Shown here: positions 1 through 64,000 of the stretch, piece by piece
Layout of the letters: each line of letters begins with the position of its first letter
Numbering within the stretch: position 1 is the stretch's first letter
Assembly: GCA_903919145.1 (NCBI GenBank)
Contig: CAIXGW010000063.1
Span: 8,253-72,252, forward strand
Length of the DNA stretch: 64,000 bases
Direction: 5' to 3'
From: an uncultured Myxococcales bacterium
Lineage (GTDB): Bacteria > Myxococcota_A > UBA9042
The notes under the pieces: generated by a model
What the model was told of the DNA's origin: nothing
Databases searched by the model: none
The model's input: only the letters and a program-made list of their open reading frames with translations
Program-made: the position numbers and the translations under genes

Positions 1-1531
1 GCTGGCCGTGGCGCAAGCGGTCGGCGCCGTCAAAGCCCCAGCGCATCGCCGAGTCCTCTATCATCTCTCTCAGGACGCCCAGATCCTCAGACTCTAGGCC
101 AAAACGCTGCCGCACCGGGGCCAGCTGCAGCAGGTCGACCAGCCGCGGCGCCGTGGCCCGCTCGCCCGCCAGCGCCACCGCCGCGACCAACGCTTCTGCC
201 ACAGGGTTGGCAGCGGTGATGCCCATGTCGGCGATTTCAACGGGTAGCGGCGGAGTTCTTGCAGGTTGACCCGGCCCGGCACCGGCGGACGGCGGCTCCG
301 CCCGGGCAAACACCGCAGACACCAGCGGCGCAAAGGTCGCCACGTCTGGGGTCATGACCAGGATGTCGCGCGGCATCAGCTGCGGGTGGCGCACCATCAG
401 CCGCAGCAGCTGATCGCGCAGCACCTCGACCTGGCGCAAGGGCCCGTGGGTGCTGTGAAATTGCAGGCTCTCATCGCTGGGCCACGGCGCCTGCTCGGGC
501 GAGCGCGGGGCTCCGGCCTGCACCACCCACTGCTGGAGCTGTTGCAGCAGGGTCCCGGGCTGTGCATCGGCCGGCTGCGGGGCGGGCGTGTCTGGGTCGG
601 TGTAGCCAAATTCCTCCAGTCTGGCCTGCAAGAACTGGCTGGGCTGCCCCAGGCTGGCCAGCAGCGGATTCTGGTTGGCTAGGTCCTGCAGGGTCTGATC
701 GAGCTCCTCGTCTTGGCGGGCGTGGCGCAGCGCTTGGGCGGCCTGGCGGGGCCCGCGGACGTCTTGCCACCATTCCTGAGACGGCGCCAGCAGATACAAA
801 TGCACCGTCAGGTGCTTGGCGATGTGCTCCAGGCGCAGCAGCTCGCCCAGGCCCAGGGTAGACAGGCCAAATACGTGCAGCTGGCGCCCGGTGTCCAGGC
901 CGCCGCGGCGGTTCAATTCGCTCAGCAGCTCCAGCCGCGCCGCTGGGTCCTCTGCCTGCAGGTCCCGTCGCAGGTGCTGGAGCAAATCGGCCAGCCAAGC
1001 GTGCTCTGGCGGGGCGCTGGCCGGCCAGGTCGCAGTCTCTAGCGGCCGCTCGTGCAGCAGCCGGTCCAGGGTATCGGCGACTTGGCGGGCAAACTGGTAT
1101 TCCCTAGCCATGACGGGGGCATGGGGGTCCGCCGCCTGGCCGTAGCCCAAGTAGCGCGTCACCGCTTGGTAGGCTTCAGCGCCGGCCTGGGCGCGCAGCA
1201 GCGGCACGACCTTGAGGGTCAGGGCGTCAGCCTGCCAAGGATCAGCCACCGCTGCCTGGGTCTGCCAGAACGGCGCGCGCGGGGGCCGCTGCGGGTCCAG
1301 CAGCCAGCTGATCGCCCCCTCTAATGCCTGACGCGGAAAGGGAAAAGCCAGCCCGGCGGCAATGCCCAGCTGCTCGGCCAGGCGGTGCTTGAGCCAGCGC
1401 TCCATGCCGCGGCTGCCCACCACAATCGGCACCGCCTCAAACGGGTCGGCCGGCCAATGGGCTTGCAGCTGCGCGGCCAGAACCTGCAGCAGGTCTTCGG
1501 TGCGGGGGGATCGGTGCAGGACCAGCGCCAC
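1..1531 (-). CDS. recC: RecC-like exodeoxyribonuclease V gamma subunit, N-terminal portion; the C-terminus lies beyond the window start
   Basis: This minus-strand frame is absent from the ORF track because it has no stop inside the window. It is open from position 1 up to a GTG at 1529-1531, preceded by AAGGAGG. GC3 is high throughout. The translation VALVLHRSPRTEDLLQVLAAQLQ..PIVVGSRGMERWLKHRLAEQLGIAAGLAFPF parallels the E. coli RecC N-terminus (MFTVYHSNQLDLL..VQSPGMAQWLQ..GIAANIDFPLP). A later AMRWGFDGADRLR segment matches RecC IRWGLDDDN. Confidence 0.7.
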   Translation of the reverse strand, partial: MALVLHRSPRTEDLLQVLAAQLQAHWPADPFEAVPIVVGSRGMERWLKHRLAEQLGIAAGLAFPFPRQALEGAISWLLDPQRPPRAPFWQTQAAVADPWQADALTLKVVPLLRAQAGAEAYQAVTRYLGYGQAADPHAPVMAREYQFARQVADTLDRLLHERPLETATWPASAPPEHAWLADLLQHLRRDLQAEDPAARLELLSELNRRGGLDTGRQLHVFGLSTLGLGELLRLEHIAKHLTVHLYLLAPSQEWWQDVRGPRQAAQALRHARQDEELDQTLQDLANQNPLLASLGQPSQFLQARLEEFGYTDPDTPAPQPADAQPGTLLQQLQQWVVQAGAPRSPEQAPWPSDESLQFHSTHGPLRQVEVLRDQLLRLMVRHPQLMPRDILVMTPDVATFAPLVSAVFARAEPPSAGAGPGQPARTPPLPVEIADMGITAANPVAEALVAAVALAGERATAPRLVDLLQLAPVRQRFGLESEDLGVLREMIEDSAMRWGFDGADRLRHGQ

Positions 1532-1636
1532 GGCAGCCTCCTTGAGAGGCCCGAGGATAGGGGCTGGGATCGGCAGCGGCAAGGTCGGCGGTGGGCGGCG
1601 GTGGTGGTATGCGACAACGGCTGTCGCGTGGCGACC

Positions 1637-2881
1637 TCAAGGCTTGCCGCAGTCTTCCGGGCAGTTGCACGGATTCTCTTTGCCGTCGCATTTGCCGTCG
1701 CCGCACGCCAGGCAGACCTTGCACATGCACTTGAGCGGCTGGCAGGTCTTGCCGTCCCAGCCGACCTCGTCGCGCGCGACGGTGCCGGGGCAGCATTGGC
1801 CGATTTCTCCAGGCTCTGTCCACCCTTCTCCTGCCTTCTTGCACAGCTTGATGGCGACGCACTTCTTCCACGGCTCGGGGTCGCACTTCCACTGGCCGGT
1901 GGCGCAGTTGGCCCAGGTAATAAGGCCAGTGCAGTCGGAGTACCAGCCCTCTGACTTGGAGCCGATCTTGTCGCAATTGGCGTTGCAGCCCATGCACTTG
2001 CCAAGCTTGATCATGGCTTTGGAGCACGAGTCCACCCAGCCTTCTTGGCCGGCGCTGTCGTACCCACAGGTCGGCTGGCAGGGGCCGTTAGAGGGGGCGC
2101 ACTGGCAGAACTGCGGCGTTTCGCCGGCTTTGCAGGTGTAGCTTGCCTCTGCGCCGGCTTTGCAGCTGGTGGTCTTGCAGGTCGCTGCGCCGCTGCAGTC
2201 CCAGTTGGCGTCGCAGGAATCCTGCCACAATTCGCCGCCGGTGCAGCCATCTAGCCAGGCCTGTGGGCTGCTCCAGCCGGGTGAACACGCCAGCGCACAT
2301 CCTTTGCAGGCGGCGGGCTTCTTGGCGCCGGTGCAGGGGTTAAGCCAGGCGGTCGATCCGTCGGCGGCGGTTTGGCAAATTGGCTGGCACGGCGGGGCTT
2401 TGCAGGTGCACATCGGCGCAGTGGAGCCGTCTGGGCACGGCATGTCTAGCTTCTGGCCGGGGATGCAGGTTTGGGGGCAGCCGTACTCAGGATGGTCCAT
2501 GCATTCCAGGCCTTTGGCGGTGCAGAGACACCACGGAAAGGCCATTGCGTTGGTCGGGCAGCCGAAGAACTTGGCGGCGGCGGCATCACAACTGGCTGTG
2601 TCAGCTGCAGTATCGGCTGCAGTGTCGACGTCGGTGTCGACGTCGGTGTCGATGGCGGTATCGGCTGCTACCTCAGGTGCGACGTCGGCGAGGGTGTCGG
2701 CGGCGACGTCGCTCGTGGCATCGACGGCAGTGTCGGCCCCGGCGTCGGCGTCGGTCGCGGCATCAGCAGCACTATCGCCCGCCACATCAGCTACGGCGAC
2801 GGTCGCAGGCGGCACAGTTTCAGGGCCGCAGGCCGCGACCAGGCCCACTCCTACCAGGCAGATCCACTGCAGTATTCGCAT
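1637..2881 (-). CDS. Cys-rich secreted lipoprotein with an Asp/Thr/Ala-rich linker and a myxobacterial-type Cys repeat (CxxCGDGxC..NPCNCPEDC)
   Basis: ATG at 2879-2881 (MRILQWICLVGVGLVAACGP, lipobox LVAAC) with GAGGG 5 nt upstream. About 50 Cys in the mature part. It ends 18 bp before the P-type ATPase stop, on the same strand, so it is probably co-transcribed. Confidence 0.7.
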   Translation of the reverse strand: MRILQWICLVGVGLVAACGPETVPPATVAVADVAGDSAADAATDADAGADTAVDATSDVAADTLADVAPEVAADTAIDTDVDTDVDTAADTAADTASCDAAAAKFFGCPTNAMAFPWCLCTAKGLECMDHPEYGCPQTCIPGQKLDMPCPDGSTAPMCTCKAPPCQPICQTAADGSTAWLNPCTGAKKPAACKGCALACSPGWSSPQAWLDGCTGGELWQDSCDANWDCSGAATCKTTSCKAGAEASYTCKAGETPQFCQCAPSNGPCQPTCGYDSAGQEGWVDSCSKAMIKLGKCMGCNANCDKIGSKSEGWYSDCTGLITWANCATGQWKCDPEPWKKCVAIKLCKKAGEGWTEPGEIGQCCPGTVARDEVGWDGKTCQPLKCMCKVCLACGDGKCDGKENPCNCPEDCGKP

Positions 2882-2900
2882 CTTGCCCTCTTTGCCGCCT

Positions 2901-5660
2901 TCAAGACTGCGGCACGCGATCGATCTGGCCAAACCAGCCCTTGCGCTCCATCCACTTGGCCAGCTCCAGGACGGGGATGACCGAGGCGGCGGCGGCGGTG
3001 GTGGCGACCCACTCCAGCGGTGTCAGGTCGCTCAGGCCAAACACCTCCTGCAGGGCGGGAATATGCAACAACGCCATCATCAAAACCAATTCCCAGCCCA
3101 CCGCCAGGTTGAGCCAGCGGTTGGCAAAGGGCCTGACAAAAGTAGACAGCCGGTCAGAGCGGAACGAATAAGCCTTGAAGAACTGCACCAGCACCAGCGA
3201 GAGAAAAGCCATGGTCATGGCATGTTGCAGACCGTGGCCGCGGCTGAGGGCCCAGTAGAACAGGCCCAGGTTGACCAGCGTGGACCACAGGCCGCCGGTC
3301 AGCATCAGCGTGACCACCGGCCGGGTAAAGATGCCTTGCTTGGGATCGCGCGGCGGCCGCTGCATCAGGTCGGGCTCGGGCGGATCCAGGGCCAGGGCCA
3401 GCGCCGGCAGGCCATCGGTGGCCAGGTTGACATATAACAACTGGACAGCTGACAAAGGCAACGGCCAGCCGAGCAGGCTCGCCACCGTCATCAGCCCCAT
3501 CTCGCCAATGTTGGAAGACAGCAGATACATCAGGTATTTCTTGATATTGCCATAGATCGCTCGGCCTTCCTCCACCGCCGCCACGATCGACGCAAAGTTG
3601 TCATCGGTCAGGGTCATCGCCGCGGCTTCTTTGGAGACGTCGGTGCCGGTGATGCCCATGGCGATGCCGATGTCGGCTTTCTTGAGCGCTGGCGCATCGT
3701 TGACGCCGTCGCCGGTCATCGCCACCACCGCGCCGCGCTGCTGCAGGGCCTGCACCACCCGCAGCTTGTCGGCCGGCGAGACGCGGGCAAAGACCTCAAT
3801 GGTATGAACTTTTTCTGCCAGCTCCTGGTCGCTCAGCGCCGCCAGCTCTGGGCCGGCCATCACCTCGCCTTGGCGCAGCAGGCCCAGCTCGCGCGCCACG
3901 GCTTGCGCAGTCAGGGGATGGTCGCCGGTGATCATCACCACCCGCACCCCCGCTTCGTGGCACAGGGCAATCGCCGCCTTGGCCTCGGCGCGCGGCGGGT
4001 CGAGCATGCCCACCAGGCCCAGCAACGTCAGGTCGCAGTGGATGTTGTCGCGGGTGGCCTGCTCTCTGCGCACGATCGCCAGAACCCGCAGCGCCTGCAA
4101 GGCCATCTGCTTGGCACCGCTCAGGATGCGCTGGCGGTCGTGGTCGGTAAGCGGCAGCAGCTGCCCGTCGACGCCCAGGGCCTGGGTACACTGCGGCAGC
4201 AGCATCTCTGGCGCGCCCTTGATGCAGGCAAAGCGCCCGGCTGGCCCGTCGTGAAAGGTGGTCATCCGCTTGGATTCAGAGGTGAAGGGGATCTCATCGA
4301 CCCGCGGCGAATCCTGATGAACCTTGGCCTTTTCGATTCCCGCCTTGCCCGCCGCGACCAGCAGAGCGCCTTCGGTCGGATCGCCGTGCAGCTGATCCTG
4401 GCCACCGGCCTCGCCAGGCTCAAAGCGCGCATCAGAGGCCAGCACCGCCGCCGTCAGCAGCGCCTCCAGCTGCTCACTGGCCACTACGGCTTGGCCATCC
4501 AAAAGGAATTCGCCCTCTGCGCCATAGCCGGCGCCGGTCACTTGCAGCTCGGTGCCGTGCATCAGGATCGCCCGCACCGTCATCTCATCGCGGGTCAGCG
4601 TGCCGGTCTTGTCAGAACAAATCACCGAGGTGCTGCCCAGGGTTTCCGCCGCCGCCAGGCGCCGCACCAGCGCGTTGCGCTTGACCAGCCGCTGTACGCC
4701 AATCGCCAGCGAGATCGTCACCACCGCCGGCAGCGCCTCAGGCACCACCGCCACCGCCAGGGCAATGCCAAAGATCAGCAGCTCGGTCAGCGGCTGGCCG
4801 CGCCACAGCCCCAGCAGCACGATGCCGGCCACCAGCACCAGGGCAGCGCGCACCAGCTGCTTGCCCACCCGGTCCAGGCTGGTCTGCAGCGGCGTCTGGT
4901 TCTGCACCACTTCGCCAAGCATCCCTGCAATCTTGCCAAGCTCTGTGTCCAGCCCGGTCGCCGATACCACCGCCCGGCCGCGGCCATAGGTCACCGCCGT
5001 GGCGGCGTGCACCATGTTGCGGCGGTCGCCCAGGGGCAGCCCAGAGCCCAGCGGTTGACTGTGCTTCTCTGCCGGCACCGACTCGCCGGTCAGCGCCGCC
5101 TCTTCGGCTTGCAGATTGACCGACTCCAGCAGCCGGCAGTCCGCGGGCACCCGATCGCCAGCGGCCAGCAGCACCACGTCGCCGGGCACCAGCTCGCGGG
5201 CGGGCAGGCGCATTTCGCGGCCGTCGCGCAGCACCGTCGCCAGGGGGGCCGCCATCTCGCGCAGCGACTCAAGAGAGCGCTCTGCTCTAAATTCCTGAAT
5301 GAACCCAAGGATTACTGCGAATACGATGATCGCCGTGATCGCCACCGCTTCGGCCGTGTGCCCCAGGGCGATCGACAGGGCCACCGCCACCATCAGCACG
5401 ATCAGCAACACGTTCTTGAACTGGGCCGCCAGCACCGCCCAGGCCGAAACCCGCTGGGCCGTGGCGAGCTCGTTCCAGCCGTAGCGAAGGCGGCGCTGTT
5501 CCACCTCGGCGGTCGTCAGGCCCTCAGGGCGCGACTGCAATTGCTGCAAGGCAGCGTCTACCGACAGAGAGTGGGGCGGCAGGAGCGGAGGCAGCTCGGG
5601 ACCAGCCGGGGCTCTTGCAGCAACAGGTTGAGAGGCCACGGGATTCTCCTTGTGCAACAC
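2901..5660 (-). CDS. Cation-transporting P-type ATPase (P2-type, Ca2+/Mg2+-like)
   Basis: 919 aa. It carries the phosphorylation motif CSDKTGTLT, the TGES actuator motif, PEALP in TM4, and the hinge MTGDGVNDAPALKKADIGIAMG. About 10 TM segments. Confidence 0.9.
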   Translation of the reverse strand: MLHKENPVASQPVAARAPAGPELPPLLPPHSLSVDAALQQLQSRPEGLTTAEVEQRRLRYGWNELATAQRVSAWAVLAAQFKNVLLIVLMVAVALSIALGHTAEAVAITAIIVFAVILGFIQEFRAERSLESLREMAAPLATVLRDGREMRLPARELVPGDVVLLAAGDRVPADCRLLESVNLQAEEAALTGESVPAEKHSQPLGSGLPLGDRRNMVHAATAVTYGRGRAVVSATGLDTELGKIAGMLGEVVQNQTPLQTSLDRVGKQLVRAALVLVAGIVLLGLWRGQPLTELLIFGIALAVAVVPEALPAVVTISLAIGVQRLVKRNALVRRLAAAETLGSTSVICSDKTGTLTRDEMTVRAILMHGTELQVTGAGYGAEGEFLLDGQAVVASEQLEALLTAAVLASDARFEPGEAGGQDQLHGDPTEGALLVAAGKAGIEKAKVHQDSPRVDEIPFTSESKRMTTFHDGPAGRFACIKGAPEMLLPQCTQALGVDGQLLPLTDHDRQRILSGAKQMALQALRVLAIVRREQATRDNIHCDLTLLGLVGMLDPPRAEAKAAIALCHEAGVRVVMITGDHPLTAQAVARELGLLRQGEVMAGPELAALSDQELAEKVHTIEVFARVSPADKLRVVQALQQRGAVVAMTGDGVNDAPALKKADIGIAMGITGTDVSKEAAAMTLTDDNFASIVAAVEEGRAIYGNIKKYLMYLLSSNIGEMGLMTVASLLGWPLPLSAVQLLYVNLATDGLPALALALDPPEPDLMQRPPRDPKQGIFTRPVVTLMLTGGLWSTLVNLGLFYWALSRGHGLQHAMTMAFLSLVLVQFFKAYSFRSDRLSTFVRPFANRWLNLAVGWELVLMMALLHIPALQEVFGLSDLTPLEWVATTAAAASVIPVLELAKWMERKGWFGQIDRVPQS

Positions 5661-5717
5661 CAGCTAAGGCGGCTCCCTACGGGCAAGCTAGGCGGGCAGC
5701 AAGGCGCGGTCAATGGC

Positions 5718-5746
5718 TGGACAGCTGAACACATGTTCAGTATAGT
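5718..5746 (+). promoter_or_regulatory. Sigma-70-like promoter (-35 TGGACA, 17 bp spacer, -10 TATAGT) for imuA-imuB, with a LexA operator in the spacer
   Basis: TGGACA is at 5718-5723 and TATAGT at 5741-5746. The ATG at 5753 lies 7 nt past the -10, which implies a leaderless transcript. Confidence 0.55.
5725..5740. promoter_or_regulatory. LexA (SOS) box CTGAACACATGTTCAG, a perfect 16 bp palindrome of the GAAC-N4-GTTC type
   Basis: Perfect inverted repeat. It matches 15 of 17 positions of the published Myxococcus LexA consensus CTRHAMRYBYGTTCAGS and fits the GAAC-N4-GTTC Cheo-box class. It sits directly upstream of an imuA-imuB cassette. Confidence 0.75.
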
Positions 5747-5752
5747 GACGGC

Positions 5753-6646
5753 ATGAGCGCTCTTGCCAACCTGAACAAGTCCCCACTGCCCCCACGGCCC
5801 ACGGCTCCGACTGGGCTGGACAGAACTGAGCTGGGCAGGAATGAGCTGGGCAGGAATGAGCTGGGTAGGAATGAGCCGGATAGGAAGGAGCAGGGCAGGA
5901 ATGAGCCGGAAATCCTGAGCCGCGAAAGCCGCTTGGATGACCTGCGCCACCGCCTCAAAGGGATGCCCGGTGGGCAGATGACCAGCGCCCAGGGCAGCAC
6001 TCAGGGCAGGGTGACCCTTGCAGAAGAGGGTATTTCTCCAGAGGAATTGGCCGGCCGCCTGATCGAGGTCAGCGATCCAGGGCAGGGGGCGGATCAGCTG
6101 GGGGCCTCGACCTCTTGGGCCGCCGCGCGGGTGGCAGAGGCCCATCGGCGGGGAGACACGGCCGCGTGGATCTTGTGCAGTGCAGACGATGCCAGGCGCG
6201 GCCAGCCCTATCCACCGGATCTGGCAGAGCAAGGCATTGACCTGGCCGCCCTGCCCATCGTGTGTGCCCGCGACGGCCCGGCGGTGCTGCATGCCGCGGA
6301 TGTGCTGCTGCGCTCAGGAGGTTTTGGCCTGGTCATTGCCGAGTGGCCCCACGGGGTAGATCGCCCCTCTGAGGGGGCGCTGGGGCGGCTGCTGGGCCTG
6401 TGCCAAAAGCACGACGCGGCGCTGCTGTGGCTGACCGACGGCAGCCAAACCGCCGAGGGCGGGCGGATGGGCTCCCTGATTTCGCTGCGCTTGGAGGCGG
6501 GGCGCCAGCCCTACCAGCCGGATCGCGGTGCAGACCGGCTGGGGCCTGGGCTGCTGCGCTTGAAGCTGACCGTCCGCAAAGACAAACGCCAGGGCCCCGG
6601 CCGCACCAGCCTGGAGCTGCGCCGCGCCCCCCTGGGGATCTGGTGA
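5753..6646 (+). CDS. imuA: ImuA-like SOS mutagenesis protein (RecA/SulA-fold, inactive)
   Basis: It follows a LexA box and precedes imuB with a GTGA overlap. The C-terminal 200 aa (AAWILCSADDARRG..GFGLVIAEWP..ALLWLTD..LLRLKLTVRKDKRQG) resemble ImuA. The start is uncertain: leaderless ATG at 5753 or the internal Met at 5963. The N-terminal region contains an (L/P/Q)(G/D)R(N/K)E pentapeptide repeat. Confidence 0.65.
   Translation: MSALANLNKSPLPPRPTAPTGLDRTELGRNELGRNELGRNEPDRKEQGRNEPEILSRESRLDDLRHRLKGMPGGQMTSAQGSTQGRVTLAEEGISPEELAGRLIEVSDPGQGADQLGASTSWAAARVAEAHRRGDTAAWILCSADDARRGQPYPPDLAEQGIDLAALPIVCARDGPAVLHAADVLLRSGGFGLVIAEWPHGVDRPSEGALGRLLGLCQKHDAALLWLTDGSQTAEGGRMGSLISLRLEAGRQPYQPDRGADRLGPGLLRLKLTVRKDKRQGPGRTSLELRRAPLGIW
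5816..5905 (+). repeat. Six tandem copies of a 15 bp unit CTGGGCAGGAATGAG inside the imuA 5' region
   Basis: Direct reading: ctggacagaactgag / ctgggcaggaatgag x2 / ctgggtaggaatgag / ccggataggaaggag / cagggcaggaatgag. The period is 15 bp, so the repeat stays in frame. Confidence 0.85.
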
Positions 6647-8313
6647 ATTCTACAGAACAAAGCCCTCTCCCTGGCCCAGCTCCAGGGCTGGCATGCGCCT
6701 ATCTGCCTCACTTTGCCCTGCAATTGCTGGGGCGCCGCGACCCGGCCTGCCTGCAGCACCCCGCGGTGGTGGTGAGCGAGGATCGTCCGCAAGGGCTGGT
6801 GCGCGAAGCCAATCGCCTGGCCCAAGCCGCGCGGATCCTGCCGGGGATGCGCTATGCCGCGGCGCTGGCCCTGTGCGCCGACCTGCGCGCTGGCGTCATC
6901 GAAGAAGAGCAAGAGCTTGCCGCCGCTGGCGAATTGGTCGAGCGGTTGCGCCGCCTGTCGCCGCGGATCGAGCCAAGCTCAGAAGAGCCCGGCGTCTTCT
7001 GGCTCGACACTTCTGGCCTAAGCGGGCTGTGGCCAGACCTGCAGCGCTGGGCCGAAGCCGTGCGCGACGAGCTGGCGGTGGCTGGCCTGGTCGGCGCGGT
7101 GGCCATAGGCTGGTCGCGCTTTGCCGTCTATGCGATAGCCCGCCAGCTGCGCGGGGTGTTGCTGCTGGCTGATCCTCAAGAAGAAGCCCAGCGGCTGGCC
7201 CAGGTGCGGCTGGCGGCGCTAGGTGCAGCACTGGGTCTGCCCCCAGGCCTGCGCGACACCCTGGCGCTGCTGGGCATCCACACCCTGGGCCAGTTCTTGC
7301 GCCTGCCGCCTGAAGATTTGCGAGAGCGCTACGGCAAACCTGCCTGGCTGCTGCACTGCCGCGCCCGCGACCAGCTGACCGAGCCGCTGCGCCCCGACCT
7401 GCCAGCGCCGCCGCTGCAGCTGCACCGCGACGTGGAGCCCCCCGACGACCAGCGCGATCGCCTGCTGTTTATCGCCAAAGGGCTGCTGGTAGAGCTGCTG
7501 AAAACCGCAGCAGCGCAGCACAATTCCGTTGCCGTGCTGCACCTGCGGCTAGAGCTGGAGCGGCCATGGCGCAACCGCCAGCGCGACAGCTCCGCCCCGG
7601 CGCCCCGCCGCGACAGCGCTACGCCGCCTGGGCTGCCTGACGCTCAACTTATCAATACACAAGTACAAACTGCCGAGCCCAGCCTCTATGAGCCCCAGTG
7701 GATCGACCTGCTGCGGCTGCGCCTGGACGCCCTGGTGTTGCCGGCGCGGGTAGAGCGCTTGGGCCTGCGGGCCCAAGTGGTGCCGGCCACCGCCCATCAG
7801 CTGCGGCTGTGGCAATTGCTGGCCGAAGCGGGGGGGCTGGCGCGCCGCGACCTGCTGGCGGCCACAGAGGCTTTGACCAAGCTTGGCGCGGCCTTGGGCG
7901 ACCACGCCGTGCTGCGCGCTGAGCCGCGGCCGGCCCATCTGCCAGAAGCGCGCTTTCGCTGGCTGCCCTGGCAGGGCCCTCTGCCGGCGGCGCGGGTGCC
8001 CCAGCCCCAGGATCAGCTGCCAACTCAACACTCTGCCCAGCTATTGCCGCCGCGCCCGCTGATGCGCCGCTGGTTCAGCAAGCCGCAGCCGCTGCCCTCG
8101 CGGCCCAAGCACGAGCCCGACGGCTGGCTGCTCGCCGACTGGCGGCAGGGGGCCGTTGCCAAGCTGTGGGGACCGTTCAAGCTTTCTGGAGGTTGGTGGA
8201 CCCGCGAGGTGCGCCGCGACTACTGGTACGTCTTGACCGAGCGCGGCGACCTGCTGTGGGTCTTTTACGACCACGTGCGCAAGCTATGGTTTCTGCAAGG
8301 CATTGTCAGCTAG
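6643..8313 (+). CDS. imuB: ImuB, a Y-family DNA polymerase-like protein
   Basis: GTG at 6643 overlaps the imuA stop (GTGA). The N-terminus ACAYLPHFALQLL..AVVVSED.. is the DinB/ImuB-type palm start, with a long non-catalytic C-terminal extension. 556 aa. Confidence 0.8.
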   Translation: MNSTEQSPLPGPAPGLACAYLPHFALQLLGRRDPACLQHPAVVVSEDRPQGLVREANRLAQAARILPGMRYAAALALCADLRAGVIEEEQELAAAGELVERLRRLSPRIEPSSEEPGVFWLDTSGLSGLWPDLQRWAEAVRDELAVAGLVGAVAIGWSRFAVYAIARQLRGVLLLADPQEEAQRLAQVRLAALGAALGLPPGLRDTLALLGIHTLGQFLRLPPEDLRERYGKPAWLLHCRARDQLTEPLRPDLPAPPLQLHRDVEPPDDQRDRLLFIAKGLLVELLKTAAAQHNSVAVLHLRLELERPWRNRQRDSSAPAPRRDSATPPGLPDAQLINTQVQTAEPSLYEPQWIDLLRLRLDALVLPARVERLGLRAQVVPATAHQLRLWQLLAEAGGLARRDLLAATEALTKLGAALGDHAVLRAEPRPAHLPEARFRWLPWQGPLPAARVPQPQDQLPTQHSAQLLPPRPLMRRWFSKPQPLPSRPKHEPDGWLLADWRQGAVAKLWGPFKLSGGWWTREVRRDYWYVLTERGDLLWVFYDHVRKLWFLQGIVS

Positions 8314-8429
8314 AGGCGCGTTCCATCCACGGGTTCTCCAGGCCATTCAACCCTGGAAATCGCCGCGGCAAGTCGCTGGAGGCAGTCGCTTGCGCCCCAC
8401 AGCACAGCAAGACGCCTTGCCCGGCAGGA

Positions 8430-8993
8430 CTACTTCTTGACTTCGCCTTTCTTGTCATCGCAGTCGCCGCCGCAGTCACCGGGGCAGTCGGGCTTGGCCG
8501 GTGGCGCCTTGCTGGCGTACTTTTCGGGCTCGGCGTCAAACTTCTTCTTGCAGCCGGGGCAGCAGAAAGCATAGGTCTTGCCCGTGTACTCGGACTTGGG
8601 CGACTCAGCCGTGGCCACAAACTTCTCGCCGCTGATGACACAGGTCACTTCGCCAGCCGCCGCAGCTGGTGCCGCAGCCGGAGCCGCCGGAGCCGCAGCT
8701 GGTGCCGCAGCGGCCGCCTTCATGTACTTGGCCGGATCGGCGTCAAACTTGCCCTTGCAGCCGGGGCAGCAGAAGTAGACCTTCTTGCCCTCGTACACAG
8801 AGAACTGCGAGTCCTTGGTTGGCTTGAACTTTTCGCCCATTACCGGGCAGGTGGCTTCTTCGGGAAGGGGCTCGCCCGCAACAGCCGGAGCTTCTTCTGC
8901 CTTGGTCTGAGCGCCACCGCAGCCCGTCGCAACGGCCGCCACCAACATCACCTGGGCGAACAACAGCGCCCCCGCCTGGAAGAATCTGTGCAT
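8430..8993 (-). CDS. Lipoprotein with two YHS/TRASH-type metal-binding domains
   Basis: ATG at 8991-8993 (MHRFFQAGALLFAQVMLVAAVATGC, lipobox) with GGAG upstream. There are two CPVMGEKF..YFCCPGCKGKFDADPAKY-like modules, a poly-Ala/Pro linker, and a Cys/Asp-rich tail. Confidence 0.7.
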   Translation of the reverse strand: MHRFFQAGALLFAQVMLVAAVATGCGGAQTKAEEAPAVAGEPLPEEATCPVMGEKFKPTKDSQFSVYEGKKVYFCCPGCKGKFDADPAKYMKAAAAAPAAAPAAPAAAPAAAAGEVTCVISGEKFVATAESPKSEYTGKTYAFCCPGCKKKFDAEPEKYASKAPPAKPDCPGDCGGDCDDKKGEVKK

Positions 8994-9121
8994 ACAAGGC
9001 TCCGGGCGGCGCAATTCAGTGGCCGCACGCCCCGAGCATAGAGCACAACCCAGCGGCAGCGAAACCCGCTCTTGCAAGGAGATTGTCACAGCTCAGCGCC
9101 GCAACCCCGGGACCGCAGCCA

Positions 9122-10090
9122 TCAGACAGTCGCAAAGTCCTGAAACAGCACGCTGGACAGGTAGCGCTCGCCAGCGTCCGGCAGCACCGTGACAATGCGC
9201 TTGCCCTTGTTCTCTGGACGCGCCGCGACCACCAGCGCCGCCGCCATGGCCGCACCGCAGCTGATGCCCACGGTGATGCCTTCTTCGCGGTGCAGGCGCC
9301 GCGCGGTCGCCACGGCGGAGTCATTGCTGACCGTCACCACTTCGTCAACCAGGTCCAGGTCCAAGACATCCGGCTTGAACCCGGCGCCGATCCCCTGGAT
9401 CTTGTGCGGCCCCGGCTTGGGCACCTGACCGGCCTTGATGGCCGTCAGCACCGGCGAATCGGCAGGCTCTACCGCGATGATCTGGACCTTCTTTCCCTTG
9501 CTGTTGAGGTAGCGCGCCACCCCGGTGATGGTGCCGCCGGTGCCCACGCCAGCTACAAAAATGTCGATCTCGCCATCGGTGTCGTTCCAGATCTCCGGGC
9601 CGGTGGTGCGAAAGTGGATGTCGGGGTTGGCCGGATTCTTGAACTGCTGCGGCAGGAAGTAGCGGCTGGGGTCCGAGGCGACAATCTCCTCGGCCTTGGC
9701 AATGGCCCCGGGCATGCCGCGCGGACCTTCGGTCAGCACCAGCTCCGCGCCAAACGCCAGCAGCATGCGCCGCCGCTCGATCGACATGGTCTCTGGCATG
9801 GTCAGGATCAGCGGGTAGCCGCGCGCCGCAGCCACATACGCCAGCGCAATGCCGGTGTTGCCGCTGGTCGGCTCGACGATGGTGACATCCCGCGAGCCGG
9901 GCTTGAGGAGGCCGTCGCGCTCGGCGGCCCAGATCATCGCCGCGCCAATCCGGCACTTGACCGAGTAGGCCGGGTTGCGCCCCTCAATCTTGGCCACAAT
10001 TTCCGCGCCCAAGCCTGCCGAAATGCGATTCAACCGCACCAGGGGGGTGTTGCCGATGCTCAAGCTGTTGTCATCAAAAATTCGCGCCAT
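9122..10090 (-). CDS. cysK: Cysteine synthase A (O-acetylserine sulfhydrylase)
   Basis: 322 aa. The PLP-lysine region SVKCRIG, TSGNTG, GTGGT and the overall sequence match CysK closely. Confidence 0.9.
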
Positions 10091-10220
10091 GTCTGCCTCT
10101 CAGCCCCCATCAGGGGCGGGAATGTCTAGCCAAATCAACGCACCGCAAAGTACCACTTGAACGCAAAGCCTCCAAATTCGATCGGGGCTGCGACCAGACC
10201 GCCCGGCACCCTGGGCTGCC

Positions 10221-10360
10221 CAGTGCCTCAAACCCCAAGTTTGTTCCGGGTTCCGGAACGGACCCGGTTTGGGGTACGGAAGAAGACCCAGCAGTAGGAC
10301 CCAAAACCTGTGAACAAGAACCGGGGGCAACCCAGATCGAATGAGCGGTCTTGGGTACTA
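10221..10360 (+). mobile_element. MITE-like 140 bp dispersed element, copy 1, including flanking TA
   Basis: About 88% identical to the reverse complement of 32343-32482. The right terminus is GGGTAC-TA. The left terminus is degenerate (caGTGCCTC versus taGTACCCC). It contains the internal palindromes GTTCCGG/CCGGAAC and CCAAACCCC/GGGGTTTGG. The TA at 10359-10360 is part of the rrf2 stop codon. Confidence 0.7.
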
Positions 10361-10786
10361 GATCGAAAAATCCACCTTTCCAGCCCCAGAGTCTGCCCTG
10401 AGCGCCACGTCTTCCAGCGTGGTGCGCTCCAAAATCGCCCGGATCGCCTGCGCCCACTCGCCACTCATGGCCCGCGCAGCGGCCATCCCATCGTCGCCCG
10501 TGGCCACCGGCTCTTCGCCGATCTGCAAAGGCCCGTCGGCGGCTTCCACCACCTCCAGCACCCGAATCGCCGCCAACGGCCGCGCCAGCAGGTGCCCGCC
10601 ATCCGGCCCGCGGCGGCTGTCGATCAGGCCGGCCAGGCGCAGATCCGCCAGCAGCGACTCCAGGACCTTGTGCGGCACAGCCAGGGCGGCGGCCACGTCC
10701 TGCAGCCGCACGCGGCCCCCAGGCGCTTGCCGACCGAGCAGCACCAAAGCGGCCAAAGCCTGTTCTGTTCGGTGAGAGATGCGCAC
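10358..10786 (-). CDS. Rrf2-family transcriptional regulator (IscR/CymR-like)
   Basis: 142 aa. MRISHRTEQALAALVLLG.. is a typical Rrf2 N-terminal HTH. It lies immediately upstream of cysK on the same strand. The stop TAG is shared with the MITE terminus. Confidence 0.8.
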   Translation of the reverse strand: MRISHRTEQALAALVLLGRQAPGGRVRLQDVAAALAVPHKVLESLLADLRLAGLIDSRRGPDGGHLLARPLAAIRVLEVVEAADGPLQIGEEPVATGDDGMAAARAMSGEWAQAIRAILERTTLEDVALRADSGAGKVDFSI

Positions 10787-10804
10787 TCAGAGCTCCTGGG
10801 ACCT

Positions 10805-10890
10805 GCGGCCACTGGCCACTGGCGACTGGCTGCTGGCTGCTGGCTGACTACTGACAGACTAGTGGCTACTGGCTGACCGACTGACTGCCG
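10805..10890. repeat. Degenerate CAGCCAG/CAGTCAG-type simple repeat upstream of rrf2
   Basis: ccactggccactggcgactggctgctggctgctggctgactactgacagactagtggctactggctgaccgactgactg. It is non-coding and lies directly 5' of the Rrf2 start. Confidence 0.6.
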
Positions 10891-11091
10891 ATGGGCACCC
10901 GCCCCCCGGCCAAAAGGCTTTGTCCGATAGCCTGCGGACAATGGAAAATAGTAGCCGCACCCCCGACCAATTGCAAGCCCGGCCTCACAACTCCAAGAAT
11001 CCGTTGACCGCGGCCCAAGGGGTATCCGCCGGCGCCAAATCGTGGTATCGGGGCGCAGCTTTGGTGGGCGGCCAGAGCCACTGGGGGCCCC

Positions 11092-12390
11092 ATGTCCGTG
11101 TCCGATCTAGTAGAGCTGTGGTCAGACCTCAGCCTGGATGCGCAACTGCAGTCGTTTCGCGCGCTGAGCCGCGACGATGCAGAGGTCTTCTTCTCGTCCA
11201 TCGACTCCCGCGCCGCCGCCAACCTGCTGCTGTGTCTGCCGCCCACCGAGCGGCGGACCTGGATGCGCCTGCTTGCCCCAGATGACGCGGCCGACCTTCT
11301 CCAAGAAGTCTCGCACGAAGAGCGGGTCAGCCTGCTTGGCCTCCTGGATGAAGTAAACCGCAAGGAAGTGGCGGTATTGCTTGCCTACGCCGAAGACGAC
11401 GCCGGCGGCCTGATGTCCACCCGTTTTGCCCGGCTGCGCCCAGAGCTGCGCGTCGACGAAGCGCTGCTGTACCTGCGCCGCCAAGCCAAAGAGCACCTGG
11501 AGACGATCTACTACGTGTACGTGACCGATCAAGAGCAGCACCTGCTCGGCGCGGTTTCGCTGCGGCAGCTGTTCCAGGCGCCTGCCCAGGCCACCGTGCG
11601 CGAGGTCATGCAGCCAGCGGTGGTCTCGGTCAGAGAAGACAGCGACCAGGAGGCGGTCTCTAGGCTGTTCCGCCACTACAGCTTCCTGGCCATTCCGGTG
11701 GTGGATGCCGAAGGCCACATCAAGGGCATTGTCACCATGGACGACATCGTCGACGTGGTGGACGAAGAAGCCACGGAAGACGCCCAGAAGTTCGGCGGCA
11801 TGGAGGCCCTGGACCAGCCCTATCTCGACACCGGCTTTGGCCAGATGTTCAAGAAGCGCGCCGGCTGGCTGGCGGTGCTGTTCATCGGCGAGATGTTCAC
11901 TGCCAGCGCGATGGGCCACTTTGAAGACGAAATCGCCAAGGCCGTGGTGCTGACCCTGTTTGTACCGCTGATCATCAGCTCAGGCGGCAACTCTGGCTCT
12001 CAAGCCTCGACATTGGTGATTCGCGCCATGGCCTTGGGCGAGCTGCGGCTGCGCGACGCCCTGCGCGTGGCCAAGGGCGAATTGGTGACGGGCCTGGCTC
12101 TGGGGCTGGTTCTGGGCACCCTTGGGCTTCTTCGCGTAACATTGTCGGATGTTTTCTTTGGGGGTTATGGCGACCATGCTCTGAGGATCGGCATGGCCGT
12201 TGGGATCTCTCTGGTTGGCGTGGTGATGTTCGGAACGCTTGCAGGTTCCATGCTTCCACTACTTCTGGGCCGCATGGGCTTTGACCCGGCCAGCGCCTCA
12301 GCGCCCTTTGTGGCCACGTTGGTCGACGTAACAGGCCTTGTCATCTACTTCTCAGTTGCAAGTGCGCTCCTTGGTGGCACTCTACTGTGA
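11092..12390 (+). CDS. mgtE: Magnesium transporter MgtE
   Basis: 432 aa. N-terminal MgtE_N domain, tandem CBS domains, and a C-terminal 5-TM domain with the GGNSGSQ motif. Confidence 0.9.
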   Translation: MSVSDLVELWSDLSLDAQLQSFRALSRDDAEVFFSSIDSRAAANLLLCLPPTERRTWMRLLAPDDAADLLQEVSHEERVSLLGLLDEVNRKEVAVLLAYAEDDAGGLMSTRFARLRPELRVDEALLYLRRQAKEHLETIYYVYVTDQEQHLLGAVSLRQLFQAPAQATVREVMQPAVVSVREDSDQEAVSRLFRHYSFLAIPVVDAEGHIKGIVTMDDIVDVVDEEATEDAQKFGGMEALDQPYLDTGFGQMFKKRAGWLAVLFIGEMFTASAMGHFEDEIAKAVVLTLFVPLIISSGGNSGSQASTLVIRAMALGELRLRDALRVAKGELVTGLALGLVLGTLGLLRVTLSDVFFGGYGDHALRIGMAVGISLVGVVMFGTLAGSMLPLLLGRMGFDPASASAPFVATLVDVTGLVIYFSVASALLGGTLL

Positions 12391-12496
12391 AGTAAGGACT
12401 GACGCGGTGCCTTGAAGCTGTACACGCTATCCCTGGGGTGGGCGATCGCGTGCACATTGCATTCCAGTCAAGACCGGCTCGCCAGGAGTGGAGAAC

Positions 12497-12799
12497 GTGC
12501 ACAACATTCAGTTGCCATTGACAGACAACCACTTGTCGGACCTCTCAGCCCGACTTCGAATCCTGGGCGACCCGGTTCGCCCGCGCCTGCTGCACCGCTT
12601 GGCGATCAGCCCGTGCGGCGTCACCGAATTGAGCCGCCACGTCAGCTCCACCCAACCCAACGTCAGCAAACACCTCAAAGTACTGCTGACCCAGGGCACG
12701 GTCGACCGCACCCAAGTGCGCAACACCGCCGTCTACAGCCTCATCGACAAGCGGGTGGACTGCGTCTGGCGCATGCTGGACCAGCCCAAAGAGGGCTAG
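12497..12799 (+). CDS. ArsR/SmtB-family transcriptional regulator
   Basis: LGDPVRPRLLHRL..CGVTEL..TQPNVSKHLKVL HTH signature. The preferred start is the GTG at 12497, 8 nt after AGGAG. An alternative GTG is at 12488. Confidence 0.8.
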   Translation: MHNIQLPLTDNHLSDLSARLRILGDPVRPRLLHRLAISPCGVTELSRHVSSTQPNVSKHLKVLLTQGTVDRTQVRNTAVYSLIDKRVDCVWRMLDQPKEG

Positions 12800-12830
12800 C
12801 CCGCCAAGCCCGCAGCCCCAACTGTAGCCA

Positions 12831-14216
12831 TTGCATCGCCCTTGGGCCGTTCCGTTGGCCTGCCTGCCGCAGAGCCGCTACAATGCAGCTGCGCTCCGCT
12901 CGGTGCCGCACGGAATCCCAATGCCCACAGACCCAGAGCTTCAGGCCACCGCCCAGACCGCGGGCCAGCGCCCCGCCGCGCCAGCGCCACAGCCTGATGC
13001 AAACCCCGAGACACAGCGGAGATTGTCAGAGCGAGCCCTCGTCTTTGTCGTCGGCGCAGTGCAATTTGCCAATATCCTTGATTTCATGATGGTCATGCCC
13101 CTGGGCCCCGACTTCTCCAAGGCCCTGGGCATCCCCATGTCGCAGATTGGCCTCATTGGCGCGGTCTACACCGCCTCGGCCGCCGTAGCTGGCTTGGCTG
13201 GGATGTGGTGGCTGGAGCGCTTCGACCGCCGCACCGCCCTGGCCCTGTCGATGGTCGGCCTTGGGGTCGGCACGCTGCTTGGCGCCTTTGCCACCGGCCT
13301 GACGTCGCTGGTCCTGGCGCGGGCCCTGGCCGGGTTCTGGGGCGGTCCCGCCACCTCGCTGTCGATGTCGATCATCGCCGACGTCGTGCCGGTCGAGCGG
13401 CGTGGCCGGGCCATGGGCGCCGTCATGGGCGCCTTTGCCGCCGCCTCTGTGCTGGGAGTGCCGGCGGGCCTGGAGCTCTCTCGCCGCGGCGGCTGGCAGC
13501 TGCCGTTTCAAGCTGTGGCAGCCCTGGTTTTTGCTCTTGCTGCGGCAGCCTGGTGGGGCCTGCCCAAGCTGCGTGGGCACCTGGATCACGACACCGCCAA
13601 GGTCGACCCGCTCAGCCTGTTGCGCCGCACCAAGCCACAGATGGCCTTGCTGGCCACCGCCCTGCTGATGGCTTCTTCCTTCGCCTTGGTCCCCAACATC
13701 GCCTCCTACGTGCAAAGCAACCTGGGCTACCCAAGAGAGCACCTGGGAGGCCTGTACCTGTTGGGCGGCGTCGTCAGCTTCTTTGCCACCCGCATCGCCG
13801 GTCGCGCCGCCGACCGCTTCGGCATCGCCCTGGTGTCCAGCGTGGGCGCCATCCTAGTGGTCGCGGTCACCGCCGCTGGATTCCTTGGGGATCAGGCGCT
13901 CATCTCGGTGCCCCTGCTATTTGCCACGCTGTTTCTGGCCATGGGCATGCGCAACGTGCCCTACAACACCTTGATGACGCTGGTGCCAGGTCACCAAGAG
14001 CGCGCCACCTTCATGTCGCTGCAGTCCGCCATGCAGCACCTGGCCGCAGCGGCAGGAGCATTCGCGTCGTCGCGAATCCTGGTGGTGCTGCCCAACCAGC
14101 GCCTGGCCGGCATGAACAAGGTCGCGGCGCTGTCGATTGGCCTGACTGCGCTGGGCCTGCCCGTGCTGTGGTGGCTGAGCCGCCACGTCAGCCCGCGCCG
14201 CGCAGCTGCCCGGTAG
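12831..14216 (+). CDS. MFS transporter
   Basis: 12 predicted TM helices, and an MFS motif-like GRAADRFG in loop 8-9. An alternative start is at 12921 (MPTDPELQ). It is paired with the upstream ArsR regulator. Confidence 0.75.
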   Translation: MHRPWAVPLACLPQSRYNAAALRSVPHGIPMPTDPELQATAQTAGQRPAAPAPQPDANPETQRRLSERALVFVVGAVQFANILDFMMVMPLGPDFSKALGIPMSQIGLIGAVYTASAAVAGLAGMWWLERFDRRTALALSMVGLGVGTLLGAFATGLTSLVLARALAGFWGGPATSLSMSIIADVVPVERRGRAMGAVMGAFAAASVLGVPAGLELSRRGGWQLPFQAVAALVFALAAAAWWGLPKLRGHLDHDTAKVDPLSLLRRTKPQMALLATALLMASSFALVPNIASYVQSNLGYPREHLGGLYLLGGVVSFFATRIAGRAADRFGIALVSSVGAILVVAVTAAGFLGDQALISVPLLFATLFLAMGMRNVPYNTLMTLVPGHQERATFMSLQSAMQHLAAAAGAFASSRILVVLPNQRLAGMNKVAALSIGLTALGLPVLWWLSRHVSPRRAAAR

Positions 14217-14335
14217 GGCGCCGACTCCAGCCCCTGGGTCGACTGGTGGCCCCGCGGGGACGCCGCTCCGCCGAGCCAAGTGACCCGGTCAGCAGCAAGG
14301 AATTGCGCCCACCGACCCTGGGCAGGTTCCCGCCC

Positions 14336-15787
14336 TCAATCGTCCAGCAGCACCACGTCTACCGCCTGACTGCGCGCTGGGTGCCAGTGCAGCAATTCTC
14401 CGTGCTTATCGCGAATACGCAGGAAGGTGTACTGCACCCGCTCGCGCGGCAGCAGCACGTCGTGGGTAAACACGGCGATCCAGGTGCCAGTGTTGAAGTA
14501 CCACCCGCGCTTGAGGGGCTGGACCAGGCGCTGCACCGTCTCATCGTGGGTGTGGCCAAAGGTCACCAAGGGCACCTGCAGTAATTCGGCAATCTTTGCG
14601 GCCGCCTTGGGCAGGGGGTTGGGCTCCTGCGGCGGCCCATCTCGCAGCAGCAGCAGAGTCCCGCCTACCGTCAAGCTGCTGAAGAACAGAAGGTTCAGCG
14701 CCATAAACCACAGCGACTTGGAGGCAGACCCCATGCTGGCCTGCTGAATCACGTCAAACCCCAAGAACCACAGGCCAATGACCGCCAGCACCCCCAGCAG
14801 AGACAGGCCCAACACCCGCAGCAAGTTGCGCGCTAGCGACTCGACGGCTGCCACCACGTCGCCGCGCAGCTCCTTGAGCGAATCAATTTGCAAAAGCCGT
14901 TCTTGGAGCCCGGAGTCCTCCGCCAGCCTATGCAGCTCGGCGGCATGGACCTGGGGCAGCGCGGTGGGCGGCTGCAGCTTCTTCAAGGTCAATCGGCGCA
15001 ACCATTTGAATGCAAACGGCAGCTGACTAGTGGCCGCGTGGATCAGGACCGCCGGATTGTTCAGCAGCAGCCAGCGCCCGTAGCGGAAATTGGCCCGCGA
15101 AGACGGGACCATAAACGTGATCGGCCCAAAGCCATTGTACAGATAGCGCTGAAAGAAATTGCCAAGCGGCTGGTCGAGCTCTGTGTCGTCGGCGGCCTCT
15201 TCGGCCAGGTTGCTGCGCAGATACCAGCGAAAGGCGTTTTCGGGGTCGTACTGGCAGCCGTGCTCGATCCACACCCGCCCAGCCTCGTGGTAGAACCAGG
15301 GACGAAACTCCAGCAGATCCGCAATGATCTGATCGGGCTTCTTGCCCATGTGGACCAATTCCTCGGCCAGCACCCGGCGCAGCACCGCCTGGACCTCTGG
15401 CCACTGCAGCTCTACATCGTGGTTGCCCGGCAGGAACAACACCGGCAAGCCGGCGGACAGCGCCAACGCCAGCCCCTGCACAAAGGTCGGATGGCCGGCC
15501 AGGATATTCTCCAGGATTCGCGCAGCGATGGCCGGGGTCAGGTAGGCCGGCGCCCGCCCTTCGACACCGCCCTCTGGCTCCGGCTCTACCCGCAGAAGGT
15601 CAAAGGTGTCGCCGTTGAAGATAATCTGCGGCTTTGGCTGGTCGGGGGTGGCACTGCTGGCCAGCCACTCGATGAAGTTGACAAAGTCCTTGTCGTAGAA
15701 GAACGCTTCAAGGGCCCAATAGCGCCCCGTGTCAAGGTTTTTTCCTCTTCCCAAGTGGAAGTCAGACAGGACAATCAGATCGCGCAT
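14336..15787 (-). CDS. Calcineurin-like metallophosphoesterase with a central TM segment
   Basis: DFHLG, GDTFD, GNHD and GHTH motifs. ATG at 15785-15787 (MRDLIVLSDFHLG). The track's start at 15844 is a TTG. Confidence 0.75.
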   Translation of the reverse strand: MRDLIVLSDFHLGRGKNLDTGRYWALEAFFYDKDFVNFIEWLASSATPDQPKPQIIFNGDTFDLLRVEPEPEGGVEGRAPAYLTPAIAARILENILAGHPTFVQGLALALSAGLPVLFLPGNHDVELQWPEVQAVLRRVLAEELVHMGKKPDQIIADLLEFRPWFYHEAGRVWIEHGCQYDPENAFRWYLRSNLAEEAADDTELDQPLGNFFQRYLYNGFGPITFMVPSSRANFRYGRWLLLNNPAVLIHAATSQLPFAFKWLRRLTLKKLQPPTALPQVHAAELHRLAEDSGLQERLLQIDSLKELRGDVVAAVESLARNLLRVLGLSLLGVLAVIGLWFLGFDVIQQASMGSASKSLWFMALNLLFFSSLTVGGTLLLLRDGPPQEPNPLPKAAAKIAELLQVPLVTFGHTHDETVQRLVQPLKRGWYFNTGTWIAVFTHDVLLPRERVQYTFLRIRDKHGELLHWHPARSQAVDVVLLDD

Positions 15788-16086
15788 GCCGCCGCTTTCC
15801 CAGACTGGGTTGCCCGCCACAGCCGCGGGCAGGGTCAGCACCAATGCTGCGCCACCTCTGCGACAACATGGGCCAATCAGGCTACGCTGGCTCTACCCAA
15901 TCGTCAATGCGCGCGCTGCCCAGCCCAGACCGTGTCAGCCGCGGGCCGTTGGGAAAGACCGCAAGATGACTGGCCGCCCGCCCACCGCGCCGCGATGACC
16001 CGCCACAGCTTGACGACACCGACTGCCGCTGTGTAACGTGCCCCAGCGGTCATGTCCGGCCGCTTCCTTGCCGAAACACCTAAGAA

Positions 16087-16647
16087 ATGTCTCATCTTGC
16101 ATCACGCCGGCGGCTTGTTGTGCGCCGACCCTTGTCGACCCAGGCCCGTGGCACCACAAGGTGGCCACTGCTGCTGCTTGGCGCGCTGGGTCTGGGCTGT
16201 ACGCTCGAGAATCCCCAGCAGTCCTGGGCACCTGTGCAGCGCTCATCTTTTGAGTGCGCCGTGCAGCCCATTCTGGCCAAAGAGTGCTCGATGCCAGCCT
16301 GCCATGGCAACACTGCCAGGCGCCTGCAGGTTTTGGCTCCTGGTCGCATGCGCATCGCCGCCGAGATGGTCAAGGCCCTGGCCAGCCAGCCCCCAGAGGA
16401 CCGCCAAGCCGGCTACCACCCGCAGCTGACGGCGGCCGAGATCGACTTCAATTTTGCTCAAGCACGGAGCATGGTTGTGCCTGGCCAGCCGGTGGCCGAC
16501 AGCCCCCTTCTCAACCGCCCCCTCGCCGTCAGCGCTGGCGGCATGTACCACGCGGCCGGCGGCGACATCTTCACCAGCGCCATGGACCTGGACTATGTGA
16601 CGCTGCAGGTATGGCTCGAAGGGGCAGGGCCGGAGATGTGCAAATGA
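16087..16647 (+). CDS. Lipoprotein with a PSCyt1-like motif (..VQPILAKECSMPACHG..)
   Basis: Signal peptide with lipobox LGLGC. F..C..P.L...C....CHG resembles the planctomycete-cytochrome-type domain, but the spacing is C-x4-CH rather than the canonical CXXCH, so heme binding is unproven. Confidence 0.5.
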   Translation: MSHLASRRRLVVRRPLSTQARGTTRWPLLLLGALGLGCTLENPQQSWAPVQRSSFECAVQPILAKECSMPACHGNTARRLQVLAPGRMRIAAEMVKALASQPPEDRQAGYHPQLTAAEIDFNFAQARSMVVPGQPVADSPLLNRPLAVSAGGMYHAAGGDIFTSAMDLDYVTLQVWLEGAGPEMCK

Positions 16648-17618
16648 AGGCTCGCCGCGCGCTGCAACGTGGGTCGGCGAACCCGCGGCCCATGGCGGGT
16701 CACCAGGCCAAGCTGCTGGTATTGCTGGCCGCCGCCCCCTGGCTGTGCGGCTTCTCTTCGGTGTCGATGTTTGAGGCGGCGGCCGACCACGGCGGCGGAG
16801 GCGGCTATACTTTTGTTGGATCGCCCACTTCTCATGACCTGGACTGCACCAGCTGCCACCAGGGCAGCACCGCTGGCGGCCAACTGGCGCTGGCCAGCGA
16901 CCCACCGGGCTTGTTTGAGCGCGGCTTTGTACCGGGCACCACCTACGCCATCTTGGTGCGCCTGGTCGCCGAAGTCCGCGGCCTGGACCGCAACGGCACC
17001 TGCCAGCCCGACGCAGGCGGCTGCAACCGCAACGGGTTCGTCGCTGAGTTCTTGGGAGGCAACCACCAGCCCGCAGGTCAGCTGTGCAGCGATACCGGGC
17101 AGCTGAGCGAACAGGGCTGCGACAGCGACTCGGGCGCTGAGACCACGCTGTTCACCGGCGGCCGGGCCGTCAGCGGGGTGTCGCTGCAGCAACCTCAGGC
17201 CTGTGGCGGCAACTTGACCAGCGATTGCATAGATATTCAAGCATTGATCCAGGCTGGAAAGACCCAAGACGAAATTAATCAGCTGCTTCTTGCTAGTGTA
17301 AAAGGCCGGACATCCTGGCATTTTTTGTGGAAAGCTCCCCTGACCACCACCGCTGTGGCCTTTCACCTCGGCGCGGTGGACGGCGACGGCGGCACCCAGG
17401 TCACCCCAGAGCACAACGACTACTTTGGCGACGCCACCTATTCTGTTCACCGCACGCTGTACCCCGAAGGGATGGCCCCAGCCGACCAGCAGGCCGCTTG
17501 CGGCGCCTCGCCCGTGGGCAGCCCCAGCAGCGCCCACGCCGGGGCCCTTCTCGCCGCCGCCACTGCCTGGCTGGCGCGCATCTTCCGCCGTCGCTCGCGC
17601 CAGGAGGCCAACCCATGA
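16644..17618 (+). CDS. Secreted CXXCH (putative heme c) protein with a MYXO-CTERM-like C-terminus
   Basis: ATGA overlap with the upstream gene and GGAG 8 nt upstream. Signal peptide. One CTSCH heme motif. The C-terminus runs ..ACGASPVGSPSSAHAGALLAAATAWLARIFRRRSRQ: Cys, then a small-residue stretch, then a hydrophobic helix, then Arg-rich. Confidence 0.6.
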   Translation: MKARRALQRGSANPRPMAGHQAKLLVLLAAAPWLCGFSSVSMFEAAADHGGGGGYTFVGSPTSHDLDCTSCHQGSTAGGQLALASDPPGLFERGFVPGTTYAILVRLVAEVRGLDRNGTCQPDAGGCNRNGFVAEFLGGNHQPAGQLCSDTGQLSEQGCDSDSGAETTLFTGGRAVSGVSLQQPQACGGNLTSDCIDIQALIQAGKTQDEINQLLLASVKGRTSWHFLWKAPLTTTAVAFHLGAVDGDGGTQVTPEHNDYFGDATYSVHRTLYPEGMAPADQQAACGASPVGSPSSAHAGALLAAATAWLARIFRRRSRQEANP

Positions 17619-18814
17619 CCGCGGCAAGCCAACCTAGGCCCCCTCGCCGGCCCAAGCTAGCCAGCTTGCTCGTCAGCTTTGTGGCCGTAGCCATGGGGCT
17701 TTCTGCGGTGGCTCAGGCCGTCGAGCCGACTTCTTGCGACATCAAGACCGGCCCTTCTTGCGCATGGAAGGAGGGCTGCGACTGCGACCACGACGGCTAC
17801 GTGATCGGCAGTGGCAAAGCGTCAAAATACTGCCATTTTCCCAAGTGCCCCATCGACTCCGATGACAAAGACCCCAAGAAGCTGGGCATTGTCTCAGCGG
17901 AAAACGCCGACGGCGACGGCTGGACCAAGGCCTACGACTGCAACGACACCGACAAATGCATCGGCAAGACCTGCGGCGTCAGCACCTGCGGCAGTGCGCC
18001 CGTCGATCCAGATGCCGATCAAGACGGCTTTGCCGCCAGCCTAGACTGCAATGACAAAGACCCCAACATCAAGCCGGGCTCGCCCGTCGCCTGCTGCAAC
18101 TGCGCAAATCTGAACGATCCCGACAAGGTCAAAGCGCTCGGCTGCAGCGGTTGTCCGCTCAGCCTGTCGCCGCCAGACGCGGGCTCGACCGACGCCGGCA
18201 GCGCTGACGCCGGATCGACGGGCCCCGACTCTCTCCAATTCGATGCCGCCGCGGATCCCGGCGACGGATCTGGCGATTCCGCCGGCCCTGACGTCGCCAC
18301 TGCAGATCTGGCCAGTCCAGAGCCCGGCAAGGCCGACGCCGGCAAGCCAGACACCGCCGCCCCGGCGCCCGGCGCCGCCGACTCCGCCGCCGCCAGCCCA
18401 GGCCCACTGACGGACGCCGGCAGCGCCTTTGACCCGCAGGGTGGCTTGCTGGTGGGCAGCCGCAGCGACGAGCGCCTGCCGCCTCCCCCTCCCGGCTGCA
18501 GCGCCGGAGCGCAGGGCCAGGCCCATTCTGCATGGTTGGCAGCGCTGTGGCTGATCGCGCTGGTCGCCTGGCGCGCCATGCAGCGGTCGCAGCGCCGCAG
18601 CGTGGCTGCGACCGCGGCGGTCCTGGCAGCGGCGGCGGTCTCGGCAGGGGCTTGCGTGCGCGTGGAGCCCTGGCAGCGCCAGAAGCTGGCCCACCGCTGC
18701 ATGGTTCTGGGCCGCAACGCCGGCGAAAAAGACCTGGAGCAACACGCCTTTCAGTACAGAGAGGGCTCGGCCGGCGGCTTTGGCGGCGGCGGTGGAGGCT
18801 GCGGTTGCAACTGA
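17615..18814 (+). CDS. Cys/Asp-rich secreted protein (TSP3-like DxDxDG motifs). An internal MYXO-CTERM-like segment is fused in frame to a DUF4266-like lipoprotein module
   Basis: ATGA overlap with the upstream gene and CAGGAGG 7 nt upstream. Signal peptide. The segment ..PPPPGCSAGAQGQAHSAWLAALWLIALVAWRAMQRSQRRS is followed without a stop by VAATAAVLAAAAVSAGAC..GGGGGGCGCN. I verified by hand that the frame between 18482 and 18814 has no stop. Confidence 0.55.
   Translation: MTAASQPRPPRRPKLASLLVSFVAVAMGLSAVAQAVEPTSCDIKTGPSCAWKEGCDCDHDGYVIGSGKASKYCHFPKCPIDSDDKDPKKLGIVSAENADGDGWTKAYDCNDTDKCIGKTCGVSTCGSAPVDPDADQDGFAASLDCNDKDPNIKPGSPVACCNCANLNDPDKVKALGCSGCPLSLSPPDAGSTDAGSADAGSTGPDSLQFDAAADPGDGSGDSAGPDVATADLASPEPGKADAGKPDTAAPAPGAADSAAASPGPLTDAGSAFDPQGGLLVGSRSDERLPPPPPGCSAGAQGQAHSAWLAALWLIALVAWRAMQRSQRRSVAATAAVLAAAAVSAGACVRVEPWQRQKLAHRCMVLGRNAGEKDLEQHAFQYREGSAGGFGGGGGGCGCN
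18578..18814 (+). CDS. Possible independently initiated DUF4266-like lipoprotein (78 aa) nested in frame in the previous CDS
   Basis: The ATG at 18578 gives MQRSQRRS-VAATAAVLAAAAVSAGAC (signal peptide plus lipobox-like AGAC), then ..VEPWQRQKLAHRCMVLG..HAFQYREGSAGGFGGGGGGCGCN*. From memory, the GCGCN ending and the pairing with a DUF3570 barrel protein are typical of DUF4266. No clear SD. Confidence 0.35.
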   Translation: MQRSQRRSVAATAAVLAAAAVSAGACVRVEPWQRQKLAHRCMVLGRNAGEKDLEQHAFQYREGSAGGFGGGGGGCGCN

Positions 18815-20124
18815 TCAGCGAGAAATATCGCCAGCCCATCCGCTCGCTGGCAGCGCTGCTGGCGGCGCTGTTGCCGTTGGTGGCGGCCCCAGGCGCAGCC
18901 GAGCCGGTCGCCCGCCCCGCCAAGAGGCTGGCCCACCCGCGCCCCAGCCGGTCGCGGCTGGCTCGGCTACGCCCGAGCACGGTGGGCGCAGCGCGGCCGG
19001 CCAGCTCCGCCGCTGAGGCAGCCGAGGTTCCCTTAGGCCAGTTGGCCTCTGATCTTGTGGTAGAATTTGTTCCGGCAGCGCAAGAACCACTGCCTACCGC
19101 TGCGCCTACCCCTGCCGGCGTCAGCGCAGAGACCCGCACCAACTACTACTTTGACAACGACCACAACCGCATCGTGACCCCCACCGTCCGCGTCGCCGCC
19201 GATCTAGGCGAGCGCTGGGCCGTCGCTGCCCATGCCGCGGTCGACATGATGACCTGCGCCTCGGTCGATGTGGTGAGTGCGGCGACTTCCAAGGGCTATT
19301 TCCAAGAAAACCGCCAGGAGTACGGCGCCTCGGTCACGGCCAAGCAAGAGCAGCTCAACATCACCCTGGGCGCCAGCCACTCGCAAGAGAATGACTACGC
19401 CTCGGCAACGGGGTCCATTGCAGTCAGCGACGAATTTGCCAAGCGAAATACAACACTATCTCTGGCCTACAGCTTTACCGGCTCTGACGTCGGCCGCGCC
19501 CACGACCCCACCTTTGTCCGCAGCCTAGACAGCCATGCCCTGACCGCCTCTTGGACGCAGGTGCTCGGCCGCGCCTGGGTCGGCCAGCTCAGCGGTTTTG
19601 TTGGCGTGCTCGACGGCTTTCAGTCCAGCGTCTACCGCTTTGTCCACTATGCCGACGGCACCTCTGGCCCCGAGGTGGCGCCCGATCTGCGCGTCCGCCA
19701 AGCCGTCGCCGCCGAGGTGCGCGGCGCCCTCAGCCAGACCTGGTTCAGCGGCGCCAGCTACCGCCTGTACAGCGACACCTGGGGCGTGCTTTCTCACACT
19801 GGCGAGGTAACGCTTTCGCACGCCCCGACCGACTGGCTGAATCTGCGGCTGCGCGACCGCGTTTATACCCAGCGCGGCGCCGGCTTCTACCAGGCCGTCT
19901 ATGACAAGCCCATGCGCTACAGAACGATTGATCGAGAACTCGGCACCATGTATGGCAATCTGATCGGAGTCAAGGCGGCCATCGACCTCGGCAGCCCCGC
20001 CAGCACCAGCAGCTGGCAGCTGGACCTCAAGTACGACTGGATGTGGCAGCACTTTGACGATTTCCGCTGGCTCCCAGAACGAACAATGTCAATGATTGAG
20101 GCGGGATTGCAGTACACATTTTGA
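18805..20124 (+). CDS. DUF3570-like predicted outer-membrane beta-barrel protein
   Basis: TTG at 18805, 6 nt after GGTGGAGG, overlapping the upstream stop (TTGCAACTGA). Signal peptide IRSLAALLAALLPLVAAPGAA. Alternating amphipathic strands, and a C-terminal ..GLQYTF typical of OM barrels. Confidence 0.55.
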   Translation: MQLISEKYRQPIRSLAALLAALLPLVAAPGAAEPVARPAKRLAHPRPSRSRLARLRPSTVGAARPASSAAEAAEVPLGQLASDLVVEFVPAAQEPLPTAAPTPAGVSAETRTNYYFDNDHNRIVTPTVRVAADLGERWAVAAHAAVDMMTCASVDVVSAATSKGYFQENRQEYGASVTAKQEQLNITLGASHSQENDYASATGSIAVSDEFAKRNTTLSLAYSFTGSDVGRAHDPTFVRSLDSHALTASWTQVLGRAWVGQLSGFVGVLDGFQSSVYRFVHYADGTSGPEVAPDLRVRQAVAAEVRGALSQTWFSGASYRLYSDTWGVLSHTGEVTLSHAPTDWLNLRLRDRVYTQRGAGFYQAVYDKPMRYRTIDRELGTMYGNLIGVKAAIDLGSPASTSSWQLDLKYDWMWQHFDDFRWLPERTMSMIEAGLQYTF

Positions 20125-20154
20125 TAAAGCCGCTTTCGAGTTGTGACTATGTCC

Positions 20155-20172
20155 ATTACTTGCAATAGTAAT
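20155..20172. promoter_or_regulatory. Perfect inverted repeat ATTACT-TGCAAT-AGTAAT in an AT-rich tlpA-apbE leader
   Basis: 18 bp palindrome inside the roughly 100 bp low-GC intergenic region 20125-20224. A candidate operator. Confidence 0.3.
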
Positions 20173-20224
20173 TTGAATCCACAGGCCTAAACCTACGCCC
20201 TCCCCAGCCCCCTCTGAGGTCAAC

Positions 20225-20743
20225 ATGCTTGCTGCGATCCTCTCTGCTGTGGCCTCTTGGCTATTGATGACCCCTGCTGCAGGAGCGCTGCCGCTGGCCG
20301 CGGGCCCGGCCGTCGCCCAGGTGGCTCCGCCGATCAAGGGCGCACTGCTCGATGGCAAAGCCTATGATCTGGCAGCGATGCGCGGCCAAGTGGTGCTGGT
20401 CGACTTCTGGGCGACTTGGTGCGAGCCGTGCAAGCTCAGCCTGCCGCGCTACGCCGCCCTGGAGCGCAAGCTGGGCAGTCAGGGCTTTCACATCCTGACG
20501 GTCAGCGTCGATGAAGAGGTCGACGTCCTGAAGCGCTTTGTCGCCGCCACCAAGCTGGGCCTGCGAGTCTTTCACGACCCCGAGTCCAAGGTGGCAGAGC
20601 GTTACCAGCCGGCCAAGATGCCCACCGCCTACCTGGTGGGCAAAGACGGCGCCATCACCTGGATCCACTCCAGTTTTGTGGTCGGCGATGAAGCCAAGGT
20701 GGAGGCCGAAGTGCTCAAGGCCCTGGCCAAGCCGGCGCCGTGA
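20225..20743 (+). CDS. TlpA/ResA-like periplasmic thiol-disulfide oxidoreductase (thioredoxin fold)
   Basis: Signal peptide. WCEPC active site in a redoxin-like context (VVLVDFWATWCEPCK). Confidence 0.8.
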   Translation: MLAAILSAVASWLLMTPAAGALPLAAGPAVAQVAPPIKGALLDGKAYDLAAMRGQVVLVDFWATWCEPCKLSLPRYAALERKLGSQGFHILTVSVDEEVDVLKRFVAATKLGLRVFHDPESKVAERYQPAKMPTAYLVGKDGAITWIHSSFVVGDEAKVEAEVLKALAKPAP

Positions 20744-22161
20744 TCCGCTGGCGCGCGCGGTGGCTGGTTGCGCTGGCCCTGGCGCTGCCCGCAGGCTGGG
20801 TCGGGCAGGCTGCCGCGCTTAAGGCGCAGACCGCGCCCGCCGCCGTGCAGGTGCCGCACCCCGAGGGCGGCGGTCGGCCGGCAGTGGCCCACCTGCCCAT
20901 GAACCCAGGTGAAATTGCCGCCGTGTGGCCGGCCGCGCGGCTGTCTGCACCTCAGCGCAAGCAAGCCCAGCTCAAGCTGGTGGCCCTGGTCGGGCCCGCC
21001 GCTGGCTACACCACGGCGCAGCTGGACGCCCTGGCCCGCCAGTTGCTGCTGCAGACGGCGCCACTGGCCATCGCCGCCGTGCCGCAAGAGGTGGACGGTC
21101 TGGTCATCGACGCGGCCAACCACTGGCTGTTTGCCGGGCGAATGCGCGACCGCTTGGCCAACAGCTCGGCAGAGTATCAGCTCTTTCGCGCCCCTATCAT
21201 GAGCACCGCCATCGAAGTGCTGCTGCCCAAGGGCCCCGATGCCCAGCGCCAAGCAGACGGCGTGTTTGGCATTTTTCGCCAATTAGAACAACAGCTTAAT
21301 GAGTGGAAGCCGGGCTCGCCCATCGCGGAGGTCAATCGCCTGGCCGGCAGCGCCGCCGTGCAGGTCGATGCCGACGCCATCGCGCTGCTGAACCAGGCCC
21401 TGGAAGTCAGCAGGCGCACCGGCGGCGCCTTTGACCCGACCTGGGCGGCCCTGTGGGGAGTCTGGGATTTCTCTGACCACAGCCAGGGCCTTGTGCCCGA
21501 TCCCGCTGAGATCGCCAGGCGAATCCCCCTCATTGACTACCGCAAGGTGGTGGTGAACCCGCAGGCCTCCACCGTTGCGCTGCCCGTCGCCGGCATGAAG
21601 CTGGGCCTGGGCGGCATCGCCAAGGGTTGGGCGCTGGCCCGCGCCGGCCGCTGGCTGAAAGAGCAGGGCGCACCCAGCTTTTCGCTGTCAGCCGGCGGCC
21701 AGGTGCTGGTCGGTGGTCGGCATGGGGCTCGACCGTGGCGGGTCGGGCTGCGCCATCCGCGCGGTGCCCCGCAGGCGGTGCTGGCAGTGCTCGACCTGAG
21801 CGACGCCTCCATCTCGACCAGTGGCGACTACGAGCATTACTTTGAGCGCAACGGCGTGCGCTACCACCACATCATTGACCCGCACACTGGCCAGCCGACG
21901 CGGGGCCTGCAAAGCGCATCGGTAGTGGCCGCCGATGCCACCCTGGCCGACGCGCTGTCTACCGCGCTGATGGTCCTGGGCCGCCAGCGGGCCCTGGCGC
22001 TGGTCGCCGCTTGGCCTGGCGTCGAATGCGCCCTGGTCGACGATGCAGGGCGCCTGTGGCTCAGCAAGGGCCTGCAGGGCAAGGTGACGCCAGTGCCCTC
22101 AGCCAGCGCGGTCAAACCGGGCAAAGTGCATAGAGAAGCTGGCGCGCCCCTGGGTCTGTGA
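20740..22161 (+). CDS. apbE: ApbE-family FAD:protein FMN transferase
   Basis: GTG overlapping the tlpA stop (GTGA). N-terminal signal peptide. GGIAKGWALARA, FDPTWAALWG and SGDYE..RYHHIIDPHTGQP match ApbE motifs. There is a roughly 130 aa N-terminal extension. Confidence 0.8.
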   Translation: MIRWRARWLVALALALPAGWVGQAAALKAQTAPAAVQVPHPEGGGRPAVAHLPMNPGEIAAVWPAARLSAPQRKQAQLKLVALVGPAAGYTTAQLDALARQLLLQTAPLAIAAVPQEVDGLVIDAANHWLFAGRMRDRLANSSAEYQLFRAPIMSTAIEVLLPKGPDAQRQADGVFGIFRQLEQQLNEWKPGSPIAEVNRLAGSAAVQVDADAIALLNQALEVSRRTGGAFDPTWAALWGVWDFSDHSQGLVPDPAEIARRIPLIDYRKVVVNPQASTVALPVAGMKLGLGGIAKGWALARAGRWLKEQGAPSFSLSAGGQVLVGGRHGARPWRVGLRHPRGAPQAVLAVLDLSDASISTSGDYEHYFERNGVRYHHIIDPHTGQPTRGLQSASVVAADATLADALSTALMVLGRQRALALVAAWPGVECALVDDAGRLWLSKGLQGKVTPVPSASAVKPGKVHREAGAPLGL

Positions 22162-24186
22162 CCGCAGCTCGCTGGCATAGCCAAACATCTGCCGCAGCGG
22201 CGCTTCGGCCTGGACGACCCGCAGCCCGGCCGCTCGCTCCAGCACATCGCTGACCACGCCGCGGCGACTGCTCAGCGTCGCCAGCGCATCGCCCAGATAC
22301 TCGGCCGGCGCCGTCACCTCTATGGCCATGATGGGCTCCAGCATCACCGGCCCGGCTTTCAGCACCGCTTCGCGCACGGCCTTGGCGGTGGCAATCTGGT
22401 AGGCCATGGGCCTGGACTGACCGTCTCTCCAGTGGCCCTCCAGCAGGGTCACCCTCAGGTCATCCAGGGGATAGCCTTCTACCACGCCCGCCTGCATGGC
22501 ATCGTGGGCCCCCTGGCGGCAGGCCTGCGCCGTCTCGCCTTGCTGAAAGTGGCGGTCCAGCAGACCCGCATCCACGGCAAACTCAAAGCCGGCGCCGCGC
22601 GGCCGCGGCTCGACCCGCACCCGCACCGAGCCAAACAGCTGGACCTCCTCGCCGTGGCGCTCGGCCAGATGCCTCTCAAAAGTCCCTGTGGCTTCAGCGG
22701 TTTTGCCCACCGTCTCTCTCAGCATCACCTGCGGCTTGCCGGCGCGCACGTCCAGGCCAAAGGTCCGCCGCAGCCGGTCCACCGCCACCTCCAGGTGCAG
22801 CTCGCCCATGCCGCTGAGGATCAGCTCGCCGGTCTCCTTGTCTTCGCCGCTGCGCAGGGTCGGATCCTCGTCGGTCAGCTTGGCCAGGGCCTCGATCAGG
22901 CCTTCGCGGTCCTTGAGTGCCGCCGGCTCAATGGCCTGGCTGATCACCGGCTCGTAGTCCGTCAGCGTCTCCAGGATCAGCGGATGGTGGGTGTCGGCCA
23001 AGGTATCGCCCGTCATGGTCTTTTTCAGGCCCATCACCGCGCAGATCTGCCCGGCCGCCACGCTGATCACCCGGGTCTTCTGAACGGCGTGCAGCAACAG
23101 CAGCCGCGACACCTTCTCGCTGACCCCGCGCGCCGGGTTCCACACCTCGTCGCCTTCGCGCAGCGTGCCCGAGTACAGGCGCAGGAACACAAACCGCCGC
23201 CCCTCATCCAGCGCAGAGACCTTGAACGCCAGCGCGCACAGGGGCCCCTGGGCATCAGCGGGTCGCCGCTCCGTCTCGCCGCTGCGCGGATGCACGCCCG
23301 CGATGGCCGGCACGTCAAGGGGCGACGGCAGCCAGGCGCAGATCGCATCCAACAGCGGCGGAATCCCGCAGTTGCGCAGCGCCGAGCCGCACAGCACCGC
23401 CACAAACTGCCCGGCGATGGTCGCGCGGCGGATCGCCTGGCTGAGCTCGGAGGGGTCCAGGTCGCGGCCCTCCAGGTAGGCGTCGGCCACGGCCTCATCG
23501 GCATCTGCAAGTACTTCAATCAGTTCCTGACGGCGCTGCTCCTGATCGGCCGTCAGCCCCGGTTCCTCGGTCACGACCCGCGGATCCTCTTCATCGGGAA
23601 AGCGCAGTTGCCGGCGGTGGACCAGGTCGGCGCAGCCCTGCAGATCGCCCTCGCTGCCCAGCGGCCACTGCACCGCGGCGATCTTCTTGCCCTGCGGGCT
23701 GGCGCCAAAGTGCTGCCGCAGCGACGCCAGGGTCTTGGCAAAGTCCGCTCCTACCCGGTCCATCTTGTTGGCAAAGGCGATGCGCGGCACCTGCCAGCGG
23801 TCGGCCTGCCGCCACACCGTCTCGCTTTGCGGTTCCACGCCATTGGCCGCGTCAAAGACCGCCACTGCCCCATCCAGCACCCGCAGCGACCGCTCTACCT
23901 CGACGGTAAAATCCACGTGGCCCGGGGTGTCGATCAGGTGCAACTCGTGGTCGCGCCAGCCCATGCTGGTGGCCGCCGAGGTGATGGTGATGCCGCGCTC
24001 GCGCTCTTGGGGCATCCAGTCGAGCACGGCCTCGCCATCGTGCACTTCGCCCATGCGGTAGCTGCGGCCGGCGACAAACAGCAGCCGCTCGCTGACGGTG
24101 GTCTTGCCTGCGTCGATGTGGGCCATGATGCCCAGGTTGCGAACCATGCGCAGCGGCACGGAATTTGGGGAGTCCTTGTGGCTCAT
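22099..24186 (-). CDS. Elongation factor G paralog (EF-G-like translational GTPase)
   Basis: 695 aa. G1 AHIDAGKTT, G3 DTPGH, NKMD, and domains II-V co-linear with EF-G. The 3' end overlaps the apbE 3' end by 63 bp (convergent). Confidence 0.85.
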   Translation of the reverse strand: MSHKDSPNSVPLRMVRNLGIMAHIDAGKTTVSERLLFVAGRSYRMGEVHDGEAVLDWMPQERERGITITSAATSMGWRDHELHLIDTPGHVDFTVEVERSLRVLDGAVAVFDAANGVEPQSETVWRQADRWQVPRIAFANKMDRVGADFAKTLASLRQHFGASPQGKKIAAVQWPLGSEGDLQGCADLVHRRQLRFPDEEDPRVVTEEPGLTADQEQRRQELIEVLADADEAVADAYLEGRDLDPSELSQAIRRATIAGQFVAVLCGSALRNCGIPPLLDAICAWLPSPLDVPAIAGVHPRSGETERRPADAQGPLCALAFKVSALDEGRRFVFLRLYSGTLREGDEVWNPARGVSEKVSRLLLLHAVQKTRVISVAAGQICAVMGLKKTMTGDTLADTHHPLILETLTDYEPVISQAIEPAALKDREGLIEALAKLTDEDPTLRSGEDKETGELILSGMGELHLEVAVDRLRRTFGLDVRAGKPQVMLRETVGKTAEATGTFERHLAERHGEEVQLFGSVRVRVEPRPRGAGFEFAVDAGLLDRHFQQGETAQACRQGAHDAMQAGVVEGYPLDDLRVTLLEGHWRDGQSRPMAYQIATAKAVREAVLKAGPVMLEPIMAIEVTAPAEYLGDALATLSSRRGVVSDVLERAAGLRVVQAEAPLRQMFGYASELRSQTQGRASFSMHFARFDRAG

Positions 24187-24231
24187 GGTCCTCCAGCGGT
24201 TGCCGGGCGACAGCAGGCCAGCAGCAGTCGC

Positions 24232-25455
24232 CTACCCCAGCTCTACATACACCAATTCCACCATGCGCCGCAGTGCCTGCTCGACGACCTTGGTCTCTGG
24301 GTGGCGCAGCAGCGCGTAACCGTCGCCTTCATAGCTGGTGCTGGGTCGAGCACCGATGTGCGGCAGCTTGAGCTCGACAACTAGGTGTCCTACCTCGCGT
24401 TGAGCCTGCTCCAGCCCGTGGATCGCCTTGATTCTGCCCCGGCCCTGACCGCGAAAGAACGCGGCGCCCGCTGCAAATTTGCGCTGGGGCGGCGTGAACT
24501 GGCCGTGACACATCAGCAGCGCCCAGGCGCGGTACAGGTCAAAATCACAGGCCAGGCTGTTGAGGGTGACGATCTGCGCCCCTGGCGGCCGCGCGGCGAT
24601 CTCGCTGATGGCCAACCGCCCGTCTGGCCTGCGGAACCACTCCATGTGCGACATACCGGTGTCCATGCCCAGCGCCTGCAAAGCCGCATAGCCGGCCTTG
24701 CGCACGTCGTCATAGCGCGGGTCCTCGACCTCTTTGGGCAGCAACACGCACCACTGGATCCACGGATTGCGCACCACGTCCAAAGGGTTGGGCAAGTAGC
24801 GGGTCAGCGAGTGCCACAGCGGCTTGCCGGCCAGGCTTAGGACTTCAAAGCTGAACTCGTCTCCGGTGACAAATTCCTCAATCACCGCCGGGCGCAGGTC
24901 AGAGGGCCGAACCACCAGCAGGGCTTCGGCCAGGTCCTTGTCTCCATCGACGCGGAACGTCCCCTTGGACCCGGCGCCTTCGCGCGGCTTAAGCACCAGC
25001 GGATAGCCGACCTTGGCAGCAAACTGCCACGCATCAGAAGACGACTTGACCTCGTGGTGTCTCGCACACGGCAGGCCCGCGCTCTGCAGCACGTCCTTCA
25101 TCTGGGCCTTGTCGCGAAAATTGCGCGCCGCCACCGGGCTCAAGCCGCCCAGCCCCAAAGAGGCCCGCACGTCTGCCAGTTGCACCTGAATGTGCTCCAG
25201 GGCGCCAAACAGCTTGTCTACCTTGCCGTGCTTGCTCTGGATCAGCCGCACGCCGCGCTCGATGTGGCGGGCGTCCATCGCATCCTCCACTTGGCAGAAG
25301 CCGGCCAGCAGCTTGCGCAGGTCATCGGGGACCTTGTACGGCGCTTCCTGGCTCAGCAAAGAGCAGCGCACGTCTGGCGTCGCGGCCACCGCCCTGACAA
25401 AGCGCAAGGTGGTGTCCATGAAAAACGGGGCGACAAACACGACGTGAAGGGGCAT
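24232..25455 (-). CDS. ATP-grasp domain protein (carboxylate-amine ligase family)
   Basis: ATG at 25453-25455 (MPLHVVFVAPFF). YPLVLKPREGAGSKG and EEFVTGDEFSFEV are typical ATP-grasp B-loop and Mg-site elements. Confidence 0.7.
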   Translation of the reverse strand: MPLHVVFVAPFFMDTTLRFVRAVAATPDVRCSLLSQEAPYKVPDDLRKLLAGFCQVEDAMDARHIERGVRLIQSKHGKVDKLFGALEHIQVQLADVRASLGLGGLSPVAARNFRDKAQMKDVLQSAGLPCARHHEVKSSSDAWQFAAKVGYPLVLKPREGAGSKGTFRVDGDKDLAEALLVVRPSDLRPAVIEEFVTGDEFSFEVLSLAGKPLWHSLTRYLPNPLDVVRNPWIQWCVLLPKEVEDPRYDDVRKAGYAALQALGMDTGMSHMEWFRRPDGRLAISEIAARPPGAQIVTLNSLACDFDLYRAWALLMCHGQFTPPQRKFAAGAAFFRGQGRGRIKAIHGLEQAQREVGHLVVELKLPHIGARPSTSYEGDGYALLRHPETKVVEQALRRMVELVYVELG

Positions 25456-25597
25456 AGCGGATCCTTGGCGCCGGCTGAGTCGGGCGCCCATCGGGGTAGT
25501 GGGGCTTTGGGTGGCCACCCAGCAACTTCAACGTCCTGGCAGCTGGACCAGCGGCGAGTCAGCCAGAGGCGGTGTCCGTTGCTTGTTGGCGATGGCC

Positions 25598-27037
25598 CTA
25601 GGCCTTCTTCTTGGCGGACTTCTTCTTGGCGGCGGGCTCGGCCAGCACCAGCGGCTCCGCTTGGGTCGGCGGCACTGGCTCTGAAACCGGGTCTGAAACC
25701 GGCTCTGACGCTGGCACCGAAGCTGGCCCTGGCTCTGCCGCAACCACCGCTGGCACGCCGCCCAGCCGCTGCTCGCGCTTGGCCTTGACCGCAGCCATGC
25801 GATCGACCTCGGTCTTGCGCCAGAACTGGACCAGACCAAAGAAGTGATCGGTAAACTGCTCGACCTCGTGGGCGGGAAACAGGGCCGCGACCTTGGCCCG
25901 CACGATCTCCTTGGCCTTGGGGGTGCCAAAAAAGTTCCAGACGACTTCGTCCAGATGCGGCAGGTGGCGATCGCAGAACTCGACAAACCGGTCCGTCTCA
26001 AACCGCTGGTGGGCGATCTTGGCGTATTCGCGCAGCCGGTCGTCAAAGCTCAGATCCTTCTTGGCCACCGCGTAATACGGCGCCCAGTCCAGGTTGGGCT
26101 TGAATTCGCGCTTGGTGGCGGCGCAGAACAGCGACCACTTGATCATGTTCTTGACCATGATCGGGAAGTGGTAGTGCAGAGACGTGACCTGAAAGTCCGG
26201 GCAGGCGTTGGCAAAATCGATGGGGTAGAAGGTGCCGTTCTGGCGCAGCGACTCGCAGGAATTGAACTCCCACTGAAAGAAGCTGTTGATGGTCAAGCAC
26301 ATGTCGCTCAGCTGCTGGTACTCGGCGCCATCGACAAAGTTGAAGCCCACCTCGTACCGGCTGTGCAGCGGCGCGTCGGGGTTGTACTTGACGATGTGCG
26401 TCTGCGGTCCAATGCCAATGGCCCGCACAAACAGGTCAAAGGGCGCCACGGCCTTTTGCACGTGCATGAGGCGCTGGCCCGACTTCTCATAGGCGGCGCG
26501 CAGTTCTTGATCGTTGTTGATCTTGGTCACGCCAACCCAGGCGCCGCCGTCATAGGGCTTCATGAACACCGGGTAGCCCAGGTTCTGGCCGACCTTGGTC
26601 AGATCAAACAGCCGGGCGTAGCGGGTCAGCGTGGTCTTGGCGTCGCCCAGGTCGGGGCTGTACTCCTTGGGCGGCACCATCCACGTCTCTGGCACCGGCA
26701 GGCCCAGGTGCATCATGGCCGCGTAGGAAGTGTGCTTCTCCATGGACTGCAAAGACCACGGATTATTGAGCACATACAAGCCGTCCATGATCACGGCCTT
26801 CTTGATCCACTCGCGGGTGGTCTGGTACCAGTGGGTCAGGCGGTCGACCACCACGTCGTACTTGACCGGTTGCTTGAGGTTGAAGGGCTCAATGGACACC
26901 CGGTCGATGTCAAAGCTCACCGTGTCGCCGTCGATAGGCAAAGACAGCTTGAGTTGCTTGATGATTTCTTCATAGGCCGCAGGCCAGCACAAGTCAGCAC
27001 CTAGCGACAAACCGATTTTCCGCGTGACGTTGGCCAT
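25598..27037 (-). CDS. Second ATP-grasp-like ligase, with a Lys-rich C-terminal tail
   Basis: 479 aa. GYPVFMKPYDGGAWVGVTKINNDQEL is a B-loop-like segment. GAGAGGA 5 nt upstream of the ATG. GC is slightly lower than in the surrounding genes. Confidence 0.6.
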   Translation of the reverse strand: MANVTRKIGLSLGADLCWPAAYEEIIKQLKLSLPIDGDTVSFDIDRVSIEPFNLKQPVKYDVVVDRLTHWYQTTREWIKKAVIMDGLYVLNNPWSLQSMEKHTSYAAMMHLGLPVPETWMVPPKEYSPDLGDAKTTLTRYARLFDLTKVGQNLGYPVFMKPYDGGAWVGVTKINNDQELRAAYEKSGQRLMHVQKAVAPFDLFVRAIGIGPQTHIVKYNPDAPLHSRYEVGFNFVDGAEYQQLSDMCLTINSFFQWEFNSCESLRQNGTFYPIDFANACPDFQVTSLHYHFPIMVKNMIKWSLFCAATKREFKPNLDWAPYYAVAKKDLSFDDRLREYAKIAHQRFETDRFVEFCDRHLPHLDEVVWNFFGTPKAKEIVRAKVAALFPAHEVEQFTDHFFGLVQFWRKTEVDRMAAVKAKREQRLGGVPAVVAAEPGPASVPASEPVSDPVSEPVPPTQAEPLVLAEPAAKKKSAKKKA

Positions 27038-27054
27038 GGGCGTCCTCTCATGAT

Positions 27055-27140
27055 GGGTTTAAGCGGGCAAAGTGGGTTCAAGCGGGCAAAGTGGGTTCAG
27101 GCGGGCAAAGTGGGTCTAAGCGGGCAAAGAAGGAGCAGGC
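27055..27140. repeat. Tandem 21 bp direct repeat (about 4 units) immediately 5' of the ATP-grasp gene start/RBS
   Basis: Minus-strand reading: cttagacccactttgcccgc / ctgaacccactttgcccgc / ttgaacccactttgcccgc / ttaaacccatcatGAGAGGacgcccATG. Each unit carries a TTGAAC-like hexamer. Confidence 0.75.
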
Positions 27141-27317
27141 GGGCAGGGGCCCGCAGAGGGCAAGCAGGCGGTGCAAGCCAGAGTCACAAGTCCCAAAGGA
27201 TCCGGCAGTTGCAGGGCAATGGCTCCAAGCGATCCAAAGGGCGGCTGCGGGCGTGCATCGTAAGGGATTTGCCAGAATCTGGCTACCGCACGCCGACCCG
27301 TCCCAGCGAGCGGAAAC

Positions 27318-28304
27318 CTACTGCGGCAGCGTCCTGACACAGCGAAAGCCAATGTACTCTACGCGCACCGGCGGCCCATAGGCGCTGCGGAACGCATGGC
27401 TGGCCTCGCCGCTGCCGTAGCGAAAGTTGCCGCCGCGAAAGACCCGGTTGTCGCCAGCTTTGGGGCCCACGGGGTCGGCCACGGCTTGGCTGGGGTACTC
27501 GCCCTGCCAGTCCCACACCCACTCGCCGGCGTTACCAAGCATGTCAAACAAACCAAACGCATTAGCAAGCTTGCCTTTGACGGCGTGGGGCTTTAGCTCT
27601 GAGTTCTCATCAAACCAAGCGTAATCTATAATGTTCTTTGGCGCCTGTTCGGTCGAACCGCCGCGAGAGGCGTACTCCCATTCGGCCTCGGTGGGCAGCC
27701 GATAGCCGGTGCACGCCAGCCCCTCGGGCCAGGCGACCGCAAAGCCGTCGATGCGATAACACTGCGCCAAGCCTTGTCTTTTAGACAGGTCGTTGCAGTA
27801 CGTCGCCGCCTGGTACCAAGACACCATGGCCGCCGGGCACTGCTGGCAGGGGCTGAGCTGATCCCCAGAAGTTGACATCAATTCGCCGTATTGCTTAACG
27901 GTCACCTCGGTGGACATCATCTCAAACGGCCGGGTAATCACCACCTGGTGCAGCTGGGCATCGTTGTAGCCGGGCCCGGCCTGCTCGGCGCTCAGCCCCA
28001 TGGCAAACTGGCCCGGCGCCACCGCGACAAAACCTGGGGTCAGCGTCGCCTTGATGCGCTGCAATTCTGAGTCTTTGCGTTGGGGCTCCTCAGGCTTGGC
28101 CAGGGGAAGGGCTGCGGCCTTCTGGCTGTCTGCAGGGACGGCGACGGCAGCGCCCGGGGCCAGCGCGGCACCCTCCTGCGGCGCGGCTTGCGCGCGGTCC
28201 GCGGCAGTCGGCTTGCATGCGACCGCCACCGCACCAATGACCAGCGCCCAGACCGCCGCTTGCGAGCCAAGGCCAAGGTTCAGTCTGGCCAATTCTCTAC
28301 CCAT
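27318..28304 (-). CDS. Formylglycine-generating-enzyme (SUMF1/FGE-sulfatase) family lipoprotein
   Basis: Lipobox AVAVACKP. C-terminal ..GNAGEWVWDW..RVFRGGNF..RSAYG..IGFRCV is the FGE-sulfatase fold signature. Confidence 0.8.
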   Translation of the reverse strand: MGRELARLNLGLGSQAAVWALVIGAVAVACKPTAADRAQAAPQEGAALAPGAAVAVPADSQKAAALPLAKPEEPQRKDSELQRIKATLTPGFVAVAPGQFAMGLSAEQAGPGYNDAQLHQVVITRPFEMMSTEVTVKQYGELMSTSGDQLSPCQQCPAAMVSWYQAATYCNDLSKRQGLAQCYRIDGFAVAWPEGLACTGYRLPTEAEWEYASRGGSTEQAPKNIIDYAWFDENSELKPHAVKGKLANAFGLFDMLGNAGEWVWDWQGEYPSQAVADPVGPKAGDNRVFRGGNFRYGSGEASHAFRSAYGPPVRVEYIGFRCVRTLPQ

Positions 28305-30897
28305 GTTTGCTCCTGCGCCTGGCCCACCAACCGGCGACCAACCCTAAGACGGACCACAGGCCGCGGCGATCCGCGCCAAAACCCGCCGCACAGCCGCTGT
28401 CTGCTGGCAGGCGGGCAGGCGCTGGCCTAGCGGCGCCATCCTTGCTATTTATCAATTTGTCATTTAGCAAATTGTCAGCCAGCGAGTCCTGCCCAGCTGC
28501 TGGCACATCGCCAACTGCCGCAGAGAGTTCGCCAGCATCGCTCCCCGCTGCAGCATCGCTCCCCGCGGGTACGTCGGCCAGCGCCACGCCGTCGCCTTCG
28601 CCGTCGAGCGCCAGCGCAACCTCAAGGTCTGCGGCTGTGGCGTCGCCGCCGCCGGCATCCGGTCCGGGGTCAGCGACCACGGCGGTGCCCGCTTGCAGGC
28701 AGGCCTCCAGGTCGTCGTCCATCGCCGCGCCGCCCAGGGCCAGGACTGCGGCGCCGGCGCCAAAGCCCATCATCGGCACCGCGCCGGCAAACTGGCCCGC
28801 CGCAGCGCCAGAGGTACCCAGCAGCTCGGGGACGATGCCACCGCCTTGCTGGGCGACCTCCAGCACCCGCTGGCGCAGGGCATCGCGGTGCGCCTGCAGC
28901 GGGGCCCCGGCGTCCACGGCCCTGTCTAGCCAGCGCAGGACCCGCAGGTCAATAAACAGCCACTCTTGACTGTCGTACTCGCCGCCGTCGTCATTGCGAA
29001 AAAAGCCCGGGCCGCCCCCCGCCGCCAGCTTGGCCAGCCAGGCTGCCCAGGAGGCCTGCGCCACCGCGCCCCACGGCGGCAACTGCCCGTCCAGAAAAGC
29101 TTCTACCGCGGCAAGGTCATGGGCCTGGCCCGGGGCTTCCTCCAGATTGCCGCGCAGATAGCTCTTTCCATCTGAAAGCTTGGTCTGGATAGCTTGATGC
29201 AGCGCTTTGGCATCTGCGCGGTACTGCCCAGCCAGCTTGCCTTCTCCGGCCCAGGTGGCCAGCTGAGCCGCTGCGCACAGGCCGCGCACGGCCGCTATGG
29301 AGGTGTAGGCAAAGTGCTTTTGCTGGCCGTTCCAGTGCACCTCCCAGATCGACGAGTCGGGCTTGACCAGCCCGGTGGCGTCCACCGATTTTCGCAGCGG
29401 CTCTGCGATCAGGTCGCGCAGGACCGGCCACCACTGCGCCAAAAACTCGCTGTCGGCCGAGGCCTGCAGATACCTGCCGGCCTGCCACAGCACCAGACCA
29501 AAACCGTCCAGCTCGATGTTGGGGCCAAACTCATTGATATCGCTTTCTTCTGTGCCACCGCCCCAGTAGCGGGTGACCGACACCCGGTACGGACCGCCGA
29601 CCTCTGCCTGGTACTGACCCGCCTTGCCGCGCAGCACAAACTCCAGCGCCGCCTTGGCCATGTCCAGCCGTCCGGCAGCTGCCAGAGCCACCCCGGCGTA
29701 GGCCTGGTCGCGCGGCCAGGTGATATTCCACTGGCCTGGAGGCAGGCTGGCCACGATCTGCCCGCGCGGCGCCAGCCCGGTGCCGGCGCCATCCTGCGGC
29801 CCGCTGGCATTGGGCTGGCGGCTCTGGGCCATCCGCAGCAACATCAAAGAGCGCCGATACAGCAGCAGCGCTTCGCCGGCCAGCCCCGCGGGCTCTTTCG
29901 CTTGCGCGTGCCAGGACTGCCACCAGGCCAGCTCGTCAGCCAGCAGCTGCTGCGGCGTCCGGCCCTGCAGAAACTGGTCGCTCTGGGCCGCCAGCACCGC
30001 CGCTGAGGCGCCCGCTTGGTACAGCGCCAGCGCCGCCACCGCCGCCTTTTGCCCAGGGGCCAGCTGAATCTGCCAGAGCATGCCGGCCACGCGGTCGGCA
30101 CCAACGCCGCTGTCGGCCTGGCCACCCAGGGGCTGCGCCTTGACAAACTTGTTGAAGGGATTGACTGTTTCAAGAGAGATGGGGGTCTGAGCACTGGTCG
30201 CGGTGGCGCTGTGGGCCAGCCCGTCTACGGCTTGCAGCCAAACGCGGTGGTCCGACGCCGGGCTGGACTCCAGCAGCGATCGCACCCCGGTGGCCACCAG
30301 CTGCTCTGGCTCGCTGGCGGGCTGCGGCGCACCGGCGCCCAGGTGGGCATTAAAAAGCAGAGATACTTCAATGGTTTTGGCGGAATCGCTCTGGTTATGC
30401 ACCTCTGCCATCAGCACCACGCCGCGCCCCTGCAGGGTCTGCGGCACCCACACCATGGTCTGAAGTGTTACTTTACCATTGACATCCCAACTGCGCTTTT
30501 CAGCTATCACTCCGGCCGATTCAGGGTAACCCAATACGGCCGAACTGGCGGTGCACACCTGGCCGACCGCGCAGCCCTGCAGCGGCAGCCCCGGCGCCCA
30601 GACGCCCGCAGCTCCCGGCGTGCGCAGGCCAAAGTAGGCGTCATGCAAGACATCTTGGGTCGGCTGGCCGGCCACCAGCGCTTGGTAGGGCTGCAGCCAC
30701 AGGTCTTGCAGCCGCCCTTTGGCGTGGTCAAACACCGCGATCGCCAAGCCATTGCCGGCCACGCGCAGCGCAAACGGCTTGGCGGCGGGCAGGGCGGCAC
30801 CGGCCCCGGAAGCCCCAGCGGCGATCGCCAGGGCCCCCACAGCAGCCGCGGCGACCCACCGCACGCAATGACCGCGGCGAAAAGCTACCTTGGGCAT
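28297..30897 (-). CDS. GH15-like ((alpha/alpha)6 glucoamylase/glucodextranase-type) glycoside hydrolase with a MYXO-CTERM-like tail
   Basis: ATG at 30895-30897 with GGAGG 7 nt upstream. Signal peptide. WPRDQAYAGVALAAAGR is the GH15 W-x-RD motif. The C-terminus DSGCAAGFGADRRGLWSVLGLVAGWWARRRSKHG follows the MYXO-CTERM pattern. An 8 bp overlap with the FGE gene implies an operon. Confidence 0.65.
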   Translation of the reverse strand: MPKVAFRRGHCVRWVAAAAVGALAIAAGASGAGAALPAAKPFALRVAGNGLAIAVFDHAKGRLQDLWLQPYQALVAGQPTQDVLHDAYFGLRTPGAAGVWAPGLPLQGCAVGQVCTASSAVLGYPESAGVIAEKRSWDVNGKVTLQTMVWVPQTLQGRGVVLMAEVHNQSDSAKTIEVSLLFNAHLGAGAPQPASEPEQLVATGVRSLLESSPASDHRVWLQAVDGLAHSATATSAQTPISLETVNPFNKFVKAQPLGGQADSGVGADRVAGMLWQIQLAPGQKAAVAALALYQAGASAAVLAAQSDQFLQGRTPQQLLADELAWWQSWHAQAKEPAGLAGEALLLYRRSLMLLRMAQSRQPNASGPQDGAGTGLAPRGQIVASLPPGQWNITWPRDQAYAGVALAAAGRLDMAKAALEFVLRGKAGQYQAEVGGPYRVSVTRYWGGGTEESDINEFGPNIELDGFGLVLWQAGRYLQASADSEFLAQWWPVLRDLIAEPLRKSVDATGLVKPDSSIWEVHWNGQQKHFAYTSIAAVRGLCAAAQLATWAGEGKLAGQYRADAKALHQAIQTKLSDGKSYLRGNLEEAPGQAHDLAAVEAFLDGQLPPWGAVAQASWAAWLAKLAAGGGPGFFRNDDGGEYDSQEWLFIDLRVLRWLDRAVDAGAPLQAHRDALRQRVLEVAQQGGGIVPELLGTSGAAAGQFAGAVPMMGFGAGAAVLALGGAAMDDDLEACLQAGTAVVADPGPDAGGGDATAADLEVALALDGEGDGVALADVPAGSDAAAGSDAGELSAAVGDVPAAGQDSLADNLLNDKLINSKDGAARPAPARLPADSGCAAGFGADRRGLWSVLGLVAGWWARRRSKHG

Positions 30898-31769
30898 GGC
30901 TTTACCTCCGCCAAGGGGCAGCGCTGCCAGGTGACTTTGCCGTCCACCCTGGTCAGGTAGCGAATCTCGGCGTAGCCCGCCGCCGCTACCGCCGCCACGC
31001 AAGCCTGCAGCCCACCGCCAACGTCTTGCGGAGCATGGCTATCGTCGCCCAGCGTCACAGCTATCCCCATGCGCCGGGCCTGGTCCAGCACATCGGGCAG
31101 CGGGTAGACCGGACCCAGGCCGCGCCGCACCGGAGCCGCGTTGACATCGATCACGCTGCCCGCCGCTTCAATGGACTGCAACGCCCGCTGCAGCGCTGGC
31201 CAGGCCTCGGGCCGGATCTGCGGTGTCGGACCGTCAAACTTGCGAATCAGGTCCAGGTGACCCACAACCTCGGGCCGCAGCACCTGCACCAGCTCGGCCA
31301 CGGCTTCAAAGTAGTGGATCTGCAAAGCCGCCGGTCCGCCCAGGTCGCGGGCCAGCTGCGCCGTTGTCTCTGCGGCAAAATCAATGCAGATGCCGTTGAC
31401 GTGGTGGACGCTGCCCACCAGGTAATCCAGCTGGCACTGGCTGCGCAGGTCGGTCATTGCCGTAGCCCAGCTTTCGGGCGGCAACCGCTCGGTCTCCATG
31501 CCCACCAGCACTTCCATGCGCCCCTGCCACTGCAGCTGCAGCGCGCGGGCCTCGCTCACAAAGGCGTAAAACATCTCGAGCAGTTGGTCGGGCCGCAGCC
31601 CTTGCTCCTCTGGAAACAGGTCCTGGGGGCGAAAGCGCGGCGCGTGCTCAGAGAGGCCGTAGTGGCTAAAGCCGCGGGCGTAGGCGGCCTGCAGCACGTC
31701 GGCCAGATTGCCGTGGGCGTGCAGGCAGTAGCGACCGCTGTGCCCCCCGTGATAGCTGCACCAAGCCAT
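30885..31769 (-). CDS. PHP-domain phosphoesterase, HisJ-type histidinol-phosphatase family
   Basis: ATG at 31767-31769. MAWCSYHGGHSGRYCLHAHG..FSHYGLSEHAPR parallels HisJ (DGHTHTEFCPHG..IVEHAPL). The tool ORF begins 129 codons earlier in a low-quality region. Confidence 0.7.
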   Translation of the reverse strand: MAWCSYHGGHSGRYCLHAHGNLADVLQAAYARGFSHYGLSEHAPRFRPQDLFPEEQGLRPDQLLEMFYAFVSEARALQLQWQGRMEVLVGMETERLPPESWATAMTDLRSQCQLDYLVGSVHHVNGICIDFAAETTAQLARDLGGPAALQIHYFEAVAELVQVLRPEVVGHLDLIRKFDGPTPQIRPEAWPALQRALQSIEAAGSVIDVNAAPVRRGLGPVYPLPDVLDQARRMGIAVTLGDDSHAPQDVGGGLQACVAAVAAAGYAEIRYLTRVDGKVTWQRCPLAEVKPCPR

Positions 31770-31934
31770 GGCCCCTGCGCCGCGCCGCCCGTGCGCGCCT
31801 GGGCCCCAGTGTAGCCGCAGTAGCGGGCCGCGTCTCGGCTGTTGGGCCCCGCGTCGCCACAGCCGCGCTTGCGCCGCCGCCAATGTCGGACTAAAATGGT
31901 CCGCGAATGGGCCGACGGCCCTGCAGGTGAATTC

Positions 31935-32345
31935 ATGGGCGGCGTCAATCCTTATGTTCGCACCAGCTCTGTGCCGCTGCCGACCCGGCCCTACCGGATC
32001 ACCGTGGCCGGCACAGGTCAGGTCATTGAAGTCCATCCAGAAGAGCTGCCGCTTGGCCGCGATGGCCGGCCAGGATCGCTGCTGGATGTCTTGCTGCACC
32101 ACGGCGTCAAGGTCGACCACGCGTGCGGCGGTGTGGTCAGCTGCTCTACGTGCCATGTGATCGTTCGCAAGGGTCTTTCTAGCTGCAATCCCGCCGAAGA
32201 GGCCGAAGAGGACATGCTCGATACGGCGCCCGGTCTGACCCCGCAGTCGCGCCTGTCTTGCCAGGCCGTGCCAAACGGCTCGCAGGACGTGGTGGTCGAG
32301 ATCCCGGCGTGGAACCGCAACCAGATCAAAGAGTCTGATTTCTAG
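31935..32345 (+). CDS. fdx: [2Fe-2S] ferredoxin, ISC/adrenodoxin type
   Basis: 136 aa. DHACGGVVSCSTCHVIV, EDMLDTAPGL..SRLSCQA and VVEIP align with E. coli Fdx. The stop TAG at 32343-32345 lies in the MITE terminus. Confidence 0.8.
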   Translation: MGGVNPYVRTSSVPLPTRPYRITVAGTGQVIEVHPEELPLGRDGRPGSLLDVLLHHGVKVDHACGGVVSCSTCHVIVRKGLSSCNPAEEAEEDMLDTAPGLTPQSRLSCQAVPNGSQDVVVEIPAWNRNQIKESDF

Positions 32346-32482
32346 TACCCAAGGCCGTTAATTCGATCCGGGTTGCACCCGGTTCTTGTTCACGGGCCTT
32401 GGCTACTACTACTGGGTCTTTTTCCGTACCCCAAACCACCTCCGTTCCGGAACCCGGAACAAACTTGGGGTTTGGGGTACTA
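32343..32482 (-). mobile_element. MITE-like 140 bp element, copy 2 (best preserved), TA-GTACCC...GGGTAC-TA
   Basis: Perfect terminal inverted repeat TCTAGTACCC/GGGTACTAGA. It is the reverse complement of copy 1 at about 88% identity. TA dinucleotides flank both ends. It sits between the fdx stop and the cyaY RBS. Confidence 0.75.
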
Positions 32483-32506
32483 GAGTGTTGTCGCCAGGAG
32501 CCCCCG

Positions 32507-32836
32507 ATGGACGAGCTGATGTTCCGCCAATACACCGACCGCCTCTACCGCGCGGTGCTGCAGCGCCTGGACCGCGAAGATCCCGATGTCATTGAAGGGG
32601 AGCTGTCGGCCGGGGTCGTCAAGATCCGCAATGCCGCCGGCCAGATCTATGTGCTGAACCACCAGGTGCCGGTCAGCGAGATCTGGTATGCCGCGGGCGA
32701 CCGCGCCTGGCACTTCCAGCACCAGACCGATGGGCACTGGCTGGACCCGCGCAACGGCGAAGAGCTGGCCGCCGTCCTGGGCCAGACCCTGAGCCGACTC
32801 GCCGGCATTCCGCTGGAGTTTGACATCCCGCAGTAG
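32507..32836 (+). CDS. cyaY: Frataxin homolog CyaY (iron-sulfur cluster assembly)
   Basis: ATG at 32507, 8 nt after AGGAG. MDELMFRQYTDRLYRAVLQRLD..IYVLNHQVPVSEIWYAAGDRAWHF..GHWLDPRNGEEL matches the CyaY/frataxin fold sequence. Confidence 0.8.
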   Translation: MDELMFRQYTDRLYRAVLQRLDREDPDVIEGELSAGVVKIRNAAGQIYVLNHQVPVSEIWYAAGDRAWHFQHQTDGHWLDPRNGEELAAVLGQTLSRLAGIPLEFDIPQ

Positions 32837-32976
32837 CGGCCAAGGCGCTCCGCTGCAGGGATCCGTTGGCACCCGCCGGGCTTTTCGCTATGCTGCGGCC
32901 AATGAACACGCCACACCCTACGAAATCACTAGAAAACTACCGCCATCCGTCGCGAGCTCGGCGTCGCGCCTTTCCC

Positions 32977-34620
32977 ATGGCGCTGGTGGCGGCCAGCTTG
33001 GCAGCGGCGCTGGTGGCCGGGCCAGCGCTGGCCTTCTCGGTCGACGTGCACCGCTGGCTGACCGAGCGGGCGCTGCGCGGCGTGGTGCCGATTGGGGCGC
33101 TGATGACGCCAACCGAAGACCAGTACATGGGGTTTTGGCTGTGGTTTGGCAAGGCTATGGCCTCGCCCTCGGTCAGCGCCGAGCTCGACGGGCCGGACCC
33201 CAAGCGCTTCACCACCCGCTACACCAGCCCTCGCTCTTTTGACGCCTTTGCGATCCGCGGTTTCTTGGGGCTCTCTCAAGAGCCAACGCCGGCCGTGCTG
33301 GGCTTGGAGACTTTTGACCGCGACGGCGAGGTCGATCGCTTCAACGCGATGGTGCGCGGCTCGGCCCAGCCCGACATCGACCGGCGCAACCAGAATCGCT
33401 TTGCCTATGACGAACGGCGCAATCCGCTGCTGGCCCCCGACGGCCGGCGCGTGCCCGCCGACCCAACTGCGCTGAACATGGGCGCAGCCTCGGGAATTGC
33501 CAGCCAGGCCCACGCCCACTACCAGCTGGCGGCCGACAAGCCCAGTGACGACCCAGAAGTGCTCAAGACTGAGCCCTGGAACTTTGCCGTGCGGCTGGGC
33601 TTTGACGGGCCGGTCGAGACTTCGGCCGCCGACATGGCGCAGATGCACCTGGACATGGCGATTGTGATGCGCGCTTGGGTCGATGAGCAGCAGGGCGCTG
33701 TCAGCGACTACATGCCAATTCTATGGGCGTCTGCGGGCTTGCACTACGTTCAGGATGCGGCGGGCCAGCTGCACACCGTGCAAGTCGGCGCCTATGACGT
33801 GTTTGTCCGCGCCAAGCTGATGTGGTACCTGCACGGTCTGCGCACCGCCGGCGGCTACTTGGCGCCTCTGCCGACCTTCACCTCGATCGGCGCCGACCTG
33901 CTGCGCAATTTGCACTTTCTGGCAGAGGCGTGGATGGCCGACCAGCTGGACCGCGCGCGCCTTGGCAAACCGCTGGAGCCGGCGATCCAAAAAGCCTGGG
34001 CAGCTCTTGATAAGCCAGAGCGTTTTGAGCCCGACCCGCAACTTGTGGCCGCCTTGGGCAAACAGCTGGAGCCACACTTGGCCGACCCGTTCAAAGTGCA
34101 GCCGTGGCAAGACGGGCAGGGTGCTGCCTCGATCCTGGTGCACACGCTGGCCAAAATCGGCAGCCGCGAAGGGGCGGCGATCTATCAGGCCGCCCTGGAC
34201 ATGGCCGACGGCGAGCTGCTGCAAGTGGGCTACAAGCTCGATGACAGCCTACCCTTGCAGCCGCGCCACCTGGCCAGCGGAGACACGGCGGCGGCCGCCG
34301 TGCAGGCCATGGCCCAGCTGCAGGCCAAGAGCGTCACCCGGACCCTGACCGCGACCCGGCTTTACTGGCAGGCCTACGAGCAGGGCAACGCCGACTCGGC
34401 CGCCAGGCGCCTGCGTCGCAATGCCCTGAACCGGCTAGACAAACAGCAGCGACTGCAGAAAGAGTGGCTGGCCGCTGCCGGCCGCAGCGCCGGAGCCGCC
34501 AAGCTGGACAATGGCAGCGAGCAGCGCCCTGAGTTCTTGGCGGCCGAGCTGGCGGCCGGGCTTGGGGCCGCTGGGCTGGCGGCATGGGCGTGGCGGCGGC
34601 GCCGCAAGGGGGCTATATGA
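32977..34620 (+). CDS. Secreted protein with a zinc-dependent phospholipase C/P1-nuclease-like N-terminus and a hydrophobic, Arg-rich C-terminal anchor
   Basis: Signal peptide MALVAASLAAALVAGPALA. The mature N-terminus FSVDVHRWLTERAL resembles the PLC start SHLWIVNRAI. The C-terminus ends ..LGAAGLAAWAWRRRRKGAI. Confidence 0.45.
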   Translation: MALVAASLAAALVAGPALAFSVDVHRWLTERALRGVVPIGALMTPTEDQYMGFWLWFGKAMASPSVSAELDGPDPKRFTTRYTSPRSFDAFAIRGFLGLSQEPTPAVLGLETFDRDGEVDRFNAMVRGSAQPDIDRRNQNRFAYDERRNPLLAPDGRRVPADPTALNMGAASGIASQAHAHYQLAADKPSDDPEVLKTEPWNFAVRLGFDGPVETSAADMAQMHLDMAIVMRAWVDEQQGAVSDYMPILWASAGLHYVQDAAGQLHTVQVGAYDVFVRAKLMWYLHGLRTAGGYLAPLPTFTSIGADLLRNLHFLAEAWMADQLDRARLGKPLEPAIQKAWAALDKPERFEPDPQLVAALGKQLEPHLADPFKVQPWQDGQGAASILVHTLAKIGSREGAAIYQAALDMADGELLQVGYKLDDSLPLQPRHLASGDTAAAAVQAMAQLQAKSVTRTLTATRLYWQAYEQGNADSAARRLRRNALNRLDKQQRLQKEWLAAAGRSAGAAKLDNGSEQRPEFLAAELAAGLGAAGLAAWAWRRRRKGAI

Positions 34621-35810
34621 GCCAGGAATCGGGGGACCACGCGCAAGCGCTTGGGCTTTGGCGGATGCAGGTTGCCGAGCTGCTGGACCGCCCCGAGCGG
34701 CTGCAGCTGCAGCTGCGCGATGTGCGCAGTGCCGGCTTGGGGCTGGCGGACCAATGGCCTGCGGATTTTGACAGTGTCTGCGCGGCGTTGTGGCGAAGCT
34801 GCGACGGCGGCGGTCGGCGCCTGGTGCTGCTGCCGCTGCTGGAGGGGCACGCCCTGGGCCCAGCGCTGACCCAAGCCATGCTTAGCAGCGTAGAGGGGCG
34901 CGAAGAGCGATCGGCCAACGCCGCCCTGGCATTGCTGGACGAGCGCGGGCAGCTCGATCCTTCGCAGTGGCGCCGCGTGGCCGCCGTTGCCCGCGCCCAG
35001 CGCCAGGCACTGCTACCCGACATCGATGCCGTACAGCTTCTGGCCCGGCACGGGCCCCCTGAGGCCATGGCCACCGTGGCCCTGACGGCCTTTCGCCTGG
35101 GCCCAGAAGACGCCGATGACCGCCTGACCTGCCTGGCTGGGCTGGGCCGGTTTGCCGACCCGCGGATCCTGCCGTGGCTGCAGGCTCTGGCCCGAACCGG
35201 CTCGGCCGGCCTGGAAGTGCTTCAGGCCGCCGCCCAGATCATGGCGCGCGAGCCAGAAGCGCCGGGCCTCGCCGAGCTGCTGCTGGAATTGGCCAGCGGC
35301 GAAGCTGGGCTAGATGCGTTGCTGCGCTGGTCTGCGTTAGACGGCCTCTGCCACTTGCAGGGCGCTGAGGCACTGCCGGCCCTGCTGGCGGCCCACGCGG
35401 CGGCCGGCCAAGACCTGCCTGCCTGGTACCTGCCCATGCTCGCCGGCCGGGCCTTGGCCCTGGAACCCAGCCTGGCCAAAGGCGGTCCCGCGGCGCTGCA
35501 CCTGGCGGCAGTGGCTCTGCAAGTGCCAAGCTGGCCGCCGGTTCCGGGCTTGGACCAGCGCGCCCTTTCTCGCGATGCGCGGGTGGCCCGCCAGGCCGCC
35601 TTTGAGCAACCAAGCCCCAGCCCTGATGTATTGCGCCAGCGCGCTGGCATGGAGGCCGCGCTGGTCGCCCGCCACCAGCTGGTGGGCAGCCTGCTGCCAG
35701 AGGCGCCGGCAAAAGCCCTGCCGGTCGAGTTCGCCGCCAACTGGGCCAGCATCACCGAAGAAGAGCGAGACCTATTGCTCCGCCAGGAGGCTATCTGGCT
35801 GCAGGGCTAG
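34617..35810 (+). CDS. Hypothetical Ala/Leu-rich helical-repeat protein
   Basis: ATGA overlap with the upstream gene. GC3-rich frame. No recognised domain. Confidence 0.45.
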   Translation: MSQESGDHAQALGLWRMQVAELLDRPERLQLQLRDVRSAGLGLADQWPADFDSVCAALWRSCDGGGRRLVLLPLLEGHALGPALTQAMLSSVEGREERSANAALALLDERGQLDPSQWRRVAAVARAQRQALLPDIDAVQLLARHGPPEAMATVALTAFRLGPEDADDRLTCLAGLGRFADPRILPWLQALARTGSAGLEVLQAAAQIMAREPEAPGLAELLLELASGEAGLDALLRWSALDGLCHLQGAEALPALLAAHAAAGQDLPAWYLPMLAGRALALEPSLAKGGPAALHLAAVALQVPSWPPVPGLDQRALSRDARVARQAAFEQPSPSPDVLRQRAGMEAALVARHQLVGSLLPEAPAKALPVEFAANWASITEEERDLLLRQEAIWLQG

Positions 35811-35925
35811 GAATTGCAGCGCACAAGGGCGCCGCTGTGGAACTCGCTGGTTGCCGGCGGTGCGCATATTTCGCTATGCTGCACGCAGTGGACCCTGCCT
35901 TGGGTCAGTTTGGGTGGTCGCGCTG

Positions 35926-38900
35926 ATGGGGTTCCCGCTCGGCTTTGAGGCACTGCGCCGCTATGACGCTCTGGCCGGTCGGGCTGTGCATGGCGTCGTC
36001 GTGGCTTGCCGCGGGCGATCGCCGGTCAGCGCACTGGCGCGGCTGGCGAGGGTGGCGGCAGCGGCGATGGCTGTGCTAGTGCTTGGCGGCTGCCTGGAGA
36101 CCGAGTTTGGTCCGGCCCTGACCGACAGCGCCAGTCCCGCCGACGACCAGGGCAGCAGCTCTGGCGATGCACCCACCGACAGCACCCGAATTGACAGCCA
36201 ACCCGCAGACACCGCCCAAGACAGCTCTGGCACTGCCGACGCGGGCCAGACGAAGTGCCCTGGCAGCCCGGGCTGCCCCTGCGCCATCACCCAGGACTGC
36301 GGCGCAGGAGCCTGCCTGGTGACCGCCAATGGCAAGCGCTGCGCCGCCTTCTGCATAGAGGGCAGCTGCGACGTGGGGTCGACCTGTGGCGCCGTGGCGG
36401 TCGAAATTCCGGGCGCGCCCACGGCAACCAAGTTCGGCGTGTGCCTGCCGCGCTGGCCCACTGACTGCGTGCCGTGCCTTGGCAACTCCGACTGCGCCAA
36501 CCCGGCCGACGCCGCGGCCGCCTGCGTCGATCCTGCCGGCGGCGACGGCGCCAACGGCTGGTTTTGCGCCTCCTCTTGCAAGCAGGACGCCGACTGCGCG
36601 CCAGGGCGCACCTGCAAAACCCTCAAGGGCCTGGACGGCAGCATGCACCAGACCTGTGCGCCAACCTCAGGCCAGTGCGCCTGCTCTCCGCTGGCCGTGC
36701 AGACGGCTGCCGCCACTTCCTGCCGCAAAACAGCTGCGGGCATGGGCGTTTGCAAGGGCCTGCGCAGCTGCTCCAGCGGTGCGCTCAGCGCCTGCTCAGC
36801 CCAGACTCCCCTCCCCGAAGCCTGCAACGGCCTGGACGACGACTGCGACAGCGCCGTAGACGAGCCGATCGACGCCACGCCGCTGTGCGCCGACCAGGAG
36901 CCGTGCACGGCAGAAAGTTGCCAGGGATCCAAGGGCTGCGCCTACCTGCCCGTCAGCGTAACCTGCAGCGATGACGACCCCTGCACCAGCGGAGACAAGT
37001 GCGGCAACGGCAAATGCGCTGGCGGTCCAGCCAACTGCGACGACAACAACCCCTGCACTACTGATTCTTGCGCCAGCGAAACCGGCTGCACTTATGTGGC
37101 CACTGCCGGCCCCTGCCACGACGGCGACAAGTGCACCAAGGGCGACGTGTGTGCTGCCGGCGAGTGCGCGTCAGGCCCCGCACTGAGCTGCGACGACGCC
37201 AACCCCTGTACCAACGACTGGTGCGACGCGCTACAGGGCTGCACCTCCCTGCCCAATGACGTCACCTGCACCGACGGCAACGAGTGCACCGGTGTGGACA
37301 CCTGCAAGTCGGGCAAGTGCAGCGGCCCACTGCTGGCCTGCGACGACGGCTGGGGCTGCACTTCAGACAGCTGTGACCCGCTTGCCGGCTGCGTTTTTGC
37401 CTCTGGCCAGCCCAGCTGCGGCCAGGCTCCCATGCCTTATGCCATCGCCATGGACTGCACCGAGACCGCGTTCAGCAGCTGGCGGGTGTCGGCCCCGGGC
37501 ATCGCTGTTGCCGATCCGCAGCCGCCGCTGGTCGCCTGGAAGCTCGACAATCTGCCTCCCTTGGGCGGCACCAGCCAGTGCGCCCTCAATGTCAACAACG
37601 GCAAGGATCTGGCGTGCGGCTTCTTGCAGACGTCGGTCGATGCGTGGGCAGAATCTCCATGGATTGGCCTGACTTCTGTGACCCCAGAGGCTCCGGTGGT
37701 GCTGCGCATGGAGAGTGCCGGCTTCTGGTCCAGCAGCTGGACCGCCAAGATCCTGGTCAGGCAAGAGAACCAGCCGTGGAAAGAGCTGGGCAAGCCCTCG
37801 GCCTCTGGCGCCATCTGGGGCAAGGTCACCGTCGATGTGCCAGAGCTGGCCGGCAAGATGGCGCAGATCCGCTTTCAGTTTTCTGGCAGCGACTGTGCCG
37901 ACAGCGACGGCACCGGCTGGTACGTCCGCAAGGTCTCTTTGGCGGTCGAGCCCTGCGCCAAGAACAACGGCGGCTGCGCACCCACCGCCACTTGCAGCGC
38001 CGGGCCCAACAACAGCGCGGTGTGCGCCTGCAATGCGGGCTACAGCGGCACGGGCAAGATCTGCAGCGACATCAACGAATGCGCCAAGAACAACGGCGGC
38101 TGCGCGGTCGGCGCCACCTGCACCAACAGCATCGGCAGCTTCTCTTGCGGCTGCAAGCCGGGCTTTCAGGGCGATGGCGTCACCTGCACCGACATCAATG
38201 AATGCGCCACCGGTAAGGCCAATTGCGCCGTAGACGCGCTCTGCACCAACACCTCTGGCAGTTTTGTCTGCTCGTGCAAGCCCGGCTACACCGGCAACGG
38301 CAAAATCTGCACCGACATCAATGAATGTGCCTCTGCCAACGGTGGGTGCGCGGTCCAGGCTACCTGCACCAACCTTCCGGGGTCGATGCAGTGCGCCTGC
38401 AAGGCGGGCTACACCGGCACTGGCAAGACCTGCACAGACGTCAACGAGTGCACCACCGTGGGCCTGGCCGACTGCGCCACCGAGGCGACCTGTACCAACA
38501 GCACCGGCTCGTTCAGCTGCGCCTGCAAGCCAGGCTACTTGGGCAACGGCAAGTCGTGCGTGCTCTACGGCAGCGCCGAGCTACCCGCTTCGACCTGCAA
38601 GTCGATCCAGTTGGCCAATCCCGCTACAATCTCTGGCCCTTACTGGCTCAACCTTGCCGGTTCGACGGTCCAGGTCAACTGCGACATGGTCACCGACGGC
38701 GGCGGCTGGACCCTGGTCGGCTACAAGACCGACCTGACCCTCAAGGTCAACAACACCAAGTGCTGCAGTGAGAGTTGGCTAATCAGCGACTTTGCGACGT
38801 ACTTGACGGCCGTTCAGATCAAAGCCCTGCAGTCCCTTTCTACAGAGGGCAGACAGACCTACGTGGGGCAGTGCGTCAAGTTTGCCCACTACGAATACAA

Positions 38901-39153
38901 CAGCGGCAATTTCAACCGCGCTATCGGCTTTCGCTTCGCCGATGGTTCCGTAAGCGTCAACGGCCTCAAGAGCTACCTGCCTTTGGACATCAGCGTGCCG
39001 GTTGACGAGTGCAAGGCCTTGTCTTCGCTGCCCGCCACCACCCAGTTTGTCATCCATTCCGTCAAGGTACCGGTAGTCAACATCCTGACCGACTTCCAGG
39101 GCAACGGCCAGTTCGGTTCTCAGTTGACCAAGCAGCCGGCCATGCTGCGGTAG
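35926..39153 (+). CDS. Large secreted lipoprotein: myxobacterial Cys-rich repeats, five tandem calcium-binding EGF-like domains, and a fibrinogen-C-like motif
   Basis: Lipobox VLVLGGC. Repeated CDDxNPCTxDxC modules. The cbEGF domains recur five times: CSDINECAKNNGGCA..C.C..GY.G.G..C. A later ..SGPYWLNLAGSTVQVNCDMVTDGGGWTLVGYKT matches the fibrinogen-related-domain core CDMDTDGGGWTV. The start is uncertain (35926 ATG or a downstream GTG). GC falls to about 57% over 38.0-39.15 kb. Confidence 0.65.
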   Translation: MGFPLGFEALRRYDALAGRAVHGVVVACRGRSPVSALARLARVAAAAMAVLVLGGCLETEFGPALTDSASPADDQGSSSGDAPTDSTRIDSQPADTAQDSSGTADAGQTKCPGSPGCPCAITQDCGAGACLVTANGKRCAAFCIEGSCDVGSTCGAVAVEIPGAPTATKFGVCLPRWPTDCVPCLGNSDCANPADAAAACVDPAGGDGANGWFCASSCKQDADCAPGRTCKTLKGLDGSMHQTCAPTSGQCACSPLAVQTAAATSCRKTAAGMGVCKGLRSCSSGALSACSAQTPLPEACNGLDDDCDSAVDEPIDATPLCADQEPCTAESCQGSKGCAYLPVSVTCSDDDPCTSGDKCGNGKCAGGPANCDDNNPCTTDSCASETGCTYVATAGPCHDGDKCTKGDVCAAGECASGPALSCDDANPCTNDWCDALQGCTSLPNDVTCTDGNECTGVDTCKSGKCSGPLLACDDGWGCTSDSCDPLAGCVFASGQPSCGQAPMPYAIAMDCTETAFSSWRVSAPGIAVADPQPPLVAWKLDNLPPLGGTSQCALNVNNGKDLACGFLQTSVDAWAESPWIGLTSVTPEAPVVLRMESAGFWSSSWTAKILVRQENQPWKELGKPSASGAIWGKVTVDVPELAGKMAQIRFQFSGSDCADSDGTGWYVRKVSLAVEPCAKNNGGCAPTATCSAGPNNSAVCACNAGYSGTGKICSDINECAKNNGGCAVGATCTNSIGSFSCGCKPGFQGDGVTCTDINECATGKANCAVDALCTNTSGSFVCSCKPGYTGNGKICTDINECASANGGCAVQATCTNLPGSMQCACKAGYTGTGKTCTDVNECTTVGLADCATEATCTNSTGSFSCACKPGYLGNGKSCVLYGSAELPASTCKSIQLANPATISGPYWLNLAGSTVQVNCDMVTDGGGWTLVGYKTDLTLKVNNTKCCSESWLISDFATYLTAVQIKALQSLSTEGRQTYVGQCVKFAHYEYNSGNFNRAIGFRFADGSVSVNGLKSYLPLDISVPVDECKALSSLPATTQFVIHSVKVPVVNILTDFQGNGQFGSQLTKQPAMLR

Positions 39154-39198
39154 CGGTCGGTCATTCCCCCCAACATTTTCGCCAGGGAGTTCAGTTTC

Positions 39199-40080
39199 AT
39201 GCGCAATTCTTCGATGTTCTCTAGTCATTTTGCCCGCGCGGGCGTGGCAGGTATGTGTGCGGTCGCCATGGCGGGGGCCGCCGGCTGCAAGCAGCAAGAG
39301 GTCAAGCCTGCCGAGGCGCCCAAGGCCGAAGCCCCCAAAGAGGAGCCCAAGGCGGCTGAGGCGCCCAAGGCCGAAGAGCCCAAGCCGGCAGAGCCCGCCC
39401 CCGTCGCCGCCGAGGCTTCGCCCGTGGCTGCTGCTGCCGATTTGACTGCCGCCGCTGCTCCTGGCGGCGCCACCGCCCCTGCCGCCGCCCCTGCTGGGGT
39501 CAACGAGGCTGCCATGAAAGATCCCAAGCTGGCCAACGAGAAAGCCCCAGACGAGTTCAAGGTCAAGTTTGAGACCTCCAAGGGCAGCTTTACCATTGCC
39601 GTGCACAAGGCGTGGTCGCCCATTGGCGCGGACCGCTTCTACAACCTGGTCAAGATTGGCTACTTCCAAGATGTGGCCTTCTTCCGCGCCATCGCCGGCT
39701 TCATGGCCCAGTTTGGCATCCACGGCGACCCGGCGGTTAACAACAGCTGGCGCGAGGCGTCGATCACCGACGACCCATCGGCCAACCAGTCCAACAAGAA
39801 GTACACCGTTACCTTTGCCAAGAAGGGCATGCCCAACTCGCGGTCGGTGCAGTTCTTTATCAACTTCAGTGACAACGCGATGCTCGACCAAATGGGCTTT
39901 ACCCCGTTTGGCGAAGTGATTGAGGGCAAAGACGTCATTGACCGCATCAACACCGAGTACGGCGAGGGCGCCCCGCGCGGCAACGGGCCCGACCAGATGC
40001 GCGTGCAGACCGAGGGCAACGCCTACCTCAAGAAAGACTTCCCGAACCTGGACTACATCAAGTCCGCTTCGGTCCTGTGA
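39199..40080 (+). CDS. Cyclophilin-type peptidyl-prolyl cis-trans isomerase lipoprotein with an AEAPK-repeat linker
   Basis: Lipobox AGAAGC. FFRAIAGFMAQFGIHGD and the remaining cyclophilin core. Confidence 0.85.
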   Translation: MRNSSMFSSHFARAGVAGMCAVAMAGAAGCKQQEVKPAEAPKAEAPKEEPKAAEAPKAEEPKPAEPAPVAAEASPVAAAADLTAAAAPGGATAPAAAPAGVNEAAMKDPKLANEKAPDEFKVKFETSKGSFTIAVHKAWSPIGADRFYNLVKIGYFQDVAFFRAIAGFMAQFGIHGDPAVNNSWREASITDDPSANQSNKKYTVTFAKKGMPNSRSVQFFINFSDNAMLDQMGFTPFGEVIEGKDVIDRINTEYGEGAPRGNGPDQMRVQTEGNAYLKKDFPNLDYIKSASVL

Positions 40081-42098
40081 GAATCGCCTTCTCGCGTCGC
40101 CCGCTGGCGGCCTGGAGCGCTCTGACAGCGCTCTGGGCCGCCGTTGGCATGGCTGGCCCGCCCCCGCCCCCGCCCGCGCCGGCGGAGGCAAAGACCTTGC
40201 CCGGCCTGCTGGAGCCCTACTCGGGCTTTGACGTAGTCTTTGGTCCGGCCGGTCCGCGGGTGCTGGGCCCAGAGGCCAATCCGCAGATAGAGGCGATGCT
40301 CTTTGGTCCCGGCAAGGCCCTGGGCGGCGCCACTGCCTGCGAGCTGGGCAATGTGCGCGTAGAGGCCAGCCGCTTGCTGGTCGAAGTGCAGTGCCCAGAA
40401 GAGGCCAAGGTTACCCTGGAGCTGCAGGTGCGCGACCGCGGCCTTGCTGCCGACAAGGGGCAGGGCTCTACCTGGTTTGCCATCGCGTGGCCGCCGGCTT
40501 GGCAAGGCGGAGCCGAAGGGCCAGCCCAGGAGCGCCACCGCGCCGCCCAGGCCGATTTGCTGCAGCGCGTCCTGGCCAAAGAAGGGCTGCTGACGTGGCA
40601 GCGCGTCAGGCCGGCGCCGGGCAGCCCGGGCGATGGCTGGATGACCGCGCTGCTTGCCGCACAAGTTAGCCTGGCAACAGGCGAATTGCCGGGAGGCCGC
40701 CGGTCCCTGGCCCAGGCCAAGGCCGCTCGACCGTGGGCGGAGTTGCGGCCCGGCGAATTGTTTGACTTTGCCGTACTGGCTTATGGCCTGGGCGACAGCG
40801 AAGCGGTCCGCGCCGCGGTCGCCTCCCTTGAAAAAGCTGTGGCAGCCCAAAGTGCTCCGTCGCAGGGTAGCTCAGCCAGTGACGCGGCCGAGCTGCGGGC
40901 CTTGGCGGCGGCCGTACCGGCGCTGGCTGGCGACCCTACGGCAACAGTGGTCAAGGCGGGCGCCTGCCTGTCTGCCCCGGGCTGCGACCTGCTGCCGGCG
41001 GTGCGCGCCCTGGCCGCCACCCGCGCCTTTGCCCAGGCAGCCGCAGTGCTCGATGGCGGTCCGCTGGCCGGACAGGCAAAGGTCCACTTTGACTTGCTGA
41101 AGTTGCGATTTGGCATGGCCAGTGCGCTGAACGATTTTGCTGCTGAGCTGGCCGTCGCCGAGCGCATGACCCAAGAGAATCCCGACCTGCCGCAAGCGCT
41201 GGACCTGCGCGCCGCTGGCTTTGGCCGGGCAGGCCGCTATCGCGAATCCATTGAAATCATGCACGATCTCAGTCGCCGCTATCCCGATCGCGACATCGTG
41301 CTGGGGCGCATCGCCGGTCTGCTGGCGTTTCTGACGGCGGAGTCCAATGAGAACCCGGCCAAGAAGGCCGACCTGGAGGCCGTCGAACAGCGCATGCGCC
41401 AGGCAGCCGCCGACCCCAAAGACGTGGTGGCGCGCTTCATTGTGGCTACTCGCGGCTACTACGCCGGCCATTTCGCCCAGGCCCTGCCAGAATTGCAGGC
41501 CCTGGCCAAGACCAGCAACCGCGATCCGCGCATCCCGCTGTACTTGGCCATGACCCATTTTTGGACGGGACAGCAGGCCGAGGCAGAGCGCTGGATCGAC
41601 CGCGCCGTGGCCATTGGCCCCTCTGACCCCGATGTCTTCTACTGCCGCAGCCAGATCGTGCGACGCGTCGACTTACCATTGGCAATCAAAGACTTAGAGC
41701 GATACGAGGCTATGACCAAGCAGCCCTGGTCGGTCGGGCCGCGCTCCAAGTCAGAGCGGGTCGAAGCCGAGCTCGCCTTGATGCGCAAAGGGCGGATCCC
41801 CCCAGATTGGGACAAGCCGGGCCCTGACCGCGCGGTGTTCCTGCCCGCCGAACAGACCGGCACGGCAGCCTCGCCCCAGGCCATCCAAGGCCGCGCAGCG
41901 GCAGGCCTTGCCGCAGCGGGTGGCAATAACGGGCCAGCTGGCCCTGCCGCAGCGGCCTCTGCCAGCGCAGACAGCGGCGCTTTGCCCGGCGGATCCCCAG
42001 AGGATCCGCGGTCCTCGCTGCCATGGACTGCCATCGGCTTGGCGGCAGCCCTGGCCGCGGCGCTGGCCCTGCGGCTGTACCGCTGGAAGCGCAAATAG
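40077..42098 (+). CDS. TPR-repeat protein with a C-terminal TM anchor
   Basis: GTGA overlap with the PPIase stop. Pro-rich N-terminus, multiple TPR-like helical pairs, and the C-terminus LPWTAIGLAAALAAALALRLYRWKRK. Confidence 0.55.
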   Translation: MRIAFSRRPLAAWSALTALWAAVGMAGPPPPPPAPAEAKTLPGLLEPYSGFDVVFGPAGPRVLGPEANPQIEAMLFGPGKALGGATACELGNVRVEASRLLVEVQCPEEAKVTLELQVRDRGLAADKGQGSTWFAIAWPPAWQGGAEGPAQERHRAAQADLLQRVLAKEGLLTWQRVRPAPGSPGDGWMTALLAAQVSLATGELPGGRRSLAQAKAARPWAELRPGELFDFAVLAYGLGDSEAVRAAVASLEKAVAAQSAPSQGSSASDAAELRALAAAVPALAGDPTATVVKAGACLSAPGCDLLPAVRALAATRAFAQAAAVLDGGPLAGQAKVHFDLLKLRFGMASALNDFAAELAVAERMTQENPDLPQALDLRAAGFGRAGRYRESIEIMHDLSRRYPDRDIVLGRIAGLLAFLTAESNENPAKKADLEAVEQRMRQAAADPKDVVARFIVATRGYYAGHFAQALPELQALAKTSNRDPRIPLYLAMTHFWTGQQAEAERWIDRAVAIGPSDPDVFYCRSQIVRRVDLPLAIKDLERYEAMTKQPWSVGPRSKSERVEAELALMRKGRIPPDWDKPGPDRAVFLPAEQTGTAASPQAIQGRAAAGLAAAGGNNGPAGPAAAASASADSGALPGGSPEDPRSSLPWTAIGLAAALAAALALRLYRWKRK

Positions 42099-42143
42099 CT
42101 CGGCCTTGACCCAAAGCCAACCCAGCCCCTTGGGTCGAGCCTG

Positions 42144-42710
42144 CTACTCCGCCCCCGGCTTGAACAGCAGCGCGTCTCCCAGCGGATACGTTTCCAGCTT
42201 GGCGTAGCGGGCCCCCTCTTCGCCGGGCGTGCTGGAATACAGGTGGAATTCAGAGACTGTCCACGGCTCGGTGCGCAACAGCGAGTGGGCCGCCAAGAAG
42301 CCCGCCACGTCGCCATCGGCCGCCCGCTCCAGGCGGGCCAAGCTGATGTGGGGCGCAAAGTTGCGCTTTTCTGGCGGGGCCCCTGCGTGGCGCACCAGAT
42401 GCTCCACCCGCGCTTGCAGGCGCTCAAGCGGCGGACTCGGCGCGGTGCCAGCCCACAAAGAGTGCGGGCGCCCGCGCGGCGGAAAGTGGCCTACCCCAAG
42501 AATCTGCAGAGAAAACTCGGGCAAGTGAACCAGTTGCAGCGCTTCGTCGACCTCTCTGGCCAAGCTGGCATCGGTGGGGCCCAGAAAGCGCAGGGTCAAG
42601 TGCAAGTCATCGGGGTGCACCCAGCGCGCCCCTGGCAGAGGTCCATAGAGATCAATTAGTTGGTCGCTGATGGCGTCAGGCAGGCTGAGGCCAATGAACA
42701 GACGGATCAT
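42144..42710 (-). CDS. thpR: RNA 2',3'-cyclic phosphodiesterase ThpR/LigT (2H family)
   Basis: 188 aa. Two H-x-T/S-x motifs (HLTLRFLG, HISLARL) at the canonical spacing. Confidence 0.8.
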   Translation of the reverse strand: MIRLFIGLSLPDAISDQLIDLYGPLPGARWVHPDDLHLTLRFLGPTDASLAREVDEALQLVHLPEFSLQILGVGHFPPRGRPHSLWAGTAPSPPLERLQARVEHLVRHAGAPPEKRNFAPHISLARLERAADGDVAGFLAAHSLLRTEPWTVSEFHLYSSTPGEEGARYAKLETYPLGDALLFKPGAE

Positions 42711-42799
42711 GGGGACCTAGGGGCCTCGACAAAGACCGGTCGATCTGCTGTCGGGGTGGCGACGCGTTTCCGCGGCAATGAGCTTGGCGAACCGGCTGG

Positions 42800-42935
42800 C
42801 ACCCAAACCCGCAGTCCGGTGTGGAAGCCGCAGCCGACTTGGTTAGGGGGTGTGGGAGAAGACCCAGCAGCAGCCAAGACCAGCGAAGAACAGCCAGGTG
42901 CCATCCGGATCAAACTGGCGGTCTTGGAGACTGGC
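42800..42935 (+). mobile_element. Degenerate third copy of the MITE-like element
   Basis: cacccaaacccgcagtccggtgtggaagcc..gggagaagacccagcagcagccaagacc..ggtcttggagactgg aligns along its whole length with copy 1, at roughly 65-70% identity. It lies between the CHAP gene stop and the thpR start. Confidence 0.5.
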
Positions 42936-42973
42936 AGCGCAAGGGCCACCAAAGAAGGATGGCTGCTGGTGAC

Positions 42974-43924
42974 CTAGGCCACTTCTCCAAAGCCGAAGAT
43001 GGTCTCCATGCCGCGGACTTTTTGGTAGACGCCTTCTTGGCCGCGGTCGCGTGGATTGGCGGTGTTGCCTTCGATGGTGGTGATCGACCCGTCGGCATTG
43101 ACGGCTTTGACGATGCCCACGTGGTCGGGGTTCTTGTCGTGGTCCCAGTCAAAAAAGACCAGGTCGCCGGGCTGCGGGTCGTTCTTGCCCTTCCAGCGTC
43201 CCTGCTTCTTGAGCTGCTGGACAAAGGTGGGGCAGTACGGGCTGTTGGTCGACTTGCCAGCCTTGCTATAGACCCAGGACACAAAGTCGGCACACCAGGG
43301 CTCTGGGCCGCGGCCAAAAAACTGCTGGTACTTAAGGGCGCCACCGCGGTTCTCGCCCTTTTCTGTGGTGCCGATTTGCGACTCAGCGACGCGCAGAATC
43401 TCTTGGCGAAGCTGAGCCTCGTCGCGCGGATTGGCCGGCGGTCGCCGCCCAGGGCGCTGCCCCGGCTCAGGCTGGGGGCGCTGGCTGCCGCCGCGCTGCT
43501 GGTCGCCACCGGGGCTGCGCTGCGGCGTGCCATATTGGGCGGTGTCCAGCTCCATGCCGCTGCGTTCGCGCAGGCCTGCCCAGGTTTGCGGACCCACAAT
43601 GCCATCGACTTCAAGGCCGCGCTTCTCTTGGAATTGAACCACTGCGCGGTGGGTGGCGGGGCCAAAAATGCCGTCTGCCGGGCCGGGAGCCAGCCCGACT
43701 TTGTTGAGCAGCGTCTGGCACATCCGCACCTCGGCCCCCGAGGAGCCGCGGCGAATCATCTTGGGCATGTGCGCCATGCCGGGGGCGACGACGCCCTGCT
43801 GGCCCTGCTGGCCCTGCGTACCTTGCCGGCCCTGGGCGCCTTGCTGGCCCTGCGCGCCCTGCGATCCCTGCTGGGGATTGCGCTGCTGACTTTGCTGGGG
43901 ACCTCTGTGGGCTGGCATCGACAA
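42974..43924 (-). CDS. Peptidoglycan-binding (PG_binding_1) plus CHAP-domain cell-wall hydrolase with an N-terminal GQQ triplet tract
   Basis: GIFGPATHRAVVQFQEKRGLEVDGIVGPQTWAGL is a PG-binding domain. The C-terminal CADFVSWVY..HVGIV is the CHAP Cys/His pair. The start is uncertain: the internal Met MAHMPKMIRRG is possible. Confidence 0.6.
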   Translation of the reverse strand: MSMPAHRGPQQSQQRNPQQGSQGAQGQQGAQGRQGTQGQQGQQGVVAPGMAHMPKMIRRGSSGAEVRMCQTLLNKVGLAPGPADGIFGPATHRAVVQFQEKRGLEVDGIVGPQTWAGLRERSGMELDTAQYGTPQRSPGGDQQRGGSQRPQPEPGQRPGRRPPANPRDEAQLRQEILRVAESQIGTTEKGENRGGALKYQQFFGRGPEPWCADFVSWVYSKAGKSTNSPYCPTFVQQLKKQGRWKGKNDPQPGDLVFFDWDHDKNPDHVGIVKAVNADGSITTIEGNTANPRDRGQEGVYQKVRGMETIFGFGEVA

Positions 43925-44253
43925 CTCCGCTAGGCCGCTGCGGCGGCGCTACAGCACAAATAGCCCTGCTGCCGCCGACCGTCAACTGTTCGGTTCCCCC
44001 AAAGCGGCGATCCGGGGGCATCCAGACCCCAGGCCTCGATCTTGGCGGGCCGGACTGCCAGCCATCGCTTGGTGGTTGCAGCGTCGCCGGCCCTTCTCGG
44101 CAAGGGTCCCAGCCCCCCAGCCGGCGGGGCAAAGGCCGCGGACGCGCCGTGGGTGGTGGTGCCGCCTGGCCCCAGCCGCAGCAGAACCTGACAGCGCCGC
44201 GCGTTGTTGCTACAAGGGGAGTGCTCGCCACACCTGCGGGCAGAGAGGTAGCC

Positions 44254-45501
44254 ATGCGCGTGGCGTTCTTGGCCATTGGCGATGAGTTGTTGCGCGGCGA
44301 GTCGCGCGAAGGCAATGGCTACTTCTTGGCGCAGCAGCTGAGCGACCGCCGGGTGCCCCTTGAACAAGTTAGGATTGTGGCTGACGATTTCTCTGCAGTG
44401 GCCCAGGCCCTGGCCGACTTTGCCAGCTCTCCGACCCTGCTCATCTGCAGCGGCGGCCTCGGCCCGACGGACGACGACTTCACCCGAGCCGCGGTGGCGG
44501 CGGCGCTGGGCGTGCCGGTGATTCGCGACCTGGAGGCCCTGGCCGCCATCCAAGGGCGGTTTGAGGCGCTGGGCCGGCCGATGCACCCCGCCAACGCGCG
44601 GCAGGCCGATTTTCCGCTAGGGGCAGAGGTCATCGCCAATCCTTTTGGCACCGCGCCGGGTTTTGTGGCCCACCAAGGCGAGCTGACGGCGGTGTGCCTT
44701 CCCGGGGTGCCCCGCGAATTCAGCGGCATGGTCCAGGCCCACCTGGACTCGTGGCTGCGGCGGGTCGGCCTGCACGCTCAGGCCCCCGGCCAGGAGGTGA
44801 CGCTGCGGCTGTTCGGCATCCCAGAGAGCGACATGCAGGGCGTGCTGTCAGGCCTGCCGCTGTACAGCGCTGCCAAGATGCGCTCTTTGCCCACCTGGCC
44901 GGAGATCCGCCTCAAGCTGGCGCCGCTGGCCGGGCAGGCCCAGGACCTTGCGGAGTTCAAGCTGTTTCTGCAGCAGGTGCACCACGCGCTGGGCTGGCGG
45001 ATCTATGGCGAAGGCGATGCCGACAGCCACCCAGCGGCGGTGCTGCGGGCATTGCAGAGTCGCGATCTGCGGGTGGCAGTGGCCGAGTCCTGCACCGGCG
45101 GGCTGATCGCCCAGCTGCTGACTTCGGTGCCCGGCGCCAGCCGCAGCGTGACGGCGGGGGTAGTGGCGTACGCCAACTCGGCCAAGACCGCCCTGCTGGG
45201 GGTCGAGGCCGCGCTCATCGACCGGCACGGCGCTGTCTCTAAGGAAGTCGCCGAGGCGATGGCCCAGGGCGCCCTGCAGGTCAGCGGCGCCGACGTGGCG
45301 GTGGCGACCACTGGGATTGCCGGGCCAGACGGCGGCACGCCAGACAAACCAGTGGGTACGCTGTGGCTGGCGCTGGCCTGGCGCGGAGGTCAGCAAAGCG
45401 TGCAACTGCAGCTGCTTGGCCTGGGCCGGGCACGCTTTCAGCTGCTGGCTGCCCACCACGCGCTCAGCTGGGTGCGGCGCTGGGCGCTGGCGGTGCTGTA
45501 G
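44254..45501 (+). CDS. cinA: CinA-family competence/damage-inducible protein (MoCF-like N domain plus PncC nicotinamide-nucleotide amidase C domain)
   Basis: ATG at 44254, 5 nt after GAGAGGTAG. MRVAFLAIGDELL..LICSGGLGPTDDD plus the C-terminal ..VAVAESCTGGLIA..TGIAGPDGGT. Confidence 0.85.
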   Translation: MRVAFLAIGDELLRGESREGNGYFLAQQLSDRRVPLEQVRIVADDFSAVAQALADFASSPTLLICSGGLGPTDDDFTRAAVAAALGVPVIRDLEALAAIQGRFEALGRPMHPANARQADFPLGAEVIANPFGTAPGFVAHQGELTAVCLPGVPREFSGMVQAHLDSWLRRVGLHAQAPGQEVTLRLFGIPESDMQGVLSGLPLYSAAKMRSLPTWPEIRLKLAPLAGQAQDLAEFKLFLQQVHHALGWRIYGEGDADSHPAAVLRALQSRDLRVAVAESCTGGLIAQLLTSVPGASRSVTAGVVAYANSAKTALLGVEAALIDRHGAVSKEVAEAMAQGALQVSGADVAVATTGIAGPDGGTPDKPVGTLWLALAWRGGQQSVQLQLLGLGRARFQLLAAHHALSWVRRWALAVL

Positions 45502-45591
45502 GGAGGCCTGCCAGAAAGCGCCTGGGTTCACTGGCAAGTTGACCGCCCGAAACTGCAGGCGCATCCTCAGGGGCAGCTTGACGGAGGTCCC

Positions 45592-46944
45592 ATGCGGATC
45601 AGCGACATCACCCTTTGGCACGTCTCAGTGCCGCTGCGTGCTCCATTCTATCCGGCCTGGATCCCTGGCCTCGCCCAGACGGAAAACCGCTTTACCCTGG
45701 TGCGCCTGGTCACGGCCAGCGGCGTGGAGGGCTGGTCGGCTGGGCCGGCCATGGAGCGCGAGCGCCAGGGCCTTGGGGCCTTGCTGGGGCCGTACATGCT
45801 GGGCGAGCGCGCCGACGATATCGCCTCTGTGCGCCAGCGGTTGCGCGAGATGAGCTACCTTGGCTGGCACCTGGGCTGGCTCGAGGCGGCGTGCTGGGAC
45901 ATCGTAGGCAAGGCCCGCGGCGTGCCGGTGTACCGGCTGCTGGGCGGTACGCCGGGGCGGGTGCAGCTGTACGCCTCGACCGGCGACGTGCGCGACGGCA
46001 AGCAGCGGGTGGTAGAGCTAGAGAAGCGCCGGGCAGAGGGCTTTGCGGCGGCCAAGCTGCGGGTCCATGCCTTTGAAGAGGCTGACGATCTTGAGCAAAT
46101 CGAGACCGCTCGGGCCGCCATGGGCCCTGAGTTCACCATGGGCATTGACGCCAATCAGGGCTGGCGCGTAGCGGTAGTGGCCGACGCGCCGCTGTGGAAC
46201 GTCGAGCGAGCCCGCCGCTTTGCCGACCGCGCCTTTGAGCTGGGCTACAAGTGGCTGGAAGAGCCCCTGGCCAATGACGACTACCCCGGTATGAGCGAGC
46301 TGCGCGCTTCGACCCGCATGGCCATCGCCGGCGCCGAACTGAACCACCACGGGCTGCCGGAAATTGGCGGAATGCTGCAGCAGCGCTGCCTCGACGTGTA
46401 CCAACCAGACGCGGTTTTTGCCGGCGGCATCAGCGAAACTTGGAAGATTGTGGCGGCTGTGGCCAAGGCCGGGGCGCGCTACACCCCGCACACCTGGACC
46501 AACGGCATCGGCTTTGCCATCAATCTGCAAGTCTTTGCCGCGTCGCCGTGGCGGGCCGACACTCTGCTTGAGTATCCGCTCAGCGAGCCCGGGTGGGTGC
46601 CCGAGCAGCGCGACGGCCTGCTGACCCAACCGTGGCTGCACCAGCAGGGCTGGCTGGACCTGCCCACCGCGCCGGGGCTGGGATTCTCTATTGATCCTGA
46701 GCAGCTGCGTCGGCACGGCCACTGCTTCTATCGCGGCACCAAGCTGCGGGTAGCGGTTCGCGCCGTGCTCGACAAGGGCATCAAGACCGCCAAAGCCCTG
46801 GGGGCCGTTCGCGATGCCCGGCTGGCCGCGCGCCATGCCCAGCTGGACAGCCAGACCGCTGCCGGCGTGGACCCGCTGGCCGAGTTTGTGCAGCCGGTCC
46901 AGGCCTTGCCGCGCAGCGACTGGAAGTTGGCGGATCTGCCGTGA
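45592..46944 (+). CDS. Enolase-superfamily enzyme (mandelate racemase/muconate lactonizing family)
   Basis: GGAGG 5 nt upstream. Capping domain, then a barrel with KLRVH, MGIDANQGW, EEPL and AGAE metal/base ligand motifs. Confidence 0.75.
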   Translation: MRISDITLWHVSVPLRAPFYPAWIPGLAQTENRFTLVRLVTASGVEGWSAGPAMERERQGLGALLGPYMLGERADDIASVRQRLREMSYLGWHLGWLEAACWDIVGKARGVPVYRLLGGTPGRVQLYASTGDVRDGKQRVVELEKRRAEGFAAAKLRVHAFEEADDLEQIETARAAMGPEFTMGIDANQGWRVAVVADAPLWNVERARRFADRAFELGYKWLEEPLANDDYPGMSELRASTRMAIAGAELNHHGLPEIGGMLQQRCLDVYQPDAVFAGGISETWKIVAAVAKAGARYTPHTWTNGIGFAINLQVFAASPWRADTLLEYPLSEPGWVPEQRDGLLTQPWLHQQGWLDLPTAPGLGFSIDPEQLRRHGHCFYRGTKLRVAVRAVLDKGIKTAKALGAVRDARLAARHAQLDSQTAAGVDPLAEFVQPVQALPRSDWKLADLP

Positions 46945-47462
46945 AATGGTCGCGCCGGCGCTTTGTGGTCGCCGCCCTGGCAGGGGTCGGCGCCGCCGGG
47001 GCTGCTGGCGGCGGACTGCTGGCGCTGCGCGGGGCGGCGCCGCCGGTAGAGGGCCTCAAGGTGCTGTCTGGCCAGGCCTACCGCACATTTTCTGCCATTG
47101 CGGCAGCGCACTTGCCCGCTGGCGGGGCCTTTGCCGCCGGTGCCGCTGAGTTTGAGTTGGCGCGGCTCTTTGACGGCTATCTGGCCGACCAGCCCGCCGA
47201 CGAGCAGCGCGAAGCCCTGGCTGCGCTTCACCTTGTAGAGTTTGGTCCCTTGCTGTTTGAGCGGCGCTGGGCCACGTTTTCGCAGCTGGCGCCGGCCGAC
47301 CAGCTGGCTCACTGGCGCGGCTGGGCGCGGGCCAGGGCGCAGGTCCGCCGCGAAATCTACAGCGGCTTTGCCAAGTTCATTGGCATGGCCTTCTATGACC
47401 GACCCGAGGTGTGGCCCCACATTGGCTATCCCGGACCGTCTTTTGCCAGGCTGGCCCCATGA
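46941..47462 (+). CDS. Tat-signal small subunit of a GMC-type (gluconate 2-dehydrogenase-like) dehydrogenase
   Basis: GTGA overlap with the upstream gene. Twin-arginine signal SRRRFVVAALAGVGAAGAAGG. 173 aa. ATGA-coupled to the flavoprotein gene. Confidence 0.7.
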   Translation: MKWSRRRFVVAALAGVGAAGAAGGGLLALRGAAPPVEGLKVLSGQAYRTFSAIAAAHLPAGGAFAAGAAEFELARLFDGYLADQPADEQREALAALHLVEFGPLLFERRWATFSQLAPADQLAHWRGWARARAQVRREIYSGFAKFIGMAFYDRPEVWPHIGYPGPSFARLAP

Positions 47463-49003
47463 GCACCATTGTCGATTGCTCTCAGCCGGGTTTTGCCCCC
47501 GCGGACCTGCGCTGCGAAGTGGTGGTCATTGGCTCTGGCTGCGGCGGGGCCACGGCGGCGCGCGTGCTGGCCCAAGCAGGCCGAGACGTGGTCCTGCTGG
47601 AAGAGGGAGGCGACTTTGAGGGGCCTGAGCGACTGACCCAGCGCGACCTGACCATGTATGACCAGCTCTACGCTGGCCGCGGCGCGCGCACCACCAGCGA
47701 CCGCTCGATTGCGGTGCAGTCGGGCAGGGTCCTGGGCGGCGGTGGGGTGATCAATGCCTGCGACGTAGTGCCAGTGGCACCGCAGACGTGGCAGCTTTGG
47801 CAGCAGCGCTACGGCCTCACCGAGCTTTCTGCAGAAGCAATGCGCCCTTTTGCCGCCCTGGCGCTGCAAGACCTGGGCGCCAACCCAATCCGCGAAGACC
47901 AGCTGAATCGCAACAACTTGCTGCTGCGCCAGGGGGCTCAGGCGCTGGGCTGGCGCGGCGAGGTGATGCAACACAACCGCCAGGATTGCAAAGGGTTGGG
48001 CAGTTGCCTAGTTGGTTGCCCGATCGGCGCCAAGCGCAATCCGCGCAGGGTGTCGGTGCCGCTGGCCCTGGCTGCCGGGGCGCGAATCCTGACCCGGGCG
48101 CGAGCGGTAGAGATTCGCGGCGGCGGCCGCCCGCAAAAAACCGTGGTGGTGCGCACGCTGGACGCCAAGGGCTACCACCCGCAGGCCACCTTCCAGGTGC
48201 AGGCCCAGGTGGTGGTGGTGGCGGCCAATCCGGTGGGCACGGTGCAGCTGCTGCTGGCCTCGGGGATCGGCAATCCATGGGTGGGCCATTTCTTGAGCCT
48301 GCAGCCGCAGATCCCCATCACCGCGCTGCTGCCGGACCCGGTCGACGCTTTTTTGGGGATTCCGCAGGCTTACGCCGTCACCGAGTTTGAGCGGCACGAC
48401 CCCCAACGCGGCCTCAGCGGATTTCGCATCGAGCCGATTTTTGGCACCCCAGGCGTGATTGGCTCAATGGTGACCGACCCAGGCCCAGAGGGAAAGCAGC
48501 TGATGGCGCGCATGAGGCACCTGGCGGCCGCGCTGTTGCTGCTGCCCGATGAGTCGGTGGGGCGGATTCGCCGCAGCTGGTCATCTGGCAAGCCCATTAT
48601 CGACTACACCTTGACGGAGGAGTATCGCCAGCGCGGTCGCCAAGCCATTGTGGCCGCAGCCAAGCTGTACCTGACGGTTGGCGCCGAGTCGGTCCTGCTG
48701 CCGACCGCACCGCCGCTGGTCCTGCGCAGCCAGCAAGACCTTGCCAAGATTGAGCAAACCGTAACGCTGGCCCCAGCGACCCTGCCGCTCATCAGTGCTC
48801 ACCAGCAGGGCGGGATGCGCATGGCACCGGCGCCGGAGCTGGGGCCCTGTGACCCCCACGGGCAGGTCTGGGGCGCGCCGGGCATCTATGTGATGGATGG
48901 CTCTGTGTTTCCCAGTTCCAGCTCCAGCCACACCATGGCGCCGATCCTGACCATGGCCCACTACCTGGCGGGGCGGCTGGCGGCGGAGTGGCCGCGGGGC
49001 TAG
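47459..49003 (+). CDS. GMC-family FAD-dependent oxidoreductase, large subunit
   Basis: VVVIGSGCGGATAARVLAQAG Rossmann motif. GMC_oxred_N and C regions with active-site His in ..HQQGGMRMA... Confidence 0.8.
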   Translation: MSTIVDCSQPGFAPADLRCEVVVIGSGCGGATAARVLAQAGRDVVLLEEGGDFEGPERLTQRDLTMYDQLYAGRGARTTSDRSIAVQSGRVLGGGGVINACDVVPVAPQTWQLWQQRYGLTELSAEAMRPFAALALQDLGANPIREDQLNRNNLLLRQGAQALGWRGEVMQHNRQDCKGLGSCLVGCPIGAKRNPRRVSVPLALAAGARILTRARAVEIRGGGRPQKTVVVRTLDAKGYHPQATFQVQAQVVVVAANPVGTVQLLLASGIGNPWVGHFLSLQPQIPITALLPDPVDAFLGIPQAYAVTEFERHDPQRGLSGFRIEPIFGTPGVIGSMVTDPGPEGKQLMARMRHLAAALLLLPDESVGRIRRSWSSGKPIIDYTLTEEYRQRGRQAIVAAAKLYLTVGAESVLLPTAPPLVLRSQQDLAKIEQTVTLAPATLPLISAHQQGGMRMAPAPELGPCDPHGQVWGAPGIYVMDGSVFPSSSSSHTMAPILTMAHYLAGRLAAEWPRG

Positions 49004-49139
49004 GGGCGTGGCAGACCAGCCCGGCAGATCACAGAGAACTGCTTAAAACTGTTGGATGGCATCGGTCTGGCGCTGCGCTCCTAAGCTGGGCGTCTCGCCA
49101 GCGCCCAGGTGGGCGAACCAGTCGAACTCAGGGGCAATC

Positions 49140-52100
49140 CTAGTTGCACAGCCCGCCGCTGCACTTGCCCAGGCCACACGCCATGCCATCTGGCGCGGTG
49201 GGGTGCAGGCAGACGCCGGCCAGGCAGTTCTCCAGCGTGCACGGGTTGCCGTCGTCGCAGCCGGCATAGGTCTTGGCGGCGCAGCCTGCGCTCTCGCTGC
49301 AGTCTGGGTTGCCCCAGGCATCGACACGGAACAACGGAGAAAGCTTGACGTTGCTGTTGGGCTCGCGCAGGGCAATGACGGCGCCTTGGCCACTGCGCGC
49401 GGCGACGGGCACGTAGCCGCCCCACTGGCCGCTGACCGTCCAGGCCTTGCTGAACAGCACCTTGCCATCGCTCAGGCGCAGCCGCGTCCACAACCAGCCA
49501 GAGACCTTCCAGTCGCCGATGCTGGAGACCACCACCACGGTATCGCCTTCGGTCCACACGCCGCCTACCACCTCGTCACTGCCCAGGCTGCTGACCAGCG
49601 GTGTCTGCCACAAGGTAGTGCCGTCCGGGCCAAAGCGGGCCACGCCCAGTTCCTGCCATGGGCTGGAGCAGGAGCTACTGCCACAGGACTTGTAGGTGCG
49701 GCCCGCGGCGACCACGTCATCCGTCGCTGCGACCTTGACCGCTTGAAAGTCGATCCAAGAGGTCCACACGGTCAGGTTGAGCTTGATGGGGGACCCAGGC
49801 ACGCCCGCAGCCGAGAATTTGGTCAGATACATCGGCGGGCCATCGCTGAGGTTGGGGTTGGCGTAGAGCAAGGTCTCGCCGCCTTCGGTCACGCTCAAGA
49901 AGCCGCTGGAGTGGGTCATGGGGGTCTTGATCCGCCAAGAGACCACGCCGCTCTGAGACAGCCGGATGAGCTCGGTCTGGTAGGCGTTGCCGGTCGAGCT
50001 GCCCATCACCACTACCGTGCCACCTTGGGGGTGCGCGGCGAGCATGGTCAAGTTGGGCCAGCCGTACCCGCTGAGGGCTGGAATCTGCACCTGCACCTCA
50101 GGCACGCCGGCATTGCCAATCAGCAACACCTCATTGCCCCTGGCGATCCACGTGCCCTGGGCTGTCCAGGCGGTAGTGTGCCACGCGGGCTCTCCTGTGA
50201 GAGACCAGTTGGCCGTCACGCTGCCGCCAGCCGAGGTGCGCCCCAGCCACGCCGTGCCCTTGGAGGCTCCCGCGGGGTACCAAACGCCCGCCCACTGGGT
50301 GGTGCCGTCTGCCAAAGCCTGCGCCCGCCAGGGCACCACCGTCCCTCCCGTTACCCCTAGGGTTTTCTGCCACAGCCCAGGCCCTTGCGAGGCGCACTTG
50401 CCGCCCGTGCAGGCAAACGCTTCGCAGCCGCTGCCGCCTACAGCGGTGCAGGGCGCTCCGTCGGCGGCTGGCGCCTTGGTGCACTGGCCCTGGCTGCAGC
50501 CATCGGCGGTGCACGGATCGCCGTCATCGCAGGCCATGGAGATCCAGGCAGTGCCTAGGGAATTGCAGGTCTGCACGGCGCTGCCCAGGCACTGCTTGGC
50601 CCCGGGCAGGCACACGGCTGGCGGCACCTCGCACTTGCCGCCATCGCACACCTGACCCATGGCCGCGCACTTGCTCAAGACCGTTGCCTTGGTGCCGGTG
50701 GAATCGCAGGTCGCGACGTCATCGCCCTGACAATACGTCTGCCACGGCACGCACACCTTGGCCTTGCACTCGCCTTTGTTGATGCACACCTGTCCACTGG
50801 GGCAGGGGGCTTGCTTGGACCAGCCGGCGTCTTTGGTGCAGAAACCCGGCACGCCATCGACGCAGCCGTAGTTGCCAAAGATGCAGGGGTTGGTCACGCA
50901 GCTGCCGCTCTTGCAGGAGGCGCCGTTCTGCTGACAGTCCAAGAGGTTTTGCCAGACGCCGCCGATGGCACAGGTCTGCACAATGTCGCCGCTGCACTGG
51001 ACTTGGCCAAGGCTGCAGGGCGGCACCACGCACTGCCCGCTGCTGCACACTTTGCCCGCCTCGCAAGGGGTCGTTTGGTAGGCCTCGCCGTCGGCAGCAC
51101 AGGTCTGCAGGGTCTTGCCGTCGGCACAGGAGACCGCGCCGGCCGTGCACAGGGGGGCTTTCACGCAGGCCCCGGCTTGGCAGATCGTGGGCGACGGGCA
51201 AGGCGCCGCAGTCGTTTTTGCGGTCCCGGTGGCGTCGCAGGTGGCAACCGCGTTGTCTTGGCAGGTCTTGGAGCCGGGAGTACAGACCAGCGGCTTGCAC
51301 AGCCCTTTGCCGGCCTCCACTACGCAGGTCTGGTTGCTGGCGCACGGCCCGCTCTGCCAAAGGCCTTGAGCCGTGCACGTCTGCAGCGCGCTGCCGGCGC
51401 AGCTGGTCTGGCCGCTGGCGCACACCTTGCTGGCACAAGCGCCCGCCAAGCAGACCTTTTCCGCAGGGCAGTCCTTGGCTGCCGACCACTGCAGGCCGTT
51501 GTCGGCACAGGTCTGCCACTGTGGCCCTTGGCACTGGCTGGCGCCGGGCTGGCAGATCTGCGCCTTGCACACGCCGCCCTCGCAGCCCTGATCCTTGGCG
51601 CACGCAGCCTTGATCCACTGTCCGCCATTGCACAATTCGCGGGTCAGCGCATCGGCGCACTGCGCATCGCCGTCTAGGCACAGCTGGGTCACGCACTGGT
51701 TGTCTACGCAGGTCGCACCGCCGTCGCAGTCGGTTGGGTCCACGCACTGCACGCACTGGCCCTTGGATTTGTCGCACACTTGGTCGCCGTCGCACTCTTT
51801 GGTGCTGGCACAGGGCTTGGCCGGGGCCACACACACCCGATCTGCACAGGTCCAGTCTGGCTGGCAGTCCACGCTCTCTTCGCATTGCACGCAGTGGCCA
51901 GCCGAGGAGTCGCACACCGCGTCTAGGCTGGTGCAGTTCTTGTCGCTCTTGCACGGCACGGCAGGCGAGCACACGCCGTCAAAGCACGCTTGGTCAGCGG
52001 CGCACTGGGCTTGACCCTGGCAGCCGCTGGCGGGCGCATCGCCGGCCCCGCCATCGCCGACGGCATCCTTGTCTTGTAGCCCGCCGTCCTGGATGTCTTG

Positions 52101-52292
52101 GTCGGTGCCAGAGGCTCCCAGGTCATTGCCGGCTTGACCGCTGTCGGCAACGCTCAGGCTTGGCGAGGTCTCGGGCCCGCCTCCGCAGCCCGCCAGCCAC
52201 GCGGCCAGCACCGCCACACCAGCTAACTGGGCCCAGCACCGCCGCCTGTCGCCTCGTGAATGCCAGTTCAACGGTGCCTCCCCGGGGTTCAT
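49140..52292 (-). CDS. 1050 aa lipoprotein: about nine tandem 43 aa eight-Cys modules, a beta-propeller-like region, and a C-terminal CDDGNPC motif
   Basis: Lipobox LAGCGGG. Recurrent modules such as (I/V)CxxGxxxCxGxxxQTCxxxGxWxxxxxCxxxxxCxxGxC. The C-terminus is ..GCDDGNPCTLENC... Confidence 0.7.
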   Translation of the reverse strand: MNPGEAPLNWHSRGDRRRCWAQLAGVAVLAAWLAGCGGGPETSPSLSVADSGQAGNDLGASGTDQDIQDGGLQDKDAVGDGGAGDAPASGCQGQAQCAADQACFDGVCSPAVPCKSDKNCTSLDAVCDSSAGHCVQCEESVDCQPDWTCADRVCVAPAKPCASTKECDGDQVCDKSKGQCVQCVDPTDCDGGATCVDNQCVTQLCLDGDAQCADALTRELCNGGQWIKAACAKDQGCEGGVCKAQICQPGASQCQGPQWQTCADNGLQWSAAKDCPAEKVCLAGACASKVCASGQTSCAGSALQTCTAQGLWQSGPCASNQTCVVEAGKGLCKPLVCTPGSKTCQDNAVATCDATGTAKTTAAPCPSPTICQAGACVKAPLCTAGAVSCADGKTLQTCAADGEAYQTTPCEAGKVCSSGQCVVPPCSLGQVQCSGDIVQTCAIGGVWQNLLDCQQNGASCKSGSCVTNPCIFGNYGCVDGVPGFCTKDAGWSKQAPCPSGQVCINKGECKAKVCVPWQTYCQGDDVATCDSTGTKATVLSKCAAMGQVCDGGKCEVPPAVCLPGAKQCLGSAVQTCNSLGTAWISMACDDGDPCTADGCSQGQCTKAPAADGAPCTAVGGSGCEAFACTGGKCASQGPGLWQKTLGVTGGTVVPWRAQALADGTTQWAGVWYPAGASKGTAWLGRTSAGGSVTANWSLTGEPAWHTTAWTAQGTWIARGNEVLLIGNAGVPEVQVQIPALSGYGWPNLTMLAAHPQGGTVVVMGSSTGNAYQTELIRLSQSGVVSWRIKTPMTHSSGFLSVTEGGETLLYANPNLSDGPPMYLTKFSAAGVPGSPIKLNLTVWTSWIDFQAVKVAATDDVVAAGRTYKSCGSSSCSSPWQELGVARFGPDGTTLWQTPLVSSLGSDEVVGGVWTEGDTVVVVSSIGDWKVSGWLWTRLRLSDGKVLFSKAWTVSGQWGGYVPVAARSGQGAVIALREPNSNVKLSPLFRVDAWGNPDCSESAGCAAKTYAGCDDGNPCTLENCLAGVCLHPTAPDGMACGLGKCSGGLCN

Positions 52293-52396
52293 TGCGCCTG
52301 CCTAGCCGAGCCCTTGCTGGCTGTGCGAATGGACTGCGCGCAGTGGTGCCACAGAACGGCAATTGTGACGATCCCCGCGCCGGCGGTCAATGCGGT

Positions 52397-52699
52397 GCCG
52401 CGCCATCGGACATTGCCCTGGGGACTGTCCGACGGCCCGCCGTGTCGCATCGGACACTGCCCTGGGGAGTGTCCGACGGCCGCCGTGTCGCATCGGACAT
52501 TGCCCTGGGGACTGTCCGACGGCCCGCCGTGTCGCATCGGACATTGCCCTGGGGAGTGTCCGACGGCCCGCCGTGTCGCATCGGACATTGCCCTGGGGAG
52601 TGTCCGACGGCCTGCCGTGTCGCATCGGACATTGCCCTGGGGAGTGTCCGACGGCCCGCCGTGTCGCATCGGACACTGCCCTGGGGAGTGTCCGAGGGC
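52397..52699. repeat. Tandem array of seven copies of a 44 bp palindromic unit GTGTCGCATCGGACAYTGCCCTGGGGASTGTCCGACGGCCCGCC
   Basis: The hairpin cores begin at 52404, 52448, 52491, 52535, 52579, 52623 and 52667. The period is 44 bp (one unit is 43 bp). Each unit contains the inverted repeat CGGACA..TGTCCG around CCCTGGGG. Units differ only by 1-2 SNPs. There are no unique spacers. Confidence 0.9.
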
Positions 52700-53568
52700 T
52701 ACGCCACGCCCCACTCAACCGGCACCCCAACCTGCTGGCAAGACAGGCGCCACAACCGCTCGATGTCGTCGGCTCTGCCCGCCTGAGGGGCCGGCTGCGC
52801 AGGCTGCGACCGCGCGAAATACTGGCCGCTCAGCGCCTCAAGCCCGGGCGCCAGTGCGCAATACACAGATGTGGCGGCGCCTTCCTGCAAGCTGTCGGGG
52901 CCGTCCATGCCAAAGCCCTCTCGCAGCAGCTTGGTGCCCACCACGCCTGGATGCAGGCTGAAGGCGCTTAGCTGCGCCGCGTCAAAGCGCTGTGCCAGGG
53001 CGCGGGCAAACATCACATTGGCCAGCTTGGACTGGGCATAGGCGGCGTAGCCCGTCTGCTGTTGCAGGTGATCCCAGTGGATCTGCCCGCGGTTGTGCGC
53101 CACAGACGCGACCACGACCACCCGCGCCGGTGCCGAGCGCAGCAGCAATGGCAACAGCTCGTGAGTCAGCAGCAGGGGCGCCAAGTGGTTGACCTGCCAG
53201 CTGCGTTCCAGCGGATCGACCTGCCCAGTGGCGCCCCGGGCCTGCGCGGCGGCAGCGGCTGGACCGGCGGTCGAAAACACCCCGGCATTGTGAATGACCC
53301 GGTCCAACCGCGGCAGCTGTTCGACCAGTTGCGCGGCTCCGCGGCGAATCGCGGCAAAGTCGGCCAGGTCAAAGACCACCCCCTGGGGCTGGGCGCGACC
53401 GCAGAGCGCTGCGAGTTCAGCGCTCACCGCCTGAACTTTTACCCCGTCGCGACCATGCACGACCACCTGAGCGCCGCGGCTGACCAACTGGCGGGCGGTC
53501 TCGCGGCCGATGCCGTCCGTCGACCCGGTCACAAGGACTACTAGAGAAAGAGGGGTACTGCTGCTCAC
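52699..53568 (-). CDS. Short-chain dehydrogenase/reductase (SDR) family oxidoreductase
   Basis: VLVTGSTDGIGRETARQL is the TGxxxGxG NAD(P)-binding motif. The YxxxK catalytic region is present. Confidence 0.8.
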   Translation of the reverse strand: MSSSTPLSLVVLVTGSTDGIGRETARQLVSRGAQVVVHGRDGVKVQAVSAELAALCGRAQPQGVVFDLADFAAIRRGAAQLVEQLPRLDRVIHNAGVFSTAGPAAAAAQARGATGQVDPLERSWQVNHLAPLLLTHELLPLLLRSAPARVVVVASVAHNRGQIHWDHLQQQTGYAAYAQSKLANVMFARALAQRFDAAQLSAFSLHPGVVGTKLLREGFGMDGPDSLQEGAATSVYCALAPGLEALSGQYFARSQPAQPAPQAGRADDIERLWRLSCQQVGVPVEWGVA

Positions 53569-53604
53569 CTGGACCTCCGATGCTGGCGCTTTCCTGGATT
53601 GGGC

Positions 53605-53799
53605 TCAGCGCGCCGGCGGAAACACTTTGCCCACCGTGTAGTGGACCGGGCAAAACCCAGTAAACAAGCTGGATACCATCACCACGCCGTCCGCAGCGGC
53701 GATCGCCAAGAACCGCGGGTCCACGTAGTAGCCCAGGGCCAAGCTGCTGAGGTTGAGCAACGCTATGATGCCGTCGTGGAATTTTGTCTGTTTGGTCAA
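53605..53799 (-). CDS. DUF2892 (YgaP-like) small two-TM membrane protein, 64 aa
   Basis: TTG at 53797-53799, 6 nt after AGGAGG. LTKQTKFHDGIIALLNLSSLALGYYVDP..MVSSLFTGFCPVHYTVGKVF resembles the YgaP C-terminal TM module. The consensus GFCP(L/V)Y is from memory. Confidence 0.55.
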   Translation of the reverse strand: MTKQTKFHDGIIALLNLSSLALGYYVDPRFLAIAAADGVVMVSSLFTGFCPVHYTVGKVFPPAR

Positions 53800-53889
53800 G
53801 GGAATCCTCCTGTGGGGGCTGGCTATGCACGCCGAAAGGGTGCGCGCTGGCCGGCAGACCATAGCAGACCGCCGGCGCAAGCACGACTG

Positions 53890-54185
53890 ACCGCCGGACA
53901 CCCCCAGGGGAATGTCTGATGCTTGTAGCCGTTGACGAATTTCGGACGGCCAGCAGGCGGCCCGCACCGAGAAGCCCCGTCGGACATTCCCTAGGGGAAT
54001 GTCTGATACTTGTAGCCGCTGATGAATTTTGGACGGCCAGCGTTCCGTCCCCGCCGGGCGACACCGCCGGACACTCCCTAGGGGAATGTCTGATCCTTGT
54101 AGCCTTTGACGAATTTCGGACGGCCAGCAGACGGCCCGCACCGAGAAGCCCCGTCGGACACTCCCTAGGGGAATGTCTGATCGGG
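53890..54185. repeat. Tandem array of about 3.5 copies of an 87 bp unit, each carrying the palindrome CGGACAYTCCCTAGGGGAATGTCTG
   Basis: CGGACA recurs at 53895, 53981, 54068 and 54155. The units alternate between two spacer variants, giving an A-B-A pattern. The core is related to the 44 bp unit at 52397-52699, sharing CGGACA..TGTC and a cggacggcc segment. Confidence 0.85.
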
Positions 54186-54206
54186 TTGGCAGCCCTGGTT
54201 GCCGGC

Positions 54207-55661
54207 TCAGGGCTTGCCGATGGCGCCGATCGCCCGAACCTCCGCCGGGCTGTTGTGGTCAAAGCGGATCTCAAACACCGGCAGGCCAGCGGCGAGGCGG
54301 GTCAGCGTGCCGTTGGCCTGGATGCCTCCCAGCCGCTCCAGGGTCGGCAGCAGGTCTCGGGCGGCATCTGGAGGGCACACGCCGGACTCTACCAGGTGAG
54401 TCGCCAGTTCAGCGCGCAGAAAGGCTGTGACCTGGGGGTGGTTCACAAACATCTGAGCGCCCGCCACCATCGGCGACACCAGCGGAACGCGTGTATAGCT
54501 GTGCAGCGCGCCGGTGATGACCACGCTGGCCACCGCGGCCTCGACGTGCTCTCCGCCCAGCACCACCCACTCTAGCTCGGGCGCACCTGCCCAGCGCAGC
54601 TCGTGAAAAGCCCTGAGGAATGCCTGGGCCAGCTCGGGGCGCACGCCATAGCTCGGGTCGGTCATGGCAAACCGCAGGTGGCCGCAGCCCATGTGCTCGG
54701 GGCGCGCCAGGTGGTCCAGCAGAGCAGGGCGCACGCCAGCCGGAGGGTGAATCAGCCAGCGGCGCCACTCCTGCGCATCAAAGATAGAGCCCAGGTGCGG
54801 CGCCACGCGGTCATCTTTGCGCAACCCCTCAACAATCAGGCGATTCATCGCATGGGTGTCGCTGTGCATGTAGAAGCGGCCAAAGGTGTCGACGTGGCGC
54901 TCTAGAATCTGGGCAACTTCGCGCCCGTCCAGGGGCTGGCCTCGCACCTGCTCAATGGCGGCCAGCGCCAGCAGCAGCTCGCCGGCGTCACCGCCCGGCG
55001 TCCCGATGACGCCGTGGTCGTCGCGACCGTCAACGCAGCTGCGCTTGCCGTGCAGCGCCAGCGCCGCCAGCTTGACCCAGCGCACGGCATGGGGATCGCC
55101 CACGTGCAGCTGGATCTGTTCTTGGGTCAGCGGCCCTACACAGGCCTGGGCGTGCAGCGGCCGACCGTCGCGGCCCATGCCCGGCGCCAAGGCAAACAGC
55201 TCTTTGCGGTACGAATTGGGGTCGCGCAGGCACACAAAACCCTGCGAGCGCCAGGCCGCCATCCCGCCCTGCATGGCCGCCACGCGCACCATGCCCAGGG
55301 CCTCCAGATAGCGCGCCGCCACCCCAGCGCGGTCGCCGTGCTGCGACACCAGCACCACGCAGGTCTCGCGGTCCAGCACTTGCGGCACTTCGCCAAGCTT
55401 GTGCAGCGGCACGTGCGTCACCGCCGGAATGTGGCCCAGGGGCCCGGTCAGCTCGGCCTCCTCGCGCAGGTCCAAGATGCGCACCAGCTGGCCCTGCTCG
55501 GCCACAAAGCTGGGCGGCAGCGTGGGCGTGCCACCGCCATCGCGGCGCAGCGTCCCCTGCCAATTCAGCCGCAACAGTCTGGTGGCCGGCGAGTCCGCGG
55601 TAGCCGCGGGAGGATTCACGGGATCAGCAGCAAGCACGGCGTTCTCCTTGGGCATCACCAT
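54207..55661 (-). CDS. Rhodanese-homology domain protein with Ser in place of the catalytic Cys, plus a roughly 350 aa uncharacterised C-terminal domain
   Basis: ILDLREEAELTGPLGHIPAVTHVP..VVLVSQHGDRAGVAARYL follows the rhodanese fold pattern with S at the Cys position. A 7 bp overlap with the bestrophin gene implies an operon. Confidence 0.55.
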   Translation of the reverse strand: MVMPKENAVLAADPVNPPAATADSPATRLLRLNWQGTLRRDGGGTPTLPPSFVAEQGQLVRILDLREEAELTGPLGHIPAVTHVPLHKLGEVPQVLDRETCVVLVSQHGDRAGVAARYLEALGMVRVAAMQGGMAAWRSQGFVCLRDPNSYRKELFALAPGMGRDGRPLHAQACVGPLTQEQIQLHVGDPHAVRWVKLAALALHGKRSCVDGRDDHGVIGTPGGDAGELLLALAAIEQVRGQPLDGREVAQILERHVDTFGRFYMHSDTHAMNRLIVEGLRKDDRVAPHLGSIFDAQEWRRWLIHPPAGVRPALLDHLARPEHMGCGHLRFAMTDPSYGVRPELAQAFLRAFHELRWAGAPELEWVVLGGEHVEAAVASVVITGALHSYTRVPLVSPMVAGAQMFVNHPQVTAFLRAELATHLVESGVCPPDAARDLLPTLERLGGIQANGTLTRLAAGLPVFEIRFDHNSPAEVRAIGAIGKP

Positions 55662-56554
55662 AGGATGCCGTTGGCGTCGACAGTCACGGCGGCGGGCAAC
55701 TCGCTATCGCCCAAGCGCTGGCGCAAGTTGCGTTCGATAGTGACGGACAGGCTGGTAATGGGCAGCGAGTTCCAGAAGTGGTTGAACGGGTCTTCGAGCA
55801 CACGCCCCGTCTCGCTGATCAGGGTAAAGGCCAGGCAGACCGCCAGGTTGACCGGCACCACCGCCCAGCTGAGGTTGGCCACCACCGCCAGCGGAAACAG
55901 GATCGCAAACAGCACCAAGAGCTGCGACACAAAGAAGGCGTAGCCGCGCGGCATCGGCGTGCGCTTGATCCGCTCGCAGCCGCCTTGGGCGTCCAGCAGC
56001 GCTGCCAAGGTTTGGTCCAGGCTCTGCAGACGCAGCGGCTCGACGCCGGCGCGGGTCAGCTCGCTCAGCGTCTGGTCCAGCAGCGCGTGGCACGGCGAGC
56101 TCTGTAGCCGCAATTCGTCGACTTGGCCCTCGGTCAGGCCGCACAGCGCGACAGAACGCTGCACCATGGGGTCGGTAAAGGGGTCGTCGTCGCGCAATTG
56201 GCAACGCAGGACATGAACATACAGGACCTGCCGCCTGACCGCGCGCTCGGCCGTGGCGCGATCGCTTAGGTAGGCCAACGCCTGCGAGCCAAGCATGCGG
56301 CTGCTGTTGACGAGCTTGCCCCACAGCTGCCGGCCCTCCCACCAGCGCGCATAGGCACCGTTGACGCGAAAGCTGGCGAAAATGCCCAGCGCCGCGCCAA
56401 CGATGCTGGCCGGAGCGATGGGAATCTGAAAGTGGGTCCAGCCAGCGACGTCGTGGATCAGCCACGCCGAAGCGCCCAACCCGGCGTACATCAGCCCATA
56501 GCGCCATTGCCAGCGCAGCACCCGCAGTAGGGAGCCGCCGTTGGAGACCATCAT
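55655..56554 (-). CDS. Bestrophin/YneE (UPF0187) family putative anion channel
   Basis: 299 aa. Four TM segments. RWWEGRQLWGKL is the family hallmark. Confidence 0.7.
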   Translation of the reverse strand: MMVSNGGSLLRVLRWQWRYGLMYAGLGASAWLIHDVAGWTHFQIPIAPASIVGAALGIFASFRVNGAYARWWEGRQLWGKLVNSSRMLGSQALAYLSDRATAERAVRRQVLYVHVLRCQLRDDDPFTDPMVQRSVALCGLTEGQVDELRLQSSPCHALLDQTLSELTRAGVEPLRLQSLDQTLAALLDAQGGCERIKRTPMPRGYAFFVSQLLVLFAILFPLAVVANLSWAVVPVNLAVCLAFTLISETGRVLEDPFNHFWNSLPITSLSVTIERNLRQRLGDSELPAAVTVDANGILW

Positions 56555-56773
56555 CGCGCCGCATCCTCCCGATCCTCTGTTCGCGCCGCCAAGCTAGCCG
56601 GGCCCCGCCGTCCGCGTCCAGCGGCACCCAGCCAACCTACCATCCTGGCTTGCATTTTTGAACTCCGTCTGGCGGCTGCGCCGACCTCCGTTGCTTGAGC
56701 TTGGCTTCGCGCCGCTACACGGGGCCCCCTGGGAGCCCGGGCGCTTGGGTGGCCAGCAGCCGACCGCCAGTCT

Positions 56774-57211
56774 CTAACTGCCGCGGCGATGGCGCCACTG
56801 GGGGCTGGGAATTGGCAATTCTACGGCAGAAAACTGCACCGGCAGCTGCCGCACTACCTCCAGCCGGTTGGCGGCCGCTGCCTCGGTCGCCACAATAAAC
56901 GGCAAGGAAATCGCCGGTGGTTGCCGACCACTGCCGTCAACGCTGCGGGTGACATAACGCTCCAGGTCCATCAGCGCTCCCTCAAAGCCCGCGCCGGCCT
57001 CGACCTCCAGCAGGATGGGCACTTTGACCACCAACGGCACCCCGTCAAACAGCGGCACCCGCACTTCCATTTCCAGCACAAAGTCTGGGCTTTTGTTTGA
57101 CTCGGCCTCGCGCTGGGGGTGCAGGCGCAGGGTCACGGTGGCGTCTTGCATGGCGGCTTGCAGGCGCGGCTGCAGCCACGCAGCCATGGCGTCTTCGCCG
57201 CGGCCTTTCAT
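56774..57211 (-). CDS. Hypothetical 145 aa protein translationally coupled (ATGA) to the large NTPase
   Basis: GC3-rich frame. ATG overlaps the upstream stop. No recognised motif. The central segment is probably beta-rich: FVLEMEVRVPLFDGVPLVVKVPILLEVEAG. Confidence 0.5.
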   Translation of the reverse strand: MKGRGEDAMAAWLQPRLQAAMQDATVTLRLHPQREAESNKSPDFVLEMEVRVPLFDGVPLVVKVPILLEVEAGAGFEGALMDLERYVTRSVDGSGRQPPAISLPFIVATEAAAANRLEVVRQLPVQFSAVELPIPSPQWRHRRGS

Positions 57212-60200
57212 GTGGGCTCCTCTACGGTGCGCAGCAGCCCCAGGGCCACCAGCTCGGCGACCGCTGGGGGCAGGGCCGCAGCGTCACCGGCCAGCACGGC
57301 CGCGTAGTACTGCTGGGCCGCGGGCGACGCACCACTCAGGCGTTGCTGGCGCTGCTGCGCCACGTGGGCACGCGTCTGGTCCAGGCGCTGGCGGGCCTCT
57401 GGCAGCGGCAGGTTGGCGGGTACCGGCCGCGGCATCGGCCCTCCCAGGCGCGCCAGCCGCTCGGCGCAGTCCTCCTGCTGGCGTTGCAGGGCCGCAAGCT
57501 CCTCTAGTGCCTGCTGATTGTGGGTCCTGAGTGCCACCAACAGCTCGGACCAATCCGCTGTGGCCGCGGTGGGCAGCGGCAAGCCCAGGCGCCGCGCAGT
57601 GTCAAGGTGTGGCTGAATTTCGCCCACCTGCCGCCACGCCTCGGCCAGGGCGCCGCGCCACTCCTCCAGCTCTGGCCGCGGCGGCGGGGCCAGGCGCAGC
57701 GGCAGCCGCGCGGTCTGCAGCCAGTTGGCCAGGGCCTCGTGGCGGCGCACCAGGGCCTCTCGCACCCGGGCCTGCTCGCGCTCTAGCAGCCGGGTCGCAC
57801 CGGCCAGAGAAAGCTCATGGGGGATGCCGGCCGCGCGTTCGCCCAGCACGACAAGCACGCTGCCGACTTCGCGCAGCTGCCCGACTTGGGCCTCCAGTGT
57901 CGCCGCCTGCTGGGCGCACATGGCCTCCAGCTCCACCAGGGCGGCCTGGGCCGTGGTGGCCTCCAGGACCCCAGTGGGATAGCTGCCGGCGGTCTTGGCG
58001 TGGAGGTCTTTGAGGGCCAGCCAACGCTCCTCAAAGTCGCGCGCCGCCTGAACGATCGCCTGGTACGCGCGCGCCCCGTCGCTGGATTGGCCGGCACCGG
58101 CCAGCTCGTCGATGACCGCCTGGGGCAACAGGCTTGAGCGCAGGTTCTGCAGACTGGCCAGGGCGCGTTGGCGCATCCGCCCGGCTTCGCGCAGATCGTC
58201 GGGCGTCACGCTCAAGCCCTGGCTCCAGCCGGCCATCCGGCGATCGAGCTGAGCCAGCGCCGGCAGTGGCGCCTCGCCCCACCCCGCCAACAGCTGGATC
58301 TTGACTGCCGCATCGACGATCCAACGCTGGATTTCGTCAGAGCCGCGCGGGGTCGCCGCTTGCAGCGCCTGGCTCAGCTGCTGGCGCGGAAAATCGCCCA
58401 GGGCCGCCCACGCGGCGTCAATGGCTTGCACATCGCCGGGATCGACCCGCAGCTCGCCGTCCAGCACCGTGCCCAGCAGGTTCTCCAAGTGCATGCGCAG
58501 GCGCTGATGCCGCGACGCCTCGGCGTGTTTGCGCAGGGCCTCCAGGTAGTCCATCAGGCCGCGGCCCGCCGGTCGGGGAGCGTCGGCGCCCAGCTCCGCC
58601 ATCAGCTCTGGCAGGCGCCGCAGCAGCCCCAGCTCGGCGCTGGTCGCATCCAGGTCTGGCAGATAGGCCTCCAGCGCCTCGGCAATCGAGATGCCGCGCT
58701 CTTGCAGGGCTTCGCTGGCGTGCTCCAAAGCCTCTACCAGCGGCCCCAGCAAAGTCACCGCTGCGCGCAGGTGGTCGACTTCGCGGGCTGCCGTGGCCAG
58801 GGCGTCCAGCTGGTTGGCGAGCTGGGCCCGGCGGTGGCGCAGCAGGTCGACGCAGCGCTGGGCGCCCAGCTCCGCCAAGCTGCGCTGCAATTCATCAGCC
58901 TGGCGGCCCAGATCCGCGCCGGCCGCGGCAATGCGCTGCCACTCGGCCAAAGCGGCCTGCTCCTTTTCGACGCCCTTAAGCAGCCGCGCAGCCATCACGC
59001 CACACACCCACAGCAGCAGCGAGCGCACCCAGGCCTGACCGCTGCGCTCCCCCAGCCCCTGCAGCTCGCTGGTCAACAGGCGCAGCTGCTCTACCGGCCC
59101 CGCCTGCGTGCGCACCTGATCGGTGAAATTGCCCAGCCGCAATGCGCTCAAGCCCGCCTGGCGCCGGCCGGTGCAGCGCTCCAAGTCGCTGACAATGGCC
59201 GCCGCCTGGCGCGAGGTGTCGTCGAGCCGCCGCAGCGCATCCAGGGCGTCCAGCTCGCGCGACACATCGGGCAGGGTGCCGGCGTGGTGCTGCAGCAAAG
59301 TCTCCAGCCTTAGGCGATCTTCGCTGTACAGCCACGCCGCCAGGCGCGAGCGCAGCGCTGGCTCGCCGGCAAACCGCTCCAGCAGGGCGTTCAGCTCCGC
59401 GGCCGGCGCCACCGCCACCTCTGTCCAGCGCGGCGTGCGCGCCCCCGCCGGCAACAGGTTGTCGATCACCACCGCCGCGCCAGAGAGCCGCCCACCGGGA
59501 TTGGCCTCGCGGGCCAGCCGTCGCAGCGGACTTCCTTCGGCAAATAGCGCCGCCGCTTTGGCGCTCACAATCCGCTCGGCCGGCGAGATCGGCCGCAGGG
59601 CAAACAGCAGGCCCAGCAGCGCCGGGCTGTCGCGGTCCAGGCGCGCCAACGTGCCGCGAAAGCTGTCGTTCTGGCGAATGTAGCTGACGGCGGCTTGCCA
59701 GCGCGGGGCAGGCCGCGGGCGCACATCGCGCACTTGCACCGCCACCCGATCGCGGTGCCATGCGATTTTGCGGGCCAATTGCCGGTCGCTGCGCGGGCTT
59801 TCCAGCAGTGCATCCATGCGCGCCCCAAGGCCCGCAGCGTGGCAGCGCACCGCCAAACACTTCAGAAATGTCGCGTGAAAGCGCCCCGGGTCCACCACCG
59901 CCAGCCGGCCGGCAAACTCGGCCAAGTCCAGCTGCGGCGGCCGCGGCCCGCTGGCGTCCAGCAGCAGCGCGCGCAGGGGATCGTCCGCGCCATCCAGTGC
60001 CCCCGCTTCGATGTGCTGGGCCAGGCGACCGGCATGGGCAAACACGCTGAAGCCCGCCGATTCTGACCGCAGCAAAGGCCCCTGTACCCCCGCAAGATCG
60101 CGCAGGCGCCGGTCGAGCTCGGCTTCGTTGGGCACGCGGCCATCGTCCAGGGGCAGATAGGGGTCGGTAAACGGCGAGGGAAACAGCTCGTCCGCCAGTT

Positions 60201-61425
60201 CCCGCAGGGCAAAAGGCAGGCGCCGGGCAAGAGGCCCCATCTCGCCCAGGGCGTCAAAAATCCGCGCTCCCTCTTGGCCCAGCCCGTCCAGGGGCTCGCG
60301 GATGCGCCCCGACTCCACGGCGCGGGCCTCGGCTACCCGCAGCGCCGCGGCAAAATCGTCCAACGTCAGGTAGGCGCGGTCGTCTTCGTCAGCGCAGGCT
60401 TCGATCACCGCCACCAGCTCATTGGCCACCGGCTGCAGCTCTTCGGTCGCACGCCAACGCCGGCCCAGCTCATGGCGAATCCGGTCGGCCAGGCTGCGGC
60501 GGTCGCTGACCTGAATGACCACGCCGCCACACGGAGTGGCACAGGCCACCGGGCGCAGATCGGCCAGCTCGCCCAGTCGGCGGTGGTCCAGGCCGTGGCG
60601 CAGCAGCGCGGGGACGCCAAAAACCCCAGGCAGGGCATCCATTGCGTCGCCAAGGGCCGCCAGATCTGTGCCAAAGAGCCCGGCATTGAGCGGCTCCAGC
60701 ACCGCTCGCACCGCCTGCTCGACGCCACGGGCGCGGCCCCGGCTGATCCACCAGGCAAAATTGGCCTGACCGCGCGACAGGCCAAAATGCGCCTGAATAG
60801 CAGGGACATCGATGGACGGCACTGGCAGGGTCACCAGCCGGCCGCGATCGGCATCGCCCAGGGCGTGGTAAGACTCAGGAGCGTAGGCCAGCAGCAGCCG
60901 CAGGTCGGGGCCACAGGCGTCCACCAGGGCCCGCAACGGCTGGCCGTCGTCGGTGGCAATGCGCTTGAGCAACAGCTGGTGGGCCTGCTCGACCTCATCT
61001 AGCAGCAGCACCACGGTGCAACCAGGGCCCTGGCCTTGCCCCAAGCGCTCTGCCACGTCGCTGCGGCCGCGCTGGTGCAGGTCGGCCAGGTAGGCGCGCC
61101 GCTCTGGGCTATCTTGGGCCAGCTGCGCGAGCCAGTGGCGCACGCGGGCCACAAAGGTCTGCGGCAGCAGCGTCTCGCCGGCGGGGGCCAGCCGCTCGAT
61201 AAAGGCCGCTGCTTCGTCCCACACGGGCAAGGCGCCGCGGGTCAGAGCTTGGCGCAAAATCGCAAACAGCAAGGTACTTTTGCCCGACCCATAGACCCCG
61301 ACCGCCGCCGCGGCAAACGGACCGTCGGCGCCAAAGGCGATCTGCTCGGCGCTGGCCAGTGTGTGCGCCGCCAGCGGCGTAAAGGCAACCCAGGGCGTGT
61401 CGATCCGCGCGGTAAGGCCCTTCAT
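57208..61425 (-). CDS. Large (about 1405 aa) P-loop NTPase with a roughly 1200 aa Ala/Leu/Arg/Glu-rich helical region
   Basis: Walker A GVYGSGKSTLL at residues 45-55. Walker B VVLLLDEVEQ near residue 140. The rest is helical/coiled-coil-like with no SMC signature motif. The preferred start is the ATG at 61423-61425 (MKGLTARID); the tool start is a GTG two codons upstream. Confidence 0.6.
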   Translation of the reverse strand: MKGLTARIDTPWVAFTPLAAHTLASAEQIAFGADGPFAAAAVGVYGSGKSTLLFAILRQALTRGALPVWDEAAAFIERLAPAGETLLPQTFVARVRHWLAQLAQDSPERRAYLADLHQRGRSDVAERLGQGQGPGCTVVLLLDEVEQAHQLLLKRIATDDGQPLRALVDACGPDLRLLLAYAPESYHALGDADRGRLVTLPVPSIDVPAIQAHFGLSRGQANFAWWISRGRARGVEQAVRAVLEPLNAGLFGTDLAALGDAMDALPGVFGVPALLRHGLDHRRLGELADLRPVACATPCGGVVIQVSDRRSLADRIRHELGRRWRATEELQPVANELVAVIEACADEDDRAYLTLDDFAAALRVAEARAVESGRIREPLDGLGQEGARIFDALGEMGPLARRLPFALRELADELFPSPFTDPYLPLDDGRVPNEAELDRRLRDLAGVQGPLLRSESAGFSVFAHAGRLAQHIEAGALDGADDPLRALLLDASGPRPPQLDLAEFAGRLAVVDPGRFHATFLKCLAVRCHAAGLGARMDALLESPRSDRQLARKIAWHRDRVAVQVRDVRPRPAPRWQAAVSYIRQNDSFRGTLARLDRDSPALLGLLFALRPISPAERIVSAKAAALFAEGSPLRRLAREANPGGRLSGAAVVIDNLLPAGARTPRWTEVAVAPAAELNALLERFAGEPALRSRLAAWLYSEDRLRLETLLQHHAGTLPDVSRELDALDALRRLDDTSRQAAAIVSDLERCTGRRQAGLSALRLGNFTDQVRTQAGPVEQLRLLTSELQGLGERSGQAWVRSLLLWVCGVMAARLLKGVEKEQAALAEWQRIAAAGADLGRQADELQRSLAELGAQRCVDLLRHRRAQLANQLDALATAAREVDHLRAAVTLLGPLVEALEHASEALQERGISIAEALEAYLPDLDATSAELGLLRRLPELMAELGADAPRPAGRGLMDYLEALRKHAEASRHQRLRMHLENLLGTVLDGELRVDPGDVQAIDAAWAALGDFPRQQLSQALQAATPRGSDEIQRWIVDAAVKIQLLAGWGEAPLPALAQLDRRMAGWSQGLSVTPDDLREAGRMRQRALASLQNLRSSLLPQAVIDELAGAGQSSDGARAYQAIVQAARDFEERWLALKDLHAKTAGSYPTGVLEATTAQAALVELEAMCAQQAATLEAQVGQLREVGSVLVVLGERAAGIPHELSLAGATRLLEREQARVREALVRRHEALANWLQTARLPLRLAPPPRPELEEWRGALAEAWRQVGEIQPHLDTARRLGLPLPTAATADWSELLVALRTHNQQALEELAALQRQQEDCAERLARLGGPMPRPVPANLPLPEARQRLDQTRAHVAQQRQQRLSGASPAAQQYYAAVLAGDAAALPPAVAELVALGLLRTVEEPT

Positions 61426-61734
61426 GGACACCGCCGCGGCGCCAGCGCCCCAAAGCGCCCAGAGCGAACCAGAAAACTAACTGAATTAGCTGCTGTTCTC
61501 ATTGTTTTGCTGCTGCCGTCGTCGGCTGGCGGGGCGTCGAGAGTACTCTTGCCCGCGGGCGTTCGCCAGTCGCAGGGCAGCTGCCCAATAGGGCCACTGC
61601 TGTGAACCCCAGACCGGCAAATCACCAACATTTCTAGCGGAACTCGCTGCCCGACTCCCTGCCCGCGCTCTCCTGTTGACGGTTTCGGCACATCTGTAGA
61701 AAGTATCCACAACTTCACCGGTGTGGAAATTCTA

Positions 61735-64000
61735 TGCACAGCGCCAAACCCCAGCCAGATCCAGCCATTTCGCCCGACGCCCCGCCGCAGATCGCCCAGT
61801 GGCAGGGGGCGCAGCCGCTGGCCCAAGGCGGTGGCGGTGCCGTGTGGCTGGCGAGCCAAGGCCCCGCTGGCCCCCTCAACCCGGCGGCCTTCGTCATCAA
61901 GCTGGCCAACCGCGACCAGCAAGACGTGCTGAGCCGCGAGTGGCGGGCGCTGCTAGAGGTGCCGCTGGCGATGCTGCCAGAGCCGGTGTGGCTGAGCCCG
62001 GTGGCACCGAGCCAGCACCGCGGCCGGGCCCAGGCACTGGTACTGGCGCGCTGTCCGGGCCTGCCGCTCGACGCGGCGCTGCAAGGGCACACCGCCCAAG
62101 AAGTCTTGGCCGTCGGCGCGGCATTGTTGCGCGGACTGGCGGTGTTGCATGCTCAAGGCTGGGTCCACGGCGACCTGCACGCGGGCAATGTGTTGGTCGA
62201 GACCACGGCGGCAGGTCCCGAGGTCACGCTGTTGGACCTGGGCCTGGCGGACCGCCACGGCGAGGCGATCCGCGGCCCAGGTCGGCTGGACGGCGCGGCG
62301 CCGGACCGCTTGCGCGGCGGACTGGCGGACCCGCGCGACGACCTGTTCTCTCTGGCTGCGGCGCTGTGGAAGGCGTGGCTAGGGGCGCCGGCCTGGCCCA
62401 ACTACCCGGCCCAACAGCCACAACGCCACCAGCGGCCCCAATTGCCGGCTGGGCACGGCGACCCGCTGGACCAGCGCCTGCTGGCGGCCTTGAGCGCCAT
62501 GCTGGCCCCGGAGCGCAGCCACCGCCCTCAAGACGCCGAGGCGGCGCTGCTGCTGTGGCGGGGGGCCGACGCCGACCCAGCGCAGGATCGCCGGTGGTGG
62601 GCGCAGGCGATGCGCCGGGCGGGCTCGCGGCGGTCACTGACACAGGTAGGGCAGGCCCTGCCCGAGCACCGCGGGTTGTGGCTGCAGGGGCCGCCGGGCA
62701 GCGGGCGCTCTTCGCTGCTGTGGACGCTGGCCACCCAAGCGGCAGACAGCGGCCGGGCGGTGGCGTGGCTGACCTCTGACAAGCAAGGGCAAATGCTGAT
62801 CAATTGCGGGCAGCACAGCTGGGCTTGGCAAGCGCCGGCGCTGCGCGGCTCCCTGCTGGGAGACGGACTGGCGCAGGCGGCGGAGCAGGGCGCGGCATGG
62901 CTGGCCCAGCACCTGGACGCGCTGGACGAGGGCCTGGCGCCCGGTTGGCTGCTGGCAGACGATGCCGGCGAATTGTCTCCGGCGGCGGCGGCGGTGCTGC
63001 AGGCGCTGCTGGCCGATCCACAGCGGCTGCCGGGTTGGCGACTGGCCGCTGCGGGCGGCGAGGCGCCGGCGGCGGCCCAGGCTTGGCAGCTGCCGGCCCT
63101 GAACCTGCAGGACCTGGCAGACCGACTGAGCGCCGTGACCGGTGGGCGCCGCTGGGATGCCGCCGTGGTCGCAGCGCTGGCGGAGACGGTTGGGGCGCGG
63201 CGCAGAGAAGCCCTTGAGCTGGCTGCAGAACTCATCGACCAGGGCGCAGTCGAGATTGGCGCAGAGCGGGTTGACTGGCGCGACGGCTCCGCGCTGCCGC
63301 CCGTGGTGGTTGGCGAGCTGGCCCAAGCCCGCCGCGCGCTGCAGCTCCCGGATCCCAGCTGGTGGCCGCTCATCGGCCGGTTGGCGACGGCCAGCGGAGC
63401 GATGGCGCTGCCCCCCCAAGCCCGCGCCTTTGCCGAGCGCTCGCCGCTGTTGGCGCTGCGTGGCCCAGACCGGGTGGCCATGGCCGACCAGGCGGCGCGG
63501 CAATTCGTCTTGGCGGCGCTGCCTTGTGAGCTAGTGGGCGCGGAATTGCGTGCTCAGGCCAGCGCTGCTGAGACGGCGGCCGAGCGCGCGGCGCTGCGGG
63601 TCAGGGCGTGGCAGAGCGATGCCTCCCAGGCGCCAGAGGGGCGCGAAGTGGCCGATGCAGCTGCCGCCCTTCTTGGCCAGGGCGCCTACGCCGCAGCCGA
63701 GGCGCTGTGCGGACCGTGGTTGGCGGCGCAGCCGTTGGACGCCGCCGCGCCAGAGCTGCCAGAGGTGGCCGCGGCGCTGCTGAGGGCCAAGACCGCCCAG
63801 GGCCAGCTGATCCAAGCCGGAGAGCTGGCCGGGCGCTGGCCAGAGGCCTGGGATCGCCACCGGCCATTGCTGTTGGCGCGGGCAGAGTGGGCTTTTCGCT
63901 CGGGGCTCTATCCCCAATGCCGCGAGCTGGCGACGCAATTGACCAAGAGCGACCCCAGCGACGCCGACGCCTGGCTGTGGTTGACCTTTGCCGCCACCTG
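61735..64000 (+). CDS. Ser/Thr protein kinase-like domain fused to a P-loop (AAA/STAND-type) NTPase and helical repeats; the C-terminus lies beyond the window end
   Basis: Missing from the ORF track because it has no stop in the window. The frame is open from the ATG at 61735 to 64000 with high GC3. Kinase subdomains: glycine-rich loop AQGGGGAVW, FVIKL, catalytic loop HGDLHAGN (atypical) and DLG. Then LWLQGPPGSGRSSLLWTLA Walker A, followed by Ala/Leu-rich repeats. Confidence 0.7.

What the first reader, a model, noticed from the sequence alone, without database searches (positions are those of the whole stretch)
56774..64000. Divergent locus: 1405 aa P-loop NTPase with a 1200 aa helical tail, a coupled 145 aa protein, and an opposing kinase-AAA-repeat STAND-like gene
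The minus-strand gene has contiguous Walker A (GVYGSGKST) and Walker B (VVLLLDEVEQ) motifs in the first 150 aa. After that there is only Ala/Leu/Arg/Glu-rich helix, with no SMC/ABC signature and no TM segment. It is ATGA-coupled to a 145 aa protein of no recognisable family. A 300 bp AT-poorer divergent promoter region (61426-61734) separates it from a protein kinase-NTPase fusion (GPPGSGRS Walker A). The kinase has a non-canonical catalytic loop, HGDLHAGN instead of HRDLKPEN. I could not match the large NTPase to BrxC, SMC/Jet/Mks, dynamin or OLD-type architectures from sequence features. The two-gene unit plus an opposing STAND-like sensor looks like a signalling or defence module, not housekeeping. 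A bestrophin channel / rhodanese-like operon follows 220 bp downstream.
Basis: partly seen in the sequence, partly recalled or inferred. Interest (0 to 1): 0.66.

Follow-up and report, generated by a model that had tools for sequence, protein, structure and literature searches.

The report
Unannotated ATPase–small protein defence-island cassette
The big ATPase and the small gene after it form a self-contained, unnamed two-gene cassette that recurs next to restriction, SIR2, Druantia-helicase and conjugative-element genes, so it is probably a new anti-phage or anti-plasmid system; the neighbouring kinase is not part of it.

Summary
The sequence features are real. A 1405 aa P-loop protein (57211-61425, minus strand) is joined by an ATGA overlap to a 145 aa protein (56777-57211). 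A kinase-STAND-TPR gene starts divergently at 61734.

The conserved unit is only the two-gene cassette. DNA homology to relatives runs from about 56,830 to 61,445 and stops 23 bp upstream of the ATPase start, even in the closest relative found. The small gene lies directly downstream in 15 distinct loci, mostly with a 4-bp overlap.

No Pfam, NCBIfam or PADLOC model matches either protein.

- **The ATPase:** the AlphaFold model shows an ORC/Cdc6/DnaA/TnsC-type AAA+ domain, an alpha/beta middle region, a basic helical block and a long variable helical tail. This resembles BrxC in layout, but there is no BrxC sequence match and no PglZ or PglX.
- **The small protein:** it has an alpha-beta-beta-beta-alpha core with invariant PD...ExE, which looks like a nuclease site but is unproven.
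- **Relatives:** other bacteria carry a split form (about 940 aa ATPase, about 350 aa coiled coil, about 130 aa small protein). The small protein also has a Thermococcus homologue, and some ATPase-domain relatives are archaeal.
- **Context:** flanks are often defence islands or mobile elements. One lineage is coupled to a DruE helicase.

My verdict is a candidate new defence cassette whose mechanism is inferred, not shown.

The parts
57211..61425 (-). Large ATPase gene, 1405 aa (stop at 57208-57210; an alternative GTG start lies at 61431)
   Evidence: ORF and translation. There are 36 full-length-type homologues, all of about 1400 aa and all 'hypothetical'. The AF2 model of residues 1-1200 has mean pLDDT 86.6.
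60631..61425 (-). AAA+ ATPase domain plus helical lid (residues 1-265). Walker A G43-T51 is at 61273-61299 and Walker B V138-Q147 at 60985-61014. The candidate Arg finger R194/R196 sits just before strand 5, and SRGRARG lies in the lid.
   Evidence: Foldseek against the PDB hits Cdc6 1fnn (prob 0.99), DnaA 2z4r (0.99) and TnsC 8fcu_Q (1.00), plus the clamp loader. These residues are invariant in 31 sequences. The motif assignment is my inference.
59836..60585 (-). Middle alpha/beta region (residues 281-530) with the invariant F415-P-S-P-F-T-D-P-x-L-P425 motif
   Evidence: Strands and helices come from the model and invariant columns. There is one weak local hhalign match to E. coli BrxC 437-509 (prob 48%), which is not significant.
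58936..59835 (-). Basic, Arg-rich helical block (residues 531-830, pI 10.7). It is a candidate DNA-binding surface.
   Evidence: Composition and pI; all-helical in the model. The DNA-binding role is inferred.
57211..58935 (-). Long variable helical or coiled-coil tail (residues 831-1405), ending in the conserved motif E1391-L...G1396-L1397
   Evidence: Mean identity to homologues falls from 61% (residues 1-280) to 32% (1101-1405). The model shows helices of 20-35 residues. In split relatives a separate 344-362 aa coiled-coil gene occupies this position.
57208..57211 (-). ATGA overlap of the ATPase stop and the small-gene start (translational coupling)
   Evidence: The sequence is TCAT on the + strand. 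The same 4-bp overlap occurs in L002, L003, L005, L008 and L042.
56777..57211 (-). Small partner gene, 145 aa (stop at 56774-56776). The core runs alpha1(4-23), beta1(25-32), beta2(44-55), beta3(58-68), alpha2(76-91). Residues P42, D43, P65, E69, E71, G75, D82, L83, R89 and P104 are invariant.
   Evidence: Translation. The AF2 model has pLDDT 83.3. Invariant residues hold across fused, split and archaeal homologues. There are 121 homologue clusters, none with a Pfam domain or a name.
61426..61733 (.). Divergent intergenic spacer of 308 bp with 60% GC. It lies outside the conserved cassette except for the first 20 bp or so.
   Evidence: GC content. No sigma-70-like site. Homology to relatives ends at 61429-61448.
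61734..64000 (+). Neighbouring gene, not part of the cassette. It encodes an atypical kinase (HGDLHAGN), a STAND-type NTPase (GPPGSGRS) and TPR, and is cut by the window end.
   Evidence: Translation. Pkinase 3e-8, weak AAA_16, nSTAND and TPR_14. PADLOC shows kinase-domain-only hits to MkoA and PD-T4-6. No orthologue sits next to other cassettes.

Best explanation
The ATPase and the small gene form a mobile two-gene cassette of about 4.6 kb that most likely works as an anti-phage or anti-plasmid defence module.

Proposed mechanism (all inferred):
1. The large protein is an ORC/Cdc6-type AAA+ ATPase laid out like BrxC. It probably self-associates on DNA under ATP control.
2. The basic helical block would contact DNA. 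The fast-evolving helical tail would act as a sensor or as an arm for protein contacts.
3. The small, more conserved partner carries an acidic PD...ExE cluster on a beta-hairpin. It would be the effector, most likely a Mg2+-dependent nuclease, or else a tightly bound regulatory subunit.

The kinase-STAND gene opposite is a separate neighbour.

Shown: the gene pairing, the limits of the cassette, the AAA+ fold class, the conservation pattern and the genomic contexts.

Inferred: the defence function, DNA binding, oligomerisation and nuclease activity.
For: 1. **Pairing.** The small gene is directly downstream of the ATPase in 15 distinct loci, mostly with a 4-bp overlap. P0033 and P0244 carry consecutive locus tags.
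2. **Unit of conservation.** blastn homology between the window and nine relatives covers only about 56,830-61,445. The flanking genes differ in every lineage.
3. **Context.**
   - L008/L009: a DruE helicase (PADLOC DruE3, E=1.5e-114) overlaps the ATPase start by 4 bp. Eco57I, DUF4365, SLATT_4 and a large serine recombinase are nearby.
   - L042: an N6/N4 methyltransferase, DUF87 and two SIR2_2 genes.
   - L040: a SNF2-PLD helicase, Eco57I and N6 methyltransferases and HSDR_N-RAMA. The pooled neighbour scan found DrmMI and type IIG models in two ORFs, though it does not say which.
   - L033: a SNF2 helicase and a C5 methyltransferase. L031: an AAA_21/AAA_15 ATPase.
   - L027: QueC-DpnII/MboI, DUF6119 and AAA_15.
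   - L002: inside a conjugative element with VirB4, TrbC, ParAB, SSB, DUF932 and RadC.
   - L021/L022: a resolvase.
4. **Rarity and patchiness.** There are 11 loci among 185,579 species genomes and 36 protein clusters.
5. **Fold.** The N-terminal domain is an AAA+ of the Cdc6/DnaA/TnsC type. Walker A, Walker B and the candidate Arg residues are invariant.
6. **Sensor/effector asymmetry.** ATPase identity falls from 61% to 32% along its length. The small protein is 50-83% identical across the same loci.
7. **Small protein.** It has an alpha-beta-beta-beta-alpha core. D43, E69, E71, D82 and R89 are invariant from Myxococcota to Thermococcus.
8. **BrxC parallel.** BrxC combines an ORC/Cdc6 AAA+, wHTH and alpha+beta domains and a 250-500 aa coiled coil (PMC12839542, section 16). 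Its self-association and DNA binding are regulated by ATP (PMC13326643).
Against: - There is no experimental evidence of any kind.
- Defence is inferred from neighbours only. I ran no background-corrected enrichment test.
- The window's own flanks (bestrophin, rhodanese, SDR, GMC oxidoreductase) are not defence genes, and no integrase or tRNA gene is nearby.
- Some clade members have no small partner and sit in conserved chromosomal synteny: L001 and L004 with Lactamase_B and VIT/YfaP_C, and L025/L026.
- The small protein has no significant structural or sequence match to any nuclease. The best Foldseek E-value is 0.4 against the PDB and 0.04 against BFVD, and the PDB profile search found nothing.
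- The lysine of the (D/E)xK motif is not conserved.
- No PADLOC model matches either protein.
- No copy was found in viral contigs.
Confidence: 0.55

Rival explanations
1. The cassette is an accessory sensor or loader module of a Druantia-like helicase system. It works only with a DruE-type helicase-nuclease. The window copy would then be an orphan that has lost its helicase or uses one encoded elsewhere.
For: - In L008/L009, DruE, the ATPase and the small gene are all joined by 4-bp overlaps.
- In L003/L015 the upstream coupled 1333 aa gene keeps about 80 C-terminal residues similar to the DruE C-terminus (E=3e-7 and 2e-5). This suggests an ancestral DruE junction in that subclade.
- Druantia systems pair DruE with variable partners (10.64898/2026.05.12.722862; PMC8565338).
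- Other helicases lie near the cassette in L033, L036 and L040.
Against: - Only one of about 20 distinct lineages has DruE.
- No DruE occurs in the 64 kb window or in the other loci.
- The cassette boundaries exclude any helicase.
- Neither protein matches the DruA-D, F, G, H, L or M models.
- DruH is an Ig-domain ssDNA binder and is unrelated in architecture (10.64898/2026.05.12.722862, section 9).
Confidence: 0.15
2. The cassette serves a DNA-maintenance function for mobile elements or the chromosome, not immunity. Possible roles are target selection or loading in the manner of TnsC, IstB, MuB or Cdc6, or partition or condensation by a coiled-coil ATPase.
For: - The AAA+ domain is closest to TnsC, DnaA and Cdc6.
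- L002 lies in a conjugative element next to ParA/ParB.
- Resolvases, serine recombinases or IS elements are adjacent in L021/L022, L008 and L006.
- Partner-less copies sit in stable chromosomal synteny.
Against: - No transposase or recombinase is consistently linked.
- The cassette has no terminal repeats that I could tie to it.
- The fast-evolving tail alongside a conserved small acidic protein fits the sensor/effector pattern seen in conflict systems.
- The neighbours are predominantly restriction, SIR2 or helicase-nuclease genes rather than replication or partition genes.
Confidence: 0.12
3. The two-gene unit and the opposing kinase-STAND gene form one signalling module, with the kinase as sensor or regulator.
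For: - Divergent kinase or kinase-STAND genes sit directly upstream in three lineages: the window, the L006/L007/L011/L030 group and L031.
- L001 has a Pkinase gene about 2 kb upstream.
- A rough estimate suggests this is more often than chance for a gene class that makes up a few percent of genes.
Against: - The kinases are not orthologous. The window kinase's only tblastn match in the other loci is a 96-residue stretch at 35% identity.
- L013, the closest relative, has no kinase, and homology ends 23 bp before the ATPase start.
- About 12 other lineages have unrelated upstream genes.
- The three kinase-bearing loci belong to one subclade, so they are not independent observations.
Confidence: 0.08

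Closest known systems
BrxC / PglY, the central AAA+ ATPase of BREX (and the related DUF499 ATPases of BREX-related systems)
   Same: - Both are large proteins of 1200-1400 aa with an N-terminal ORC/Cdc6-clade AAA+ domain.
- Walker A (GxxGSGKS) and Walker B (hhhhDEVxQ) are contiguous in both.
- Both have a helical lid, then alpha/beta and helical DNA-binding-type domains, then a long variable C-terminal coiled coil.
- Both occur in defence islands and work with small partner proteins.
(PMC12839542 section 16; PMC13326643.)
   Different: - There is no significant sequence or profile similarity. hhalign gives prob 5% globally and 48% for one 68-column local match. The only PADLOC matches among 31 family members were marginal hits to four unrelated models. 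The window protein matched no BrxC, DUF499 or DUF6079 model in Pfam or NCBIfam.
- No PglZ, PglX, BrxA, BrxB or BrxL lies in any locus. The small partner is unrelated to BrxA and BrxB.
- The spacing between Walker A and Walker B is about 95 aa, against about 190 aa in E. coli BrxC.
Druantia (DruE helicase plus variable partners; types I-IV)
   Same: In one lineage (L008/L009) a DruE3-type helicase with DEAD, Helicase_C and MZB domains is translationally coupled to the ATPase and the small gene. This mirrors the Druantia rule of one DruE plus variable subunits.
   Different: The window and nearly all other loci lack DruE. Neither cassette protein matches any known Druantia partner model. DruH is built from Ig-like domains and has no ATPase (10.64898/2026.05.12.722862).
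Minimal PD-(D/E)xK nucleases (Hjc or Vsr type; BamHI-like D...ExE variant)
   Same: - The small protein has an alpha-beta-beta-beta-alpha core.
- An acidic residue sits on helix 1 (E6/D7).
- An invariant PD lies at the start of strand 2 and an invariant ExE at the end of strand 3, so the three would lie together across the hairpin.
- The comparison with Hjc and BamHI motifs comes from my own knowledge.
   Different: - No significant structural or sequence match was found.
- The motif lysine is absent (EVEAG) or shifted (EAEK).
- The weak top Foldseek hits are dsRBD-, LptE- and HPF-type alpha/beta folds.
STAND / nSTAND NTPase sensors (Avs-like)
   Same: Both combine an N-terminal P-loop NTPase with a long helical, rapidly evolving C-terminal region. 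Some family members give weak AAA_16, AAA_22 and nSTAND_NTPase5 hits.
   Different: All these hits fall below the Pfam cut-offs. The best structural matches are Cdc6, DnaA and TnsC rather than NB-ARC (NRC3 prob 0.51). There is no fused effector domain.

Membership tests
BREX BrxC/PglY | N-terminal ORC/Cdc6-clade AAA+ ATPase followed by a long C-terminal coiled coil | tested here: met
   Foldseek hits Cdc6, DnaA and TnsC with prob 0.96-1.0. The model is helical from about residue 530 to 1200. This is a similarity of architecture only.
BREX BrxC/PglY | Sequence match to BrxC, PglY, DUF499 or DUF6079 models, or to BrxC itself | tested here: not met
   Pfam, PADLOC and NCBIfam give no hit for the window protein. 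PADLOC on all 31 members gave only marginal hits to unrelated models. hhalign against E. coli HS BrxC is not significant.
BREX BrxC/PglY | Co-occurrence with PglZ phosphatase and PglX methyltransferase | tested here: not met
   No PglZ or PglX appears in the window or among the genes called or scanned in the related loci.
Druantia | DruE (YprA-type helicase with MZB domain) in the same operon | tested here: not met
   tblastn with the L008 DruE finds nothing in the window or in the other loci. The feature is met only in L008/L009.
Druantia | A known partner protein (DruA-D, F, G, H, L, M) | tested here: not met
   PADLOC gives no hit for the ATPase family or the small protein.
PD-(D/E)xK nuclease superfamily (small partner) | alpha-beta-beta-beta-alpha(-beta) core fold | tested here: inconclusive
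PD-(D/E)xK nuclease superfamily (small partner) | Conserved D ... (D/E)xK catalytic motif on strands 2 and 3 | tested here: inconclusive
   P42-D43 and E69-x-E71 are invariant, but the lysine is absent or shifted.
SMC/ABC-type coiled-coil ATPases (Lamassu LmuB, Wadjet JetC, MukB) | Walker A and Walker B separated by the coiled coil, with an ABC signature motif | tested here: not met
   Both Walker motifs lie within the first 147 residues in one AAA+ fold. Remote relatives give only marginal LmuB coiled-coil hits.
STAND NTPases | Match to NB-ARC, NACHT, AAA_16 or nSTAND models above threshold | tested here: inconclusive
   AAA_22 scores E=0.023 (15.5 bits; cut-off 27). Some homologues have weak AAA_16 hits.
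Protein kinase (neighbouring gene at 61734+) | Pkinase domain with a catalytic loop | tested here: met
   Pkinase scores 33.8 bits against a cut-off of 31.7. The loop is HGDLHAGN, and weak Kdo, ABC1 and Bud32 hits point to the atypical branch.

The most novel reading that the evidence does not exclude
This would be a previously undescribed defence system found in both bacteria and archaea. It exists in a fused form (1400 aa ATPase plus small protein, in Myxococcota and Bradymonadia) and a split form (about 940 aa ATPase, about 350 aa coiled coil and about 130 aa small protein, in other bacteria). The small protein also has a homologue in Thermococcus sp. LS2. Its ATPase would be an independent sister or analogue of BrxC that needs no methyltransferase or PglZ. 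Its effector would be a new minimal nuclease family with a PD...ExE site. The module could also plug into DruE helicases, which would define a new Druantia-like type.
Probability: 0.35. Interest if true: 0.75.

Novelty: new variant of a known kind. Interest (0 to 1): 0.62.

Why it matters
If the cassette is a defence system, it adds a compact two-protein module built on a BrxC-like AAA+ scaffold without any modification enzyme. That would help separate what the BrxC-type scaffold does by itself from what the rest of BREX does, which is still an open question.

It would also give names and a testable function to two protein families that are unannotated in every library I searched. These are about 160 representative clusters for the ATPase and about 120 clusters for the small protein.

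The DruE-coupled version would extend the list of Druantia partner sets. A homologue of the small protein in a named Thermococcus strain (sp. LS2) and short split versions offer tractable starting points.

Tried and rejected
- **Profile searches against PDB sequences.** The ATPase profile gave only RecA P-loop and coiled-coil noise. The small-protein profile gave nothing.
- **DruH, DruF, DruL and other Druantia partners.** Rejected on PADLOC results and on the published DruH structure.
- **BrxA and BrxB as relatives of the small protein.** Rejected.
- **BrxC homology.** Not significant.
- **Paralogy of nearby large genes with the ATPase.** The L003 1333 aa gene and the L004 1421 aa gene are not paralogues of it.
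- **Prophage origin.** No relative was found in 2.9 million viral contigs.
- **Kinase as a conserved partner.** Rejected.
- **Pooled PADLOC scan of 120 neighbouring ORFs.** It confirmed that kinase, DrmMI, type IIG and HmaA-type hits are present. Its summary format does not give counts per locus, so it is not an enrichment test.
- **Literature searches.** I found no paper describing this family.
Full report
**What is in the window**

The region has about 70% GC. On the minus strand, an ORF at 57208..61431 encodes a 1405 aa protein when read from the ATG at 61425. Walker A (GVYGSGKST) lies at residues 43-51 and Walker B (VVLLLDEVEQ) at 138-147.

Its stop overlaps the start of a 145 aa ORF (56774..57211) by the four bases ATGA. 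A 308-bp spacer follows upstream, with 60% GC against 71-74% in the flanking genes. It is therefore AT-richer, contrary to the finding.

On the plus strand, a gene starts at 61734 and runs off the window end. It encodes a kinase domain (HGDLHAGN loop; Pkinase E=3e-8), a P-loop NTPase (GPPGSGRS; weak AAA_16 and nSTAND hits) and TPR. Downstream of the small gene lie a Bestrophin_2 gene and a Rhodanese-domain gene. The raw observation is thus largely correct.

**No known family**

Pfam, PADLOC-DB 2.0.0 and NCBIfam 20.0 give nothing significant for the window's large or small protein. A PADLOC scan of all 31 aligned family members gave only marginal hits to four unrelated models.

The kinase gene gives only kinase-domain matches to MkoA, PD-T4-6 and MAD6.

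**The family and its conserved partner**

A search of 5.8 billion proteins found 36 homologues of the ATPase. All are about 1400 aa and all are 'hypothetical'. The source names given are Myxococcales, Polyangiaceae, Byssovorax and Bradymonadia. Only 11 loci turned up among 185,579 species genomes, 12 in JGI metagenomes and none in viral contigs.

The small protein has its own homologues on the same contigs. By tblastn and gene calls it lies immediately downstream of the ATPase in 15 distinct loci, usually with the same 4-bp overlap.

Two lineages of the most distant clade (L001, L004) and the remote P0090 lack the small gene and sit in conserved chromosomal synteny. Another member of that clade, P0033, does have it: P0244 carries the consecutive locus tag.

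**The unit is the two-gene cassette, not the kinase**

blastn of nine related loci against the window gives homology only between about 56,830 and 61,445. In L013, which shares 82% nucleotide identity, homology stops 23 bp upstream of the ATPase start. An unrelated 360 aa ORF follows there.

The window kinase gave no tblastn match at E<=1e-5 in the first 20 loci. In the enlarged set its only match was a 96-residue stretch at 35% identity in L031.

Divergent kinase or kinase-STAND genes do occur upstream in the L006 group and in L031. They look non-orthologous, and all three loci belong to one subclade. I read this as co-location of conflict-type genes, not as one system.

**Genomic context**

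The flanks differ in every lineage and are often defence-type or mobile:

| Locus | Neighbouring genes |
|---|---|
| L008/L009 | 1791 aa DruE helicase (PADLOC DruE3 E=1.5e-114; DEAD, Helicase_C, MZB) overlapping the ATPase start by 4 bp; Eco57I, DUF4365, SLATT_4, large serine recombinase |
| L042 | N6/N4 methyltransferase, DUF87 ATPase, two SIR2_2 genes |
| L040 (degraded ATPase) | SNF2-PLD helicase, Eco57I and N6 methyltransferases, HSDR_N-RAMA |
| L033 | SNF2 helicase, C5 methyltransferase |
| L031 | AAA_21/AAA_15 ATPase directly after the small gene |
| L002 | Conjugative element (VirB4, TrbC, ParAB, SSB, DUF932, RadC) |
| L016/L032 | Patatin |
| L006 | IS66 |

A pooled PADLOC scan of 120 neighbouring ORFs also found DrmMI, type IIG and HmaA-type hits, but it does not report which ORFs matched.

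In L003/L015 the coupled upstream 1333 aa gene keeps an approximately 80-residue C-terminal segment similar to the DruE C-terminus. This suggests that DruE coupling is ancestral in that subclade.

The window's own flanks show no defence or mobility genes and no tRNA gene.

**Wider superfamily**

A profile of the N-terminal 700 residues, searched against 1.84 billion representatives, found 158 clusters. Three groups stand out:

- proteins of about 930-965 aa that match across the whole profile
- proteins of about 1010-1090 aa that match only the ATPase domain; one sits in an archaeal-looking context next to TFIIB
- orphans

None has Pfam or PADLOC annotation beyond weak AAA_16, AAA_22 or nSTAND hits.

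In L021/L022 and L027/L028 the about 940 aa ATPase is followed by an overlapping 344-362 aa coiled-coil gene and then a 129-135 aa gene. That third gene is homologous to the window's small protein (hhalign prob 98%, E about 1e-14).

The combined length (about 941 + 362 aa) and the gene order suggest that the Myxococcota protein is a fusion. The coiled-coil match itself is not significant.

L027 is again a defence-type neighbourhood, with QueC-DpnII/MboI, DUF6119, AAA_15 and IstB. A profile search with the small protein found 121 clusters, none annotated, including one from Thermococcus sp. LS2.

**Structure of the ATPase**

The AF2 model of residues 1-1200 has mean pLDDT 86.6. Foldseek matches the N-terminal domain to Cdc6, DnaA, the clamp loader and TnsC with probabilities of 0.96-1.0. 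The E-values are weak because the query is long.

The five-strand core, the helical insert between strands 2 and 3, Walker A and B, R194/R196 just before strand 5, and the four-helix lid are invariant or nearly so. I infer an active, oligomerising AAA+ ATPase.

Residues 281-530 form an alpha/beta region containing the invariant FPSPFTDPxLP motif. Residues 531-830 are helical and very basic (pI 10.7). The rest is long helices.

Identity to homologues falls from 61% in residues 1-280 to 32% in residues 1101-1405.

This layout parallels the published domain map of BrxC (PMC12839542, section 16). BrxC's self-association and DNA binding are controlled by ATP (PMC13326643). Even so, hhalign against E. 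coli HS BrxC is not significant, and no PglZ or PglX appears in any locus examined. The ATPase is BrxC-like in design but is not a BrxC family member.

**Structure of the small protein**

The AF2 model has pLDDT 83.3. It shows helix 4-23, strands 25-32, 44-55 and 58-68, helix 76-91, and then an extended but confidently placed tail.

Across fused, split and archaeal homologues the invariant residues are P42, D43, P65, E69, E71, G75, D82, L83, R89 and P104. An acidic residue at position 6/7 is also conserved.

D43 lies at the start of strand 2 and E69/E71 at the end of strand 3, so they should face each other across the hairpin. That is the geometry of a PD-(D/E)xK site, here with ExE in place of ExK. 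BamHI has such a variant, by my recollection.

**Interpretation**

The best-supported reading is a mobile two-gene defence cassette: an ATP-driven, probably DNA-binding AAA+ scaffold or sensor with a small conserved effector.

Shown:
- the gene pairing
- the cassette boundaries
- the AAA+ fold class
- the conservation gradient
- the contexts

Inferred:
- the defence function
- DNA binding
- oligomerisation
- nuclease activity

The rivals are:
- an accessory module of DruE helicases
- a DNA-maintenance function for mobile elements

**Novelty**

I found no description of this family in the libraries or in the literature searches. The known Druantia types I-IV and the BREX-related systems have different partner sets.

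I rate it a new variant of a known kind, namely a defence-island module built on an ORC/Cdc6-type AAA+ scaffold. It is of moderate to high interest but has no experimental support.

Noticed in passing
window 52404-52699 and 53891-54182: Two tandem arrays (44 bp x 6.8 copies at 95% match; 87 bp x 3.4 copies at 80%) flank the SDR gene at 52699-53568. The units contain a palindromic CGGACA...TGTCCG core, so they look like REP-type repeats. They create spurious long ORFs with repeated peptide motifs.
   Followed up: partly
L003 4003-8004 (= L015 6003-10004): A 1333 aa ORF, translationally coupled to the ATPase, has a Cys-rich EGF-like N-terminal part and no Pfam or PADLOC hit. Its last 80 residues or so resemble the C-terminus of the L008 DruE (E=3e-7). 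It may be a chimera or a remnant of a replaced DruE.
   Followed up: partly
L008 2629-12631: A three-gene operon of DruE, ATPase and small protein, all joined by 4-bp overlaps and without DruH or any other known Druantia partner. This would be a new Druantia-like gene set.
   Followed up: partly
L001, L004 (and L025/L026): These ATPase homologues have no small partner. In L001 and L004 they sit in shared synteny with Lactamase_B and VIT/YfaP_C genes. They may be domesticated or decayed copies.
   Followed up: partly
L040 9962-12179: The ATPase gene is broken into fragments (query residues 6-125 and 689-1074 only). It lies inside an island of restriction, DISARM-like and SNF2-PLD genes, so it is a decaying copy.
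   Followed up: partly
L023 167-5299: A relative in an archaeal-type context (TFIIB neighbour): a 1041 aa ATPase, a 451 aa acidic coiled-coil protein and a 221 aa protein. The third protein is not detectably related to the small partner.
   Followed up: partly
P0294 (Thermococcus sp. LS2): A 132 aa homologue of the small protein from a named archaeal strain keeps the invariant PD...ExE...DL...R residues.
   Followed up: no
window 49140-52292 (-): A 1050 aa Cys-rich, repeat-containing, probably secreted protein with no Pfam hit.
   Followed up: no
window 61734-64000 (+): The HGDLHAGN catalytic loop and the DLG motif of the kinase fit the HGDxxxxN pattern of Bud32/RIO/Kdo/APH-type kinases. This rests on my own knowledge plus weak Kdo, ABC1 and Bud32 hits. 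The domain may be an atypical kinase rather than a dead Hanks kinase.
   Followed up: partly
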